Assembly (NCBI GenBank): GCA_963810935.1
Contig: CAWEPK010000008.1
Location: forward strand, 576,001-640,000
Length of the DNA stretch: 64,000 nt
Source of the DNA: an uncultured delta proteobacterium
GTDB taxonomy: Bacteria > Desulfobacterota > Syntrophorhabdia > Syntrophorhabdales > WCHB1-27
Reading direction: 5' to 3'
Below the pieces are notes generated by a model. It saw nothing but the letters and a program-made list of their open reading frames with translations, was not told the DNA's origin and made no database searches. Shown here piece after piece: positions 1 to 64,000 of the stretch. How positions within the stretch are numbered: position 1 is the stretch's first letter; each line of letters starts with the position of its first letter. The position numbers and the translations under genes were made by a program.

Positions 1-1229
1 GAGCCCATCTCCTGCTGCACCTCAGGCGTGATATCCCCCAGAGTCATGCCGAAATCGGACGGCTCAAGCTCCTTGCGTGCGGGCGGCGCTGCTTTTTCTT
101 CCGCAAGCTCTTCTATCTTTACCGGCAGCGCCAGCTCCTTCCCCTCTCTGACGACCGTCACCTTTACGGTGCTGCCGACGGGCGTCTCCGCCACCATGAG
201 CGGCAGGTCCGACATGGCCTTTACTTCTTTTCCGTTGAACCTGACGATTATGTCCCCTCTTTTGATGCCGGCCGCCTGAGCGGGGCTCTTGGGCTCGACG
301 TCGCCCACGAGCGCGCCGACAGGCCGCTTCATGCCGAACAGCTCGGCCATTTCCGGCGTCACCTCCTGAATGGAGACGCCGATCCATCCGCGCACGACCC
401 TTCCCTTCTCCCGGAGCTGGGCGACCACGTTCTTCGCCACGCTGCTCGGAATGGCGAAGCCTATGCCCTGCCCGGTCGCGACTATGGCGGTAGTGATCCC
501 CACCACCTCGCCGCGCAAGTTAATGAGCGGCCCGCCGCTGTTGCCCGGATTGACGGGGGCGTCCGTCTGTAGAAAATTGTCGTACGGCCCGGTCCCTATG
601 ACCCTGCCGGTACCGCTGATTATCCCCTGCGTGACCGTATGGGCAAGGCCGAAGGGGTTCCCTACGGCGAGCACCCAGTCGCCCACCCGCATCCGCTCGG
701 AGTCGCCCAAAGACAGCATGGGAAGGCCCTGCACAGGCGTGGTTATCTTGATCAGGGAGAGGTCGGTCTTGGAGTCCCTCCCTACGACTTTCGCCTTGAA
801 TTCCCTTCCGTCCGTGAGGCGCACCGTAATAGCCGACGCCCGTCTGACGACGTGGTAATTTGTCAGGATGTAGCCCGCCTGATCGATGATCACACCTGAG
901 CCCAGGCTCCTCTGTTTCAGCTCCCTGTCGGGTATATCCCCGAAAAACCTTTTGACGAAGCTGTCGAGCTGCCCTTTTTCCTCCTGCTCCCCCGGTCCGA
1001 AAAAGAACTGGAAGGGGTTGCCGGGTATTTTCACGGTAGTGAGGGTGCTGATGTTGACAACCGCCGGCTTGACCGTATCGACCAGGTCCGCAAAGGACGG
1101 CAGCGCGCCGCCGGGCGGGTCTGCCGCCGGTCCCTTCTTGTTCTCGCAACCCGCGCTCTGGCAGAAGAACATAGCGGCGACGATGCTGAGCAGAGCGATC
1201 CGCGACATGCGTCTCACGACTCTTCCCAT
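1..1229 (-). CDS. degP: Do/DegP (HtrA) family serine protease with PDZ domain(s), 3' end outside window
   Basis: Own minus-strand translation from ATG 1229 (not in ORF track): MGRVVRRMSRIALLSIVAAMFFCQSAGC... with LGSGVII, LTNYHV, GNPFGL, QTDAPVNPGNSGGPL and PDZ entry GWIGVSIQ; possible lipobox SAGC. Confidence 0.93.
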   Translation of the reverse strand, partial: MGRVVRRMSRIALLSIVAAMFFCQSAGCENKKGPAADPPGGALPSFADLVDTVKPAVVNISTLTTVKIPGNPFQFFFGPGEQEEKGQLDSFVKRFFGDIPDRELKQRSLGSGVIIDQAGYILTNYHVVRRASAITVRLTDGREFKAKVVGRDSKTDLSLIKITTPVQGLPMLSLGDSERMRVGDWVLAVGNPFGLAHTVTQGIISGTGRVIGTGPYDNFLQTDAPVNPGNSGGPLINLRGEVVGITTAIVATGQGIGFAIPSSVAKNVVAQLREKGRVVRGWIGVSIQEVTPEMAELFGMKRPVGALVGDVEPKSPAQAAGIKRGDIIVRFNGKEVKAMSDLPLMVAETPVGSTVKVTVVREGKELALPVKIEELAEEKAAPPARKELEPSDFGMTLGDITPEVQQEMG

Positions 1230-1405
1230 AGTCCCCCCGGTAGTTTTGCTGTGGCTTATTGATAAAGATAATGCCGATATCCACTCTTTTAAAGGCGGGG
1301 ACTGCTAAATGGGATGCGTGCCTGGATACTTAGGACGCGGCATCGCAAAAGGCGGCGGGCCATCTTATGCCAACGGAAAAATTGCCCGGATACAGCCCTC
1401 TACTA

Positions 1406-1434
1406 TTGACTACAGGCGCGATAGCAGTTAAAAT
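1406..1434 (+). promoter_or_regulatory. sigma70-type promoter for tRNA-Phe
   Basis: TTGACT (1406-1411), 17 nt spacer, TAAAAT (1429-1434), just upstream of the tRNA. Confidence 0.65.
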
Positions 1435-1442
1435 TGGGCAGT

Positions 1443-1518
<76 letters not shown>

Positions 1519-1612
1519 TCTACGCCCCATAAACCTTTGTAATCCTGATATTTGAACCTCAATTTCAATGCTTCCTCGGAGTGGTACAGAGAATGGCACA
1601 TAGGAGGAGCTG

Positions 1613-1777
1613 ATGAACAGCCTCGTAAAGCGGAAAGGACAATACTACTTTCGAATGGCTGTCACGCGCCACCTGCTGTCGGGCATACAACGCTGGACTA
1701 CCGAGAAGCGAAGTAAGTGGAGTTGGAGAGCAGGAAGCGCCACGAGAACAAGCCGCCTTTCCTGGGACAATCAATGA
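1613..1777 (+). pseudogene. probable integrase N-terminal remnant (54 aa)
   Basis: Strong RBS AGGAGG then MNSLVKRKGQYYFRMAVTRHL..., resembling the L-x-K/R-R-x-G-x-YYFR N-terminus of many tyrosine integrases; 95 nt downstream of a tRNA; no catalytic domain follows. Confidence 0.5.
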
Positions 1778-1807
1778 AAAAGGCAGGGACCGTTTCCGAC
1801 CCCTGCC
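1777..1807 (-). terminator. Rho-independent terminator of the VPLPA-CTERM gene
   Basis: Minus strand GGCAGGG...CCCTGCC hairpin followed by TTTTT, ~20 nt after the stop at 1829. Confidence 0.75.
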
Positions 1808-1828
1808 GCAGAACGCATTTGGAGTAGC

Positions 1829-2470
1829 TTATCTTTTGAACCTTCTCCTAAGTACACCGAGACCCAGAAGGCCGGGGGTGAAGAGAAGAATGCCCGCAGG
1901 GAGGGGTACGGCGTTGGAGTTGGCGTTGACGTCCATCATGAACGGGTTAGTGCTGGCGGCGGTGCCCCACGAGCTACCGTTATTTCCGCTATAGTAGACT
2001 CGAAAACCCGATCCGTTCCCGCTAGTATCGGGCGTACTTTGCCAAAATAGATTGCCGGTACTACCGTTAAGGTTAAGGACCACCCAGTATATCGAGTTGG
2101 GGTTGAGATTGATGCCGCTTGCGGTAAAGGTAGTAAGGCTGGCGTTATTATAAACGGTGTAGCTCCCCGGCGAGGTAAGGGTACCGACTAGGGTGCCCGG
2201 TTGGCCGTTCCCCGTACCCGTGTTCGTGAAAATCGACACGGTGGCCGTCGTTCCCGCAGTGTTGACCGACATGTCGAGGACCACCGACGACAGGTTGTAG
2301 GACGAGGAACCGGTCGAGAAGCTCTGGGCCCACCAGGTATTGGCGCCGACGGTACCCTCGCCTGTGGAGCTATTGCCAAGGTTGTTGAAGAGAACATCTG
2401 CATTGGCGGCAGGGGCGATGAACGTCAATGCAATGGCAAGAGCGAAAACAACGATGAGCAGTTTTTTCAT
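1829..2470 (-). CDS. VPLPA-CTERM (PEP-CTERM-like) sorted surface protein, possible choice-of-anchor R domain
   Basis: Signal peptide ending ANA, Ser/Thr/Asn/Gly-rich body with WWAQSFSTG, C-terminal VPLPA + hydrophobic helix + RRRFKR; RBS AGGAGGAG. Confidence 0.88.
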   Translation of the reverse strand: MKKLLIVVFALAIALTFIAPAANADVLFNNLGNSSTGEGTVGANTWWAQSFSTGSSSYNLSSVVLDMSVNTAGTTATVSIFTNTGTGNGQPGTLVGTLTSPGSYTVYNNASLTTFTASGINLNPNSIYWVVLNLNGSTGNLFWQSTPDTSGNGSGFRVYYSGNNGSSWGTAASTNPFMMDVNANSNAVPLPAGILLFTPGLLGLGVLRRRFKR

Positions 2471-2534
2471 TTTGTCTCCTCCTGTTCGGCAGAGGCTTTT
2501 ATTGGACCTGACTGCTGGTCATTGTCGGTCCTTA

Positions 2535-2638
2535 ATCAAACCGGCCCGGCCGTCTAACTGGTGGGTACCTTCGAAAACGCGTCTCCGAGACCCGTTGGCT
2601 TCCCGTCCGCCCTCGCGGACGGTTTAGTTTTGGCTGAT
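2535..2638 (-). ncRNA. GEMM-I cyclic-dinucleotide riboswitch (A20 / c-AMP-GMP-type)
   Basis: Minus strand ACTAAACC-GTCC-GCGA-GGGC-GG-ACGGGAAGCC-AACGGGTCT...AGACGGCCGGG matches the recalled deltaproteobacterial GEMM-I pattern (GNRA-capped P2, tetraloop receptor, P3); lies between promoter and CDS. Confidence 0.75.
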
Positions 2639-2644
2639 GGATGA

Positions 2645-2674
2645 AGTGTAAAACAATGCATAAAATATTGTCAA
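2645..2674 (-). promoter_or_regulatory. sigma70-type promoter upstream of the riboswitch
   Basis: Minus strand TTGACA, 18 nt spacer, TACACT; predicted transcription start falls at the 5' edge of the riboswitch. Confidence 0.6.
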
Positions 2675-2884
2675 GAGAAAAAAGGGGCGGCGTATTTCGA
2701 TCCGTGGCTCACGCTTCTATCTACCTGAAGCATCAAGGCTTTACGCAAACTGAACTGATGAAACCGATAGTTCTGCGTGGGGGTGCCCGGACTTCATACG
2801 ATAATGCGTGAAATGCCTGCCATCGTCGCTGACATGGTTCCGTCATACACATCCCGGACCCGGTTTATGGCATAATAGATACCC

Positions 2885-3823
2885 ATGGAACCGTCCATCA
2901 TAGATGTCAGGGACCTCGTAAAAAGATACGGGGACAAAACCGTCGTCGGGGGCATCACCTTTTCGGTGACCGAAGGTGAGATATTCGGCCTCCTGGGCCC
3001 CAACGGCGCAGGGAAGTCGACTACGATCTCGATCCTATCCACGCTCATCCTGTTCGACGGAGGGGACGTTTTCGTCGCCGGCCTCGACCTCAGAAGCAGT
3101 AAGGCGGCCATTAAGCCCCTTATCGGCCTCGTCCCCCAGGACCTGGCAATATATCCTTCGCTGAGCGCCAGGGACAACCTGACATTCATAGGCAGGATAT
3201 ACGGTCTCTCGGGCGCCGCTCTTGCCGGCCGGGTAGACGAAGTGCTCGACCTAGTGCAGCTTACGGACCGGGCCGGCGATCCCGCCGGCAGCTTCTCCGG
3301 GGGCATGAAGCGGAGGCTCAACATAGGGGCCGGGCTCATGCATAAGCCCCGCGTTCTTTTCCTCGACGAGCCGACGGTCGGGGTCGATCCGCAGTCCCGC
3401 AACTTTATCTTCGACCATATAGAAAGGCTGAACGAAGAAGGCATGACTATCATTTACACAACGCACTATATGGAAGAGGCGGAGCGCCTCTGCGACAGAG
3501 TTGCCATCATGGACAGCGGCAGGATACTTGCCGTCGATACCGTACGGGGTCTAATCGGCCTGGCAAAGGGCGGCGTTATCTTTCTCGGCGTCCCTCCGGA
3601 ATCGACGGAGACAGTGGGAGCATCCTTAAGCTCTTCGGACATTCCCTCAACCTTAGCGGCCGACGGGCTGCTAAAGATAGAGGCGCATAGCGTGGACGAG
3701 AGCCTTCCCAGGGTGATAGCCGTTTGCAAGGAGCGGAATATACCGATCCTCTCCCTCGAGCTTCATAAGCCGAGTCTGGAGACGGTCTTCCTACACCTGA
3801 CAGGAAGGAGGCTCCGCGATTGA
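2885..3823 (+). CDS. ABC-2 type exporter ATP-binding protein
   Basis: Walker A GPNGAGKST, signature FSGGMKRR, Walker B LFLDEPT. Confidence 0.93.
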   Translation: MEPSIIDVRDLVKRYGDKTVVGGITFSVTEGEIFGLLGPNGAGKSTTISILSTLILFDGGDVFVAGLDLRSSKAAIKPLIGLVPQDLAIYPSLSARDNLTFIGRIYGLSGAALAGRVDEVLDLVQLTDRAGDPAGSFSGGMKRRLNIGAGLMHKPRVLFLDEPTVGVDPQSRNFIFDHIERLNEEGMTIIYTTHYMEEAERLCDRVAIMDSGRILAVDTVRGLIGLAKGGVIFLGVPPESTETVGASLSSSDIPSTLAADGLLKIEAHSVDESLPRVIAVCKERNIPILSLELHKPSLETVFLHLTGRRLRD

Positions 3824-5076
3824 AGGCCGTGATGAACCAGCTCTTCGCCCTCACGTGGAAAGACCTGAAATTGTTCTTCAAGGACCCGAAGGCCATGGTC
3901 CTCATATTCCTTCAGCCCTTCCTCTTCATCGTCATCATGAGCTACGCGCTTGCCGGTGTCTTCGGCTCCGGAAAGCCCATCACGATACTGGCAGTAAACG
4001 AAGACAGAGGGAAAGATGCCGCATCGGTAATAAATGGCCTGTCCGGCCTCTCGGGAATAACTGTCGAGACGGCCTGGAAGGGCGCGCCGGTTACGGGGAA
4101 AACAGCGGAAGAGCTTATCACCGGAGGGAAGAGGGCCCTTGCGGTCATATTTCCTCCTGATTTTTCTTCTGTCCTCGAGAGCGTTCCCGCGGGGCCGGGG
4201 AGGCCGTCGACGAAGGTGTTACTAATGGTGGACCCGGCTACACCGGCATCGGTGACCGGACCCGTGCTCGGAGCCATCCAGGGGATGACCGAGCGGACGG
4301 CCTTCACGGCAAGGATGCCGGGCGGCATAGATTATCTCTTCGATCACTATAATATGACCGGAGCCGGCATCAGCCGGGAAGAACTAAAGCGAAGGGCCGG
4401 GGACTCCATCTCCCGCAGCGGCGGCGACAAAGTGGTCACCGTGGAGAAGGTGACGCCGAAAGCCATGAAAATGGAGAGGTTCCCTGATTCATTCCAGCAG
4501 AACGTACCGGGGTACACGATCTACGGCGTTTTCTGGATCGCGAGTCTCCTTGCCGCCTCCGTGCTCAGGGAAAAGCGCGAGGGTACCCTAACGAGGCTCG
4601 TGGCGGCGCCCGTAAGCAGGTCCGTCGTGCTTGCGGGAAAACTCATCCCTTATTATCTGATAAACGTCCTCCAGATCGCCATCATGTTTGGCGCGTCGAC
4701 GCTTCTCTTCAAAATCTCCTTCGGCCGCTCGGCCTCCGGCCTTATACTGACGAGCCTCACTCTCGCAGCCTGCGCCACCTCGCTCGGCATCATGATTGCG
4801 GCCTTCGCCAGGACGGAGGCACAGGCAAGCAGCCTGACCGTCCTGCTCCTCCTTATTCTCTCCGCCCTCGGCGGCTGCTTCGTCCCACGCTTCCTCATGC
4901 CCCCGGCATTGAAGGCTATAGGCTTGATAACACCTCACGCCTGGGCGCTCGACGCTTATCAGGACCTCATTGTAAGGGGGTATGGCTTCGTCGACGTGGT
5001 CCCCAAGATTGGGGTGTTGGCGGGCTTCGCGATCCTCTTCTTTATCATCGGCATCCGGCGCTTCCGTTTCGAGTAA
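3820..5076 (+). CDS. ABC-2 type exporter permease
   Basis: N-terminal TM, large periplasmic loop, EKREGTLTRL motif, several C-terminal TMs; overlaps the ATPase stop (start may be GTG 3829). Confidence 0.9.
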   Translation: MKAVMNQLFALTWKDLKLFFKDPKAMVLIFLQPFLFIVIMSYALAGVFGSGKPITILAVNEDRGKDAASVINGLSGLSGITVETAWKGAPVTGKTAEELITGGKRALAVIFPPDFSSVLESVPAGPGRPSTKVLLMVDPATPASVTGPVLGAIQGMTERTAFTARMPGGIDYLFDHYNMTGAGISREELKRRAGDSISRSGGDKVVTVEKVTPKAMKMERFPDSFQQNVPGYTIYGVFWIASLLAASVLREKREGTLTRLVAAPVSRSVVLAGKLIPYYLINVLQIAIMFGASTLLFKISFGRSASGLILTSLTLAACATSLGIMIAAFARTEAQASSLTVLLLLILSALGGCFVPRFLMPPALKAIGLITPHAWALDAYQDLIVRGYGFVDVVPKIGVLAGFAILFFIIGIRRFRFE

Positions 5077-5134
5077 AGCACGCGCTGCAACATCGCACCC
5101 GGCAATCGTCAGAATACCTGACCGCCGTCTTTGT

Positions 5135-7084
5135 TCATGTGGCGAGGGATTGCCTTTGCTTCTCGCCGCGCCTTTTCGCTATCTGCATGACGACTACTGC
5201 TCCGAGGATTACACAACCGATGATATCCTGCATCGATCCGGCATAAAACAGCAGCAGGCCGGCGATGCCCAGGGCAATCCGTCCGATTGCGCCGATTTCG
5301 CTAATCAGGTAACCACCCACGCAGCCGGAAAGCGCCCAGACACCCGCAAGGGCCGTCAGGGTGACGACAATTATATTGAGGACGGGGCCTTGAAGCAGAA
5401 GGCCGACGCCATCCGGTGAAGACGCGAACATGAAGGGGACGATGAAGGCAGGCAGCGTATACTTCCAGGCAAGCATCGTCGTCTTGAACGGGTTGCCGCC
5501 TGTAATGGCCGCAGCCGCGAACGGCGAAAGGGCCGTCGGCGGCGACACCTCGGAGAGGACCGCATAATAGAAAATGAACATGTGGGCAGCCGCCTCGGGC
5601 ACGCCGAGCTTTACCAGGGCGGGCGCCGTCATCACTGCGGCAATGATGTATGATGCCGTGATAGGAAGGGCCAGTCCAAGGACAAGAAGGATCAAGGCGG
5701 TGAAGATCAGCGTCATATAGAGGCTGCCGCCTGCTATATCGACGATGATGCCCGAGAACTTGAGTCCTATACCCGTGAGGTTAATGACGCCGACGATGAT
5801 GCCCGCGCATGCGCAGGTAGCCGCAACGCCCAGGACCTGCTTCGTCCCTGCAGCCAGAGCTTCGATCAGCTTACGGGGAAAAAGCGCCGAAACCCTGTTG
5901 AGGAAGCTCGTCGCAATGGCGATCAGGATGCTGTAAAAGACCGCCGTGATCCCGGTGAACCCCAAGGCCATGAATATGACGATAGTGACCAGGGAGGCAA
6001 AGTGAAACCAGTACTGCCTGGTAAGCGCCACGACATCTATCTTTCCCAGGCTCACATGCTTTAGCCCGAAGCGGTGCGAGTCGCCCTGCACCATGAAAAG
6101 GATGGAGGCATAATAGAGGATCGTCGGCACGGACGCCATTATCAGGACCTGGAGGTAGGATATCCTCAATATCTCGGCGATGAGGAACGAGGCCGCGCCG
6201 AGGACCGGCGGCGAGAGTATGGCCCCTATGCCGCCCGCAGCCAGAAGACCCCCGGCCGAGTCCTTGTCGTACCCTGAACGCTTGAGGAGCGGCCAGGCGA
6301 CGGACCCCAGGGTAACGGTAGTGGCAGCCCCGCTGCCCGACACCGTCCCCAGAAGGAACGACGCGAGAGTCACCGCACGGCCCGCCCCCGCACGGCTTTT
6401 ACCCATGCAGCCGAGCGCAAAATCGACGAAGAACTGGCCCGCCCCGGATAGCTCCAGAATGGCCCCGAAAATCGTAAAGAGTATGATAAAAGTCGAAGAG
6501 ACCTCCACCGGCGTGCCGAACAGCCCGTTCAAGGTCATGTACTCAAGGGCCACCATGCGGGTGATCGTATAGCCGCGGTGTCCCCAGGGCTCCGGCAGGA
6601 TACCGCCCCAGTAGGCGTATGCTATGCAGACCAGGACGACGATCGGGAGCGCTATGCCTGTCGCCCTGCGGGTCGCCTCAAGGACAAGGATGCAGGCGAG
6701 CACGCCGAGCGCTACGTCCATCGGCAGGGGGTTCGGGACGCGGTACATGAATGCTTCGAGGTCGAGGAACGGGTAAGCAAACGCTACGAAGACTAAAATG
6801 GCAAGGAAGATATCGACTGCAAGGGCGCGCTGTTTGAGTCCGCGGGAAGGCGGGTAGTAAAGGAAAGTGAGCATCAGGATCAGCATGACGTGCACGTACC
6901 GCACGACCTGCGTGATCATGGAGGCGAATGCACCGTAAAGGGCAAAGAGGGAGCAGAAAACGGCCAGGGCTGTCGCTATGTACCACATCGGCCCCGTGAA
7001 CTTCCGGGTCGGGGCCTCGAACTCCTCAAGTATCTCCTCGGCCTTTTCGGCCGATATGGTCTCCAGCCTGTCCTGCTCCTCCAC
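5135..7084 (-). CDS. TRAP transporter fused 4TM/12TM permease (TAXI type)
   Basis: 649 aa very hydrophobic; motifs LEATRR, GTVSGSG, PPVLGAASF, GLALPITASY, SEVSPP; adjacent to TAXI binding protein. Confidence 0.92.
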   Translation of the reverse strand: MEEQDRLETISAEKAEEILEEFEAPTRKFTGPMWYIATALAVFCSLFALYGAFASMITQVVRYVHVMLILMLTFLYYPPSRGLKQRALAVDIFLAILVFVAFAYPFLDLEAFMYRVPNPLPMDVALGVLACILVLEATRRATGIALPIVVLVCIAYAYWGGILPEPWGHRGYTITRMVALEYMTLNGLFGTPVEVSSTFIILFTIFGAILELSGAGQFFVDFALGCMGKSRAGAGRAVTLASFLLGTVSGSGAATTVTLGSVAWPLLKRSGYDKDSAGGLLAAGGIGAILSPPVLGAASFLIAEILRISYLQVLIMASVPTILYYASILFMVQGDSHRFGLKHVSLGKIDVVALTRQYWFHFASLVTIVIFMALGFTGITAVFYSILIAIATSFLNRVSALFPRKLIEALAAGTKQVLGVAATCACAGIIVGVINLTGIGLKFSGIIVDIAGGSLYMTLIFTALILLVLGLALPITASYIIAAVMTAPALVKLGVPEAAAHMFIFYYAVLSEVSPPTALSPFAAAAITGGNPFKTTMLAWKYTLPAFIVPFMFASSPDGVGLLLQGPVLNIIVVTLTALAGVWALSGCVGGYLISEIGAIGRIALGIAGLLLFYAGSMQDIIGCVILGAVVVMQIAKRRGEKQRQSLAT

Positions 7085-7132
7085 CGCACTTCCTCCCTGA
7101 ATTACCGTAAAACCGGTCTTGCCGTCACTTCG

Positions 7133-8116
7133 CTACTTCCAGGCGCCGTGCTCCTTGTAGTATTTGATCGCGCCCGGATGGAAAGGTATCTCGGCGAGGT
7201 TGGTCGCGGCCTTGAGGTTCAGCTTCATCGCCTCTTTATGGACTGCGACCAGGTCCGCCTTCTTCTCGAAAAGGCTTTTCGTTATTGCATAGACCAGCTT
7301 TTCATCCATCTTATCCATCGTTACGAATATAACGGGCACGGAGATCGTCTTTACATCCGCGTCCTGCCCCCTGTACGTACCCTTCGGTATTACCGCATCG
7401 TAATAGATGCGTCCGTGCTTCTTTACGATGGCAGGGAGATAGGACTGGACGTCCATCAGCTTGTAGCTCAGGCCCGGCGTTGCGCCGAGGTCGAGCATGG
7501 AAGCCGCAGGCAAGCCCGTAGCGAAGAAGAAGCCGTCTATCTTTCTATCTTTGAAAGCGTTTGCAGACTCGCTCAGGCTTATGCGCTCCCGCTTGAAGTC
7601 CTTGACAGGGTTGATGCCGGCTGCCTCCAGGAGCTTTCCGGCGACCATCTCGTGGCCGCTGCCCGGCGCGCTCGTCGAGATGCGTTTCCCCTTCATATCC
7701 TCAAGCTTGTTGATCCCCGGCACCACGACCACGTGGGCGATATCCGGATAGAGGACCGCTATGGCCCGCACGTTCACCTTGCCCGTGCTCGCGTAATATC
7801 CCACCCCTTTAATCGCTTCCGATGCGGCGTCGCTCTTCGTGAACGCGAAATCGAGGGAGTTGTTCTGCAGCATCTTAATGTTATCGACGGCCCCCGGCGT
7901 GACCTCGGCCGTTGCCTGAGTACCCGGGACATTTGCCGACATCACCTTGGCGATGGCGCCACCGTAGATGTAATAAACACCGCCGACGTCTGCGGTCCCT
8001 ATCGATACCCTCCGGACCTGGGCCTCCGAGGAGGCGCAGGTCATAAGGATGGCCGCGAGGGCAACCAACGTGGCGACGACCGCTGTAATCCCGCACCTGC
8101 TCGTTGTTCTTCTCAT
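7133..8116 (-). CDS. TAXI family TRAP solute-binding protein
   Basis: Signal peptide; SIGTADVGGVYYIYGGAIA, TPGAVDN, PFHPGA motifs. Confidence 0.93.
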   Translation of the reverse strand: MRRTTSRCGITAVVATLVALAAILMTCASSEAQVRRVSIGTADVGGVYYIYGGAIAKVMSANVPGTQATAEVTPGAVDNIKMLQNNSLDFAFTKSDAASEAIKGVGYYASTGKVNVRAIAVLYPDIAHVVVVPGINKLEDMKGKRISTSAPGSGHEMVAGKLLEAAGINPVKDFKRERISLSESANAFKDRKIDGFFFATGLPAASMLDLGATPGLSYKLMDVQSYLPAIVKKHGRIYYDAVIPKGTYRGQDADVKTISVPVIFVTMDKMDEKLVYAITKSLFEKKADLVAVHKEAMKLNLKAATNLAEIPFHPGAIKYYKEHGAWK

Positions 8117-8140
8117 ACTACGTACCTCCTCGATAAATGG

Positions 8141-9782
8141 TTATCCACGCGCGTTCTGCACTATCTCGACGCCGGGCGAGCCGTCCGGCCGCCGTGAAAC
8201 GACGATCCTTTTTTTCCAGTCCGGGTCTGTTGCCGGAAAATCCTCCCGGTGGTGCGTTCCCCTGCTCTCTTCGCGCGCCAATGCGGCACTCGCAATGAGC
8301 GAGCCCGTAACGAGCCGGCTCTGAAGGACAGCGCTGCCGCCTTTCCCGGCACTCTGGATCGCATCGAGGACTTCCTTGAGTCCCTTCGCGGACCTTATTA
8401 TAGTCATGTTCGAGTAATAAAGGGCGGCCATCCGGTCCATCAGCTTCTTGTCCGCATCGGAAAGCGGCGTGATGCCGGGGTCCGCGAGCCGGGGTTGCCT
8501 GCCCGCCTTTCCTGCTTCGGCCGCCTGTCCTGCCGCCGCGCGTCCCGCCCGGTACCCGAAGACCTGCGTATCTATAAGATTGTTTCCCCCCGGCCTGTCC
8601 GACCCGTGCACGCCCCCGGACGCCTCGCCGGCGGCGTATAAGCCCTCTACGCCGGTGAAGCCGTCCGCGTCTATCAATATGCCGCCGTTGAAGTTCTGGA
8701 CGACAAGGCCGACCTCCAACCGATGGCGGGCCAGGTCTATCCCTGCGCCGAGCAGGGCCTTGTAGGTCACGGGCGCCTTGCTCATGAGCGTTTCCCGGCC
8801 GACGTGGGTCACGTCGAACCAGACGGCCCCCGACGGAGTCCCCCTGCCCTCCATGACTTCCCTGAAGACGGCGATGTCGAGGTACTTCGCATCCGTCCTC
8901 ACGGAAAACGGGTAGGACATGGCCTTCAGGTCGAGCACCGCGTCGGGGCTGACTCCGGCCGGGCAGTAACGGGAGAGGAACTCTTCGCCCTGCGTATTCG
9001 TCAGGCGCGGACGCAGCCTCCACATATGGCTGTGGATAATGAACGTAATGGGCGTGTTGAAGACCGCCGGGCCCACCTGGAAAAACTCAAGGTTGACCAG
9101 GCGCGCTCCCGCCCTGTATGCCATCGACCATCCGTCCCCCTCGACAGTCGGGGGGTTGACGTTGTGACTGAAGATCCTGCCTGCGCCCCCGCTTGCCAGA
9201 ACGGCTGACCGGCTCTTTATGAAGAAGGTTTCACCGTCCGCGAGGCCGACTGCGCCGCAGACCCTTTTCTCATCGTCCTGCACGAGGTCGAGGACACGGC
9301 TGCCTTCCATCACACGGACGCCTCAGCTGCCCGATCCGCCCTTTAAGTGCGCGGACCATTTCCTTTCCCGTCGAGCCTCCGCAGGTCAGGGAACGCGCCT
9401 TCGTGCATCCCGATAGCTTCCGCTGCACTATGCGCCCGCCGTCTGCGTCGAACGCGACTCCCATCTCCATAAGCTCGCTTACGCGGTCGCACGCCTCGTC
9501 TGCGATTATCCTTGCCAGCGCAGGGTCGCCTAGGCCGCCGCCCGTCTCGATTATGTCGCGGTAAAAGACATCCGGGTCGTCCCCATCGCCTTCGAAGTTG
9601 AAGGGGGCGTTGATGCCGAGGCTTTCGGAGGCGATGAGGTTCGTGCTCCCGCTCGACCCGAAACCGCCCGCCACGACCAGGAGCACATCGAGGCCGGGGT
9701 ACGCCCGCTTCGCCTCGTATGCGGCCCTGCTTCCCGCAGCGCCGCCTCCTATGACAAGGACATCACAGCCAAGCTCTCTCAT
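8141..9782 (-). pseudogene. FAD-dependent oxidoreductase, NadB/SdhA superfamily; split by one extra base near 9323 (possibly a sequencing error)
   Basis: ORF 9270..9782 (DVLVIGGGAAG) and ORF 8141..9313 (LASGG, GLYAAGE, HGSDRPGGNNL, REESRGTHHREDFP) join into 546 aa if T9323 is removed (..QL-GVRVMEG..). Confidence 0.85.
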
Positions 9783-9808
9783 CTCCCGCGACCCCCTCGA
9801 AGATGCGT

Positions 9809-10483
9809 CTATTTTTCTTTAAGCCCCTTGGCCTCCAGGCTCTTGTTGAAACCGTAAAGCTCCAGGGTCGTTTCGCCTTTCTTCAGCTTCTCCATGATGA
9901 TCTTTTCTTTTTCCACCCTGGCCTTGCACGCCGCCAGGACCGTCGCTATCTCCTCACGGGCCACTATGACGACGCCGTCCGCGTCACCGAAAACGAGGTC
10001 GCCCGGATTCACCGTGATTCCCCCTATGAATATCGGATAGTTGATGAGGCCCAGCGAGTCCTTTGTAGTCCCTTTGATGCACAGCGACCGCGTGAACATA
10101 GGAAAGCCCATGTCGATGATGGCGCGCGAGTCGCGTACGGAGCCGTCCATAACCATCCCGGCGATGCCCCTTACCTGGGCAGCAAAGGTCATCACCTCGC
10201 CCCAGGGCCCCGCCTCCGTGTAGCTGCCTGTCGTTATCACCAGCACGTCGCCCGGTCCCGCGACGTAGATGGCCTTGTGGAACATCAGGTTGTCGCCGGG
10301 GCGGCACTTCACCGTTACCGCCGGGCCGCATAACCGGCTCGAAGGGTCGATGGGCTTGATCTCACTCGATAAGGCGCCCTTGCCGCCCGATGCCTCGTGT
10401 ATAGTAGCGCTGTCTAAATCCGCGAAGCCCTTAATCAGCTCCTGAGGCGGACGGACAATTTCATTGATTACATGAGGCTCCAT
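9809..10483 (-). CDS. RraA/HMG-CHA aldolase family protein, LigK/GalC-like
   Basis: TIHEA, CGPAVTV, PGDNLMFH, WGE-X20-RD, GDADGVV motifs. Confidence 0.88.
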   Translation of the reverse strand: MEPHVINEIVRPPQELIKGFADLDSATIHEASGGKGALSSEIKPIDPSSRLCGPAVTVKCRPGDNLMFHKAIYVAGPGDVLVITTGSYTEAGPWGEVMTFAAQVRGIAGMVMDGSVRDSRAIIDMGFPMFTRSLCIKGTTKDSLGLINYPIFIGGITVNPGDLVFGDADGVVIVAREEIATVLAACKARVEKEKIIMEKLKKGETTLELYGFNKSLEAKGLKEK

Positions 10484-10495
10484 GTTACCTCCGTT

Positions 10496-11938
10496 TCATT
10501 GGGCTACCACGATGCCGAGGCGGCCTGCCGCTTCTATCGCGGCCTCCAGGCTCGGCTCCGCGTCTACGATGGCGAGGCGCCCCCCGCCCCTGTTGCGGGA
10601 ATCGACCATCGCACTCCCTTCTGCAGTCTCGATCCTGATGCGCTGGACCTCAGGCTCTTTGACCTCGACGAGCTCGATGGGTATCTTGCGGCTAAGGACG
10701 TCGGCGACGACCTTGCGGTAGCTTTCGATATCGTCTGTGGCCGATCCGTAAACTGCGCCCATCAGTATGCCTGGGACGTTGATGGCCCGGCGCGAGAAGA
10801 GGTCGGAGGTCAGCTCGATGCGGATGCGCACGGGCTCTCCGCCGGCAAGCTCGTGGCAGATGCGCCCCATGTTCGTCGGCGATCCCACCGCCATGCTGCT
10901 GCCGCCGAAGACCACGTCGCCCAGCGAGTGCCTGATGGAAGGCGACTGGGCCGCGAGGCTGCGCACCTCCTCCCTCGCTTGCCGGAGCACCTCCTCTTTC
11001 TCGGCCGCCTCCTTCGCCAGCACTTCAGGGCTGACGAACTTTTCCACGTTCTCGTCGCGCTCGAAAAATGGGCGCAGGTACCGGATATTGATCGGTGTGA
11101 TTACAGGCGCCGCCTCTCTGTGTATCCTGGCAGCCATCGCCACCATCGCGTCCACGTCGACCGGCATGGGCAGGGATGTCTTCAGCACGAGGTTTGCCGC
11201 CTGGTTGCCTATAAGGATCGCAGCGCTTATATGGAGCGCGCAGAGCCCCGGCACCATCACGCGGGGCGTGCAGGGGACTGCAATCGTGGGCGATAGGGCA
11301 AGCACCAATGCCTTGCCGACCTGGGTGGGGCTCCCGCCCCTAAGCTCCGTGAGGACGGCGGCCGTTACCGCGGCGCCCGCTCCGATGCCTTCCATATTGC
11401 AGCCCGTCGTTGCCTTGCCCGCGCGGAAAATGCCACCGATCTTCAGCATGAGGGCGGTCGCGTGGGCGATCTGCCCGGCCGGGTAAGGTTTTTCTTTGAG
11501 TGCCCTCAAGAGGCCCGTATAAGGGCACGAATCGCCCGTGCCTGCGCAGGGCCGCAGTCCTATTTCATGGTTTCCCACCTCTGTCGCAAGGGTATAGGTT
11601 AGGGCCCGGTTGATGAAATCGTCCTCGATCTGGGCGGGACCGTTCTTATTCTCCCGGTTCAGGTCGGACGCAACGCTGCCCAAAAGGAAGCTCTTGCCTT
11701 CGGTGAGGCCAAGCTCGCACGCGCTTAAGTTGTGGCGGAAGGCCCCGGTCACCTCCGCGAGAAGCTCCTCGTAGCCCATCTTCTCCTGCGCCATCGCCTG
11801 GGCGACGACCAACGCAGAAAGCGGAGCGCCCTGCCTTTCAGCCATCTCGATCAGCTCCGTGAGCGTGTAAGGCTTGGCCGGGTCAGCGGCAAAGCCGCCG
11901 ACGAGCCTTTCCGTAATCTCTTTGAGTGTATCTGTCAT
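10496..11938 (-). CDS. Fe-S L-serine dehydratase-like protein, alpha-beta fusion
   Basis: RPCAGTGD, GCNMEG and VPCTP...GLC resemble SdaA alpha-subunit motifs; C-terminal LGDVVFGGSS...SRNRGGG resembles the beta subunit. Confidence 0.72.
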   Translation of the reverse strand: MTDTLKEITERLVGGFAADPAKPYTLTELIEMAERQGAPLSALVVAQAMAQEKMGYEELLAEVTGAFRHNLSACELGLTEGKSFLLGSVASDLNRENKNGPAQIEDDFINRALTYTLATEVGNHEIGLRPCAGTGDSCPYTGLLRALKEKPYPAGQIAHATALMLKIGGIFRAGKATTGCNMEGIGAGAAVTAAVLTELRGGSPTQVGKALVLALSPTIAVPCTPRVMVPGLCALHISAAILIGNQAANLVLKTSLPMPVDVDAMVAMAARIHREAAPVITPINIRYLRPFFERDENVEKFVSPEVLAKEAAEKEEVLRQAREEVRSLAAQSPSIRHSLGDVVFGGSSMAVGSPTNMGRICHELAGGEPVRIRIELTSDLFSRRAINVPGILMGAVYGSATDDIESYRKVVADVLSRKIPIELVEVKEPEVQRIRIETAEGSAMVDSRNRGGGRLAIVDAEPSLEAAIEAAGRLGIVVAQ

Positions 11939-11962
11939 TCGAGCCTCAAGCGGAACACCCGC

Positions 11963-12628
11963 CTACCTCTTCGACTGCAAGGAGTGGTATCCGAATTTCT
12001 GTCTAGCCTCTTTAAGCGAGAGCCCGCCCCTGACCGCTTTCTCGATCCTGTTTTCCGCCTTCTCGATATCGAGGGCGAGCTTCAGGACCTCCTCGGCCCT
12101 CTCGTGGGGGACGACCACCACCCCCGTGTCGTCGCCCACCATTATATCGCCCGGCTTTACCTGGGTCTTTCCTATCGAGACGGTCACGTTCATCGCCTCG
12201 ACCATCACCCGGTCCTTGCCGGTCATCATGAACCTCCCACGTGTGAATATGGGGTACTTCTCTTTTATTATGTACGGCACGTCGCGGCAGACGCCGTCGA
12301 TGACCGTCCCGGCGATCCCTTTTTGCTTCGCCACCATCGTAAGGATATCGCCCCAGACCGTGCAATCCGTCCGTCCGTAATTGTCCAGGACGATGACGTC
12401 TCCCGGCTCGACTATGTCTATATAATCGCCGACTGTCCCCTTGACCTGCCCGATAGGCACGTACCGTATGGTGAAGGCGGGGCCTGCCATCTTCGCTCCC
12501 TGCACTACGGGCAGTATCCCTTCGCAGCCGCCCCTGAGACCGAACGCGTCGAGGGCATCCGAGATGGCGGCGGTGGGAAGGGAGACGAAACCTTTTACGA
12601 TTTTTTTGGCCGGCCGTGGAATCTCCAT
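11963..12628 (-). CDS. RraA/HMG aldolase family protein
   Basis: ISDALD, AGPAFT, WGD-X20-RD, GDDTGVVVVP. Confidence 0.88.
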   Translation of the reverse strand: MEIPRPAKKIVKGFVSLPTAAISDALDAFGLRGGCEGILPVVQGAKMAGPAFTIRYVPIGQVKGTVGDYIDIVEPGDVIVLDNYGRTDCTVWGDILTMVAKQKGIAGTVIDGVCRDVPYIIKEKYPIFTRGRFMMTGKDRVMVEAMNVTVSIGKTQVKPGDIMVGDDTGVVVVPHERAEEVLKLALDIEKAENRIEKAVRGGLSLKEARQKFGYHSLQSKR

Positions 12629-12637
12629 CTGCTCCTC

Positions 12638-13309
12638 CTATTTCTTCAGCATCTGCTCGTAGTTATACTTGCTGTCGACCTCCAGGATGTCCATGCCCGC
12701 AAGTATGTCGGCCTTCATCGCTTCCTCCTTCCGGAGGATATCTTCGGCGGCAGAGACGACTTCCTCGAGCTTCTCCGGGGGGATGACGACCATTCCGTTC
12801 ACGTCCGCAACGATGATATCGCCCGGGCGCACCTGGACGTCGCCCAGGCGTATGGGGCAGTTGAAGTCCTCCTGCATGATCCTGCCGCGCGCGGTTATCG
12901 GCACTACGCCGCGCGCGAATACAGGGAACCCTATCTCCTGGCAGAAGTCGATATCCCTCGCTGCGCCATCGACGACTACGCCGGAGACGCCCCGTTTCTG
13001 CGCTGCGCAGGAGAGGATCTCCCCCCAGCAGTTGTTGTATAGATCGCCCCTGTTGTCGATGGCGATGATGTCGCCCGGCGATGCGGACGCAATGGCGTCG
13101 ATCCCTAGGTGGCGCTTTGATTTCACCATGCCCGCCGCCGTCATTTTGATCGTGGCCGCCAGCCCGGCGATCTTCGGCATGCCGAAGAGTGGACGGATGC
13201 CGATTACGGCGCCGCGCAGCCCGGTCGCGTCGAGCGCATCCGCCAGGTTTGTCGTCGAAAGCCTCTCCAGCCGCCCTCGGTAGGCAGCGTCGAACGCCTC
13301 TGCATTCAT
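12638..13309 (-). CDS. RraA/HMG aldolase family protein
   Basis: LADALD, WGE-X20-RD, PGDIIVADVNGMVVIP; start chosen at ATG 13309 after a G-rich RBS. Confidence 0.88.
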   Translation of the reverse strand: MNAEAFDAAYRGRLERLSTTNLADALDATGLRGAVIGIRPLFGMPKIAGLAATIKMTAAGMVKSKRHLGIDAIASASPGDIIAIDNRGDLYNNCWGEILSCAAQKRGVSGVVVDGAARDIDFCQEIGFPVFARGVVPITARGRIMQEDFNCPIRLGDVQVRPGDIIVADVNGMVVIPPEKLEEVVSAAEDILRKEEAMKADILAGMDILEVDSKYNYEQMLKK

Positions 13310-13326
13310 CTCGGTCGCCCCCCTTC

Positions 13327-14518
13327 TCACTTATAGACTAACCGCGGCGCATAGGTCGGGCAGACCTCCGTGCACATGCCGCAGACATCACACGCCTTCG
13401 CGTCGATCACCGCACCCGCCTTGGTCACGGTGATGGCGTCGTAAAAACAGACTCCGCAGGCAGACGCCGCATTTGGTGCATTTGGCCGTATCGATCACCA
13501 CGGCTACATTCTGGGGCTTTCTCGGGACTTCGGCGGTCTTGACCATGTTGGGCAGGGCGATGCCCCTTATGTCCTTCAGGCTTTTATATCCCTTAGCCTC
13601 CATCCAGGCGGACATGGAGTCCTGCCATCTCTGGGACACCTTGTAGCCCTGCATCATGATGCCGACGCCCGATTGCACGAGGGTGGCGCCGACCATCAGG
13701 TAGCGCACCACGTCCTGCCATTCCCAGGTGCCGAGGCCCGCGATAATGGGTATTTTCAGTTCCTTAGCCGCCTGGCCTACCAGCTTCAGTCCGTAGCCCA
13801 CGAGGTAGGGTCCGCCGTAACCACCGATTGCGCCGAACGGGTAAGGCTTCGCGGTTTCGATGTCGAGCGTGATGCCGGAAAGCCGGGCGGACATGTTGAC
13901 CGCATTGGCGCCTGCCTCCTCGACCTGCTTCGCTATGATAACGGGGTCGTTCGTCTGAGGTGTGATCTTCACGCTGAAGGGCTTCTTTAAGACCTCTTTG
14001 CATGCCTTGACGAACTGGTAGGTGAGATCGACTGCGCCCGCCCCCATCTTGATGCCCATGTCTGCGGCAAAGGGACAGGAGTTGTTCAGCTCGACCCAGT
14101 CCGCCTTCGTCTTGTTGACGAGGGTGCACATCTCGATCCATTCGTCCATGCTGGAACCGGACAGGCTGGCGATGACAACGCCCGTATCGCCGACCAGGTC
14201 TTTTGCCTTGTCGATGTCCTTCATGTACGTCGGGTAATCGTAGGCCGAGCATTCCTCAAGTGAGCGAAGGGTGAAGGCGTGGGGCAGCTTGTCGGGATAT
14301 CCCGGATATTCCCTGTAGTCTATCAGCTTGAACCTCGGCCTCGGGAACTCGCGGCCCAGCTTTCCGCCTTCGCCGAAAAGAGACTTGGCGATGACGGCGC
14401 CGGCGCCTCCTTCAATGCCCTTTTTCATCGCCTTTGCGTTCATCGTGGGCGTCGCCGAGCCGACGACGATGGGGTTCTTGAACCGAACTCCTGCTATCTC
14501 AGTCGAAAGGTCGACCAT
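13327..14518 (-). pseudogene. dihydroorotate/dihydropyrimidine dehydrogenase (PyrD/PreA)-like FMN protein with C-terminal 2x[4Fe-4S]; one extra base near 13453 (possibly a sequencing error)
   Basis: KNPIVVGS, IAKS, ELNNSCP, VKITP, GGYGGP; CTKCGVC then, after removing one base, CFYDAI...CDVCGMCTEVCP and stop at 13327. Confidence 0.85.
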
Positions 14519-14534
14519 GTTATAAACTCCTCCT

Positions 14535-15281
14535 TTACCGTTTTTTTCGAGTATCTTTACGGGACTCCCGCAATGGTAACTCTTTATCCTGAAGCGCCGT
14601 CTGGATCTGGCCTATATGCTCGAGCATTATGTCTCTGGCGTCCTCCGAATTGCGCTCCGATATGACCTTGAAGAGCTTATCGTGGTAGTCGAGCGTTCTC
14701 TGCACGGGCTTTTCGGTGAGGACGATGGCGGACGAGACGTTATTCTCCATTATGTCCAGCATCGAATCGATCATGAAGAAGATCACCGGGTTCTCCGACG
14801 CCTGCGAGATGATCCGGTGAAACTCAAGATTAAGGAGCCTCGCGTCGGTCGGGTTCTTCTTTTTGAGGCACTCCCTCGTCTCCTCTATGTTCTGCTTCAA
14901 CTGCGCGAGCGCCTCATCCTTTATCCGCATGGCCGCCAGGGCCACTGAGAACGGCTCTATGGCGAGCCTCGCCTCGGTGAGGTCGGCGATCTTGATATTG
15001 CCGAGAGAAAACATGTCCTGGAGGAAGTTGTTGCCCGTCTTGACGCTGGGATCGACGAGAAAGGCGCCGCCCTGCATGCCCCTTCTAATCTCAAGAATGC
15101 CCGTATATTCGAGCTTCTTGAGCGCCTCCCGCACGGTGACACGGCTGCACTGGAACTGCTCCATTAGCTGCCGCTCGGACGGCAGCTTCTCACCCGGCGT
15201 GATCTTCTTCTGAAAGATCGCCTGCTTTATCTGCTCGATTATCGCCTCAGAAATCCTGTCTGTCCTGACTGATTTAAACAT
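14535..15281 (-). CDS. GntR/FadR family transcriptional regulator
   Basis: GEKLPSERQL...SRVTVREAL HTH plus FCD domain (EARLAIE, EFHRII, ASENP). Confidence 0.93.
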   Translation of the reverse strand: MFKSVRTDRISEAIIEQIKQAIFQKKITPGEKLPSERQLMEQFQCSRVTVREALKKLEYTGILEIRRGMQGGAFLVDPSVKTGNNFLQDMFSLGNIKIADLTEARLAIEPFSVALAAMRIKDEALAQLKQNIEETRECLKKKNPTDARLLNLEFHRIISQASENPVIFFMIDSMLDIMENNVSSAIVLTEKPVQRTLDYHDKLFKVISERNSEDARDIMLEHIGQIQTALQDKELPLRESRKDTRKKR

Positions 15282-15305
15282 GTCCCCCTATGCCTCATCC
15301 TTGAA

Positions 15306-15344
15306 TCATATACATCATACATCCAAATGTTAGTCCTTTGTCAA
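15306..15344 (-). promoter_or_regulatory. putative promoter/operator of the FadR operon
   Basis: Minus strand TTGACA followed by TGTATGATGTATATGAT (repeated TATGAT); -35/-10 spacing is non-ideal (19 nt). Confidence 0.35.
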
Positions 15345-15577
15345 CACGAAAAACTACCGGACAAGGTCCGTTAAATGACCTGTTCCCAGCAAGGCCGGTA
15401 TTAATGCCTCTTGAAAGGTGGAAACCTGCTTTTGCCCATGGCCGATTTTAATTGACAACGGGCTGTGGGGAGTCAGATAATGGATGAATTTGCAAAAGCC
15501 CAGGAGCCGGCGAGAGCGGGGTGGAAAGTCAGTGAGTCCCCCTGCGGGGCCGTACAATCGGCGACTAAAAGGCGGAC

Positions 15578-17524
15578 GTGGACAAGACGCTCTTTAAAGC
15601 ACAAAAAATAGCGGTAAAACAGGTTGGACCGAAACCTCGGACGCTACTGATCTGCATCGTCCTTGCGGTCGTCGTCGCCTGCGCCTTCTGGCAGGTTGCC
15701 CGGTGCGACTTCATTAACTTCGACGATCATGTTTACGTAACCGAAAACAGCCACGTGTTGAACGGCCTGACTATTGAAGACCTGCGTTGGGCTTTCACCG
15801 TCGGGTATGCCGGCAACTGGCATCCCCTGACCTGGATGTCCCACATGCTGGACGTCCAGATCTTCGGCCTGAACCCCGCATGGCACCATCTGACTAACCT
15901 CTTGTTCCACATCGCCAACACCATCTTGCTCTTTCTAGTCCTTTTCAGGATGACAAAGGGTCTCTGGCAAAGCGCCTTCGTGGCAGCCTTGTTCGGCATA
16001 CACCCCGTGCACGTGGAATCGGTAGCCTGGGTTGCCGAGCGCAAGGATGTGCTTTCCACCTTTTTCTGGTTGCTCACCATGGGTGCCTATATCCGCTACG
16101 TCGAGCAGCCACTGTTTAAGAGATATCTGGTCCTGATCGCCTGTTTCGCCATAGGTCTTACGTCAAAACCAATGCTTGTGACCCTTCCCTTCGTCCTTCT
16201 CCTTCTCGATTATTGGCCGCTGCGCCGTTTCGAGCAACAAGCACCGGTCCTGAATATGCCGCCGGAGGAAACCAAAGAGAAGAAGAGAAAAAGAGAATCC
16301 CGCACCCGGCAGCCGGTCGGGCAGCTTGCGGAAGGGCAGACGAGCTATTCTTTTCGACCGGCGTCGATAGGCCCTATCCTCAGGGAGAAGATACCTCTGT
16401 TTGGTCTGGCCGCACTCTCTTGCCTGCTCACATACGCGGCCCAGCAGAGAGAAGGCGCGGTGATATCGACGGATGCACTGCCGCTCTCGGGCCGCATCGC
16501 CAACGCCTTCGTCTCGTATGCTGTCTATATAGGCAAAATGTTCTGGCCGGCCGATCTTGCAGTTTTCTACCCCTATCCATCGTCCTGGCCGCAATGGCAA
16601 ACCGCCTTGGCTGTGCTTCTCTTTGCAGCCGTAACTGCTGTAGTCATACTATGTGGTCGAAAATACGGCTATCTCCGAATGGGATGGCTGTGGTACGCAG
16701 GCACGCTCGTGCCTGTGATCGGCTTCGTGCAGGTGGGCAGGCAGGCAAGCGCCGACCGTTATACTTATATCCCCTTCATTGGGCTCTTCGTGATCATCGC
16801 GTGGGGTATCCCCGACCTCATTAAAAAATGGCGGTACCGGAGGCAGGCACTCGCCGCCTCATCGATAGTCGCGCTATCCTGCTTTTTCGCCGCTACCTGG
16901 CTGCAGGTCGGCTACTGGCAGGACAGCATCACCCTGTACGACCATTCACTCGCCGTTACGTCCGACAGCTCTATCGTGCTCAACAACAGGGGCAACGCCC
17001 ATAGTCTGAGATTTGAGTACAAAAGGGCAATGGCCGATTTCGACAAAGCCATCGAGATGGCGCCCAAAGACGCGGAGACGTACAACAATAGGGGTGCACT
17101 CTACAATGCACTGGACGACTATGCCCGGGCCATAGCCGATTTAGACCGGGCTATCGAGATCGACCCACATCATAAAAGAGCATATTATAACCGGGGGGTA
17201 GCCTACGCCAAGGGGCCGGGGGACTACAGGAAGGCAATAGCCGACTTTGACATGGCTCTCACCTTGAAGCCTCCGATCGCGACTGAAGTTTATAGGAGCC
17301 GAGGCGCCACCTGGGGAGCGATAGGCGACTACGCCCAAGCGATAGCCGATTTTAACAAAGCCATAGAAGCCAACCCCGGAAATGCGCAAGCGTATTTTAA
17401 TCGCGGGATGGCATACCGCCATATCGGCAACGATGCCAGTGCCATGGATGACCTTAGGGAAGCAGCGCGGCTCGGCAGTCAACCGGCAAACAACGTTCTC
17501 CGCAACCAAGCGGCAGGCCGGTAG
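15578..17524 (+). CDS. membrane glycosyltransferase (GT-C, TMTC-like) with C-terminal TPR repeats
   Basis: FINFDD, WHPLTWMSH, HPVHVESVAWVAERKD, ADRYTYIP, then about five TPRs of the form YNNRG...AIADFDKAIE. Confidence 0.85.
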   Translation: MDKTLFKAQKIAVKQVGPKPRTLLICIVLAVVVACAFWQVARCDFINFDDHVYVTENSHVLNGLTIEDLRWAFTVGYAGNWHPLTWMSHMLDVQIFGLNPAWHHLTNLLFHIANTILLFLVLFRMTKGLWQSAFVAALFGIHPVHVESVAWVAERKDVLSTFFWLLTMGAYIRYVEQPLFKRYLVLIACFAIGLTSKPMLVTLPFVLLLLDYWPLRRFEQQAPVLNMPPEETKEKKRKRESRTRQPVGQLAEGQTSYSFRPASIGPILREKIPLFGLAALSCLLTYAAQQREGAVISTDALPLSGRIANAFVSYAVYIGKMFWPADLAVFYPYPSSWPQWQTALAVLLFAAVTAVVILCGRKYGYLRMGWLWYAGTLVPVIGFVQVGRQASADRYTYIPFIGLFVIIAWGIPDLIKKWRYRRQALAASSIVALSCFFAATWLQVGYWQDSITLYDHSLAVTSDSSIVLNNRGNAHSLRFEYKRAMADFDKAIEMAPKDAETYNNRGALYNALDDYARAIADLDRAIEIDPHHKRAYYNRGVAYAKGPGDYRKAIADFDMALTLKPPIATEVYRSRGATWGAIGDYAQAIADFNKAIEANPGNAQAYFNRGMAYRHIGNDASAMDDLREAARLGSQPANNVLRNQAAGR

Positions 17525-17589
17525 CCTGCAAGTAGGAGGCATTCCCTGGTCCTTCCGGGGACCATCCTGCCCGAGGCCGGGGGCTTTGG

Positions 17590-18810
17590 TCAACCGCGCC
17601 AGAATTTGTTGGCCAGGATGACGGTTATGCACTGAAAAACGAGAATTACCGCCACGCAGCCCGGCCAGCCTGCCTGCCTCCAGAAGAAGCCGGGGATAAC
17701 GGAGCCGACGAAGCCTCCGAAATAATAGAAAGAAACGTAGAGCCCTCCGGCCGACGATTTGGCGTTCAGGGCGACCTTGCCCACGTGGATCAACGCGGCC
17801 GACTGGCAGACGAACACGCCGGAAGACTCCATGATGAGCCCGATGACGATTACCGGCAGACTATGGACGAGCGTGAGCGACATACCCGCTGCGCACATGA
17901 CCGTCGCTCCCGTCAACGTCTTGAGTGGGCCTATCCGGTCGATAACGCGGCCGGACAGGGGGGTTATTACGGTCCCCACCAGGTAGACGGCGAATACCGA
18001 GCCCAACGCGGCCGGCCCAAGGAAAAAGGGCTTGTCCGCCAGGTAAAAGTTTACATAGGTGAAGGCGCCCACAAGGCAGGAAAGGACGGTGAACCCGACC
18101 GCATAGGTCGCAAGAAGGTCGGGGTTTCGCAGATGGGCGCCCATGGTGCGTACGGCCGACTGGCCGCGCCGCCGGACAAACCGCGTCGAGGGAGGCAGGA
18201 GCCACCACGTCACAAGTGCCACGGTAAGGCTCACTCCGGCCAGGATCAAAAACGCGCCGTGCCAGTCCCATCTTGACTGCGCCAGGCCCACCACGAAGCG
18301 CCCGCCGAAGCCGCCCAGGACCGTCCCCGTAACGTAAGTCGTCATCGTCGCGCCGGCCGATCCCGGCTCCGATTCTTCGGCGACATAGGCGATTGCGACC
18401 GCCATGATGCCGGGGATGAAACACCCCTGGACAAATCGCCATGCCACGAGCTGGCCAAGGCTTGATGCCGTTGCCGTCATGGCTGTGGCCGCGGCAAGGC
18501 ACAGGAGGGACGCCACGATGACCCGCTTGCGCCCCATCCTGTCGGAGAGAAGGCCTACCAGCGGGGCTGTCAAGGCAACGGCAAGGATGGTGGCACTCAC
18601 CGTCAGGCTCACGTGAAGCTCGGAGGCCCGGAAAAATTCCCTGAAGCGGGGCAGAAGGGGCTGGGTGGCGTAGACGGGGGCAAAAGTGCCGATGCCTGTA
18701 ATGAAAAGGGCTACCAATCTGATAGACCTGCGGGAGGGCGACGCCGCCCCTGTTGTTGCCTGTTTTTCCACCGATTCTCCCGTCCTTTTGTATACCAAAG
18801 AGTAACGCAT
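17590..18810 (-). CDS. MFS transporter (YnfM-like)
   Basis: GLLSDRMGRKR motif A, YATQPLLP, about 12 TMs. Confidence 0.9.
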   Translation of the reverse strand: MRYSLVYKRTGESVEKQATTGAASPSRRSIRLVALFITGIGTFAPVYATQPLLPRFREFFRASELHVSLTVSATILAVALTAPLVGLLSDRMGRKRVIVASLLCLAAATAMTATASSLGQLVAWRFVQGCFIPGIMAVAIAYVAEESEPGSAGATMTTYVTGTVLGGFGGRFVVGLAQSRWDWHGAFLILAGVSLTVALVTWWLLPPSTRFVRRRGQSAVRTMGAHLRNPDLLATYAVGFTVLSCLVGAFTYVNFYLADKPFFLGPAALGSVFAVYLVGTVITPLSGRVIDRIGPLKTLTGATVMCAAGMSLTLVHSLPVIVIGLIMESSGVFVCQSAALIHVGKVALNAKSSAGGLYVSFYYFGGFVGSVIPGFFWRQAGWPGCVAVILVFQCITVILANKFWRG

Positions 18811-18903
18811 ACGGCGGAGGGTATCAAGAGACGAACGTCGCGGGATGGCCGGGGTCTGCCGGATTAGACGATCTTTATGTCTTTGAATGCGGAATGGGTC
18901 AGG

Positions 18904-19332
18904 CTACGAGGCGATGAACCTGCGCAGGAAAAGGTCTTCTTCCTCTTTCGATTTGCAATGGTAGGTGTCTTTGATCATTTTACGAAGGGTAGCGCCGTTG
19001 GCTCCCACTTTTTCCTCCGCCTGGGACATATCGACCGCCTCCAACTCCTCCTGCGTGAAGCCTGCGCTCGGCATCAGGTTGATCGTCCAGATGTCCTTCG
19101 CGTTGACCATGTCCCCGTTCGACAACCTGATGGTCTGAAGCATATCGTAAAATTTTGCGGGACCTGTGCCGGACATAACGGCAAGCGCCAGCCCTTCGTC
19201 CAGCGTCACGTCGATTGCAGGCCTGCGCCGGAAGAAGGTGACGTCGCATCTATGCCCGAGCGCGGACACGGCCAGTATCTGGCGGCCGAGCAGCTCGAAC
19301 CTGCGTCCGAATATATCCTCAAATTTATCCAT
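18904..19332 (-). CDS. hypothetical protein (142 aa)
   Basis: Clean ORF with host-like codon usage, co-oriented between moeA and the MFS gene. Confidence 0.7.
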   Translation of the reverse strand: MDKFEDIFGRRFELLGRQILAVSALGHRCDVTFFRRRPAIDVTLDEGLALAVMSGTGPAKFYDMLQTIRLSNGDMVNAKDIWTINLMPSAGFTQEELEAVDMSQAEEKVGANGATLRKMIKDTYHCKSKEEEDLFLRRFIAS

Positions 19333-19392
19333 CCTTCAATCCTGCCCGTCAAAAATCGATCCGGCCGCTAAAAGCGCTTGTGCGGACGTCGG

Positions 19393-20697
19393 TCATATCT
19401 CGTCGTGGTCGATCAACTGGATCGCGACCTTTTCTCCGGCCCTTATCTTCGTGCTGCTTTCCGGGATCACTATCAGGCAGTTCGCCTTGCTCATCGAGCG
19501 AAGCTCGGACGATTTCTGGTTCCCCGTCGTCGAGACGTAGAACTCGTCGTTCCTTATGGTGAAGCGGCCCCGGAGAAGGTTGACCGCGCCGGAGCGCTTG
19601 CTCACGTCTTCTTCCAGGAACGCACTGACTACCGGCTTGTTTAACTTTTTAGCGCCCATCAGCTTGAGCAGGGCGGGCCTTACGAACTCGATGAACGACG
19701 TAAGGGTCGGGACCGGGTAGCCAGGCAGGCCGAAAACAAGCTTGCTGCCCTTTTTCCCGAAGGTGCATGGTTTGCCCGGCTTGACGTTGATCCATTCGAA
19801 AAGTATCTCGATGCCCAGCTCGGAATAGACCTCTTTGATAAAATCATACTTCCCCATCGATACCCCGCCCGTCGATATCACAACATCGGCTTCGAGGGCT
19901 TCGAGGAGCTTCACCTTCGTCTTCTCCTTCGTATCCTTGGCTATGCCGAGGTAATGAGGGATGGCGTTGTACTTACGCACCTCCGAGTAAAGCATGTAAG
20001 CGTTGACGTTCCTGATTTGGCCGATCCCTATCTTCTCGCCCACCTCGGCCAGCTCGTCTCCGGTGGAAATGATCGAGACGTCCGGCCGCTTGTATACCCT
20101 GACGGTGTCATAGCCCAGCGACGCAAGGATGCCCACGTCAGCGGACCTGAGCCGGTCTCCCTTCTGGAGCACCTTATCGCCTTTCTTTATATTCTCTCCA
20201 GCGCGCTTGCAGTTACTGTCCTCGACCGCTTCGCTGAAGATGCTTACGTAACCTTCTTTTTCTTTCGTATTCTCGAAGGGGACAACGGAATCGGCCCCCT
20301 GCGGTATCGGGGCGCCGGTCATGATCCTTACGGCGCCGCCGCTTTCCACTTTTATTCCGGCGGCTGAAGCCCCGGCCCGCAACTCCCCGGTGACCTTAAG
20401 CCTCACGGGTTTGCTCTTCGACGCGCCGCGCGTCCCGGCAGCGATCAGTGCGTAGCCGTCCATCGCCGAATCGTCGAAGGGCGGTATCATGATATCGGAT
20501 ACGATGTCTTCGCGGAGGATGCGGTTGAACGACTCCACGACGGGGATCGTCTCGCCGCCGAGGGGTTTCACGGCATTCAGGATAATCCGCTGCGCTTCCG
20601 CAACGGAGACAGCCGCACTCCCGTTTTCACCGTGACGCGTTTTGCGCGAGCGGAAGATACCCGTTTCGCGCACGCTTGCTTTATGTTGTGACTGCAC
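19393..20697 (-). CDS. moeA: molybdo/tungstopterin metal insertase MoeA
   Basis: PPFDDSAMDGYA, IMTGAPIP, STGDEL, TGGVSMGKYD, KPGKP, GLPG motifs. Confidence 0.95.
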   Translation of the reverse strand: MQSQHKASVRETGIFRSRKTRHGENGSAAVSVAEAQRIILNAVKPLGGETIPVVESFNRILREDIVSDIMIPPFDDSAMDGYALIAAGTRGASKSKPVRLKVTGELRAGASAAGIKVESGGAVRIMTGAPIPQGADSVVPFENTKEKEGYVSIFSEAVEDSNCKRAGENIKKGDKVLQKGDRLRSADVGILASLGYDTVRVYKRPDVSIISTGDELAEVGEKIGIGQIRNVNAYMLYSEVRKYNAIPHYLGIAKDTKEKTKVKLLEALEADVVISTGGVSMGKYDFIKEVYSELGIEILFEWINVKPGKPCTFGKKGSKLVFGLPGYPVPTLTSFIEFVRPALLKLMGAKKLNKPVVSAFLEEDVSKRSGAVNLLRGRFTIRNDEFYVSTTGNQKSSELRSMSKANCLIVIPESSTKIRAGEKVAIQLIDHDEI

Positions 20698-20706
20698 GTG
20701 CCTGCC

Positions 20707-21252
20707 CTAATTCTCTCCCTTGGCCGCAATACGCGAGACGGTATCGACGACCGTCTGCAAACCGTATTTATCGACCATGGAGCCCAGGCCCGCCTCGACC
20801 TGCTCTATCTCCACCTGCTCGTCAATTTCCTCTTCACGCTCTTCGTAAGTGAGGACGTTGCTAAGGCAGACCTGTACGCACATCGGCTTTTCCAGCGGCG
20901 GGTCGCTCTCGCACAGATCGCACTTGAGCGGCAGGCCGGAGTCCGGCTCCTTAAAAAGGTCCCTGGAAGGACATGAGGCCCTGCAGAAGCCGCATTCGTC
21001 ATATTCTTTGCCGTCGATAATATACTTGTCCCTGCCCATGCACTCGGCAGGCGTATATTCGCCGGCAAAGACGGGCAGCCATATATTCTTCACCCTGTGG
21101 GTGATGATCTGGATGCGCGACCGCGCAGGGTTGTTGCTGCTGTACTGCGGGTTCGCGTGGAATGCGGAGCAGACGATCTCACACCCGCGGCAGCCGTTGC
21201 ACTTGTCGGCATCGACCTTGATTGTCTTGACGATTTTCTTAATCTTTGCCAT
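20707..21252 (-). CDS. bamC: class II benzoyl-CoA reductase Fe-S subunit BamC
   Basis: DADKCNGCRGCEIVCSAFHA..SSNNPARSR, GKEYDECGFCRASCPSRDLFKEPDSGLPLKCDLC closely match my recollection of Geobacter BamC; overlaps the end of bamB. Confidence 0.85.
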   Translation of the reverse strand: MAKIKKIVKTIKVDADKCNGCRGCEIVCSAFHANPQYSSNNPARSRIQIITHRVKNIWLPVFAGEYTPAECMGRDKYIIDGKEYDECGFCRASCPSRDLFKEPDSGLPLKCDLCESDPPLEKPMCVQVCLSNVLTYEEREEEIDEQVEIEQVEAGLGSMVDKYGLQTVVDTVSRIAAKGEN

Positions 21253-23208
21253 TGTTCAATATCCCTCTCTTTTCTAGGTCTTCAGCGACATAAGTCAAGT
21301 CGAGCTCCTCCAGCCTTTCCCTGGTGGGAACGCCGTCCATATTCCAGCCCTTGTACGTATAGTACGTGGACAGGAGATCTTCCTCGAGCTCCGGGACCCT
21401 CTTCTTCCAGTGGTCCTTCGGCGGTTTCTCGTCGGCCCTTCTCATGCCCCGCCTGTTGTTGAACGCCCTGTGGAGGTTCCGGCTCCTGTTGACTATCTTC
21501 TTGAGCCCCGCTTCGTCTACGTCCATCCCGGTAGCCGCAGATATCAGCTTCGGGTAGTTGTGGATATGATACGGGGGCTTGAGACAGAACGACGACATGC
21601 CCGCGCAGACGCAGCAGGCGTCGTCGATGTTATGCAGCATCTCCATCCAGTCCACGATCTCGGCGCACATGTTCGGCGTCGGGAAGTTAGGTATCGCTTT
21701 CTCCCCGCGGATATCCCAGTCGAGGAGGTACTGCTTGAAATGCTCGTCGGGAAGCTGCGGCCAGTCTTTAACGAAGGCTTCCCTCTGCTCCATCGTCGGG
21801 AAGGCAGATTGCGGCCACTGTCCCTCGATCTGCGTGATGCTGATCTTCTCGTTCGTCGAGTACATAAGAAAATAAAGGGGATCGAGCATGCCCAGCTTGA
21901 GTGGCAACTGCTCGTGCCGCTTGATGGTGTTGTGGTCGAATTCCTCAGCCCCGTTGCCGATGGCCCGCGCGGCGTAATAAACGCCGTCCGCGAGGACGTC
22001 CCCGATCCCTTCCCTGCGGGCGATCCTGTCGAGGAGCCAGAAGAACCTCCCCTCCTTGTCGGCGGGACATCCATCGAAGTCCTTGTCGGTGAGGATGCCG
22101 GCATCGTACAGCTCGACGGCGAAGGCCATGATCTGCGGAGTGGAGAAAGAGTCGAACCCGTACTCCGTGGCTTTTTGCAGGATCCTGAAGTTGAAGCCCA
22201 GGTCGTCTACCATTGCCCCCATGCAGTATGTGAGCTTGCCGAAGCATTTCATCATGTAATAGGGGGATTCCTGGTAGGAGACAAGGGCCCCGCAGTGCTG
22301 CGGGCAGTTGAAACAGCTTATCAGCCGCTTTACCGCCTCGTGCTGCGCCGCGATCCAGTTCGTCTCGTTTTCCTTACTCCAGAAGTCTCTTCTTCTGGTG
22401 CGGGCATTACCCCACATAAAGTTTTCCGTATGCCACTTTTCATCGGTGTGGACCATCTCCTGGGGCGACCCGATGCCCGAGAGGATCGTCATGACGTCCG
22501 GGATAGGGTTCGCGTTCCGGTAATTTATATATTCCGTCACGCCCTTCATGAGCTCCATGAATTCTGCGCCCCTGGCGAGGTTGACGTCCTTCGTCCCCCG
22601 GACGGCCACGGCCTTGACCTTCTTGTCCCCCAGGACTGCACCGCCGCCGAGCCTCGATGCGCTAGACCGGGACTGCTCGATGGAGGCCGTGAAGCACCTG
22701 TTCTCGCCGGCCAGGCCGATAGCGGCCACCTGTATCCTGTGGTCACCCAATTCTGCCCTGATAAGGTCCTGCGTCTCGACGGCGCCCCTGCCCTTCAGGT
22801 GCGTGGCGTCGCGGAGCTCCACCTTGTCGTTGTTTATCCATATGTAGACCCAGTCCGGCGATTTGTTGCGCAGGACGACTTTATCCCAGCCTGCATATTT
22901 CAGCTCGGCCGAGAAAAACCGCCCATCATCGGATAGGCCAGCAGGTGCGATTGCGGGGAAACAAAGGTGACGACCGTCCGGTTCGCGCTGAAAGCAGGTG
23001 TCGCGTTGAACAAGCCGGAGTCGATTATCAGCATATTATCGTCGTCGAACGGACCGACTTCAGGCCCGACCCTGTCCCAGTGCATCTTGACGCTCGTGCC
23101 CAGCCCCCCAAGGTGGGTTTCCATCATCTTCGGGTCCGTTTCCACCCGCTCGATGTTCCCCGACGCCAGGTCGATTTCCAAGTTGTAGCCCGTTTCGGCG
23201 TATCTCAT
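21239..23208 (-). pseudogene. bamB: tungsten class II benzoyl-CoA reductase catalytic subunit BamB (AOR family); one base missing in A5 run 22914-22918 (possibly a sequencing error)
   Basis: MRYAETGY start, GSPQEM..DEKWHTENF, ISCFNCPQHC, YMMKCF, ITQIEGQ, KPPYHIHNYP match recalled BamB; adding one base gives MMGGFFSAELKYAG and a 656 aa frame. Confidence 0.87.
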
Positions 23209-23269
23209 CTCTTACCCCTTTCGGATGCTCTGTCTGGATTGCTTGTGAATTATCTCTCAAATAAGGTTA

Positions 23270-23298
23270 TTTATATCAAACAGACCCCCCTCTGTCAA
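23270..23298 (-). promoter_or_regulatory. sigma70-type promoter of bamBC-moeA
   Basis: Minus strand TTGACA, 17 nt spacer, TATAAA with extended -10 TG. Confidence 0.7.
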
Positions 23299-23683
23299 TA
23301 CAAATAGTAACCTGAAATCCGTAATTATTACAAGAACGGACAAATAGCATAAAACGGTGGGCGGAAGCGGGAATTTACCGGAGCACTATTGCTCCCTTGT
23401 GAAAGTGTTCAGCCCTTCAAATTATCTGTTATTCCAGGCCCAGTATCTTCCATTCTGCGGCACAGTCCCGGACCGGTTTTACTCCTCTGGTGCGAACCTC
23501 GGCTTATTCGTCAAAATATCATGCGTTTTGTACGTTTTTTATGCGCTTTTATGTTGCGCTTCTCGCTTCTTAGGTCTAATATGTAGCGCTATACGGGTAG
23601 CAACGAGAGATGTAAGGGGAAGATCATTGGTTGTCAGACTTTGGTTGATATATGCGACGGCTGAATTCGCGCTGAGGTGAGAG

Positions 23684-24286
23684 ATGAAAGTCCTCGTATG
23701 CCTGAGCAGCAATATCCTTTCTGAAGGGATTCGCAATCTTTTGGTCAAGAACGGCCACAAGAGCGCCGTGGCAGGCCACAATGGGTCCGTGCCGGCAGAC
23801 TTTGCTCCGGACGTTATACTGGTCGATATCGCCAGCGCCGGCAACAGCTTTCTTACGAGCCACCCCGGCTCAAAGGTCCTGCTCGTCGATACGGGCGTCG
23901 ATAAAGAGAAGATTGTAAATACCCTGTTCCTTTACCGGCTCCACGGAGTCATCTCGTTAGAGACGGAGCTTCCCCTCTTCGAAAAGGCCTTACAGGTCGT
24001 CTCCGCCGGCCAGATCTGGGTTGATAACAATACCCTCAAAGCCTTCCTGCGGGAAGGCGCCCCGCCGCAGGCCGCCCAGAGAGGGACAGGCGTCACGGAA
24101 AGGGAGAGGGAGATCATAGAGCTGGTCTGCCGCGGGTGGAGCAACAGGGAGATAGCAGGCCATCTTACACTTAGCGAACACACCATAAAAGCCCACCTTA
24201 ACCGGATATTCAGAAAATGCAATGCTTCCAGCCGCTCGAAGCTCATCACGATGATGATGCGGCAGGAACGCGAAACTACTCTCTGA
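23684..24286 (+). CDS. LuxR/NarL family regulator with degenerate receiver domain
   Basis: PDVILVD; C-terminal TEREREIIELVCRGWSNREIA..LSEHTIKAHL HTH. Confidence 0.9.
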   Translation: MKVLVCLSSNILSEGIRNLLVKNGHKSAVAGHNGSVPADFAPDVILVDIASAGNSFLTSHPGSKVLLVDTGVDKEKIVNTLFLYRLHGVISLETELPLFEKALQVVSAGQIWVDNNTLKAFLREGAPPQAAQRGTGVTEREREIIELVCRGWSNREIAGHLTLSEHTIKAHLNRIFRKCNASSRSKLITMMMRQERETTL

Positions 24287-24368
24287 TCGGACAATCCTTC
24301 ACCGGCAGCCTGGATAATTTTAGCCACCCCTGACACATAGGCAGTATAATAGTGTTAGGAGGTCAACC

Positions 24369-25493
24369 ATGATTATCGGCATCCCCAAAGAGATCAAGGT
24401 CGAGGAGAAACGCATAGCCATAGTGCCCGGCGGGGCGGAGGCCCTGGCTGCGGAAGGCCATAAAGTGCTCGTGGAGACCGGCGCCGGCCTGGGCAGCGGC
24501 TTCGATGACGCTGAATACGTACGGGCCGGGGCCGAGATCGTGTCCGATGGAAAGGCGGCTTATGCCCGCTCGGACATGGTGCTCAAGGTCAAGGAGCCGC
24601 TTCCGGTAGAATGGCACCTGCTTAAGGAAGGCCAGGTCCTGTTTACTTATCTCCATCTGGCCGCCTCCGAGGCGCTCACGCTTGCCCTGCTGAAGAAGAA
24701 GGTCGTCGCCATAGCGTACGAGACCGTAGAGACCGAGGAAGGTTTTCTTCCCCTTTTATGGCCCATGAGCGAGATCGCCGGCCGGATGGCGCCGCAGGAA
24801 GGCGCGAAGTACCTGGAAGAGACCTACGGCGGGCGGGGGGTCCTTCTGGGCGGAGTGCCCGGTGTCCCCCCGGCCAATGTGGTGATACTGGGCGGAGGGA
24901 GCGTGGGGTCAAACGCGGCCCGCGTGGCGGTCGGCATGGGCGCCTGCGTGACGGTGCTCGACACGTCGGCGAAGAGGCTCCGCGAGATCGACGAAATGTA
25001 TAGGGGCCGGATAGTAACAATGATAGCCGACAGCTATAACGTGAGAACGGTCCTCTCCTTCGCCGACCTCGTTATCGGGGCGGTGCTCGTTCCCGGCGCA
25101 AAGGCGCCGCGCCTCATCACACGGGCCATGCTAAAGACCATGAGGCCCGGCGCCGTACTTGTCGACGTAGCGATCGACCAGGGGGGCTGCGCGGAGACGT
25201 CGAAGCCTACTACCCATGACGACCCGGTTTACGTCGAGGAAGGGATAGTCCATTATACGGTGGCCAACATGCCGGGCGCTGTGCCCAGGACTGCGACAAG
25301 GGCCCTCACCCTCAACACGCTGCCCTACGTCATCGCGATAGCCAAATATGGCTGGAAAGAGGCAAGCCGCAAGGACCCGGCGCTCAGGCGGGGCGTCAAT
25401 ATGGTTGAAGGGAATATCACCTATAAAGCGGTGGCTGAGGCGTTTAACCTGCCGCACTGCCCGGTGGACGAGCTATTGGGGCAAGATAGCTAA
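24369..25493 (+). CDS. ald: alanine dehydrogenase
   Basis: [48 protein letters not shown]. Confidence 0.96.
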
Positions 25494-25510
25494 GGCAAAA
25501 CTAAAAACAA

Positions 25511-25602
25511 TGACGCGCTCCACGGCGGCCGGGGTGTTTCCTGCGCCGAACGCGACGACAAAACTAAGCGCGAAAAACACCCGGACACCGCGGAGCGCGT
25601 CA
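25511..25602. repeat. 92 bp element with ~35 bp imperfect terminal inverted repeats
   Basis: TGACGCGCTCCACGGCGGCCGGGGTGTTTCCTGCGC ... GCGCGAAAAACACCCGGACACCGCGGAGCGCGTCA, between convergent ald and rpoD. Confidence 0.7.
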
Positions 25603-25603
25603 A

Positions 25604-27187
25604 CTATACGTCAGCGAAGCATTTCAGGCGCTTGGCCCTGGACGGGTGGCGCAGCTTGCGCAACGCCTTCGCCTCAATCTGCCTTATCCTCTCCCTCGTC
25701 ACCTCAAATACCTGGCCGACCTCTTCGAGGGTATGATCGCATTTCTCGCCGATGCCGAACCTCATCCTTATTACCCTCTCCTCTTTAGGGGTCAAGGTTG
25801 ATAATATCCTGTCGAGCTGCCGGATGAGGTCGTGGAATATGACCGAATCCTGCGGCACAGTGGCGTTCTTGTCCTCTATAAGATCGGAAAGGTGGGTATC
25901 TTCGTCGTCGCTGACCGGCGTCTCCAGCGAGATCGGCTCCTTGGTGATGCGGAGTATCTTTCTTATCTTATCGACCGAGAATCCGATCTTCTCCGCTATC
26001 TCGTCGGGCAGGGGCTCCCTTCCGAGGTCCTGGACCAACTCGCGTGACACCCTGACGATCTTATTTATCGTCTCGATCATGTGGACCGGGATCCTTATGG
26101 TACGCGCCTGGTCTGCAATCGCCCGCGTGATTGCCTGCCTGATCCACCAGGTGGCGTAGGTGCTGAACTTGTAGCCCCGGCGGTACTCGAACTTCTCCAC
26201 AGCCTTCATGAGGCCGATATTGCCCTCCTGCACCAAGTCCAGGAGGGAAAGGCCCCGGTTGATATATTTCTTTGCTATGCTGACCACAAGCCTGAGATTG
26301 GCCTTGATAAGCTCGTTCTTTGCTTCCAGGCCGTCATTGTCCGCCTTGCAAATGCGGCGGTAGAGCTCTTTCATGACGGGGGCAGGCACACCCGTCTCCT
26401 CCTCGATGCCGGCGATTTTTTCGCGAAGGTCCTTCAATCTCCTGGCCGCGCCGTTCCTGGCCGGCTGCGACTGCCGCCCTATCTCCATCTCGATCTTCTC
26501 GATCCGCTCCACGGCGTGTTCCATTCTGTTCTTTATCCGGTCTACTATCTTCCGGCTCAAGGCTATATCACCGGAGATCTGCCGCATCTCCGCCTGGCAG
26601 CGCGCCTTTTCTCTCTTGTCCTCCGTCTTCATCGACCTCAGGTATACCTGGCTCAGCGCCTCCAGCAGGTGGACGATCTTTTCCTTTTGTGCGTCCTCTT
26701 CGCCCATCTCCTCGCCCTCTTCCGTCTCAGGGGCAATCTCGGAGAGGCTCAATTCGGACATCTTGAGGCTCGAATAAAGGTCGAGGAGTTCCTTGATCGT
26801 CCCCGGATAAGAAAGAAGGACCTCCCTGACTTCCTCTTTTGCCTCCTCGATGCGCATGGCAATCTCTTTCTCGCCGTCCCTGGTGAGGAGGCCCACGCCG
26901 CCCATTTCCTTGATGTAATGCTTGATGGGGTTTGACAGCTCTTCGTCGTAAGGGGCCTCGAATCCGTCCTCGAAGCCTTCCGCGTATTTATCGCCCGGCA
27001 GTAATTCCCCCTCACCCTTATCGATGTCGAAGAGGTCGATGTCATCGAAAAACGCCGCCTGTTCCTCGCCTGCCGGGGCGAGCATCAGGTAAAAATCACC
27101 CGTTTCCTGGCCTTCGTCGTATGGAAGAAAACGCTTGGTCCCGCCGAACTCGAACGCCTTGATGCTGCTTCCCATATCCTCGGACAT
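25604..27187 (-). CDS. rpoD: RNA polymerase primary sigma factor
   Basis: [66 protein letters not shown]; downstream of dnaG. Confidence 0.96.
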
Positions 27188-27194
27188 AGTAACC

Positions 27195-28916
27195 TCACTT
27201 GGCGGATTTATTCTTCAAGGCCGTAAGCACGTTCCTCTTCTTTTCGAGCAACTCCCGTAAAGCCCCTTCGTCACCTCTTTTTTCCGCATCTGCCAGCATT
27301 GCGGTAATACCCATGTGCTCTTCTCTGGTGATCCTGTTCTCTACGTAGGAGAGGTAATCGGACACGGTCCTCTCCACTTCCAGCTCGTCATATTCAGCCA
27401 CGTCCATGGCCGAGCGGACCGCCTTTTCCCTTAGCTCCGGCTTCTCCAGAACGTTCAGAAAAAGACTGATATCCAGACTCGCATGCTGCTCGTAATAGCT
27501 GGTCAGGCTGGACAACACTTCCCCGAGGTCTTTATCCTTTATCTGCGCTTCCACCCCCTTTCCTTTAATAATTTTAAGGAGTTCCGGCCTATTCAATAGA
27601 ATGCCTACGACCTTCTCCTCTATAACGTTCCTCGTCTGTGCACCGTTGTCGCCTTCGATCTCTTTGCGGGCGTCAGTCAGGTTGTCCCAGAAGCGGTATT
27701 CCTCCACGCCTGTCATCTCGGAAAGCCGCTGGACGTAGAGACTCTTTTTCACCGTGTCCCTCATACCTTCCAGGTAAGGGACGACCGATTTTATGAAGGC
27801 CAACCGGCCCTCCAGGGTGCCGACATCGAATTTTTTGGCATGGAGGTCGAAGAGATAATCAAGGACGCCTTTCTTGCCCTCCATGGCCTTCAGGAACCCG
27901 CTCAGACCGTGGGCGCGCACGAAGCTGTCCGGGTCATGCGCCTCGGGCAGGACGACCATGTTCCCGTTGATCCCCATCTCGGCAAGCGGCGTGATGAGGC
28001 GCAGGGCGCTCTTTATGCCGGCCTCGTCGCCGTCGAGCATCAGGGTGATGTTCTCGGTGTAATTCCGGAGGCGCGTCAACTGCTCCTCCGTGATGGAGGT
28101 CCCGAGCGTCGCCACCGCGTTTTTCGCTCCGGCCGCGTGGAGCGTGATAAGGTCGAAATACCCCTCGACGATAATCGCCTCGTCCTTGTCGATTATCTCC
28201 CTTCTGGCCGCGTCGAGGCCGTAAAGTATCGACCGCTTGGTGAAGATGGCCGACTCCGGCGAGTTGATATATTTCGGCAGGACGTCCTTGCCCATGGCGC
28301 GCCCCCCGAAACCAACCACTTTGCCCCTGGCGTCCCGAATAGGGATGATTAGCCTGCCGCGGAATATGTCGTACAGCTCGCCCGTGTCCCGCGTCTTCAT
28401 TATGCCGGAATTGATGAGAAGGTCGAGGGGCGCCCCGAGACGCGCCGCAAGCTCTTTGCCCTTGTAGCTCCTCCGCTCGCTGTACCCGAGCTTGAATTCG
28501 TCCACCACGGGGCCCGCGATCTTCCTGTCGGACAAATACCTCATCGCGGACGGATCCCGTTTCAGGCAGTTGTGATAGTGGTCGGCCAGCTTCGCGAGGG
28601 CATCGAATACGGGGGTCCGGGCGGAGGCTATCCTGCCTCTGGACTCCACCCCCACTTGCTGGGCGAGGGTCTCCAGCGCCTCCTGGAATGACGTTCTTTC
28701 GTATTTGGCGATGAAATTGACGGCGTTGCCGCCTTCGTGGCATCCGAAGCAATAATATATTTGCTTCTCGATACTTACGCTGAATGACGGAGTTTTCTCT
28801 TTATGGAACGGGCAAAGTCCTATGAAATTCCTCCCGCTTTTCCTTAACTTTACGTACCGGGAGACAACATCGAGGATGTTGACCCTTCCCAGCACTTCAT
28901 CAAGAACGGAGCTCAT
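27195..28916 (-). CDS. dnaG: DNA primase
   Basis: [11 protein letters not shown] zinc finger, KYINSPE, VEGYFD, DGDEAG TOPRIM. Confidence 0.97.
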
Positions 28917-31207
28917 AGCAACTCTACGATCGTAATACCGGAGTTCTTTTCGTCTTTCTTTATGTCTTTTATGTGGCCGGCCTCGGAAAGGTGCTCCCTG
29001 ATCGCCCGCATGAGCCTCCCGGTGCCGATGCCGTGGAGTATGCGGACATTTTGTGTGCCGTGGACTATTGCCCTGTCGACGAACCTGTCCACCTCTGAAA
29101 GGGCCTCATCCACGCGCAGGCCCATCACGTTGATCTCCGGGACCTCGATGTCGCTGACGTTGACCTCTATCGGCGTCTGCTTGTTCTCCGGCTGGCGGCC
29201 GATCAGATCGACATAATCCTTCTTGATCCGCATCCGCATATTGCCGATGACGATCTCCGCCATCCCCTTCTGGCCGTCGATCTGGGCAACATAGCCTTCT
29301 TTCCCGATAGTGCGAACCCTGACGTAGTCGCCTTCGTGTATCTCGCCCTGGTGGTGGACGGCCTTTTTCTCCGGTATGACCGTCGATCTCAAGGCCGCCG
29401 CCTTCTCCTTGGCGGCCCGGAGCGATTCCCGGTCTTTTTTGGCAATCTCTTTGGTTATCTCATCGATCTGCGCCTCCAGGGCGGCCACCTTCTCCCGGCA
29501 GCGCTCTTCGGCGCGGGCGATATACTCATCCCGCTTCGCCCGGATGGTCTCGAGGCGCTTGTGCATATCCTCCCTGTAGGCGGCAGCCTTGCGCTTCTCC
29601 TCCTGGGCGGCCTTCGTTTCCGTCTCCAGGCCGCGCACAAGGTCGTTCAGCACGTATTCCTGCTTGCCCAGGTAGTTCGCGCTCTTGTCGATGATCTCCT
29701 GCGGCATGCCGCTCATCTGCGCCACCTTCAGGGCGTTGCTGACCCCTGCCGCCCCGTAGACGAGTCTGTAAAGGGGTTTCATGGTCCGGGAATCGAAGTC
29801 CGTCGCAGCGTTCAACGCGAAGGGATGGGAGGCACCGTACGCCTTCAGGAGGTTAAGGTGGGTCGTCACCATCACCTTGCAGCCCTTTTCGACGAAGGCG
29901 TCGATAATCCCCATAGCAAGGGCCGAGGCCTCCTGCGGCTCCGTGCCGCCGCCGATCTCGTCGATCAGCACCAGCTCCCCGCCCAAAGCGCGCTCGTAAA
30001 CGCTTTTAATTGCCTCGACATGGGCCGTAAAGGTCGAAAGCTCCATCGATATGTCCTGCTCGTCGCCCATTACGGCGTAGATACCGGGGAACAGGCAGAC
30101 CCTCGGCGTCGCCTTTGCCGGGATGAACATGCCCGCCGCGGACATGACAAGGAGAAGGCCGGTCGTCTTAAGGGCCACCGTCTTGCCGTCCGCGTTGGGC
30201 CCGCTGATGATGATCGCCTGTTTATCTTCCCCGATAACGATATCTATCGGGATGGCCCTTTCGCCCTTGGAGAGCCTGATAAACGGGTTGACCGCCCCCT
30301 TTATCTCTATAGCGCCCCCTTCAGCCACCACCGGCCTTACGCCGTCGAAGGCGGAGGCGAACTGCGCGAGGCAGTGGTGCAGGTCGAGGTCTGCGATGAC
30401 GTCGAGCATCTCCGCCATTTCTTTCGCATAGCGGCGCACCGAGCGGGTCAGCTCTGCAAGTATCCGTTTTTCTTCTTCTTTCTCCTCTTTTTCGAGGACG
30501 CTGATGGTGTTGTTGACTTCCATCGTCTCTACGGGCTCGACGAAGGAGGTCTTCAGGGAATGGGAATAATCATGGACTATGCCGGAAAAGAACTGGTTGT
30601 AATTCGGTTTGAGGGGTATTACGTACCTGCCGTTCCTGACTGCTATGTAGTTATCCTGAACGACGGGCCTTACATCGTCCCTCTCCATGATGCGCTCCAG
30701 GGAGCGCCTTGCCCTTTCCTTATGCTGGTAAAGGTCGGATCGTATCCTGGAAAGCTCGTAAGAGGCGCTGTCTTCGATGAAGCCCTCCTCGTTGACGGTT
30801 TTCCTGATCCTGGCCGCTACCTCCGGCAGCGCCTTTATGCCCTCGATGACGGACTCGATGTAGGCGCCCTTCTTTATCGCCTTCCGGAGGAACGCCGAGA
30901 CGCCTTTGCAGCTTGCCAGGAAATGGCCGACGGCAAGGAAATCAGTTATCTCCAGGGTGAATTCCGCCAAATTTAGACCGGCCAGCGCTTTCCTGATGTC
31001 CGGGGTGTCCCCGAGAGGGACCGGGCCGTGCGGGCGGACCACGTCGAGTACGGCCTCTATGCGGTCCTGACGATCCCCAATCTCAGAGATTGTCGCTAAA
31101 GGTCTTAAATTATTAATCTTTTCGTCTATGAAACCGGTTGATGAATGGCGTTTTATGACTTCGAGGAGTCTGAGGTAGTCTAAGTATTCGAAGGTTTTGT
31201 CTGCCAT
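28913..31207 (-). CDS. mutS2: MutS2 family ATPase/endonuclease with Smr domain
   Basis: RNGRYVIP, SGPNADGKT, DEIGGGTEP, KOW-like segment, Smr ILHGIGTG. Confidence 0.93.
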   Translation of the reverse strand: MADKTFEYLDYLRLLEVIKRHSSTGFIDEKINNLRPLATISEIGDRQDRIEAVLDVVRPHGPVPLGDTPDIRKALAGLNLAEFTLEITDFLAVGHFLASCKGVSAFLRKAIKKGAYIESVIEGIKALPEVAARIRKTVNEEGFIEDSASYELSRIRSDLYQHKERARRSLERIMERDDVRPVVQDNYIAVRNGRYVIPLKPNYNQFFSGIVHDYSHSLKTSFVEPVETMEVNNTISVLEKEEKEEEKRILAELTRSVRRYAKEMAEMLDVIADLDLHHCLAQFASAFDGVRPVVAEGGAIEIKGAVNPFIRLSKGERAIPIDIVIGEDKQAIIISGPNADGKTVALKTTGLLLVMSAAGMFIPAKATPRVCLFPGIYAVMGDEQDISMELSTFTAHVEAIKSVYERALGGELVLIDEIGGGTEPQEASALAMGIIDAFVEKGCKVMVTTHLNLLKAYGASHPFALNAATDFDSRTMKPLYRLVYGAAGVSNALKVAQMSGMPQEIIDKSANYLGKQEYVLNDLVRGLETETKAAQEEKRKAAAYREDMHKRLETIRAKRDEYIARAEERCREKVAALEAQIDEITKEIAKKDRESLRAAKEKAAALRSTVIPEKKAVHHQGEIHEGDYVRVRTIGKEGYVAQIDGQKGMAEIVIGNMRMRIKKDYVDLIGRQPENKQTPIEVNVSDIEVPEINVMGLRVDEALSEVDRFVDRAIVHGTQNVRILHGIGTGRLMRAIREHLSEAGHIKDIKKDEKNSGITIVELL

Positions 31208-31216
31208 AAATGGGCT

Positions 31217-31675
31217 TCACGACGGTCTTTGCGAAGACAGCCTGCTTTTCACCATTTCACTCAGCACCTTCCCATCTACCCGGGACCCTAATTTTGCCGT
31301 CAGGACCTTCATTACCTTCCCCATGTCCTTCAGGTCTTTCGCCCCCAGCTCAGTTATGGCCTCCTGCACCTCACGGGCCACCTCCTCTTCGGACAACTGG
31401 GCGGGCAAAAACTCTTTCAAAATCTGGAGCTCTTTCTCCTCCTTTTCCGCAAGGTCCATCCGCTGTCCCTTCCTGAAGCTATCGATCGATTCCACGTGCT
31501 GTTTTATCATCGTTTTGACGACCCCGTGAAACTCATCTTCGGACAGCGGATTTCTTTTTTCGATTTCTTTATAGCTGAGCGACGACAGAAGCATACGCAG
31601 GACGGACACCCTTAAGGCATCCTTACCCTTGAGCGCTTTTTTCAGGCCTTGCTCAATATCGTCTTTGTATGCCAT
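31217..31675 (-). CDS. yqeY: GatB/YqeY domain protein
   Basis: FLPAQLSEEE, DMGKVM, DGKVLS; follows rpsU. Confidence 0.92.
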   Translation of the reverse strand: MAYKDDIEQGLKKALKGKDALRVSVLRMLLSSLSYKEIEKRNPLSEDEFHGVVKTMIKQHVESIDSFRKGQRMDLAEKEEKELQILKEFLPAQLSEEEVAREVQEAITELGAKDLKDMGKVMKVLTAKLGSRVDGKVLSEMVKSRLSSQRPS

Positions 31676-31679
31676 TCCC

Positions 31680-31889
31680 TTAGTAGAGGCCCTTTTCCAT
31701 CTTTCTTCTCATCTTCTTGAGGGCCCTTTTCTTGGCTGCGAGGATTTTCTTTTTTCTTTTGACGCTAGGCTTTTCGTAATGCTCTCTTCTTTTGATCTCG
31801 GACAGTATGCCTGTCCGCTCGCACTTTTTCTTAAACCGTTTCAGGGCGCTCTCAAATGACTCTCCGTCTCTTATAATAATTGCCGGCAT
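31680..31889 (-). CDS. rpsU: 30S ribosomal protein S21
   Basis: [12 protein letters not shown]...[14 protein letters not shown]. Confidence 0.97.
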
Positions 31890-32030
31890 GCATCATTCCC
31901 CTCCCTCCATCTATGACAGTTTTAGAAAAGTCATATATTAAACTCCAAATTCGCCCCCCAAGTCAAGATAATCTTTTTCAAGCGATGGGTTTCGCGTTGC
32001 TTTTCGAGGAAGCGAGCCGCAGCTAAAAGA

Positions 32031-33767
32031 TCACGGCCCCAGGTCCAACACCTTGCGGATTGTTCGGGCTATTTCGTTCTTGGTCAGTGGCTTCATGACA
32101 AACGCGCTGATGCCCACCGCCCTCGCCTGGCTCGCATCTACCAAGTGGCTGAAGCCCGTACAGAGTATAATCGGTATATCGGCTGCCAGGTCGAGGACCT
32201 TCTTCGACAGCTCCATGCCCGTCATGTTCGGCATGGTCTGGTCGGTTATGATCAGGTCGAAACCGCGGATATTCGCTTTTATGAGGTCCAAAGCCTCCGC
32301 AGGACCTCCACAGGTCTTTACCCGGTAGCCCAACTCCTCGAGAAGGCCCTTTGCCATCTCCGTGAGCGCTTCCTCGTCGTCGACGAAAAGTATGCGCTCG
32401 GAGCCGCCCGGGCAGTCGTCGGCAACGTCTTCCTCCTGTTGCACCGCCCTGGCTGCCTTGGGTAAATAGACGGTGAAGAGGCTGCCCTTGCCCGGCTCGC
32501 TCTCGGCCGATATGTAGCCACCATGCTGCTTCACTATGCCGTGGACCACGGACAAGCCCAGGCCCGTCCCCTGCCCCGGCTTTTTCGTAGTGAAGAAGGG
32601 GTCGAATATGCGGGCCATAACCTCCGGGGTCATCCCTTCCCCCGTATCGCGAACCCACATTTTCATGTAAAGGCCGGGCTTGATGCCGTCCGGGTTCTCG
32701 TCGGCCTCCGAGACGCTGAAATCGGACAGGCCGACTTCCAGGGCGTTGCCCTGTTCGCGCATGGCGTCGGCGGCGTTGGTGCAGAGGTTCATCAATACCT
32801 GCTGGATCTGGTTAAGATCGCCTACTACCAGGGCCGATTCACTCTCAATGTTAACGTTGATGGCGATCGTGGCAGGTATGGACGCCCTTACCAGCCCCAT
32901 GGTGTCCCTGATGGCTCCGGAAAGGAGGAAGGGCTTCTTTTCGCAGGCGGCTTTCCGGGCGAAAGTCAGCATCTGCTTGACCAGCTCCCGCCCGCGCAGA
33001 CCCGCCTCTATGACGCGTCCGAGGATCCGCTCGTCACGGCTCCCCTTCTCCGCCCGTCCCCGGACGGATTCGGTAAAGCCGATGATAGCGGCCAGTATGT
33101 TATTGAAATCATGCGCTATCCCCCCCGCAGCCGTACCGAGGGCCTCCATCTTCTGCGACTGAAGGAGCTGCTCGCGTAAGTACTCCTTCTCCTCTTCGAG
33201 GTTGAACCTGTGGATGGCCTCGCCTATCAGGGGCTGGACCGATTCTATGAAATCGATCGTAGCTTTCGGCACCTTTCCCTTATTCCGGTCGGCGAGATGG
33301 ATGGCGCCTAATATCGTGTCGCGATACGATACGGGGATAACGGCAACGCTCGCGTAGCCCTCGGCAGTACATCTGCCCCTGAACATCTCCGCCGCCTCCG
33401 TGGACAGACCGGCGGCCATCTCCTCCATATCGCGGCAATGGAAGCTTCCGCCCCCCGTAACATGCGGTTTGTCATGTGTTCCGGTCTTGCCTGCGATCAC
33501 CCGTATACAGACACAGGTGTCGCTGTGCACGGAAAGGAGGCTTTCAGAGTCTAAAAAAGCCTGTGTGAAGCCGGCGTAAGATTCATAAGGGATATTGCCT
33601 TCCTTGTCCAGAACCCTTATTCCGGCCGCCTCGCAACCCGTCCATTCCCGGAGCAGGCCGACGACCGCGTCGAGGTATTCCTTTTTTGTCGATTCAAGGG
33701 CAAAGAGCTTCAGCAGCTTGTTAGTCTCACGCAGGTCCTGCATTTCACCCTCACTTACGTCCCGCAT
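32031..33767 (-). CDS. cytoplasmic hybrid sensor kinase (GAF-HisKA-HATPase-REC)
   Basis: GIAHDFNN H-box, NLCTNA, DTGEGM, FFTTK, GTGLGL, receiver LFVDDE...ITDQTMP. Confidence 0.93.
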   Translation of the reverse strand: MRDVSEGEMQDLRETNKLLKLFALESTKKEYLDAVVGLLREWTGCEAAGIRVLDKEGNIPYESYAGFTQAFLDSESLLSVHSDTCVCIRVIAGKTGTHDKPHVTGGGSFHCRDMEEMAAGLSTEAAEMFRGRCTAEGYASVAVIPVSYRDTILGAIHLADRNKGKVPKATIDFIESVQPLIGEAIHRFNLEEEKEYLREQLLQSQKMEALGTAAGGIAHDFNNILAAIIGFTESVRGRAEKGSRDERILGRVIEAGLRGRELVKQMLTFARKAACEKKPFLLSGAIRDTMGLVRASIPATIAINVNIESESALVVGDLNQIQQVLMNLCTNAADAMREQGNALEVGLSDFSVSEADENPDGIKPGLYMKMWVRDTGEGMTPEVMARIFDPFFTTKKPGQGTGLGLSVVHGIVKQHGGYISAESEPGKGSLFTVYLPKAARAVQQEEDVADDCPGGSERILFVDDEEALTEMAKGLLEELGYRVKTCGGPAEALDLIKANIRGFDLIITDQTMPNMTGMELSKKVLDLAADIPIILCTGFSHLVDASQARAVGISAFVMKPLTKNEIARTIRKVLDLGP

Positions 33768-33874
33768 CTGCCCCGACCCATAACCATTCTACCGGCTTCA
33801 ATACCCGTAGTTTAATGGTTCGAGGCCGTTTTGTCAGGCAGGAGAAGTGCCGATGCGAAAATGCGGAAGGCCCT

Positions 33875-35218
<1,344 letters not shown>

Positions 35219-35245
35219 TTATAATAATGCTTTTTCAGCCCCCCG

Positions 35246-36526
35246 TCAAACAAATTGGCGCGGGGCTGGCGGCCGTTTCCGGGCGCTGTGAGTCAGATCG
35301 ATACTCCGTAGGATTAAGTTGTGCCGCCGGCAGATTTCTCTTAGGCTGCGCCCGCCCGCCGCGTGGACCGCCGCCGCGATGGCGATCAGGCCAAGGCCGA
35401 CGGCGCAGACGCCAACCCAGGCGAACATGGCCCAGCCGAAGGAGCCGAGCATCGAGCCCATCGCTCCCCCTGCAAAAACGCTGACCATGTAGACGGCGTT
35501 TATCCGGTTCCTGGATTCAGCGTCGAGGGCATAGATGCGCGCCTGGTTCGAGATGTGCGCCGCCTGCATGCCTATATCGAGACCGATGACGCCGGCAACG
35601 AGTCCCGCCATGCTGTGTCCCAGGACCAGGAAACAAATGTACGAAAGGGCCGATAAGACTATGGCGACGCTAAGCGTGAGCCTAGGGCTCACCCTGTCGG
35701 TGATCCGGCCGACCGCAGACGCGGCAAGCGCCCCGGCCACGCCGACAAGCCCGAAAAGACCGGCCACCTGCGCCCCCATGTTGAACGGCGGCGCTTTCAG
35801 GAGAAAGGAAAGCGTTGTCCAGAAGGCGCTGAACGCCCCGAACATCGCACCCGATACGATGGACGCCTCCCTCAGCACGGGCCGGGTCCGGATGAGCGTC
35901 CGCAGCGAGCGGATAAGAGCGAAGTACTCCAGGGTTGTGCCGGGGCGCGAGCGTGGCAGAAATAGTATGAACGCGACTGCGAGAAACGCGAGCATCAACG
36001 AGGCGAGCCTGTAGACCGACTGCCATCCGAGGGCCGACCCGACAACGCCGCTCAGCGTCCTAGACAGCAGTATGCCTATGATGAGCCCGCTCATCACGTT
36101 GCCTATGGCCCTCCCCCGTTCCTGCGGCGGGGCCAGTTGGGCAGCGAAGGGGACCAGGAGCTGCGGCACTACGGAGGTGACGCCAAGGAAGAGCGAAGAG
36201 GCCAGGAACAGGCCGATCCCTTCGGAAAATGATGTAAGCAGGAGTGCGCCTATCGAAAGAAGCAGCATGGTGATTATGAGCGAGCGCCTTTCCCGCACAT
36301 CGCCTAAGGGGACCAGAAAAAGCAGGCCGAGGCCGTAACCCGCCTGTATGAGCATGGCCGAGAAGGCGATGGTCGGGTGCGAGACATGGAAAAATCTGGA
36401 GAGCTCTTCGAGCAGCGGCTGGCTGTAATAAAGGTTGGCGACCGTCGCGCCGCTCGCGACCGCCATCAGAAAGACGAGAGCCTTGCCGAGAACGGGTTTG
36501 TCTTCTATATTTGCCGGCCGTGACAC
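35246..36526 (-). CDS. MFS transporter
   Basis: VANLYYSQPLL, LVPLGD, about 12 TMs; GTG start at 36526 immediately after the PMM/PGM stop. Confidence 0.9.
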   Translation of the reverse strand: MSRPANIEDKPVLGKALVFLMAVASGATVANLYYSQPLLEELSRFFHVSHPTIAFSAMLIQAGYGLGLLFLVPLGDVRERRSLIITMLLLSIGALLLTSFSEGIGLFLASSLFLGVTSVVPQLLVPFAAQLAPPQERGRAIGNVMSGLIIGILLSRTLSGVVGSALGWQSVYRLASLMLAFLAVAFILFLPRSRPGTTLEYFALIRSLRTLIRTRPVLREASIVSGAMFGAFSAFWTTLSFLLKAPPFNMGAQVAGLFGLVGVAGALAASAVGRITDRVSPRLTLSVAIVLSALSYICFLVLGHSMAGLVAGVIGLDIGMQAAHISNQARIYALDAESRNRINAVYMVSVFAGGAMGSMLGSFGWAMFAWVGVCAVGLGLIAIAAAVHAAGGRSLREICRRHNLILRSIDLTHSARKRPPAPRQFV

Positions 36527-36527
36527 G

Positions 36528-37874
36528 CTAGAGGAAACGGGCCAGGTCGGTCCGCACCGTGCCCTCGATGCGTTCGAGGGCCTCGGGGCTTTCCGCCTCG
36601 AACCGGAGCACAAGTATCGGCTGCGTATTCGAAGCCCGGACGAGGCCCCATCCGCCGGGCAGCGTTACCCTTACGCCGTCGGTATCCACGATATCGTACC
36701 TCTCCCGGTAGTAGTCGGTGATCTCGCGGACCACGATGAATTTCTTCTGCTCGGGACAATCTATCCTAATCTCCGGTGTAGACCAGGTGGCGGGAAGGTC
36801 CGCGAGGAACTGAGAGAGCGGCCTTCCGTCCCTGGCAAGTATCTCGAACAACCTGAGGGACGCATAAATCGCGTCGTCGAACCCGAAAAACCTGTCGGTA
36901 AAGAACATGTGGCCGCTCATCTCGCCGCCGAAGAGGGCGCCCGTCTCCTTCATCTTCTGTTTGATAAGAGAGTGGCCTGCCTTCCACATGATTGCGCGCC
37001 CGCCACGTTTTTCGATGTCGGCAAAAAGGTTCTTCGAGCACTTCACTTCCGAGACAAAGGTGGCGCCCTTGTTCCGCTCGATGATGTCCCTGGCAAATAT
37101 AAGCATCAGGTAATCGCCCCGTATGACGTTGCCCTCGTTGTCAACGGCGCCTATCCTGTCCGTGTCGCCGTCGTATCCGATGCCGAGGTCGGCCTTCGTC
37201 GCCAGCACCGTTTCTCTCAACTGCTCCAGGTTCGTCTCTACCGTCGGGTCCGGGAAGTGGTTGGGGAACCGGCCGTCCATCTCGCAGTTGAGTGCGATCG
37301 TCTCGACGCCCATCTCCGCCATAATGGGAAGGGCCACGACTCCGCCCGTGCCGTTGCCTGCGTCGACGACCACGCGCAAGGGCCGGTCTATGGAGATATT
37401 CCCCCTGATGAAACTGTAATAGTCTTCCCTGATTCGCGGATAAACGGACAGGCTTCCGCTGCCGGAGACGAAACGGCGCGCTTCTATGATGTCTGCGATC
37501 TCCTGCACCCGGCTGCCGAACAACGTCGTTTTACCGAACGCCAACTTGAAGCCGTTGTAATCCGGCGGGTTGTGGCTGCCCGTCACCATGATGCCGCCCT
37601 CGACGTCCAGGGTGAAAAGCGAAAAGTAAAAGAGCGGGGTGGGCACTACGCCGAGGTCCGTGACCGACAGGCCGCCCTCGACCATGCCCCTGGCAACAAG
37701 CCGTCCGAAGCCTTCGGAGCTAAGCCTGCAATCCCTTCCGAGGGACGCCTTTGTTTTCCCTCTCTCGCGCATGTAGGCGGCGAAAGCTCTTCCTATGTCT
37801 AGCACTGTTTCATCATCAAGGCCTGCCCCGACGATGCCCCTGATGTCGTATTCCCTGAATATCTCCCTGTTCAT
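36528..37874 (-). CDS. phosphomannomutase/phosphoglucomutase (AlgC-like)
   Basis: FREYDIRG, TGSHNP, DGDTDR, GEMSGH, RASNTQP. Confidence 0.95.
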   Translation of the reverse strand: MNREIFREYDIRGIVGAGLDDETVLDIGRAFAAYMRERGKTKASLGRDCRLSSEGFGRLVARGMVEGGLSVTDLGVVPTPLFYFSLFTLDVEGGIMVTGSHNPPDYNGFKLAFGKTTLFGSRVQEIADIIEARRFVSGSGSLSVYPRIREDYYSFIRGNISIDRPLRVVVDAGNGTGGVVALPIMAEMGVETIALNCEMDGRFPNHFPDPTVETNLEQLRETVLATKADLGIGYDGDTDRIGAVDNEGNVIRGDYLMLIFARDIIERNKGATFVSEVKCSKNLFADIEKRGGRAIMWKAGHSLIKQKMKETGALFGGEMSGHMFFTDRFFGFDDAIYASLRLFEILARDGRPLSQFLADLPATWSTPEIRIDCPEQKKFIVVREITDYYRERYDIVDTDGVRVTLPGGWGLVRASNTQPILVLRFEAESPEALERIEGTVRTDLARFL

Positions 37875-37983
37875 CGCTCTCCCTTTAGTGCCTGCCTTCG
37901 CCCGTAAGTTTCCTTTGACTTCCGGCGCAGGTCTTCCATATTATATGTGGAACGATGAAAATCTCAACGTAAAAAGAGGAGAT

Positions 37984-38634
37984 ATGGAAAAACAATACGT
38001 CATCGACGATATGACGCTTGCGGACTCATGGCGTCTGTTTCACATACTTGCGGAATTTGTTGAAGGCTTCGAAAAGCTTTCAGAAGTCAAGCACGCAGTC
38101 ACGGTGTTCGGCAGCGCCCGAACGAAAGAAGGAGACGACCTATACACAAGCGCCTACCAGTTGGCCCTGACGCTCGGCAAGGCAAATTTCAACCTCATCA
38201 CGGGGGGCGGACCGGGCGTAATGGAAGCGATCAACAAAGGCGCCTCGGAGGCGGGCGTAAAATCGGTAGGCATCAATATAGAGCTGCCTTACGAGCAAAA
38301 GCCGAATACGTATATAAATGTCCCTCTGAGCTTCAAGTATTTCTTCATCCGGAAGGTGATGTTCCTGAAGTATGCCATTGCTTACGTAGTGCTGCCCGGC
38401 GGCTTCGGCACGCTGGACGAGATGTTCGAGGCCATAACGCTCATCCAGACGAGGAAGATGAAGCCCTTCCCCGTCATTCTCATGGGCAAGGATTTCTGGG
38501 AAGACGTGATCGCCTTCTTCAGAAAGCATATGCTGAGCCGGAACATGATTTCCAAGGAAGACCTGAGCATATTCCAGTGTATGGACGATCCGGAGGAGAT
38601 AGCGGATTATATCAGACGCTTCGTCATCATATAA
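37984..38634 (+). CDS. LOG family (TIGR00730-like) nucleotide phosphoribohydrolase
   Basis: VFGSAR, TGGGPGVMEA, RKVMF, PGGFGTLDE; ATG 37984 after RBS GAGGAG. Confidence 0.92.
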   Translation: MEKQYVIDDMTLADSWRLFHILAEFVEGFEKLSEVKHAVTVFGSARTKEGDDLYTSAYQLALTLGKANFNLITGGGPGVMEAINKGASEAGVKSVGINIELPYEQKPNTYINVPLSFKYFFIRKVMFLKYAIAYVVLPGGFGTLDEMFEAITLIQTRKMKPFPVILMGKDFWEDVIAFFRKHMLSRNMISKEDLSIFQCMDDPEEIADYIRRFVII

Positions 38635-38658
38635 CGGGGAGGCGTTACTAATTGCTGT

Positions 38659-38790
38659 TCAGTGGCCGATGGCCCTGAAGTAGCGGCTGATGCGGCGCTG
38701 GCAGAGGAACCGGACTCGTTTTTTGATCCGGCCGTTGGGGCTTAACATGGCAAGGACCATTACCGAGAAGTACATACCAAGCTTGCTCAT
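38659..38790 (-). CDS. small hypothetical peptide (43 aa)
   Basis: RBS GGGGGA then MSKLGMYFSVMVLAMLSPNGRIKKRVRFLCQRRISRYFRAIGH; below the ORF-track cut-off. Confidence 0.4.
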   Translation of the reverse strand: MSKLGMYFSVMVLAMLSPNGRIKKRVRFLCQRRISRYFRAIGH

Positions 38791-38893
38791 TGATTCCCCC
38801 TGGCCTGCCCCGCCCGACCGAAGCCCAGGCGAGTCAGCTTCGTTAAATCATGTATAATGTAACGTATAACGTTATATGATTTAAGCGAACGTG

Positions 38894-39145
38894 TCAAGGG
38901 AAATGTTGTAATACTTCGATTTTTTTCGTCCCGTTTTTTTTCTCTTTTCCCATCTCCCACAGAAGCCTCTGGATAACAGGGTAGTCCGCCTCCTGTCCCG
39001 GCCGGCCGTCACAGGAAAACGGAAGGTCTTTTATCGCTGTTTCGGGGGTTCCTTCCGGCCGACATGCCCTTGAGCCTGCGCAGGCGCGGAGCGCCCGGAG
39101 GAAGGCCGCGCGCAACCTCCCCATAGTGCTTCTGTCGTCTTCCAT
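38894..39145 (-). CDS. hypothetical protein (83 aa)
   Basis: ATG 4 nt after the treY stop with RBS-like GGTGAGG. Confidence 0.45.
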   Translation of the reverse strand: MEDDRSTMGRLRAAFLRALRACAGSRACRPEGTPETAIKDLPFSCDGRPGQEADYPVIQRLLWEMGKEKKNGTKKIEVLQHFP

Positions 39146-39149
39146 ATCC

Positions 39150-42100
39150 TCACCTTCCCTTCTCATTTCCCTCTCCCGTCCTCGCCTGCTCCGTCCCTAC
39201 GAGGAGGGCCACCGGAAAGGTCCGGAAGAGGTCTGCCAGGCTTACGGCAAACGTCTCCATGTGACGTAGTCTTTTCACCGTCTCGCCGGTAAAAATGTTC
39301 TTGTAGCAGGCTACGCGCAGCGACGGCACAAGCAGGAAGGAGCCGTCCCACGCCTCTTCCCTCAACGCGATGCGCTCGTCGCTGCCGTCGAGAAGGCCCA
39401 TGAGGAGCCGGGGGACAGCCGTTATAAAGACAACTCCTTCGGCCCGGCGCGCAAACGCGCAAACATTGCCGGCCCTCGCGCCCGCGCCCTGCAGCGGGAC
39501 ATAACGCGTCCGGTCCAGCAGGCGGCCGCACTCCTTTCTGAAATTAAGCGCCTTGGAGATAACGTGCATCTTTATCCTTCCGTCCCGCCAGGCGCCTGCA
39601 AGGTGGGCCGCTATCTCATTGAGCGGCGCCTCTTGCTCCGACCTGCGGAGGTCGGCCAGCATCCGCATCCGCGCCTCGTAGTCAACCGGCCTCCTGTTGT
39701 CGGGGTCCACAAGGTTGAGGCTCCAGACCTCCGAGCCCTGGTAAAAATCGGGGACGCCCGGAGACGTGATCTTGAGGAGCGTCTGGGACAGGGAGTTGCT
39801 CATACCGCAGAAGGCGACTTTCTTATGGAACACCTCGAAGTCGTCGATGAACTCGTTCGGTCTTCTCCTGTCCAGGGCCGCTTCCACGAACTTCGCGCAA
39901 GCCCCCTCGTACGCGCTCCGGGGGTTTATCCAGCTCGTATTGACCTTGCCCTCCCTGATGGCCTTCAGCAGGTAGTCCTTCATTCTCTCGACGAAATCAC
40001 TCCATTCGGCCGGGACCCCTGTCTGCATGGGCCATGCGCCCACGAGGGTCTGATAGAAAAAGTATTCTTCGTTCGGGTCCGGCGCGTGGCCGCCGTTCAC
40101 GGGCAGGCGGTTCTTTCTGTTGATCTGGCTCCACTTCATGACGCGCTTTTTCCATTCCTCGGGGACTTCGGAGAGCACGTCGATCCGCGCGCGGACGTCC
40201 TCGCTGCGCTTCGAGTCGTGCGTGGAGGTTGTGATGAGGGCATGGGGCCAGAATTTCTGCCGGCGCTGGTTGTGTTCGTGAAACTCTTCGACCGACGTAC
40301 CGAACGTGTGCGGGCTGCCGCCCACCTCGTTCAGCGAGATAAGCCTGTTGTACGTGTAAAAGGCCGTATCCTCAAGGCCTTTCGCCATCACCGGCCCCGT
40401 TATCTGCTGGAACCTCATCACGAAATCGAGCCACCTCTTTTTGTCCTCCTCGCCCAGCTTGGCCGGCCACTGAAGCAAAAGCACTTGCTTGACGAAATTG
40501 AAGACGGATTCGTTGATAGTGGGGTTCATTGCCTTGGCCTTCGCCGCTGCATACTCTATGTGCTGGCGGTCACGGTCGGCTATCTCCCGGCTGTTGATAT
40601 ACGTCCTGTAAACCGGAAAGCAGGCGATTATCTCCACTATGGCGCCCGTGAGGCTGTTGAGGGTGAAGTCGCGCGTAAGGCGGTTCTTCTCGGAGATGCG
40701 ATTCAGGTAATTGCCGAGCGTGTTGATCTCGCTCGACATGGCCCCCAGCATGATAAGCTTCCTCTTCTCGTAGGCCGTGCGTGGGTAACTGACCGTCGTC
40801 CCGGCGATGCGCTTGTATAGCCTGTCGAACGCCTTCTCGTTGGCGCCGTCCACGAAGATGCCATTGACGAGGTTCATGAACGTATAGCCCGTCGTGCTGA
40901 AGATAGGCCACTCCTCGGGCATCGGCTCGTTCCTCATCAGTATCTTCTCGCCTATGATGTAGAAGGGCTTTGCCTTCCTCCCGGAGAAGGTCAGCTCGTC
41001 GTATCGCCTCCCCAGCACCTCGGACAGGATCGCTTCTTCGGCCTGGCTGACGACGTGCCCGGAAGTCTCCTTCATCGTGAGGCCCGTCTCTACGTAGCAG
41101 TTGCGCTGAAGGCGGTGGAAATAGCGGGACGGGTCGTAGAGTCCGTCGGGGTGGTCCACCCGCAGCCCCGTCACCTTCCCTTCCTTTATCAGCTTGAAAA
41201 CGAGCCTGTGCGTCGCCTCGAAGACTGCCGGGTCCTCCATCCGTATAGCGGCCAGATCGTTGACGTCGAAGAACCTCCGGTAGTTGATCTCCTCAGTTGC
41301 GACGCGCCAGTAGGAAAGCCGGAAGGCCTGGCCGCGCAGAAGGTTGTCCAGAAGGTCGAAGCTCTCCGGCTCGCCTTTAATGCCGTTGAAAACCGAGACG
41401 TTCCGTTCTATGTGGCGCCTTATCTCCGGGCTTTCCCTGTAAAGATTCGCCAGACGCCTTTTCGCGATCTCCTTCTCCCGGTTCCGCTCGGCCATAAGCT
41501 CCGGCGCGGTCTCCGTGTAGGGAGGCAGGTGGACGAGCGCGGTGTTTATGCTGAGCAGCTCTATATAGGCGGGGTCGTCGGGCGCAAGCTCGGCCTCCAG
41601 CTCCTTTAGTCCGTAAGAAAGGACCTTTATGTAGCTGTCGGGCCTGAGGGGGAACGTATAGTCCCAGTACGTGACAAAGAACCCGCCGTCTTTGAATCCC
41701 AGGCGCAGTTCCTGGTTCTCGAGGACTTCCCCGTACTGCCCGCCGAGGAACGGCACGAGTATCCGATCCTTCAGCTCGTGCTTGATGGGGTGCCAGTTAA
41801 TATCGAAGAACCGCGCGTAGATTGAGCTGGGGCCGTTCTCCAGCACGTCCATCCACCATTTGTTATCGTCGGCCACGCACATATGGTTCGGCACCAGGTC
41901 AAAAATCTGGCCAAGCCCGCGCGCTTTCAACTCCGCGACGAATGCCTCGTACTCGGCAGGGCTGCCGATCTCGTCATTCAGCTCCCCAAAATCGACGATG
42001 TCGTATCCGTGGAGGCTGCCCCGCCTCGCTTTCAGGTAAGATGAGGCGTAGATGTCCGTTATACCGAGGTCCGCGAGGTAACCGGTGATACGGCGGGCAT

Positions 42101-42182
42101 CCGGGAACGTGAATTCCCTGTTGAGCTGGAGCCGGTACGTCGAGACGGGTATTCTCGGCTGGTATTCCTGCTGCCTCACCAT
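39150..42182 (-). CDS. treY: malto-oligosyltrehalose synthase
   Basis: STYRLQ, HGYD, DLVPNHM, GLRVDHPDGL, EKIL, TSTHDSKRSED, LVDPDNRRPVD; start overlaps the treZ stop. Confidence 0.96.
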   Translation of the reverse strand: MVRQQEYQPRIPVSTYRLQLNREFTFPDARRITGYLADLGITDIYASSYLKARRGSLHGYDIVDFGELNDEIGSPAEYEAFVAELKARGLGQIFDLVPNHMCVADDNKWWMDVLENGPSSIYARFFDINWHPIKHELKDRILVPFLGGQYGEVLENQELRLGFKDGGFFVTYWDYTFPLRPDSYIKVLSYGLKELEAELAPDDPAYIELLSINTALVHLPPYTETAPELMAERNREKEIAKRRLANLYRESPEIRRHIERNVSVFNGIKGEPESFDLLDNLLRGQAFRLSYWRVATEEINYRRFFDVNDLAAIRMEDPAVFEATHRLVFKLIKEGKVTGLRVDHPDGLYDPSRYFHRLQRNCYVETGLTMKETSGHVVSQAEEAILSEVLGRRYDELTFSGRKAKPFYIIGEKILMRNEPMPEEWPIFSTTGYTFMNLVNGIFVDGANEKAFDRLYKRIAGTTVSYPRTAYEKRKLIMLGAMSSEINTLGNYLNRISEKNRLTRDFTLNSLTGAIVEIIACFPVYRTYINSREIADRDRQHIEYAAAKAKAMNPTINESVFNFVKQVLLLQWPAKLGEEDKKRWLDFVMRFQQITGPVMAKGLEDTAFYTYNRLISLNEVGGSPHTFGTSVEEFHEHNQRRQKFWPHALITTSTHDSKRSEDVRARIDVLSEVPEEWKKRVMKWSQINRKNRLPVNGGHAPDPNEEYFFYQTLVGAWPMQTGVPAEWSDFVERMKDYLLKAIREGKVNTSWINPRSAYEGACAKFVEAALDRRRPNEFIDDFEVFHKKVAFCGMSNSLSQTLLKITSPGVPDFYQGSEVWSLNLVDPDNRRPVDYEARMRMLADLRRSEQEAPLNEIAAHLAGAWRDGRIKMHVISKALNFRKECGRLLDRTRYVPLQGAGARAGNVCAFARRAEGVVFITAVPRLLMGLLDGSDERIALREEAWDGSFLLVPSLRVACYKNIFTGETVKRLRHMETFAVSLADLFRTFPVALLVGTEQARTGEGNEKGR

Positions 42183-44029
42183 AGGACCTGTCCTATTTCC
42201 TCCATGACAAACAAAGCAAAGCCGAAGGCGCCCACGGCTACGTCCGGCCAGGGCTCGTCCAGGCGGCCCGGCAGCAGGCTGCCCGGACCGTCCCATGCCG
42301 CGTCGCACGAATCGATGACTCTGTTCCAACGACCGTGAGGCAGCGGCAGGCCGGCTGTTTTTGCCTCCCCGTCGAGGTTGGCAAGCCAGAAGGCCGTCGA
42401 GCCTTCCTTCCACATCCGCGCCATTATGACCTTATCCGCCTCCGCACCGTAAACCTCCAGGCGTCCCTTGTCGGGCATCCTAAGGCAAGGCACCTCCCTT
42501 CTTGCAGCCAGGAGACGGCGGAAGAACGCACAAAGGGCCTTGCCCCTTCCCGTGTTTCGCTTCTCCCATGCGATCCTCGACGCCACGAACGTTTCGGGGA
42601 GCCCGGGGTCTGGCGGGTCGCCCGCCCAGGCGAATTCTTTGAATTCGTTCTTCCTGCCTTCGCGCACCGCCTGCATCAGCTCCGCGTCGGCATGGTCCAC
42701 GAAATAAAGGAACGGGTTCTCTTCTCCGTACTCCTCGCCCATGAAAAGAAGGGGCACGTAGGGCGAGGCGAGGAGCACGCCGGCTGCCGCCTTGAGCGCC
42801 TCGAAAGGGACAAGCGTCGAGAGCCGCTCGCCCCTCATCCTGTTCCCCACCTGGTCGTGGTTCTGGCAGAAGACCACCATTTGGCGGCAGGTCGTTCCTG
42901 CGGCCGAATTGCCGTGGCTGCGCTTCCTGTAAGGCGAATACGTGCCCTGGTAGACCATGCCGTCCCTGACCGCGGTAACCACGTCGGCGGCAGCCCCGAA
43001 GTCGGCGTAATAGCCGCTCCTCTCGCCTGTGAGAAGGGCGTGAAGGGCATGGTGGAAATCGTCCGACCATTCCCCGTCCATGCCAAGGCCGCCGTCGGCG
43101 GCTGGCGCTACCACCCTCGCGTCATTGAGGTCGCTCTCCGCGATCAGAAGGACCGTCCGGCCGGATTCCTTCCGGTAATCGGCAACGGCCTCCGACAGGG
43201 ACGCCAAAAACGGCGCCGCGCTCTGGTCGAATATGCCGTGGATCGCGTCTAACCGTAATGCATCGATGTGATAGCTCTCGAACCAGTGGAGCGCGTTCTC
43301 TATGAAGAAGTTGCGCACGTCGTCGCTGTACGGGCCGTCGAAGTTGACTGCGTCTCCCCACGGCGTCCGGTACCTGTCCGTAAAATAGGGACCGAAGTCG
43401 GCCAGGTAATTGCCTTCCGGCCCCAGGTGGTTGTAGACGACGTCGAGCACCACCGCGACAGACCGTTTATGGCACTCATTGACCAGCCTTTTAAGCCCTT
43501 CGGGCCCCCCATATGACGCCTGCGGAGCAAACAGGTAGACGCCGTCATAGCCCCAGCTCCTTGTGCCGGGGAACTGGGCGACGGGCATCAGCTCGACCGC
43601 GTTCACCCCGAGGGCCGCAAGGTCGTCGAGACGCCCGGTTACGGCGTCGAAAGTGCCGTCAGGGGTAAAGGCGCCCACGTGGAGCTCGTAGATCGCCATA
43701 TCAGCCAGGGCAATGCCGCCCCAGCCCGTATCCTGCCATCTAAAGGAATGGTCCACCACGCGCGAGGCGGCGTGCACCCCGGACGGCTGGAAATGGGAGG
43801 CAGGGTCGGGCCTTTCGACGGACCCGTCAAGGCGATACAGATAATCCGTCCCTGCGGGGACATCGCACAGTGCGCTCCAATAACCCATCGCGTCCCTCTC
43901 CATGCGGCTGACGGTCCCGTCCGTCTTGAGTTGCACGTCTTGTGCAAAGGGAGCCCAGACCGTGAAAGAGCACCCGCCCCCGGTCAGGCGCCTCGCGCCT
44001 ACCCTCCTACGCGACCGCATGTGACCCAT
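42176..44029 (-). CDS. treZ: malto-oligosyltrehalose trehalohydrolase
   Basis: PDPASHFQP, IYELHVG, WGYDG, DVVYNHLGPEG, LRLDAIH, QNHDQVGNR. Confidence 0.95.
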   Translation of the reverse strand: MGHMRSRRRVGARRLTGGGCSFTVWAPFAQDVQLKTDGTVSRMERDAMGYWSALCDVPAGTDYLYRLDGSVERPDPASHFQPSGVHAASRVVDHSFRWQDTGWGGIALADMAIYELHVGAFTPDGTFDAVTGRLDDLAALGVNAVELMPVAQFPGTRSWGYDGVYLFAPQASYGGPEGLKRLVNECHKRSVAVVLDVVYNHLGPEGNYLADFGPYFTDRYRTPWGDAVNFDGPYSDDVRNFFIENALHWFESYHIDALRLDAIHGIFDQSAAPFLASLSEAVADYRKESGRTVLLIAESDLNDARVVAPAADGGLGMDGEWSDDFHHALHALLTGERSGYYADFGAAADVVTAVRDGMVYQGTYSPYRKRSHGNSAAGTTCRQMVVFCQNHDQVGNRMRGERLSTLVPFEALKAAAGVLLASPYVPLLFMGEEYGEENPFLYFVDHADAELMQAVREGRKNEFKEFAWAGDPPDPGLPETFVASRIAWEKRNTGRGKALCAFFRRLLAARREVPCLRMPDKGRLEVYGAEADKVIMARMWKEGSTAFWLANLDGEAKTAGLPLPHGRWNRVIDSCDAAWDGPGSLLPGRLDEPWPDVAVGAFGFALFVMEEIGQVLW

Positions 44030-44309
44030 AGCACCGATTCCGGAAAAGTGAGAGAAACCCTCGAAGAACATAATGCGGTAACCGGAGAGCTACAAGCAGT
44101 ACATAGAAGGATAAGCAAAATGCGTACCACGAGACAGACGGCCATGGATCGAAGGATGGCCGGGAGGGACGCGTCTTTTCCGCCGCGCATTTGTCTCCGG
44201 GCGCGATAATCTGTCTTCCCGCGCGAGATTTTGTCTTGTTTCAGAAGACGCGCCGGGGCAGCGGCCTCTTGACCCGCGCAGCCTGCTGATATACGCTTTT
44301 CCCATTAAC

Positions 44310-44648
44310 GTGGAAAAGAAACGCAGGGTGCTCAACCTCATTGCCTTCTTCGTACTGCTTCTCGGCCTCTGCACGGCCGTGATCGTCTACGAGAGGGCAG
44401 CCAATGCCCCCACCCAGGTCCTCGGCTACGAGCAGGGAGAAGACGGCACGGTGTACCCGATCATGCCCCAGGATTCTAAGAAATACCAGCGAGACCTGAA
44501 GCTCTACGGGGGGACGGCAAACGTCCTCGCGGACCAGATGAGGCGCTTCATCGCGGGTCTCTTCCAGGGCCCGACCCTCGGCATAACGATAGGCTGCCTT
44601 TCCGTCCTAGCGGCGCTCGTCCTGTTCGCAGCGGCAATGATGATTTGA
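44310..44648 (+). CDS. small two-TM membrane protein, unknown function
   Basis: 112 aa ORF with hydrophobic N- and C-terminal helices and host-like codon usage. Confidence 0.65.
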   Translation: MEKKRRVLNLIAFFVLLLGLCTAVIVYERAANAPTQVLGYEQGEDGTVYPIMPQDSKKYQRDLKLYGGTANVLADQMRRFIAGLFQGPTLGITIGCLSVLAALVLFAAAMMI

Positions 44649-44696
44649 AGGTCGCGGCCTTCCCGCCTTACTATCCGCTCTCGTTTCGGGCGGAAG

Positions 44697-45956
44697 CTAT
44701 ATGATATTTAGTGCTTTCAGCGCTTCGTCAATGGGTATGAAGAAATTTATGCCTCTGGCAACTCCGTCTTTGTCTAAACCCTCAGCAGTGATTCCCACTA
44801 CGGCGCCGCTTTTATCCACCAAAGGGCCACCGCTATTTCCATGCTGAACATTCACATCGCTTTGAATAAATTTCTTTTTATCCCTTTCCCGATATCCGCT
44901 GACGATACCCCTGGAGACCGTGGATTCAAGATCTTCGTCGAGAGGGGTGCCTATTGCGTACACCTCGGAGCCTATCGGAGGGTCGGCTCGTAACACCCGA
45001 AAATGCCTTGCCAGGGTCGCGTCGACCTTTATCAGGGCCACATCGCGAGCCGAGTTCGACGCCATTACTTTGCCCAGCACCCGCACGCCGTTATAAAACT
45101 TGACTGTAACCATATTTGCCTCACCGGCGACGTGATGGTTCGTCAAAATCAGATCGTCAGAGATGGCAAATCCGCTGCCGAGCACATCGCCCGCAAAGAT
45201 CGTGACCACCGCAAGGTGCCATTCTTTTGGTTTATCTTTAAGCGGTTTCGAAGAAACCCGCGTTATAACGATAGCCCCACCCGATTTGAACGAGGTCTCC
45301 CTCACGGTTTTCCCGCCTTTGCCGACTATTTCACGGAACTTTTCGTCCGCCAGCAGATTTCGCGTCGCCTGCGCGAACGCATTGAGGACTGCGGTCGTGT
45401 TACCGGCAGGCACGGCGCTCTCGGTCCTTCCGGCCCCTTCCGTCCTGACGGTGTGAACGACAGCCTTATCCAATTTGGAATAGATCTCCCAGTCGACTTT
45501 TATGTACGCCTCTCCCTTGGACGAAGCGCGGCCGCGGTTAGGGTAGCAGATATTCGCTTGCAGGTCCCTGACCATGCCCGCGACGAGTATTTCCGATTTC
45601 CAGGTGGACTTGTCCTCGAACACCGTGCTCTTGTCGCCAACGGCTTTGAACGAATATTTTTCCAGCTCTTCCTTGAAGGCGTCCGTAAAATCATCGGAAT
45701 CGACACTCATGCGCCCGCCTTTCCAGAAAAGCTCGGCCTCCGACATGCAGAACAGGCCTCCCTGCAAGGCCCCGATATGCTGCCCCCTTTTCAATTTCAC
45801 GACGATTCTCGAAAATTCTATAGGCTTTGAATCGGCGCTTGCCTTAAACGGCTCAACTTGTTTGTCCTGGACTACTTTAATGGTTGCAGGCGTCGCACCG
45901 CAGCCAACCAACATCACAGACAAAGCCAATACCGACCCTAGAAGTCGAGTGTCCAT
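44697..45956 (-). CDS. lipoprotein with C-terminal trypsin-like serine protease domain
   Basis: RBS GGGGTG, lipobox LVGC; GSGF, LTNHHV, DVALIK, GNSGGPL; no PDZ domain. Confidence 0.85.
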   Translation of the reverse strand: MDTRLLGSVLALSVMLVGCGATPATIKVVQDKQVEPFKASADSKPIEFSRIVVKLKRGQHIGALQGGLFCMSEAELFWKGGRMSVDSDDFTDAFKEELEKYSFKAVGDKSTVFEDKSTWKSEILVAGMVRDLQANICYPNRGRASSKGEAYIKVDWEIYSKLDKAVVHTVRTEGAGRTESAVPAGNTTAVLNAFAQATRNLLADEKFREIVGKGGKTVRETSFKSGGAIVITRVSSKPLKDKPKEWHLAVVTIFAGDVLGSGFAISDDLILTNHHVAGEANMVTVKFYNGVRVLGKVMASNSARDVALIKVDATLARHFRVLRADPPIGSEVYAIGTPLDEDLESTVSRGIVSGYRERDKKKFIQSDVNVQHGNSGGPLVDKSGAVVGITAEGLDKDGVARGINFFIPIDEALKALNII

Positions 45957-46330
45957 AATCACCCCTTTCGGTGCACGAGCAAACCTGCTTCTCTCCCAGA
46001 GAGTCTTCGCAGGCAAAACCTTATGTAACGGGATGTATCCGGTATGAGTTTCTATCACCCGCCCAACCGTTGTCAAGCAGTTTTCGAGAAGAGGTGGTGG
46101 CCGTGATCTTTTCGCGCCTTTTCCACCGTTTTCTGGGCACGTTGTCTTCGCCGATGGATGAATCATGCAAAGGGGCCTGAGCTATTTTCGATGATAGACG
46201 CCGTGACCGAGAAGCCGCCGCCCGGAGCGTACGTTGTGAGTACGTGAGGACGCGCGGCTTTGAGGGACAGGCCGGGGCACCCGCGCACGGGGAAGTGCGT
46301 GGGTCGAACGCGAAAAGAGCCAGGCCCCGG

Positions 46331-47542
46331 CTATGCTGCGGGTTTTACTTTTCGAGAGAGACCTTTAATGGCGTCTTTCAGGCCGTCCAGCGTCAGCTCA
46401 TACATCGGGAACAGCCGCCCTACGGCGTCCACGGTTGCGTGGTGCCAGTACTGTTTGGGGGTGGGGTTGAGCCATACGCAGTATGGGTAATTGTCCCTTA
46501 TCCGCCCGAGCCATTCTATACCGGGGATGTCGTTTGACGAATAGTAATCGATGCAGCCGTCCCGGTCCATCAGCTCGGAGTACGCCATCCGGGCGTCGCC
46601 CACGATAACTACTTTGTACCCCCGGTGAAAATTGGAGAAGAGCTTGTCCGTGGGGACCGCCTTGGCGTTCCAGATGTCCGTCCAGACGTCCTGATAAATG
46701 CAGTTGTGAAAGAAGAAATGCTGGAAATCCTTGAAATGCTCGACCTGCGTGGCCGCCGAAAACAGCCTGCTGCAAAGGTCCGCGTAGGGAGACATCGAGC
46801 CGCCCGTGTCCATAAGCAGCAGGAGGCGGATGCTGTTCTCCCTCGACCGGGAGAAGACCAGCTCGATCTCGCCGCCTTCCTTTGCCGTCTTGTCGATGGT
46901 CTCCTCTATATCGAGCTCCTCGACGAGTCCGTCCCGCTTCAGCTCCCTGAGCTTCTTGAGGGCTACCTTCGTCTGCCGCACGTCCAGGATGATATCGTTC
47001 CGGTAGTTCTTGAATCGCCTTTCTTCGGCGACCTTTACTGCGGACCCCATCCAGCCTTCGCCGCCCACCCGGACGCCTCCGGGATAATAGCCGTAAGCGC
47101 CGAAGGGGGACTTGCCGCCCGTGCCTATCCACTTGCTGCCGCCGTCGTGGCGCTCCGTCTGCTCCTTAAGCCGCTCCCTGAACATGCGCAGCATCTCTTC
47201 CAGGTCGTACTTCTGCTTCAGCTCCTCCAGCTTTTTCTTCATCTCTTCCATCTCTTCGAAGCTGAGCTTGGGAAGCTTGTTGATCGGGTTCTCGAGCCAT
47301 TCCATCACTTTCTCCAGCTCAAGTTCCCCGGTCGCAATGCCGCCGAAGTATTCCCGGAAGGCGAGGTCGTACATGTCGTAATAGGCCTCGCTCTTAACAA
47401 GGAACGCCCTGCCGACGTAATAGAGGTGGTTTAAGCTCGACTGCATGAAGCCGCCGTAGAGCGCTTCGGTGAAGGATATCCACTCCGTCACGGAGACTGG
47501 CACGCCCTTTCTCCGAAGGAGATAGAAGAAGTCGATGAACAT
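46331..47542 (-). CDS. VWA-domain (CoxE-like) protein
   Basis: GGSKWIGTGG, LLMDTGGSM MIDAS-like motif, FFHNC, VGDA, WLNP. Confidence 0.88.
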   Translation of the reverse strand: MFIDFFYLLRRKGVPVSVTEWISFTEALYGGFMQSSLNHLYYVGRAFLVKSEAYYDMYDLAFREYFGGIATGELELEKVMEWLENPINKLPKLSFEEMEEMKKKLEELKQKYDLEEMLRMFRERLKEQTERHDGGSKWIGTGGKSPFGAYGYYPGGVRVGGEGWMGSAVKVAEERRFKNYRNDIILDVRQTKVALKKLRELKRDGLVEELDIEETIDKTAKEGGEIELVFSRSRENSIRLLLLMDTGGSMSPYADLCSRLFSAATQVEHFKDFQHFFFHNCIYQDVWTDIWNAKAVPTDKLFSNFHRGYKVVIVGDARMAYSELMDRDGCIDYYSSNDIPGIEWLGRIRDNYPYCVWLNPTPKQYWHHATVDAVGRLFPMYELTLDGLKDAIKGLSRKVKPAA

Positions 47543-47549
47543 TGTGCGC

Positions 47550-48401
47550 CTATCTTCTCCTTATGCCGAAGGGGCCGTGCCCCTGACCTACCCTGGCGAC
47601 CTTGTCCGTATCCTGCTCGCTCTTTATCAGGGTGCCCAGGAAGGGAACCTCCGAGGCGATTACGGAGATATCGATGCCGCCGACTGCGAGCGCCTTGATC
47701 CAGTCGAGAAGCTCGCTGGTGGACGGCTTTTTGCGCAGCCCCTCCACCTGCCGGATTAGGTAGAACTTCTTGAGCGCCTCCCGCATGAGCTTCTCGTGGA
47801 TGTCGGGGTAGTGGACCTTCACGATCTGCTCCATCATCTCCTCGTCGGGGAACTCTATGTAATAGAAGACGCACCTGCGCAAGAAAGCGTCGGGAAGCTC
47901 TTTCTCGGAGTTGCTCGTGATGATGACGATGGGCCTGTGCTTCGCCTTTACCTCTTCGTCCAGCTCGTTGACGTGGAACGACATCTCGTCTAGCTCGTTC
48001 AAAAGGTCGTTCGGGAACTCGATGTCGGCCTTGTCGATCTCGTCGATGAGGAGCACCACCTGCTTATCCGACTTGAACGACTGGCCCAGCTTGCCGGGCT
48101 TGATGTACTGCCTGATGTCGGATATGTCCTTGTCCTTGAAGCGGGCGTCATTGAGGCGCTGAACCGTGTCGTAAACGTACAGGCCGTCTTTCGCCTTGGT
48201 CGTCGATTTGATGTTCCAGATCAAAAGCTCCTTGCCCAGGGCCTTCGATATGCTATGGGCGAGAAGCGTCTTTCCCGTGCCCGGCTCGCCCTTTATCACA
48301 AGGGGCTTGCTCAGTATGATCGCAACATTGACGATCTCCATCAACGGCTTGGATGCGATATAGTCGCTGCTGCCGCCGTAACCATGTGCCGATTTATCCA
48401 T
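47550..48401 (-). CDS. MoxR family AAA+ ATPase
   Basis: [43 protein letters not shown]. Confidence 0.93.
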   Translation of the reverse strand: MDKSAHGYGGSSDYIASKPLMEIVNVAIILSKPLVIKGEPGTGKTLLAHSISKALGKELLIWNIKSTTKAKDGLYVYDTVQRLNDARFKDKDISDIRQYIKPGKLGQSFKSDKQVVLLIDEIDKADIEFPNDLLNELDEMSFHVNELDEEVKAKHRPIVIITSNSEKELPDAFLRRCVFYYIEFPDEEMMEQIVKVHYPDIHEKLMREALKKFYLIRQVEGLRKKPSTSELLDWIKALAVGGIDISVIASEVPFLGTLIKSEQDTDKVARVGQGHGPFGIRRR

Positions 48402-48868
48402 GTTCCTCACAACCCCCTTTGGCGTGGAAAAAGCGCACTACTATTATATTTCCGGGGCGGTGGAAAGTCAAATCCTGTATCCAAAGTCGGGGGGCGGTAA
48501 CTTTTCGCGGCCGAGTCGATCGCCGGCCCGGAGAGACAGGCGCATAGCGCGAAAAGATCACGCCCCCCACGCCGCGTCTGCCATGAAAATGCTCCGGCCC
48601 CGTTGGCAACTGCCGGCGACCTTGCCACCGCCAGAGGATGGCGGCGTGCGCCCGTTCACGGTGGCGGCAAAGGCTGTTGAAACCACTGGCAAGACGAGTT
48701 TCCAGCCAACGGCCGGGGTAACGATGAAGATTAAAGAGTGGTCGCTTCAGTGTTGCAAACGCGGTAAATACTTTGATCGCCTGGCTGGCGAGAGTGTAAA
48801 AGCTACGGACGCAAAACGAAAAAGGAAGGGGGGTTGACTTTCCGGCTCTAATCGTACATATTTTAGCC

Positions 48869-50911
48869 GTGAAGCGCGAAACATTAAGGCTGTCCAGGAC
48901 AAGGAACATCGGCATCGCGGCCCATATCGACGCGGGCAAGACTACGGTGACCGAGCGAATGCTCTACTATACGGGCAAGACCTACAAGATGGGGGAGGTG
49001 CACGAAGGCACCGCAACAATGGACTACCTGCCGCAGGAGCAGGAGCGGGGCATCACCATCACCTCGGCGGTCACTACCTGCTACTGGAACGACCACGAAA
49101 TCCAGATCATCGACACACCCGGTCACGTCGATTTCACGATAGAGGTCGAACGCTCGCTACGCGTTCTCGACGGCATGGTTGAAGTCTTCTCCGCAGTCGA
49201 AGGCGTGGAGCCCCAGTCGGAGACGGTATGGCACCAGGCCGACAAATACGGCGTGCCGAGGATGGCCTTCATAAACAAGCTGGACAGGCTCGGGGCCGAT
49301 TTCTTCCAGGTCCTCGATATGATGGTCGAGAAGCTGGGGACGAACCCCCTGCCCCTACAGATACCGCTCGGCAGGGAAGACGGCTTTTACGGCATAGTGG
49401 ACCTCGTCACGATGAAGGCGACGGTATGGGACGAGGAAAGTCTCGGCGCGAGCTACAGGTCCGTCTCCATACCGAAGGAGGCGGCGGTTGTTGCAGCCGA
49501 GTACAGGGAAAAACTTTTCGAGAAGCTCTCGATGCTCGATGACCGCATCATGGAGCGCTACCTCGAAGGAAAAGAGATCGATGAAGCTTTAATACATGAC
49601 GTAATACGAAAGGGGACGCTCGACCTCGCCTGCGTGCCAGTAGTTTGCGGCTCGGCCCTTCGTAACAAGGGCATCCAGCCCCTTCTGGACGCCATCGTCA
49701 ATTACCTCCCCTCGCCCCTCGAAGTCCGCCCGGTAGAGGGCATAAACCCTACGACCAACGAGATGGAAACGCGGGAGCCGCGCATCGAAGAAGACCTGTG
49801 TGCCCTGGCCTTCAAGGTCCTCATGGAAGAGGGGCGGAAGCTCGTCTATATCAGGGTCTATTCCGGCAAGCTCACAGTGGGCGAGGAAATCTACAACGTA
49901 AACATCGACAAAAAAGAGAAGGTGTCGCGGATATATAAAATCCACGCCAACCACAAGGACCGGGTCGAGGAGGCGCCCGTCGGCGCGATTGTGGGCGTAG
50001 TGGGCCTGAAGGAGACGTCGACGGGCCATACGCTCGTCCGTTCCAGGCCGATCGTCCTCGAGCCCATCGGCATGTACCAGCCCGTCATCTCGGTAGCAGT
50101 CGAGCCGAGACGCAATGCCGACCAGGAGAAGCTGCTCCAGGTGCTGGGCAGAATAGCCGAGGAAGATCCGACGTTCCAGGTGCAGACGGACGAGGCTTCT
50201 TACCAGACCATAGTCTCTGGTATGGGGGAGCTGCACCTCGACGTCATAGTCCGCAGGATGAAGGATGAGTTCGGCATAGACCTGCTTGTGGGCAGGCCGC
50301 AGGTCGTCTACAAGGAGGCGGTCGAGCGCCAGGCAAGCGTTGAGCAGACCTTCGAGAAGGCGATAAGCGGCACCGTGTACAAGGGCTCGGCCAGCCTGAC
50401 GCTTATGCCCACAAAGAGGGGCGCCGGCGTGTCGATTATTTCGCGCATACCGGAAGACGCGGTCGAGTTCCCGTATGTCTCCGCCCTGGAAGAAGGCGTG
50501 AGCGAGGCCTCCCAGATAGGCCCGATCAAGGGCTTCCCTCTGACGGACATCAAAGTCGAAATCCTGAAGGCGAGCTTCAACAACCCGGAGTTCGCGCGTC
50601 TCACGCTCAAAATGGCCGCCTTCGAAGCCTTCAAGAAAGCATGCCAGGAAGCAGGGCCGCTGCTCCTCGTCCCCATTATGTCGCTGACGGTTACGACGCC
50701 GAACGAGTTCCTGGGCGAGATCATTGCGGACCTACACATGAGGAAGTGCCAGATAGTAAATATATCTGCGAAAGACAAAACCACAGTGGTGCTGGCCAAT
50801 GCGCCCCTTACCAAGATGTTCGGCTATTCGACGGATATCCGGTCCCTGTCGCAGGGCCGCGCCTCCTTCACGATGTATTTCTCGCACTATGACAGGATCG
50901 AGAATGAATAG
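48869..50911 (+). CDS. fusA: elongation factor G paralogue (outside the str operon)
   Basis: [34 protein letters not shown]; divergent domain IV. Confidence 0.92.
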
Positions 50912-51698
50912 CGAAGGGGGCCCGCTTTACCCTTCGGAAATAGAGCGCCGCCTGTCTACGAGGATGGTAGGGAGGAATATCGTCCACAGGGACTCGGTGG
51001 CCTCGACAAACGCGCTGGCCTTCGATCTGGCAGCGGCAGGCTGCGCCGAAGGCACATGCGTGATCGCCGAGACGCAGAGCGGCGGGAGGGGCAGGCTGCA
51101 ACGGAAATGGCACTCCCCTTACGGCAAGAACATCTACCTGTCATGCGTCCTGCGGCCTCGCCTGCTCACGACGGAAGTCTCGCCGCTGGCCTTCATATCC
51201 TGCCTCGCCGTTTACGACACTGTGAGATCGGCAGGGGTCGAGCCGAAGCTCAAATGGCCGAACGACGTGCTTACCCTGGACGGGAAGAAGATCTCGGGCA
51301 CCCTGATCGAGCTTTCAGGCAAAGGCCGCACAGTCGAGTTCGTCGTCGTCGGCATCGGCCTCAACGTCAACATGGCGCGCGAAGAGATGGACGAGGAGAT
51401 TGCGAATAAGGCTACCTCCCTTTTCATCGAAACGAAAAAATACTTTGAAAGGGCGGTCGTTTGTGGCATGCTATTGGACGATCTCGAAAGGTATTACGAG
51501 ATCGCGTCGAGCGCAGGGCTGGGCGAGATTTGCCGCCTGTGGGAAGAACGAGCAAAGGTGCGCGGCACCTACATGGAAATCATTCAGACGGACAGAGTGC
51601 ACCGTGGCGTATCGGAAGGGCTGGCAGCGGACGGCGCGCTCCTGCTCTCCGAAAACGGGACGATAACGAGGGTCATTGCAGGCGATGTCGCAATCTAA
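50904..51698 (+). CDS. birA: biotin--protein ligase, no N-terminal HTH
   Basis: [24 protein letters not shown]-terminal AGDV. Confidence 0.93.
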
Positions 51699-52548
51699 TC
51701 CGATAGTGAAAAGAAAGGCTGGAGCGGGTGGACCGGAAGTCGCGCAAGCGTCGGGTGAAGCCCCCCTTCTCGTAATCGATATAGGCAACACGAACGTCGT
51801 CTTCGGCGTCTATAAGGGCGACGTGCTCGTAAACCACTGGCGGCTGAACACGATGCTCGGCAGGACGGTGGACGAGTACGCGATACTCTTCGAAAGCCTG
51901 CTCGATTTCGAAGACCTGAAGCTGTCCGACATGGCGAGCGCCATTATATCGTGCGTGGTCCCTCCCCTTCTGTTCCCCTTCGAGAATATGTGCTGCAAAT
52001 ACGTGGGCATCGAGCCGATTATCGTGGAGCCGGGCATAAAGACGGGTATGCCCATTCTTTACGAGAACCCGCAGGAGGTCGGGGCCGACCGCATAGTCAA
52101 CGCAGTCGCGGGCTATGAGAAGTACAGAAAGGCGCTGATCATAGTCGATTTCGGAACGGCGACGACCTTCGACTACGTGACTCCCAAGGGGGAATACGTG
52201 GGCGGCGTTATCTGCCCCGGCATGATGATCTCCCTCGAAGCCCTCTTTTCGAGCGCGTCGAAGCTTCCGAGGATAGAACTGGTGAAGCCGAAGGACATCA
52301 TTGGAAAAAACACGATAACGGCCATGCAGGCGGGTATCGTCTACGGATATATCAGCCTCGTGGATGGGATCGTCGAGAGGATGAAGCAGGCGGTCGCCAC
52401 GGACCCGCGTGTTATCGCCACCGGCGGGCTCGCCAACCTGATTTACAAAGAATCCCAGTCCCTGGACGAAGTCGACGAAATGCTTACCTTGCGCGGGCTG
52501 AAGATACTCTACGAAAAGAATAAGGATTACCACAAGTTCAAGGCATAA
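51685..52548 (+). CDS. coaX: type III pantothenate kinase
   Basis: [24 protein letters not shown]. Confidence 0.95.
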
Positions 52549-52620
52549 TCGGTAACTACCCTTAATCCGTTCGCTTCCTTCCCCTTTAAGTTCAACGCAG
52601 TTTCATACGAAAACAATGGT

Positions 52621-53274
52621 ATGACACCGATTACGGCAGGATGCAGGCTTACACTTTTTGTGGAAAAAGGTCGTACGGGCGAAGAGTTCGTCTCGCTCGA
52701 TTCGATTTTATACGAGGTTGACGGGCAAACGCTTGTGCTCGCCCAGACGTCTCCGCCTGTCGACGCCCAGACGTGCGACGGCAGGATAACCCTGACTTAC
52801 GTTGTCCAGAAAGGGGAAAAAGTCGAGCGGCTCGGTTTCCCCGTAAGCTTCACCCGGCTCATCGACGAATATGAGACGAGCCCCGGCGTTCTGGCGCCTG
52901 CTTTCGCGGTTACCCGCGAGGGAGAGCCGACCGCGTTCAGCGCCAGGAGGTTCCTGCGGGTCGAGCCGACCGGCCAGAACCGCCTGGACCTTTACGTGAG
53001 CGGGATGAAGGTGGAGATAGCCGATATATCCCTGGGCGGCGTAAGATTCAGCTACGACGTTGCACTACCCCTTGCGCCGGAACTGCCCGTAACCCTGAGG
53101 TTCGACCTGGCAGGCGTCGATTATTCCGTGTCCGGCCGCATCCTGCGGATCACGTACAACAAAGGCAGGTTCCGCACGGCGGTGGCGAGCTTCGCCAACG
53201 TTACGGGCCGCTTCGAGCAGGCTCTTGTGCGCATACTGCACGTAATACAGAGGGCCCTCCTCCAGAGAGATTAG
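52621..53274 (+). CDS. PilZ domain (c-di-GMP-binding) protein
   Basis: RRFLR (RxxxR) and DISLGG (DxSxxG) motifs. Confidence 0.8.
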   Translation: MTPITAGCRLTLFVEKGRTGEEFVSLDSILYEVDGQTLVLAQTSPPVDAQTCDGRITLTYVVQKGEKVERLGFPVSFTRLIDEYETSPGVLAPAFAVTREGEPTAFSARRFLRVEPTGQNRLDLYVSGMKVEIADISLGGVRFSYDVALPLAPELPVTLRFDLAGVDYSVSGRILRITYNKGRFRTAVASFANVTGRFEQALVRILHVIQRALLQRD

Positions 53275-53464
53275 CACCAACCCGCAAGCAAGGCCAAAGC
53301 TTGTTTTCCTTCCGCAATCGCCGTATATTAAGCACTGCTCGTAATGACCCTGCCGATTCATCAGGGTCATTAAAGCGAGCGTATGCGAAGCGCCGGGCGG
53401 GGGACTCCACTATCTTTGCCGGTGGAGTGGGTGCCGGAACCCAATAACTGTTAATGGAGGAACC

Positions 53465-53926
53465 ATGGACGAAAACAATGGCGATGCGCCCCTCAAGTCG
53501 AGTCTCATCGGCGAGATAAGCAGGCCCGCCACGCAATCGGCCGTCCCGGAGATCGTGGAGTTCGTCACGACTATCGAGAAGCAGGAAGGCTTCAGCAATG
53601 AGAGAACGGAGGAGATCGCCAAAGCAATCAGGGAAGCCCTCAACGTAGTCATAACAAAGGCATACGGGGAAAAAGGGGGCGAGGTAAAGATCGCGTGCAA
53701 GCATGACGCGTGGGGAAAGCTCGTCATTATCATCATCGATAAAGGGGCCCCTGTCAACATCCTGCTTTCGGAGCCTGTATTCCCGGGTGAGGAGCCGCTC
53801 GGCGACCCGACCCTGCGCACATCCGCGCGGGTAATCAAGAAGATGATCGATAACGTCGAATACAAGAGAGTGGACAACGAGAACACGCTGAGCTTTTTTG
53901 TCTCGGGCGACCTGCGCTCACGCTAA
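53465..53926 (+). CDS. RsbW-like anti-sigma/HATPase_c protein
   Basis: EALNVVITKAY, IIDKG, IKKMIDNVEYKR; glycine-rich G2 box looks degenerate. Confidence 0.7.
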   Translation: MDENNGDAPLKSSLIGEISRPATQSAVPEIVEFVTTIEKQEGFSNERTEEIAKAIREALNVVITKAYGEKGGEVKIACKHDAWGKLVIIIIDKGAPVNILLSEPVFPGEEPLGDPTLRTSARVIKKMIDNVEYKRVDNENTLSFFVSGDLRSR

Positions 53927-53956
53927 AGAAGCGGACCTTCAAGTGCGGGGGGAGGG

Positions 53957-54754
53957 ATGAAGAGGTTTTACCTGGCAGTACAGTTCCTCACTGTCATCCC
54001 GGTGTCGGTCCGGGGGACAGTCACAGAATTAGACGTAGCCCGCTCTGCGGCCTTCTTTCCGGCAGCGGGGGCTATACAGGGCCTTATCGCCGCTGCCGCC
54101 GCCCTGATCCTCGCGCGCTTCTTTCCGCCTGCCGTAACAAGCGGACTCGTCTTGCTGGTGCTGGTCCTGGTAAACGGGGCCTTCCACCTCGACGCCCTGG
54201 CCGACACCTTCGACGCCCTGGCTGTCAAATCGACCGGCGACCCGGCGGCGGACCGGGCCAGGCGCCTATCCGTTATGAAGGACAGCGCGACCGGGGCGAT
54301 AGGGGTTACCGCCATCGTTCTGGCCGTTTTGCTGAAATACCTTCTTATAAGCGCTGTTTTCGACAGATGCACAACGGTCGATGCCGCCTGTCTTATCTTC
54401 CTTATGACCGTTTTTTCCAAGTGGGTTTTCGTGCCCGTCTTGTTTCACGGTAAATCCGCCAGGCCGGAAGGGCTGGGCAGGATTTTCACGGAAGGGCTGG
54501 ACGGTGGGTCATATGTGCTGTCATGGCTCCTGCTCGCGGCCCTCGTTCTCGCAGCCGCTATCTTCTGGCCCGCTTCTTCGCCGGGTGCGCGCCTGCGCTT
54601 CATCCCTCTGGCCTGCATCTGCGTGTACGCCTTCAGTATTCTTTGGGTCTTTTTCTGCGACAGGAAGTTCGGGGGCCTGACGGGGGATACTGCGGGCGCC
54701 TCGTCGGAAATCGCGGACCTGCTGTTTCTCACAGTCGCCCTGCTATGGTTCTAA
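53957..54754 (+). CDS. cobS: adenosylcobinamide-GDP ribazoletransferase
   Basis: QFLTVIP, GAFHLDALADTFD, MKDS, GGLTGD. Confidence 0.93.
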   Translation: MKRFYLAVQFLTVIPVSVRGTVTELDVARSAAFFPAAGAIQGLIAAAAALILARFFPPAVTSGLVLLVLVLVNGAFHLDALADTFDALAVKSTGDPAADRARRLSVMKDSATGAIGVTAIVLAVLLKYLLISAVFDRCTTVDAACLIFLMTVFSKWVFVPVLFHGKSARPEGLGRIFTEGLDGGSYVLSWLLLAALVLAAAIFWPASSPGARLRFIPLACICVYAFSILWVFFCDRKFGGLTGDTAGASSEIADLLFLTVALLWF

Positions 54755-54773
54755 ACCGGGAGATGCCCTTACG

Positions 54774-55385
54774 ATGACGAAACTCTTTCTGATACGGCAC
54801 GGGAACACGATCGACGAGGAGACGAAGCCGGTCTACAAGGGCCGGATCGACATACCCCTGTCCGAGGCAGGCATCAGCCGGATGCATGGAGCGGCAGCGT
54901 TCCTCTCTGCTTTCAAGCTCGACAGGGTTTATACCTCCACTTTGTCCCGGAGCATAGAGAGCGGGCGGATCATCGCGAAAAAACAGGGACTCGATTTCGA
55001 GCCGTCACCCGCATTCGACGAGCTGGCCTTCGGCGTCTGGGAGGGTCTTAGCTTCAGCGAGATCAAGGAACGTTACCCCGAGGAGCTGCGGCTGTGGCTC
55101 GCCGACCCCGGGAATAATCCCCCGCCCCAGGGGGAGCGGTTCCAGGCCGCCCGCGCAAGAAGCATAGGGCGGCTCAAAAAGATCATAGCAGAGCACAAGG
55201 GCGAAAACATCGGGATCGTCGCCCACGGCGGGGTCCTTCGGATCATGATCTTTTCGCTGCTCGATATGCGGCTGCGCAGGCTCTTCAGGCTGGCACAGGG
55301 CTATGGGGCCATCAATATAATCAACGTCTTTCACGATGGGTACATCGCAGCCGACCTGCTGAACTTCACGTACTATCCTGTTTGA
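54774..55385 (+). CDS. cobC: histidine phosphatase, probable alpha-ribazole phosphatase
   Basis: LIRHG, FGVWEG, VAHGG; directly after cobS. Confidence 0.8.
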   Translation: MTKLFLIRHGNTIDEETKPVYKGRIDIPLSEAGISRMHGAAAFLSAFKLDRVYTSTLSRSIESGRIIAKKQGLDFEPSPAFDELAFGVWEGLSFSEIKERYPEELRLWLADPGNNPPPQGERFQAARARSIGRLKKIIAEHKGENIGIVAHGGVLRIMIFSLLDMRLRRLFRLAQGYGAINIINVFHDGYIAADLLNFTYYPV

Positions 55386-55427
55386 TATGTAGGCGGCGAT
55401 ACCTTTTCGCGGGCCTTGGGAACTCTC

Positions 55428-55685
55428 TCAGCGATAGACGTCCTTTCTGTGTCCGACCTTAACCACCCATACTATAAGCTCCCTGTCTTGAATCGAATAC
55501 ACGATCCTGTACAGGCCCTGTCGGACGCGATATCTGTCCTGGCCCGTTAGCTTTTCATGGCTAGCGGGTCTCGGGTCTCTGGCAAGCATCTCTATTCGCT
55601 GGAGAAGCCTGCGTAGGTCCTTCTTAGGTATTGTCTTGAAGTCTTTTTCGACGGATTCTTTGAAATAGACCTTATATTCGGCCAT
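55428..55685 (-). CDS. type II toxin, RelE/ParE family
   Basis: YRVRQGLYRIVYSI...VKVGHRKDVYR. Confidence 0.92.
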   Translation of the reverse strand: MAEYKVYFKESVEKDFKTIPKKDLRRLLQRIEMLARDPRPASHEKLTGQDRYRVRQGLYRIVYSIQDRELIVWVVKVGHRKDVYR

Positions 55686-55905
55686 CTTTCTTCAGTCGCT
55701 TTACCATTTCGTCATAACTGATCGATGGCTCCCTTACTCGTTCTTCGAATGCGGCGAAATCTTCAGCATCCTCCGCAAGTGCAATCCTCACCGCTTTGTT
55801 TACAAGCTCCGAGACCGATTGAGAGGTATCGACCGCCTTTAGCCGAAGCGCCTTGTGCAAATCAGGCTCCAGGTAAATCGTAGCGCGTTTGGTTGCCGGT
55901 TTCAT
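55672..55905 (-). CDS. type II antitoxin, CopG/RHH family
   Basis: KRATIYLEPDLHKALRLKA..SVSELVN; overlaps the toxin start; RBS GGAGG. Confidence 0.88.
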   Translation of the reverse strand: MKPATKRATIYLEPDLHKALRLKAVDTSQSVSELVNKAVRIALAEDAEDFAAFEERVREPSISYDEMVKRLKKDGRI

Positions 55906-55926
55906 AATGCACCTCCGTGACAAGTA

Positions 55927-55955
55927 ACTATAACACTAAGACGTTATGACGTCAA
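55927..55955 (-). promoter_or_regulatory. TA operon promoter with overlapping palindromic operator
   Basis: Minus strand TTGACG, 17 nt spacer, TATAGT; GACGT-TATG-ACGTC inverted repeat over the -35 and spacer. Confidence 0.65.
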
Positions 55956-56046
55956 GTAGACACCGTCCCCGGCCACAGAGATGCTCGCTTCGCTGTGGTT
56001 TTATGGTAAGCTAAGGCACCAAACGTCGTGGTTAAGGATGTAAGTA

Positions 56047-56922
56047 ATGGTTTTTAAAACAAGAAACAAAACGGGGCGGGCTGTCAGGGTCGTTGCGGAG
56101 GGCAATAACAGCCGAGATAACGGCACGCCGCACTGGGCCGTGGGCCAAGGGGACGAGTCGTTCCGCATCGTTACCTACAACGTTCATAAATGCCGGGGAC
56201 TCGACGGCCGTGTCCGGCCGCAGCGCATCGCGGAGGTGCTGAGTGAGGTGGACGCGGACATCATCGCCCTCCAGGAAGTCGTAAACATCGCGAATGGCAA
56301 AAAGGAAGACCACCAGGCCGAGTTCATCGCGGGCGAGATGAAGATGCAATACTGCTTCGGGGAAAACCGGCGGTTCCGCGGCGGCGGATACGGCAACCTG
56401 CTGCTCTCCCGCCTGCCTCTCATATCCAGGCGCAATTTCGATCTGAGCCATCCGGGGCGCGAGGAGCGGGGCTGCCTGCGCACGGACGTCGTCCTCGACG
56501 GCTCCCTCCTACACGTCTATAACGTGCACCTCGGAACGTCGTACATGGAGCGCCGCCGCCAGGGGAAACAACTTGTCGAATCGGAGATACTGGCCGGCAC
56601 GGACGTCGAGGGTCCGCGCATTCTGCTTGGCGATTTCAACGAATGGCTGCGGGGCATCACTACGCGGCTTTTGACCGAGCAGTTTGCCTGCGTAGACATC
56701 AAGGCCGACCTGGGCCTTCGCGCCACCTACCCCGGCCCGCTGCCCCTGGTCCACCTCGATAATATCTATTTCGACGATACGCTGCGGCTGGAGGGGGCGA
56801 GGCTGCACAGGAGCCGCAAGGCCCTCATCGCCTCGGACCACCTGCCGCTCATTGCAGATTTCCGCATCGCACGGGCCGAAAGCCGCGCGAAAGACGACTC
56901 AGCCGCAAACAGAGCAGGATAA
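56047..56922 (+). CDS. endonuclease/exonuclease/phosphatase (EEP) family protein
   Basis: TYNVH, ALQEV, GDFNEW, LDNIY, ASDHLP. Confidence 0.9.
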   Translation: MVFKTRNKTGRAVRVVAEGNNSRDNGTPHWAVGQGDESFRIVTYNVHKCRGLDGRVRPQRIAEVLSEVDADIIALQEVVNIANGKKEDHQAEFIAGEMKMQYCFGENRRFRGGGYGNLLLSRLPLISRRNFDLSHPGREERGCLRTDVVLDGSLLHVYNVHLGTSYMERRRQGKQLVESEILAGTDVEGPRILLGDFNEWLRGITTRLLTEQFACVDIKADLGLRATYPGPLPLVHLDNIYFDDTLRLEGARLHRSRKALIASDHLPLIADFRIARAESRAKDDSAANRAG

Positions 56923-57032
56923 AGCAAGCGCATGCGCAACGCTTAAGCAGGGAGGCCGGGACACCCGCCCGACGTAAGGAGGGAAGGGTCGAGCTTTGCC
57001 CGGCGAGGTGGTGCTGAACCCCAATGATTTGC

Positions 57033-58223
57033 TCAATCGAGTGAGTTTACCGCTTTCCTGATCCTTTCCAGGCCCTTCTTTATGACTTCCATCGACGTGG
57101 CGAAGGAGAGGCGCGCATGCCCTTCCTTGCCGAACTCGTCGCCCGGCACCACCGCAACGTGAAAGTCTTCGAGGAGTATCTCAGTCCACTGGGCTATGCT
57201 CGCCAGTTTCCTTCCTTTGTACGCCTTGCCAACAAGCCCCTTGAAAGACGGGAATACGTAGAAGGCGCCTTTCGGATTGAAGCAGGTGACCCCATCCATC
57301 TCATTCAGGCCTGAGACGAAGGTATCCCTTCTCCTGGCAAATTCCGCGACCATAGGGCCTATCGAATCCTGCGGCCCGGTAAGCGCGGCCAGCGCCGCCT
57401 TCTGCGAGATCGAGGCGGGGTTGGACGTGCTCTGGCTCTGGATGTTGGCCATTGCCTTGATGACCTCCTGGTCGCCTGCGGCAAAACCGATACGCCAGCC
57501 TGTCATGGCGTATGTCTTGGAAACGCCGTGGACGATGATCGTCTTCTCCTTGATCGGCCGGCCTAACGAGGCGATGCTCGTCTGCTTGTAGCCGTCGTAC
57601 ACGAGCTTATCGTATATCTCGTCCGAGACGATGTACAGGTCGCGCTCGACCGCCAGCTTGCCTATAGCCTCAAGCTCTTTCGGGTAGTAAACCGCACCGG
57701 ACGGGTTTGACGGGTAATTGAGGACGATGCCTTTTGTCCTGTCCGTAAGGCATGCCTTCACCATCTCGGCAGTGATTTGATAGCCTTCTTCCTCGTGCGT
57801 CTCGACGTAGACGGGCTTCGCCCCGGCCAGCTCGATCATGGCGGGGTAGGAGACCCAGTAAGGCGTCGGCACGATCACCTCGTCCCCTGTCTGGAAAACG
57901 GCTTGAAACAGGTTATAGAGGGCGTGCTTGCCGCCGCACGTGACGATGATCTCATCCCGCTTGTACTCGATGTCCTTGTCCTGCTTGAACTTGGCTATAA
58001 CCGCGTCCTTCAGCTCGTCTATGCCGGATGCGGCGGTGTACTTGGTGAAGCCGTCCATGATGGCGTCTATGGCGGCTTTTTTGATATGGTTCGGCGTGTC
58101 GAAATCGGGCTCGCCGGCGGCAAAGCCTACGATATCGAGACCTTGCGCCCGTAACGCCTTCTCTTTTGCGGCAAGGGCCAGCGTTGCAGACGGTTTTAAA
58201 GACTTCGCTCTATCAGAAATCAT
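57033..58223 (-). CDS. aspC: class I/II PLP aminotransferase (aspartate aminotransferase)
   Basis: GEPDFDTP, PSNPSG, SDEIY, SKTYAMTGWRIG. Confidence 0.9.
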   Translation of the reverse strand: MISDRAKSLKPSATLALAAKEKALRAQGLDIVGFAAGEPDFDTPNHIKKAAIDAIMDGFTKYTAASGIDELKDAVIAKFKQDKDIEYKRDEIIVTCGGKHALYNLFQAVFQTGDEVIVPTPYWVSYPAMIELAGAKPVYVETHEEEGYQITAEMVKACLTDRTKGIVLNYPSNPSGAVYYPKELEAIGKLAVERDLYIVSDEIYDKLVYDGYKQTSIASLGRPIKEKTIIVHGVSKTYAMTGWRIGFAAGDQEVIKAMANIQSQSTSNPASISQKAALAALTGPQDSIGPMVAEFARRRDTFVSGLNEMDGVTCFNPKGAFYVFPSFKGLVGKAYKGRKLASIAQWTEILLEDFHVAVVPGDEFGKEGHARLSFATSMEVIKKGLERIRKAVNSLD

Positions 58224-58339
58224 CGCAGCTCCTCAATCTTTAGGGGGAATGAAGCTATGTCGCCATTAATTTATAGGGAGAGCGGCCCGCTGTCAACCCT
58301 TTCCGTGGGCAAATGGATGGCAAACGGCCGGCGGAAAAG

Positions 58340-59710
58340 CTATGCGAGGTGCTCTGCCGTCACCTCGAGCACCCTTTTAGTGCCCGCCGTCACCTTATAG
58401 GCTTCGCTTATGCGCTCGCCGACCACCCAGATGATATCTGCGCCCGAAAAAAGGAGCGGGATGCGCTTGCGCGCGTCCATGGGCATCTTGCGGGATATGA
58501 AATAATCCTTCACCTTTACCGGGCGGTCCATCCCGAGCGGCATAAACCGGTCGCCGTTGCGGAATGTCCGCAGCGAGAGGCTGCCTATCGCCTCCGCGTC
58601 CAAAAGGGCCCGGTCCGTGTTTTGCGGCAGGGCTTCGGGCCTTCCGTCCGAGAAAGAGACGCGCAAGCTTAGGCCGAGCGCCGGTATATCGTTCACGCCT
58701 TCCGCAATTTCGAAGACATCGTCCACCGGCGGCACAGGCGCTTTCTTCGTAAAAATGATGTCGCCGTAAATCCTCCTCACGCGCACGCCCCTTGGCAGCA
58801 ACACGCTGTTGTTCGGCCTCGCCGAGAAGAGCGATTTCTCTATCAGCGCGGCATGTTCGCGCAGGGGCTTAAAACCCGGTTCCACGCTCGCCAGCAGGGT
58901 CGAGACGACCCTGAACCTGACCTCTTCGTGGGCTCCCAGGAGGTCCGCCGCCTCTATCCGCGGCTCTTCACCGAGGCGCGCGCTGGATAGGAGCGCTTTC
59001 GCCTCGCTGTCGAAGAGTCTGTTGGCTGAGGCAATATCATCGAGAAGGAGAAGCACCTTCTCCTGAAACCTGGGGTTGAGCGTCTCCAGGAGGGGGACAA
59101 TCCGGTTCCGCACGAAGTTCCGCTCGTATGCGTCCTTCCGGTTCGATGGGTCTTCCCTGTAGGGGATGGAGTACTCGTGGCAGTAGGCCGCGATCTCGCG
59201 GCGGGAGGTGTAAAGTAGCGGCCTTACGATCCGCCCCCGCCTGATCGGGATCGAAGCGAGGCCGGAAAGGCCCGTGCCTTTCGCTATCCGCAGCAGGAAC
59301 GTCTCCACCTGGTCGTCGCTGTTGTGGCCGACCGCGATCTTGTTACAGCCGTTCGCCCCGGCCGTCTCATCGAAGTACCCGTACCGCAGGTCCCTGCCCG
59401 CGTGCTGCAGAGAGAGGCCCTTGCTCCGGGCATGCCCCCTCACGTCTAGGCGGGCGGTGTGGCACGGCAGACCCATGCGCGCCGCGAGGTCTTTCACGAA
59501 CGCCTCGTCGGCTGCCGATTCCTCGCCGCGCAATTGATGGTTCACATGGGCAACGGCGAGCCCGAAGCCCATATCGGCTGCCAGACGCTTGAGCAGGAAG
59601 AGAAGGGCCGAGGAATCGACGCCCCCGGAGACCCCGACGAGCACCACGTCGCCGCCATCGATCAGACCTTCCTGCTCGATGACGCGCCTTACGGCCCTTT
59701 CGAGGTCCAT
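58340..59710 (-). CDS. tilS: tRNA(Ile)-lysidine synthetase
   Basis: VGVSGGVDS, HVNHQLRG, GHNSDDQVET, RPLL, DPSN; start at ATG 59710. Confidence 0.95.
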   Translation of the reverse strand: MDLERAVRRVIEQEGLIDGGDVVLVGVSGGVDSSALLFLLKRLAADMGFGLAVAHVNHQLRGEESAADEAFVKDLAARMGLPCHTARLDVRGHARSKGLSLQHAGRDLRYGYFDETAGANGCNKIAVGHNSDDQVETFLLRIAKGTGLSGLASIPIRRGRIVRPLLYTSRREIAAYCHEYSIPYREDPSNRKDAYERNFVRNRIVPLLETLNPRFQEKVLLLLDDIASANRLFDSEAKALLSSARLGEEPRIEAADLLGAHEEVRFRVVSTLLASVEPGFKPLREHAALIEKSLFSARPNNSVLLPRGVRVRRIYGDIIFTKKAPVPPVDDVFEIAEGVNDIPALGLSLRVSFSDGRPEALPQNTDRALLDAEAIGSLSLRTFRNGDRFMPLGMDRPVKVKDYFISRKMPMDARKRIPLLFSGADIIWVVGERISEAYKVTAGTKRVLEVTAEHLA

Positions 59711-59717
59711 GGATTCT

Positions 59718-59939
59718 CTACGAACAGGAAGAGCAGTCAGACGACGAGCAGCCGGAGCAGCCTGACCCTCCGCTCGACGACGATTTGAAGGCATGGCCGA
59801 CGGAGAAGCCGAATGAAGACATCTTTTTCGTGGGCTGTTTGTTACCGCATTTGGGGCATTCCACAGGCTCATCGGTCCTGAAGACGATGCATTCAAAATC
59901 GTCCCCGCAGTTCTGGCAGGTATATTCGTAAATAGGCAC
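59718..59939 (-). CDS. FmdB family zinc-ribbon protein
   Basis: (M)PIYEYTCQNCG...CPKCG and C-terminal CSGCSSSDCSSC. Confidence 0.88.
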   Translation of the reverse strand: MPIYEYTCQNCGDDFECIVFRTDEPVECPKCGNKQPTKKMSSFGFSVGHAFKSSSSGGSGCSGCSSSDCSSCS

Positions 59940-59964
59940 TTGTTTCACCCTCCTTGCGCTTACC

Positions 59965-60849
59965 CTATACCGTTTTGTTTATCTCTTTCGCGAGATCCGG
60001 AAGCAGACCGCGCAGCGAGTTCGCATAAGCCTCCATCCCTTTCTCCTGGGGCATTGCGAGAGCTTCGTGCGCGAATATTCTCGCCATGGACGACCTGTTC
60101 CGCAGGTAGCAGTTATACGCAGAGGCGTACAGAAAAAGGAACTTCGCGTTCGCGTTCGAGCGGTCGATCTTGATGACCTTCTGCAAGAGGCCCCTCGCTA
60201 TCTGAAAATACTCGCTTTCCAGATAGCTTACGGCCGCCTTCAGGATGAGCGTCGCGCGGCCGTTCTCGTACATCTCGTCGAGCAGGTCCTTGTAACCGGT
60301 CTTTCCGTATATCGCGATCAGCGGCCTCTCGTTCTCCAGAATGAAACGCGGCAGCAGGTAATTGTCCTTGTAGAGCTTGATGAGGTCCCTTACCTGGACC
60401 ACCATGTCTTTCGCGAGCGTCCTTACCTCTTTAAGGCCTTCGTTAACCCTCTTCTTGGCCTTCATGATAAGGGCGTCGAACTCATGGATCACTTTTTTCT
60501 CTGCCGGGGTCAGCTCCGGGGAGCTGACGAGCATGCTGTAGCGCGGGTTATAGTATTCAAGCTGATATATGCATTCCCGGAGCTTCATCGCCTCGTGAAA
60601 GATGTAGCCTACGGTAATGTCGTAGAACTTCTCTTTGTAAGAGACCTCGGCGCCGTTCCGGAACAGGTCGTGGCACATCTGCTTCAGCCTGAAGAGGCTG
60701 CTCTTCCCCTTGTCGTCGACCAGCTCCTCGACGTCCGAGAAGGTCAGATCGCCCCTCCGGTGCAGCTCAAGGCAGTGGTTGCACGTCCTGTGAACGGAGA
60801 TAAACTCGTTAATTAGGTCTATCTGCTTCTTTTCTATATTCAGGTTCAT
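59965..60849 (-). CDS. hypothetical helical protein with TPR-like C-terminus
   Basis: 294 aa ORF overlapping the ftsH 3' end, host-like codon usage. Confidence 0.75.
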   Translation of the reverse strand: MNLNIEKKQIDLINEFISVHRTCNHCLELHRRGDLTFSDVEELVDDKGKSSLFRLKQMCHDLFRNGAEVSYKEKFYDITVGYIFHEAMKLRECIYQLEYYNPRYSMLVSSPELTPAEKKVIHEFDALIMKAKKRVNEGLKEVRTLAKDMVVQVRDLIKLYKDNYLLPRFILENERPLIAIYGKTGYKDLLDEMYENGRATLILKAAVSYLESEYFQIARGLLQKVIKIDRSNANAKFLFLYASAYNCYLRNRSSMARIFAHEALAMPQEKGMEAYANSLRGLLPDLAKEINKTV

Positions 60850-62752
60850 TTTCGGAGATTATCTCTCTCCCTTCGTTGTATTCGCGCACCAGCTTGCGTA
60901 GTTCTTCCCCCTCGATTACTTCTTTCTCGAGGAGGACGGAAGCTATCTTTTCTAGGAGCGGCTTCTTTTCGCCGAGCGTCTCCTTGACCTTCACATACAT
61001 GCCCTCGACTATGTCCTTGATCTCGTTGTCTATCTCCCTGGCCGTCTCTTCGCTGTAGTCCTTGAAATGTGAGTCGGGGCTGATGTCGAGGAACATCGAC
61101 TTACGCTCTTTTTCATAAGTGATGTGGCCGATCCGTTCGCTCATGCCGAATTCCTTGACCATCGACTTGGCGATATCGGTCGCCTTCGACAGGTCGTCAT
61201 GGCCGCCCGTAGATACTTGGCCGAAGATCAGCTCTTCGGCCACCCTGCCTCCGAGAAGGACGGCCAGGCGGTCGAGCAGCTCCTGTTTCGTCATAAGGTA
61301 ACGGTCCTCGGTAGGCCGCTGCATGGTGTAACCCAGGGCCGCGATGCCCCTCGGTATGATCGATATCTTGTGCACCGGGTCGGACGTCTCTATAAGCGAC
61401 GCCATGAGAGCATGGCCCGTCTCGTGGTAGGCCACTATCTCTTTTTCCCTCCTGTTCATCACCTTTTTCTTCTTTTCCAGTCCGGCCAAAAGCCGGTCAA
61501 TGGCCTCGTCGAACTCCGCGCTCGTTACGGACGGCTTACCCTTTCTGGCAGTAAGGAGCGCCGCCTCGTTCACTAGGTTCGCCAGGTCCGCGCCGACGAA
61601 GCCGGGGGTCCTGGCCGCCACGATGGACAGGTCGACGTCTTTCCCGATCTTCACCCCTTTGGCATGGACCTTGAGGATCGCTTCCCTACCGTTTATGTCC
61701 GGCCTGTCGACGAGCACGTGCCTGTCGAACCTGCCCGGCCTAAGCAGTGCCGGGTCGAGTATCTCCGGCCTGTTCGTCGCGGCCATGATGATGACGCCTT
61801 TCTTCGTATCGAAGCCGTCCATCTCGGCAAGGAGCTGGTTAAGCGTCTGCTCCCTCTCGTCATGGGACGCCAGTGGATTCAGGCCGCGGGCCTTGCCCAG
61901 TGCGTCGAGCTCGTCGATAAAGATGATGCAGGGCGCCTTTTCCTGCGCCTGGGCGAAAAGGTCCCTGACCCTCGCAGCGCCCACGCCGACGAACATCTCC
62001 ACAAAGTCCGACCCGCTCATGCTGAAGAACGGGACTTTAGCCTCGCCGGCTACGGCCTTCGCAAGCAGGGTCTTTCCCGTGCCCGGGGCGCCCACAAGTA
62101 AGATGCCTTTCGGTATCTTGCCCCCGATGTTAAGGAATTTCTGCGGCATTCGGAGGAAATCGATGATCTCCTTCAGCTCGTCCTTTGCCTCCTCGACGCC
62201 TGCCACGTCGTCGAAAGTAACGGTTATCTCGTTCTGGCCGAATATCTTGCTCCGGCTTTTCCCGAAGTTGAGCACGCCTGACGGAGCGCCGCCCATCCTC
62301 TTCATGAGGAGGTTCCATATCACAACGATCGCAATAAACGGCAGGACCCATGAGATCAGCCCTTTAAGGAGCTTGTTCTCGTACTGGCCGCTGTACTTGA
62401 CGTTATGGCTTTGAAGCTCCTTGACCAAGTCCGGGTCGTCCACCCTGGCGGTAGTGAACTTCGCCACTTTGCCGTCGTCCTGTCTGACGCTGCCCTGTAC
62501 GCCCTCGCTGCTTATCGTTACGTCGCTCACCTGCCCCTTCGCCAAGTCCTGCTTGAACTCGCTGTAAGGGATAGTCTTTATCTCGGAGTTCGACATGTAA
62601 TTGTTGATTACGATGATAGCCAGAAAAGCTACGACGAAGTAGAGAAAGGTAAAGTTTCTCGTCTTCTTGTCCTTGCTTGAGGTTTCTTTCGGCTTTAATT
62701 CAAGGAACGGGTTTCTACCGCTCTTCTTATTGGCGGTCTTCCTCTTCTGCAT
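60809..62752 (-). CDS. ftsH: ATP-dependent zinc metalloprotease FtsH
   Basis: Two TMs, [26 protein letters not shown]; start probably ATG 62752. Confidence 0.96.
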
Positions 62753-62838
62753 ACTAGATTTTAACAGAAAATCTTGCTCTTTGCACGCCCCTTCCGGGGT
62801 GACTCCCACCTTGAATATTGTCATCGGGGACAGGTTTG

Positions 62839-63792
62839 TCAAATTGTGCATGGTGGCGCCGTCTGTGCTTCATATAGCACGCCGTACCGTGCTCCTCGCG
62901 TGCTCACCGTAAACCGGTCGCCGCCGTAAGCGGAGACGATCTGCTCCATGAGAATAATCCCCTGCAGCAGGAGGTCTTCCCTGCCGCGCTCCATGCCGGG
63001 TAGTCCCCTGCGGGTGGCAGTGCTCATCGGGGCAAGCCGGTCTATCCATCGGCGCAGCTCCGAAAGGGATATCTGCATGCCGTGTATCTTTTCCTTATCG
63101 AACTTGTGTTGGCCGAGAAGCATCGCCGCCAAGGTAGTGATCGTGCCTGCCATACCGACTATGTTCAAGTCCCCCTGCCCTGCCGGCACGCCTTTCGGCC
63201 GGTTGGCATCGACCTCGGCCCGGACGAAGCCGGACAAAGCCGCTATCTCGCCGCCCGCCGGCGGGTCGTGCTTTATGAAGCGCTCGGTCAGTTTCACCGT
63301 GCCGATGGGGAGCGAGACGTAGTCCAGAAGGCTCTCCCTGTCGCCTAGCGTTATCTCCGTGCTACCGCCGCCGATATCGACGATAAGGAGGCGACTGCCT
63401 TTTATAGCCGGGTCGTTCCTGACGGACAGGTACGTATAATAGGCCTCCTCCCGCCCGCTTATCACCCTTATGTCGAAACCCGCCCGCTGCCGGGCCATGT
63501 CGAGGAATTCGTCCCGGTTTGCCGCTTCCCGGAGCGCGCTCGTGCCAAAGCAGACGGCGCCCGGCACGCCGTAGCCATCCAGGACGCGGCGGTAGGCTTC
63601 GAGGACGGCGGCGGTGCGCTCCATAGCAATGGGGCCGAGTGCGCCGGTCGAGAGCAGGCCCTCTCCGAGCCGCGTGATCGTGGAGGTGTCGAGAAGCTCT
63701 TTGAAAGTCTCGTTCGATTCCATGACCAGCAGCAGGACCGCATTCGTCCCAATGTCGATCGACGCGCAGCGCCGTTTTGTGGAGATTGACAA
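62839..63792 (-). CDS. ppx: Ppx/GppA family phosphatase
   Basis: IDIGTN, TSALREA, EAYY, VDIGGGSTE. Confidence 0.9.
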   Translation of the reverse strand: MSISTKRRCASIDIGTNAVLLLVMESNETFKELLDTSTITRLGEGLLSTGALGPIAMERTAAVLEAYRRVLDGYGVPGAVCFGTSALREAANRDEFLDMARQRAGFDIRVISGREEAYYTYLSVRNDPAIKGSRLLIVDIGGGSTEITLGDRESLLDYVSLPIGTVKLTERFIKHDPPAGGEIAALSGFVRAEVDANRPKGVPAGQGDLNIVGMAGTITTLAAMLLGQHKFDKEKIHGMQISLSELRRWIDRLAPMSTATRRGLPGMERGREDLLLQGIILMEQIVSAYGGDRFTVSTRGARYGVLYEAQTAPPCTI

Positions 63793-63820
63793 AATGTTAT
63801 AAAAAGTAAATAATTACACA

Positions 63821-64000
63821 GTGGATGTCAACTGGTACGCAGCCTTTTCTGCCGGGCTCATCTCGTTCTTCAGCCCGTGCATTTTGCCCCTCGTCCCCTC
63901 GTTCCTGATCTATATCAGCGGCGCCACCATCCGCGATTGCAGCGACTTCCAGGATAAGTCGTTCCGCCGCAGCGTACTCCTCCATTCTGTTTTTTTCATT
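63821..64000 (+). CDS. ccdA: cytochrome c biogenesis protein CcdA (partial)
   Basis: Own translation: MDVNWYAAFSAGLISFFSPCILPLVPSFLIYISG..., runs off the window end. Confidence 0.85.
   Translation, partial: MDVNWYAAFSAGLISFFSPCILPLVPSFLIYISGATIRDCSDFQDKSFRRSVLLHSVFFI

Follow-up and report, generated by a model that had tools for sequence, protein, structure and literature searches.

A recurrent gene cluster with an Hmd-like Fe-S hydro-lyase and three RraA-fold proteins, predicted to convert a branched six-carbon acid to two pyruvates

Introduction

The nicotinate fermentation of Eubacterium barkeri was reportedly described by Alhapel et al. in 2006, including the reaction of Hmd, which is said to act on 2-(hydroxymethyl)glutarate. 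In E. barkeri, Hmd is accompanied by Ndh, Hnr, enamidase, Hgd, a mutase, Mii, DmdAB and Dml. Regarding lignin biphenyls, conversion of 4-carboxy-2-hydroxypentadienoate (CHPD) via HMG to two pyruvates is a proposed route, and the CHPD hydratase of Sphingobium SYK-6 is listed as "not identified" in the same source (PMC12673573). For the HMG/CHA aldolase of P. putida, the N71A and K147A substitutions are each reported to lower kcat about 1000-fold (PMC5065237). The known furan pathway needs oxygen according to a 2018 review, which expects anaerobic alternatives and describes methanofuran as carrying a 2,4-substituted furan (PMC6604932). The gene cluster presented here likely imports a branched six-carbon acid, with a furan dicarboxylate as the leading candidate, and is predicted to cleave it to two pyruvates by a new route. 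The sequence-only reading of this DNA knew of no described pathway with such a gene set, and a literature search, with subscription journals thinly covered, likewise returned no account of these genes as a set or of 2,4-furandicarboxylate being degraded anaerobically.

Organization of the gene cluster

The window, i.e., the whole stretch of 64,000 nucleotides that was analysed, contains a run of nine minus-strand genes at 5135-15281, verified by ORF inspection with Pfam and NCBIfam (Table 1). The co-orientation, order (FadR, PreA-like, RraA1, RraA2, SdaA-like, RraA3, FAD protein, TAXI, fused TRAP) and short gaps given by the sequence-only reading were confirmed, the gaps being 16, 17, 9, 24, 12, 26, 24 and 48 nt in gene order (range 9-48 nt; the 17-nt gap between PreA-like and RraA1 is the value after correction of the PreA-like gene end). 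The genes that it read are real, and two frameshifts had gone unmentioned: as assembled, the FAD gene is broken into two ORFs of 170 and 390 aa, and the second ferredoxin motif is cut off from the PreA-like ORF. All four short-read runs checked over 8100-14600, which come from one study, are one base shorter than the assembly at both 9324 and 13451, and in relatives each of the two genes is an uninterrupted ORF of about 545 aa (FAD protein) or 396 aa (PreA-like); therefore, both positions are assembly insertions, and a pseudogene reading was discarded.

Table 1. Features of the cluster, in gene order from the regulatory end
Feature	Position	Strand	Basis
TTGACA box then GGACTAACAT motif, conserved	15325..15344	-	pattern scan
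FadR-subfamily GntR regulator, 248 aa	14535..15281	-	Pfam GntR and FCD above cut-off
PreA-like FMN enzyme, C-terminal 2x[4Fe-4S] domain, 396 aa disregarding the 13451 insertion	13327..14518	-	NCBIfam/alignment
RraA1, RraA-fold metal/enolate enzyme, 223 aa	12638..13309	-	Pfam RraA-like
RraA2, RraA-fold partner of RraA1, 221 aa	11963..12628	-	Pfam RraA-like
Hmd-like (SdaA-like) Fe-S hydro-lyase, serine-dehydratase fold, alpha-then-beta order, 480 aa	10496..11938	-	Pfam SDH_alpha
RraA3, HMG/CHA aldolase, 224 aa	9809..10483	-	NCBIfam PRK09262, 219 bits (cut-off 179)
SdhA/NadB/TfrA-family FAD protein, stand-alone, 546 aa disregarding the 9324 insertion	8141..9782	-	Pfam FAD_binding_2 and Succ_DH_flav_C
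TAXI solute-binding protein, 327 aa	7133..8116	-	TIGR02122, 271 bits (cut-off 84)
Fused TRAP (DctQM) permease, 649 aa	5135..7084	-	TIGR02123, 510 bits (cut-off 321)

The GntR HTH and FCD domains place the regulator in the FadR subfamily, and it reached no NCBIfam equivalog cut-off. The TTGACA box with GGACTAACAT is likely a promoter with a FadR operator; the pattern, built on the window and five loci, matches 21 of 161 scanned loci (16 outside the building set) and one site in the own genome. A TAXI binding protein with a fused 4TM/12TM permease constitutes a TAXI-TRAP transporter, as had been read; it is not a fixed part of a self-contained route, as a TAXI protein at ≥60% identity occurs in only 4/80 genome loci, and the transporter is an interchangeable part of the cluster.

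Conservation and variants of the cluster

Counts were made over 80 genome loci anchored on the SdaA-like gene and over 80 metagenome loci; the metagenome loci are mostly short and include near-duplicates, and counts overstate independence. The six enzyme genes lie together within 10 kb in 11/80 genome loci and 5/80 metagenome loci, a co-occurrence beyond chance. Failure of the genes to co-occur in other genomes had been proposed as refutation, which failed because they recur elsewhere. The view that the cluster is conserved and catabolic, combining redox chemistry, (de)hydration by an Fe-S enzyme and retro-aldol cleavage, is supported. Nicotinate-type genes (XDH-like, Fer4-flavoprotein, amidohydrolase, Hgd-like, B12 mutase, GlmL, PrpF, LeuCD, ICL-family lyase) are carried by about 30 of the 80 loci. 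The B12 mutase is found in 26/80 and RraA1 in 33/80 of the SdaA-like-anchored loci, with no locus having both; in the 48 genomes with non-nicotinate loci, the mutase was found in none (it was detected in 2/2 controls) and RraA1 is present in 38. The mutase and RraA1 are alternative lower halves beside Hmd. The other bacteria in which the six enzyme genes recur also avoid oxygen. A search with the PreA-like profile through a sample of 400 genomes of the phylum gave no match; therefore, the cluster is patchy.

Among 80 PreA-like loci, 20 carry Hmd, 13 carry aconitase X (AcnX) and none carries both. AcnX, an unrelated Fe-S hydro-lyase, stands in for Hmd in sister clusters, a swap also present in G491, and its residues gave no separation of O- from N-heterocycles. 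UbiD proteins of two lineages are present in related clusters (7/80 genome and 14/80 metagenome loci), and among solved structures they come closest to 6H6V, which is the furan-2,5-dicarboxylate decarboxylase HmfF (E values of 1e-104 and 4e-80, with the next family at 2e-59 and 6e-52), a nearest match that is weak evidence because few UbiD structures exist. Equivalents of R304 and R331 of HmfF are present in 22/22 linked UbiD rows, whereas the own genome encodes five unlinked UbiDs, none of which has the R304 equivalent. Annotations that read "furandicarboxylate decarboxylase" are automatic, and the furan hypothesis predated the UbiD/HmfF searches. The window's own cluster contains no UbiD, AOR or ADH. 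At loci L104+L030 and L186, AOR, Fe-ADH and a class III aminotransferase adjoin the core; these enzymes would carry out the oxidation of side chains of the CH2OH, CHO and CH2NH2 types, like those borne by the furan of methanofuran.

Fe-S hydro-lyase and redox proteins

Far from being an orphan, the SdaA-like protein is a close relative of the nicotinate-cluster dehydratase, 46-55% identical to 32 homologues in nicotinate clusters. From gene context, we take the latter to be Hmd (2-(hydroxymethyl)glutarate dehydratase). The serine-dehydratase fold (model pLDDT of 84; top fold match L-serine dehydratase 4RQO), the conserved Fe-S cysteines and the nicotinate-cluster kinship place the protein in this putative Hmd family; in the alignment with these homologues, 100 positions are at least 95% conserved, including C131, C138, C180, C223 and C233. 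It does not belong to the Fe-S L-serine dehydratases (SdaA), scoring 31 bits against 243 for NCBIfam sda_alpha. A sequence search gave no solved relative and no named Hmd sequence, and the plasmids searched gave no match. Outside nicotinate fermentation, this "serine dehydratase" family numbers at least 1150 proteins. Gut homologues linked to RraA nest on the nicotinate side of a quick tree, and seven positions consistently distinguish nicotinate-type from RraA-type proteins; therefore, the substrate may diverge more than assumed. The protein is predicted to perform the ring-opening or water-eliminating step, and its kinship points to a hydroxymethyl- or methylene-branched C6 skeleton and to two pyruvates.

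Altered substrate motifs, already noticed in both flavoproteins by the sequence-only reading, were borne out. In an alignment of the L009 orthologue with pig dihydropyrimidine dehydrogenase (DPD), the PreA-like enzyme retains C671, N668 and E611 and carries L608>R, N609>S, N736>A and T737>R, so that the uracil-binding Asn/Thr set of DPD is not retained in full; the site motifs are common to 14/14 aligned rows, with A, or F in one, at the N736 site. The truncated ORF scored 184.7 bits against the NCBIfam PreA cut-off of 335. This enzyme is predicted to be a ring reductase. The FAD protein, scored as two ORF halves, fell below every NCBIfam cut-off, including NadB, SdhA, FrdA and TfrA, and its dicarboxylate site (QFHPT His>Gly, TE>HS, HYTCGG His>Gln, with the GANR Arg alone retained) likewise places it outside these families; an ESM Atlas and fold search found generic SdhA/NadB relatives only. 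It occurs in 12/12 genome loci carrying the PreA-like gene and is the most faithful partner of that gene. A candidate role as redox partner of the PreA-like enzyme is predicted.

RraA-fold proteins

Three RraA aldolases had been read; this stands for RraA3 and not for RraA1 and RraA2. RraA3 exceeds the PRK09262 cut-off, with 3NOJ as best PDB match, and has equivalents of N71, H75, R123, D124, G144, T145, K147, R195 and E199, so that it is the only canonical HMG aldolase of the three (against the narrower TIGR02798, it scored 192 bits with a cut-off of 304.5). RraA1 and RraA2 form separate clades of the RraA tree and score 98 bits each against the HMG/CHA-aldolase cut-off of 179. RraA1 retains the G101/R123/D124/E199 equivalents and lacks N71, with T145>R, K147>R and loss of R195; RraA2 is the same except for T145>K. 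The R195 position is mostly I in both, and the alignment is gapped near N71. The nearest solved sequence to RraA2 is the uncharacterised 3K4I. RraA1 is predicted to be a dienol tautomerase or hydratase, and RraA2 a hydratase or tautomerase.

On 4/4 aerobic plasmids examined, RraA1 and RraA2 orthologues are preceded by an amidohydrolase of the LigJ/LigY family and by a dioxygenase of the extradiol or ring-hydroxylating type; the extradiol enzyme (LigZ-, DesZ- or other type) matched no NCBIfam family at 1e-20. A link to peanut 4-methyleneglutamine, raised by matches on Bradyrhizobium plasmids, was dropped, since the pairs sit in an aromatic ring-fission module.

Predicted route and alternatives

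Taking the gene set, co-occurrence, families and residue states as observed, we infer every reaction of the following route. The nicotinate-cluster dehydratase and HMG aldolase share the 2-methylglutarate skeleton, and the enzymes thus converge on one skeleton. Furan-2,4-dicarboxylate is our leading entry compound, with a probability of roughly 0.4. After uptake by TAXI-TRAP under FadR control, the PreA-like FMN/Fe-S enzyme would deliver hydride to C5 and a Cys proton to C4, giving a 4,5-dihydrofuran, chemistry modelled on DPD acting on uracil; the FAD protein may serve it as electron relay or second reductase. The Hmd-like lyase would then act as Hmd would on 2-(hydroxymethyl)glutarate and eliminate the oxygen that lies beta to the C4 carboxylate. 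Either ring opening or dehydration of the hydrolysed ring would thereby give CHPD, which is the dienol form of 4-methylene-2-oxoglutarate. Ring opening by elimination is suited because the core has neither lactonase nor amidase. RraA1 and RraA2 would tautomerise and hydrate CHPD to HMG via a metal-bound C3 enolate, and this CHPD/HMG lower route is somewhat favoured. Splitting of HMG into two pyruvates by RraA3 is highly probable. The computed balance closes (C6H4O5 + 2[H] + H2O = 2 pyruvate). As products, pyruvate and oxaloacetate had been proposed; pyruvate is kept and oxaloacetate is not, as the C6 skeleton indicates two pyruvates. We know of no precedent for the reduction of an aromatic furan by an FMN enzyme, and the lack of a necessary role for the FAD protein is a point against the scheme.

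With regard to the substrate, the earlier guess of a heterocyclic dicarboxylate is retained as the best reading. The main rival, which appears unlikely, is the same lower route fed by an N-containing compound (pyrrole-2,4-dicarboxylate, 4-carboxyproline, a dihydroxynicotinate lactam, or 4-methylene- or 4-hydroxymethyl-glutamate), with the FAD protein acting on a C-N bond. TAXI proteins often bind glutamate-like acids, and some loci have nitrogen-handling genes (aminotransferase, M20 deacylase, opine dehydrogenase, glycine-oxidase-like), amino-acid ABC genes or, at G491, a creatininase-family hydrolase, but the aminotransferase is found in just 2/80 genome and 2/80 metagenome loci. The PreA-like enzyme lacks the DPD Asn that presumably binds the ring N-H, and the FAD protein has Leu at what we take to be the amino-binding Glu of NadB, residue changes that disfavour the NadB-type C-N oxidation read earlier. 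HmfF is described as also taking pyrrole-2-carboxylate (PMC8252502) and the AcnX family as including cis-3-hydroxyproline dehydratase, but both Hmd and AcnX are hydro-lyases.

Reduction of another ring or acid, for example furan-2,5-dicarboxylate or a 4-pyrone carboxylate (chelidonate, comanate), with the RraA paralogues as aldolases or decarboxylases for several products, is improbable. A 4-pyrone-2-carboxylate would likewise be compatible with the PreA-like site, in which N668 is retained, N736 is lost and T737 is R, and the linked UbiDs are closest to the 2,5-FDCA enzyme, but these substrates would yield fumarylpyruvate or 2-hydroxy-5-oxoadipate, calling for FAH-type hydrolases, and would leave Hmd or AcnX without a beta-hydroxymethyl acid. 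Slightly less credible is a skeleton from the gallate/protocatechuate route, namely its C7 tricarboxylate (4-oxalomesaconate, CHA), which would end in pyruvate and oxaloacetate, with RraA1 and RraA2 in the functions of LigU, LigJ and LigK. RraA3 is among the HMG/CHA aldolases, a family reported to cleave both substrates (PMC5065237), and some Hmd homologues are flanked by aconitases, PrpD and Tct transporters. The amidohydrolase of the aerobic modules is auto-named 4-oxalomesaconate hydratase, a name that would indicate a C7 skeleton. The C7 route does not account for so close a relationship with the C6 nicotinate dehydratase, and PDC/OMA needs a lactonase and no reductase, but the core lacks a lactonase and contains two redox enzymes. 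A lower branch of nicotinate fermentation that dispenses with B12, from 2-(hydroxymethyl)glutarate to pyruvate, is very improbable and was rejected, since despite the Hmd homology and enamidase elsewhere in 10/48 genomes with non-nicotinate Hmd loci (several also with Ndh- and Hnr-like genes), tblastn of the own genome (93% complete) gave no match for enamidase, Hnr, mutase, Mii or Dml, enamidase occurs in 3/6 family genomes with the cluster and in 8/16 without it, and 2-methyleneglutarate to HMG requires an alpha-oxygenation for which the gene is absent.

Returning to the furan reading, its boldest form is doubtful: a repurposed pyrimidine reductase would dearomatise, with no CoA step, the furan-2,4-dicarboxylate that arises from oxidation of the methanogen cofactor methanofuran or from UbiD-carboxylated furoate, and Fe-S elimination would open the ring before the split to two pyruvates, as the missing anaerobic furan route, with RraA1/RraA2 a new RraA-fold tautomerase/hydratase class that also provides the CHPD hydratase of aerobic ring-fission pathways. 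If true, the cluster would supply a concrete gene set with named intermediates for anaerobic furan recycling and a function for the "serine dehydratase" proteins outside nicotinate fermentation. RraA-fold hydratases/tautomerases would fill the "not identified" step of lignin-biphenyl catabolism, and with methanofuran as the source, a cofactor-recycling loop would be closed in methanogenic habitats.

Comparison with known systems

The cluster and the E. barkeri nicotinate fermentation share an Hmd-type Fe-S dehydratase. Ena, Hnr, Mgm, MgmL, Mii and Dml have no match in the own genome and none lies in the cluster, which instead has three RraA-fold and two other redox enzymes, and two pyruvates are predicted in contrast to pyruvate and propionate. 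The folds and cofactor motifs of PreTA and of the L-aspartate oxidase/fumarate reductase flavoproteins are shared, with the catalytic Cys (PreA-like) and one site Arg (FAD protein) retained; however, the substrate-binding residues are changed, and none of PreT, hydantoinase, NadA and SdhBC is a recurrent neighbour of the core. Like LigK/GalC (PDB 3NOJ; PMC5065237), RraA3 lies above the family cut-off with the tested residues retained, whereas the cluster lacks LigI/LigU/LigJ or a dioxygenase and has two extra divergent paralogues. Aerobic furan catabolism by HmfABCDE with HmfF/G, as described in PMC6604932 and PMC6644310, resembles some loci in HmfF-like UbiD/UbiX and aldehyde- or alcohol-oxidising enzymes; the core has no furoyl-CoA ligase or Mo hydroxylase, and the predicted route is reductive and leads to pyruvate, whereas the aerobic pathway ends in 2-oxoglutarate. 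DDVA (lignin biphenyl) catabolism, running through LigZ/LigY, CHPD and HMG to two pyruvates (PMC6874591, PMC12673573), is predicted to be identical in the last two steps, and an HMG aldolase is present in the cluster. CHPD would arise here by anaerobic reduction and Fe-S elimination instead of a dioxygenase and a hydrolase, and RraA1/RraA2 are the candidate hydratases in place of the UxuA proposed in Paenibacillus by these sources.

Organization and Distribution of the Cluster

Judged by sequence comparison, the nine-gene cluster is a real and conserved anaerobic pathway assembled from known enzyme families, for which the reactions discussed below are predicted; the sequence-only reading had likewise proposed an undescribed catabolic pathway, and no published description was found in the literature searched. 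The SdaA-like protein, which resembles 2-(hydroxymethyl)glutarate dehydratase (Hmd), has at least 1150 relatives. In locus counts that are inflated by kin and near-duplicate contigs, 183 genome loci share its gene as anchor; of the best 80, 11 have all six enzyme genes within 10 kb, in shuffled order, and 12 have the PreA-like gene, accompanied every time by the FAD gene; a close TAXI gene is found in only 4, and loci lacking it carry Liv-, NMT1-, DctP-, Tct- or MFS-type transporters instead. Of the 103 metagenome loci found with the PreA-like gene as anchor, the best 80, subject to the same inflation, include 31 of at least 9 kb; these contain the FAD gene in 27 cases, RraA1 in 24, and an Hmd-like or aconitase X (AcnX) gene in 24. 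The distribution of the cluster is patchy; the nearest loci are labeled deltaproteobacterial, the SdaA-like gene is present in 6 of 41 relatives, and the PreA-like gene was found in none of 400 genomes sampled from the phylum.

Two of the nine genes look frameshifted in the assembly. Because one base at 9324 and one at 13451 are missing in each of four short-read runs (single soil study), and because relatives of both genes are single ORFs, both genes are intact.

Features of the cluster, the window and related loci (G000, the window's own genome; L-numbers, related loci)
Feature	Location	Strand	Observation
Nine-gene cluster	window 5135-15281	minus	spacing 9-48 nt
TTGACA-GGACTAACAT motif	window 15325-15344, upstream of fadR		present in 21/161 loci; one site in own genome
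Secreted Ser/Thr/Asn-rich protein	window 1829-2470	minus	no Pfam match; C-terminal VPLPA motif, hydrophobic stretch and basic tail, presumably akin to PEP-CTERM/VPLPA-CTERM sorting signals
MoeA, ferredoxin-like gene, AOR-family protein	window 19393-22822	minus	possible third assembly indel: AOR ORF begins within N-terminal domain, Pfam match limited to AFOR_N 125-199
XDH-like subunits (L197)	G000:C8:287930-293347		adjoin Hgd-like dehydrogenase and FadR; enamidase and Hnr absent
AcnX large + swivel pair, unlinked	G000:C17:208553-210225		41% and 39% to cluster type; beside GntR and TRAP system
389-aa neighbor in gut-type locus	L065:5731-6897		no Pfam match
Corrinoid protein + methyltransferase-like gene (by eye; no NCBIfam match)	L117:4485-6253		inserted upstream of PreA-like gene, accompanied by two Fe-ADHs; might split an ether-linked precursor

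RraA Proteins and the Proposed Lower Route

The three RraA proteins fall into three separate clades in a tree of 173 sequences. RraA3 lies above the HMG/CHA-aldolase cut-off and keeps the residues probed in PMC5065237. The metal and enolate residues are conserved in RraA1 and RraA2, but N71, T145, K147 and R195 are not, so these two are probably not standard aldolases. In the four records examined of 144 matching, their orthologues are paired on aerobic plasmids downstream of an amidohydrolase and RidA, beside an extradiol dioxygenase in two and a ring-hydroxylating dioxygenase in two. The automatic name of this amidohydrolase is oxalomesaconate hydratase, and we take LigY to belong to the same family. 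LigY releases 4-carboxy-2-hydroxypentadienoate (CHPD) (PMC6874591). In a proposed route, water is then added to CHPD to give HMG, which is split into two pyruvates; the CHPD hydratase of SYK-6 is listed as unidentified (PMC12673573). By analogy, CHPD, the dienol of 4-methylene-2-oxoglutarate, is the product expected of Hmd-type chemistry on the 2-oxo analogue. Mainly because the Hmd-type product and the RraA-linked ring-fission intermediate converge on CHPD, a lower route is favored in which CHPD would be converted to HMG and then to two pyruvates, with a probability of about 0.6.

The plasmid-type module (L188-L191; Bradyrhizobium, Novosphingobium pNL1 and Sphingobium plasmids), in which amidohydrolase, RidA, RraA1 and RraA2 follow an extradiol or ring-hydroxylating dioxygenase, is a candidate for an undescribed lower pathway through which cultured aerobes would process ring-fission dienols; the Bradyrhizobium copy also contains two P450s, an acyl-CoA synthetase and a Liv-type ABC transporter. 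Loci labeled gut Bacillota/Actinomycetota (L048, L053, L065, L068-L070, L072, L105) combine RraA1, RraA2, D-2-hydroxyacid dehydrogenase, RraA3 and Hmd under LysR, with a carboxylesterase and citrate-type transporters and with the PreA and FAD genes absent.

Proposed Entry Compound and Upper Steps

The 2-oxo group of HMG cannot be made from 2-methyleneglutarate with the cluster enzymes and would therefore have to be latent in the substrate, and lactonase and amidase are absent from the core; a five-membered ring with carboxylates at positions 2 and 4 would suit on both counts. In alignment with dihydropyrimidine dehydrogenase (DPD), the PreA-like protein keeps Cys671, Asn668 and Glu611, and the remaining uracil contacts are changed to Ser, Ala and two Arg; if these residues have the roles that we assume from DPD, such changes are as expected for a carboxylate-bearing ring. 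Sister clusters carry AcnX, a second Fe-S hydro-lyase, in place of Hmd (20 Hmd and 13 AcnX loci, never together, among the best 80 of 103 PreA-like loci). Furan-2,4-dicarboxylate would be the ring substrate, a tentative assignment somewhat short of even odds.

Two UbiD lineages recur in related clusters, and the nearest solved relative of both is 6H6V, the furan-2,5-dicarboxylate decarboxylase HmfF (PMC8988006). The equivalents of HmfF Arg304 and Arg331 are kept in all 22 linked UbiD rows, one of them a duplicate, and at the His296 equivalent 17 rows have His, 4 have Gln and 1 has Asn; two more UbiD rows in related loci belong to different types. The fullest operon (L104 with L030, and also L186) adds AOR, Fe-ADH, a class III aminotransferase, UbiX and a sodium symporter, of which the first three would oxidize hydroxymethyl and aminomethyl side chains. 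The furan of methanofuran bears side chains of these two types. The UbiD, AOR, ADH and aminotransferase neighbors are no more than suggestive of a furan such as that of methanofuran (PMC6604932). However, UbiD is absent from the window's own cluster, HmfF also accepts pyrrole-2-carboxylate (PMC8252502; PMC6644310), and some loci contain nitrogen-handling genes; the latter two points speak for a nitrogen analogue, the next candidate for the entry compound and an unlikely one.

The linked UbiD type is also encoded by named Moorella species. An AcnX-type cluster in another genome (L204-L205, G491:C67) contains the PreA-like gene in two copies together with a creatininase-family hydrolase, and this genome belongs to the same taxonomic order as the Moorellaceae locus L059.

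The action of the FAD protein is the least constrained step of the proposed route. This protein has the SdhA/NadB fold, has lost most dicarboxylate-site residues and has gained invariant SGC, IIH and PFSxRT motifs, and its gene follows the PreA-like gene in distribution. It may pass electrons to the ferredoxin domain of the PreA-like protein, or may instead reduce a second double bond or oxidize a 2-hydroxy acid; D-2-hydroxyacid dehydrogenase takes their place in gut-type clusters without the PreA-like and FAD genes (7 of the best 80 of 183 genome loci).

Comparison with Nicotinate Fermentation and Other Known Systems

About 30 loci, mainly from Bacillota, contain the SdaA-like family amid XDH-like, Fer4-flavoprotein, amidohydrolase, Hgd-like, B12-mutase, GlmL, PrpF, LeuCD and ICL-family genes, a set that we take to be the E. 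barkeri nicotinate cluster. Hmd of that cluster is serine-dehydratase-like and converts 2-(hydroxymethyl)glutarate to 2-methyleneglutarate. The window SdaA-like protein is 46-55% identical to 32 nicotinate-cluster proteins, with 100 near-invariant positions in common and seven that differ consistently in the alignment, and its structure model matches L-serine dehydratase in a fold search. The mutase occurs in 26 and RraA1 in 33 of the best 80 of 183 genome loci, together in none. In a search of 48 genomes with non-nicotinate loci and, as controls, 2 of 32 nicotinate-type genomes, the mutase was found in 0/48 versus 2/2 and RraA1 in 38/48 versus 0/2. Enamidase occurs in 10 of the 48 and, among family members, is no commoner with the cluster (3/6) than without it (8/16); Ena, Hnr, Mgm, Mii and Dml have no match in the own genome. 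Nicotinate fermentation, of which PMC9304392 confirms only the upper steps, is therefore rejected as the role of the cluster.

Genes for the upper part of nicotinate breakdown (Ndh-, Ena-, Hnr- and ApbE-like) are common in these deltaproteobacteria (L094-L100), with no Hgd, Hmd or mutase nearby, and therefore 2-formylglutarate would be handled by another route there. Betaproteobacterial loci (L026, L031, L035, L054) are a further context for the Hmd family, combining a homologue with cupin, PrpD, AcnA, LeuCD and TctC, and in one locus a PrpB-like lyase, with mutase and RraA1 absent.

The cluster has its dehydratase family in common with the E. barkeri nicotinate cluster but not the B12 mutase. 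The PreA-like protein shares Cys671, Asn668 and Glu611 with DPD but not the other uracil contacts, and the FAD protein shares the fold of SdhA/NadB, whereas the dicarboxylate-site residues are mostly replaced.
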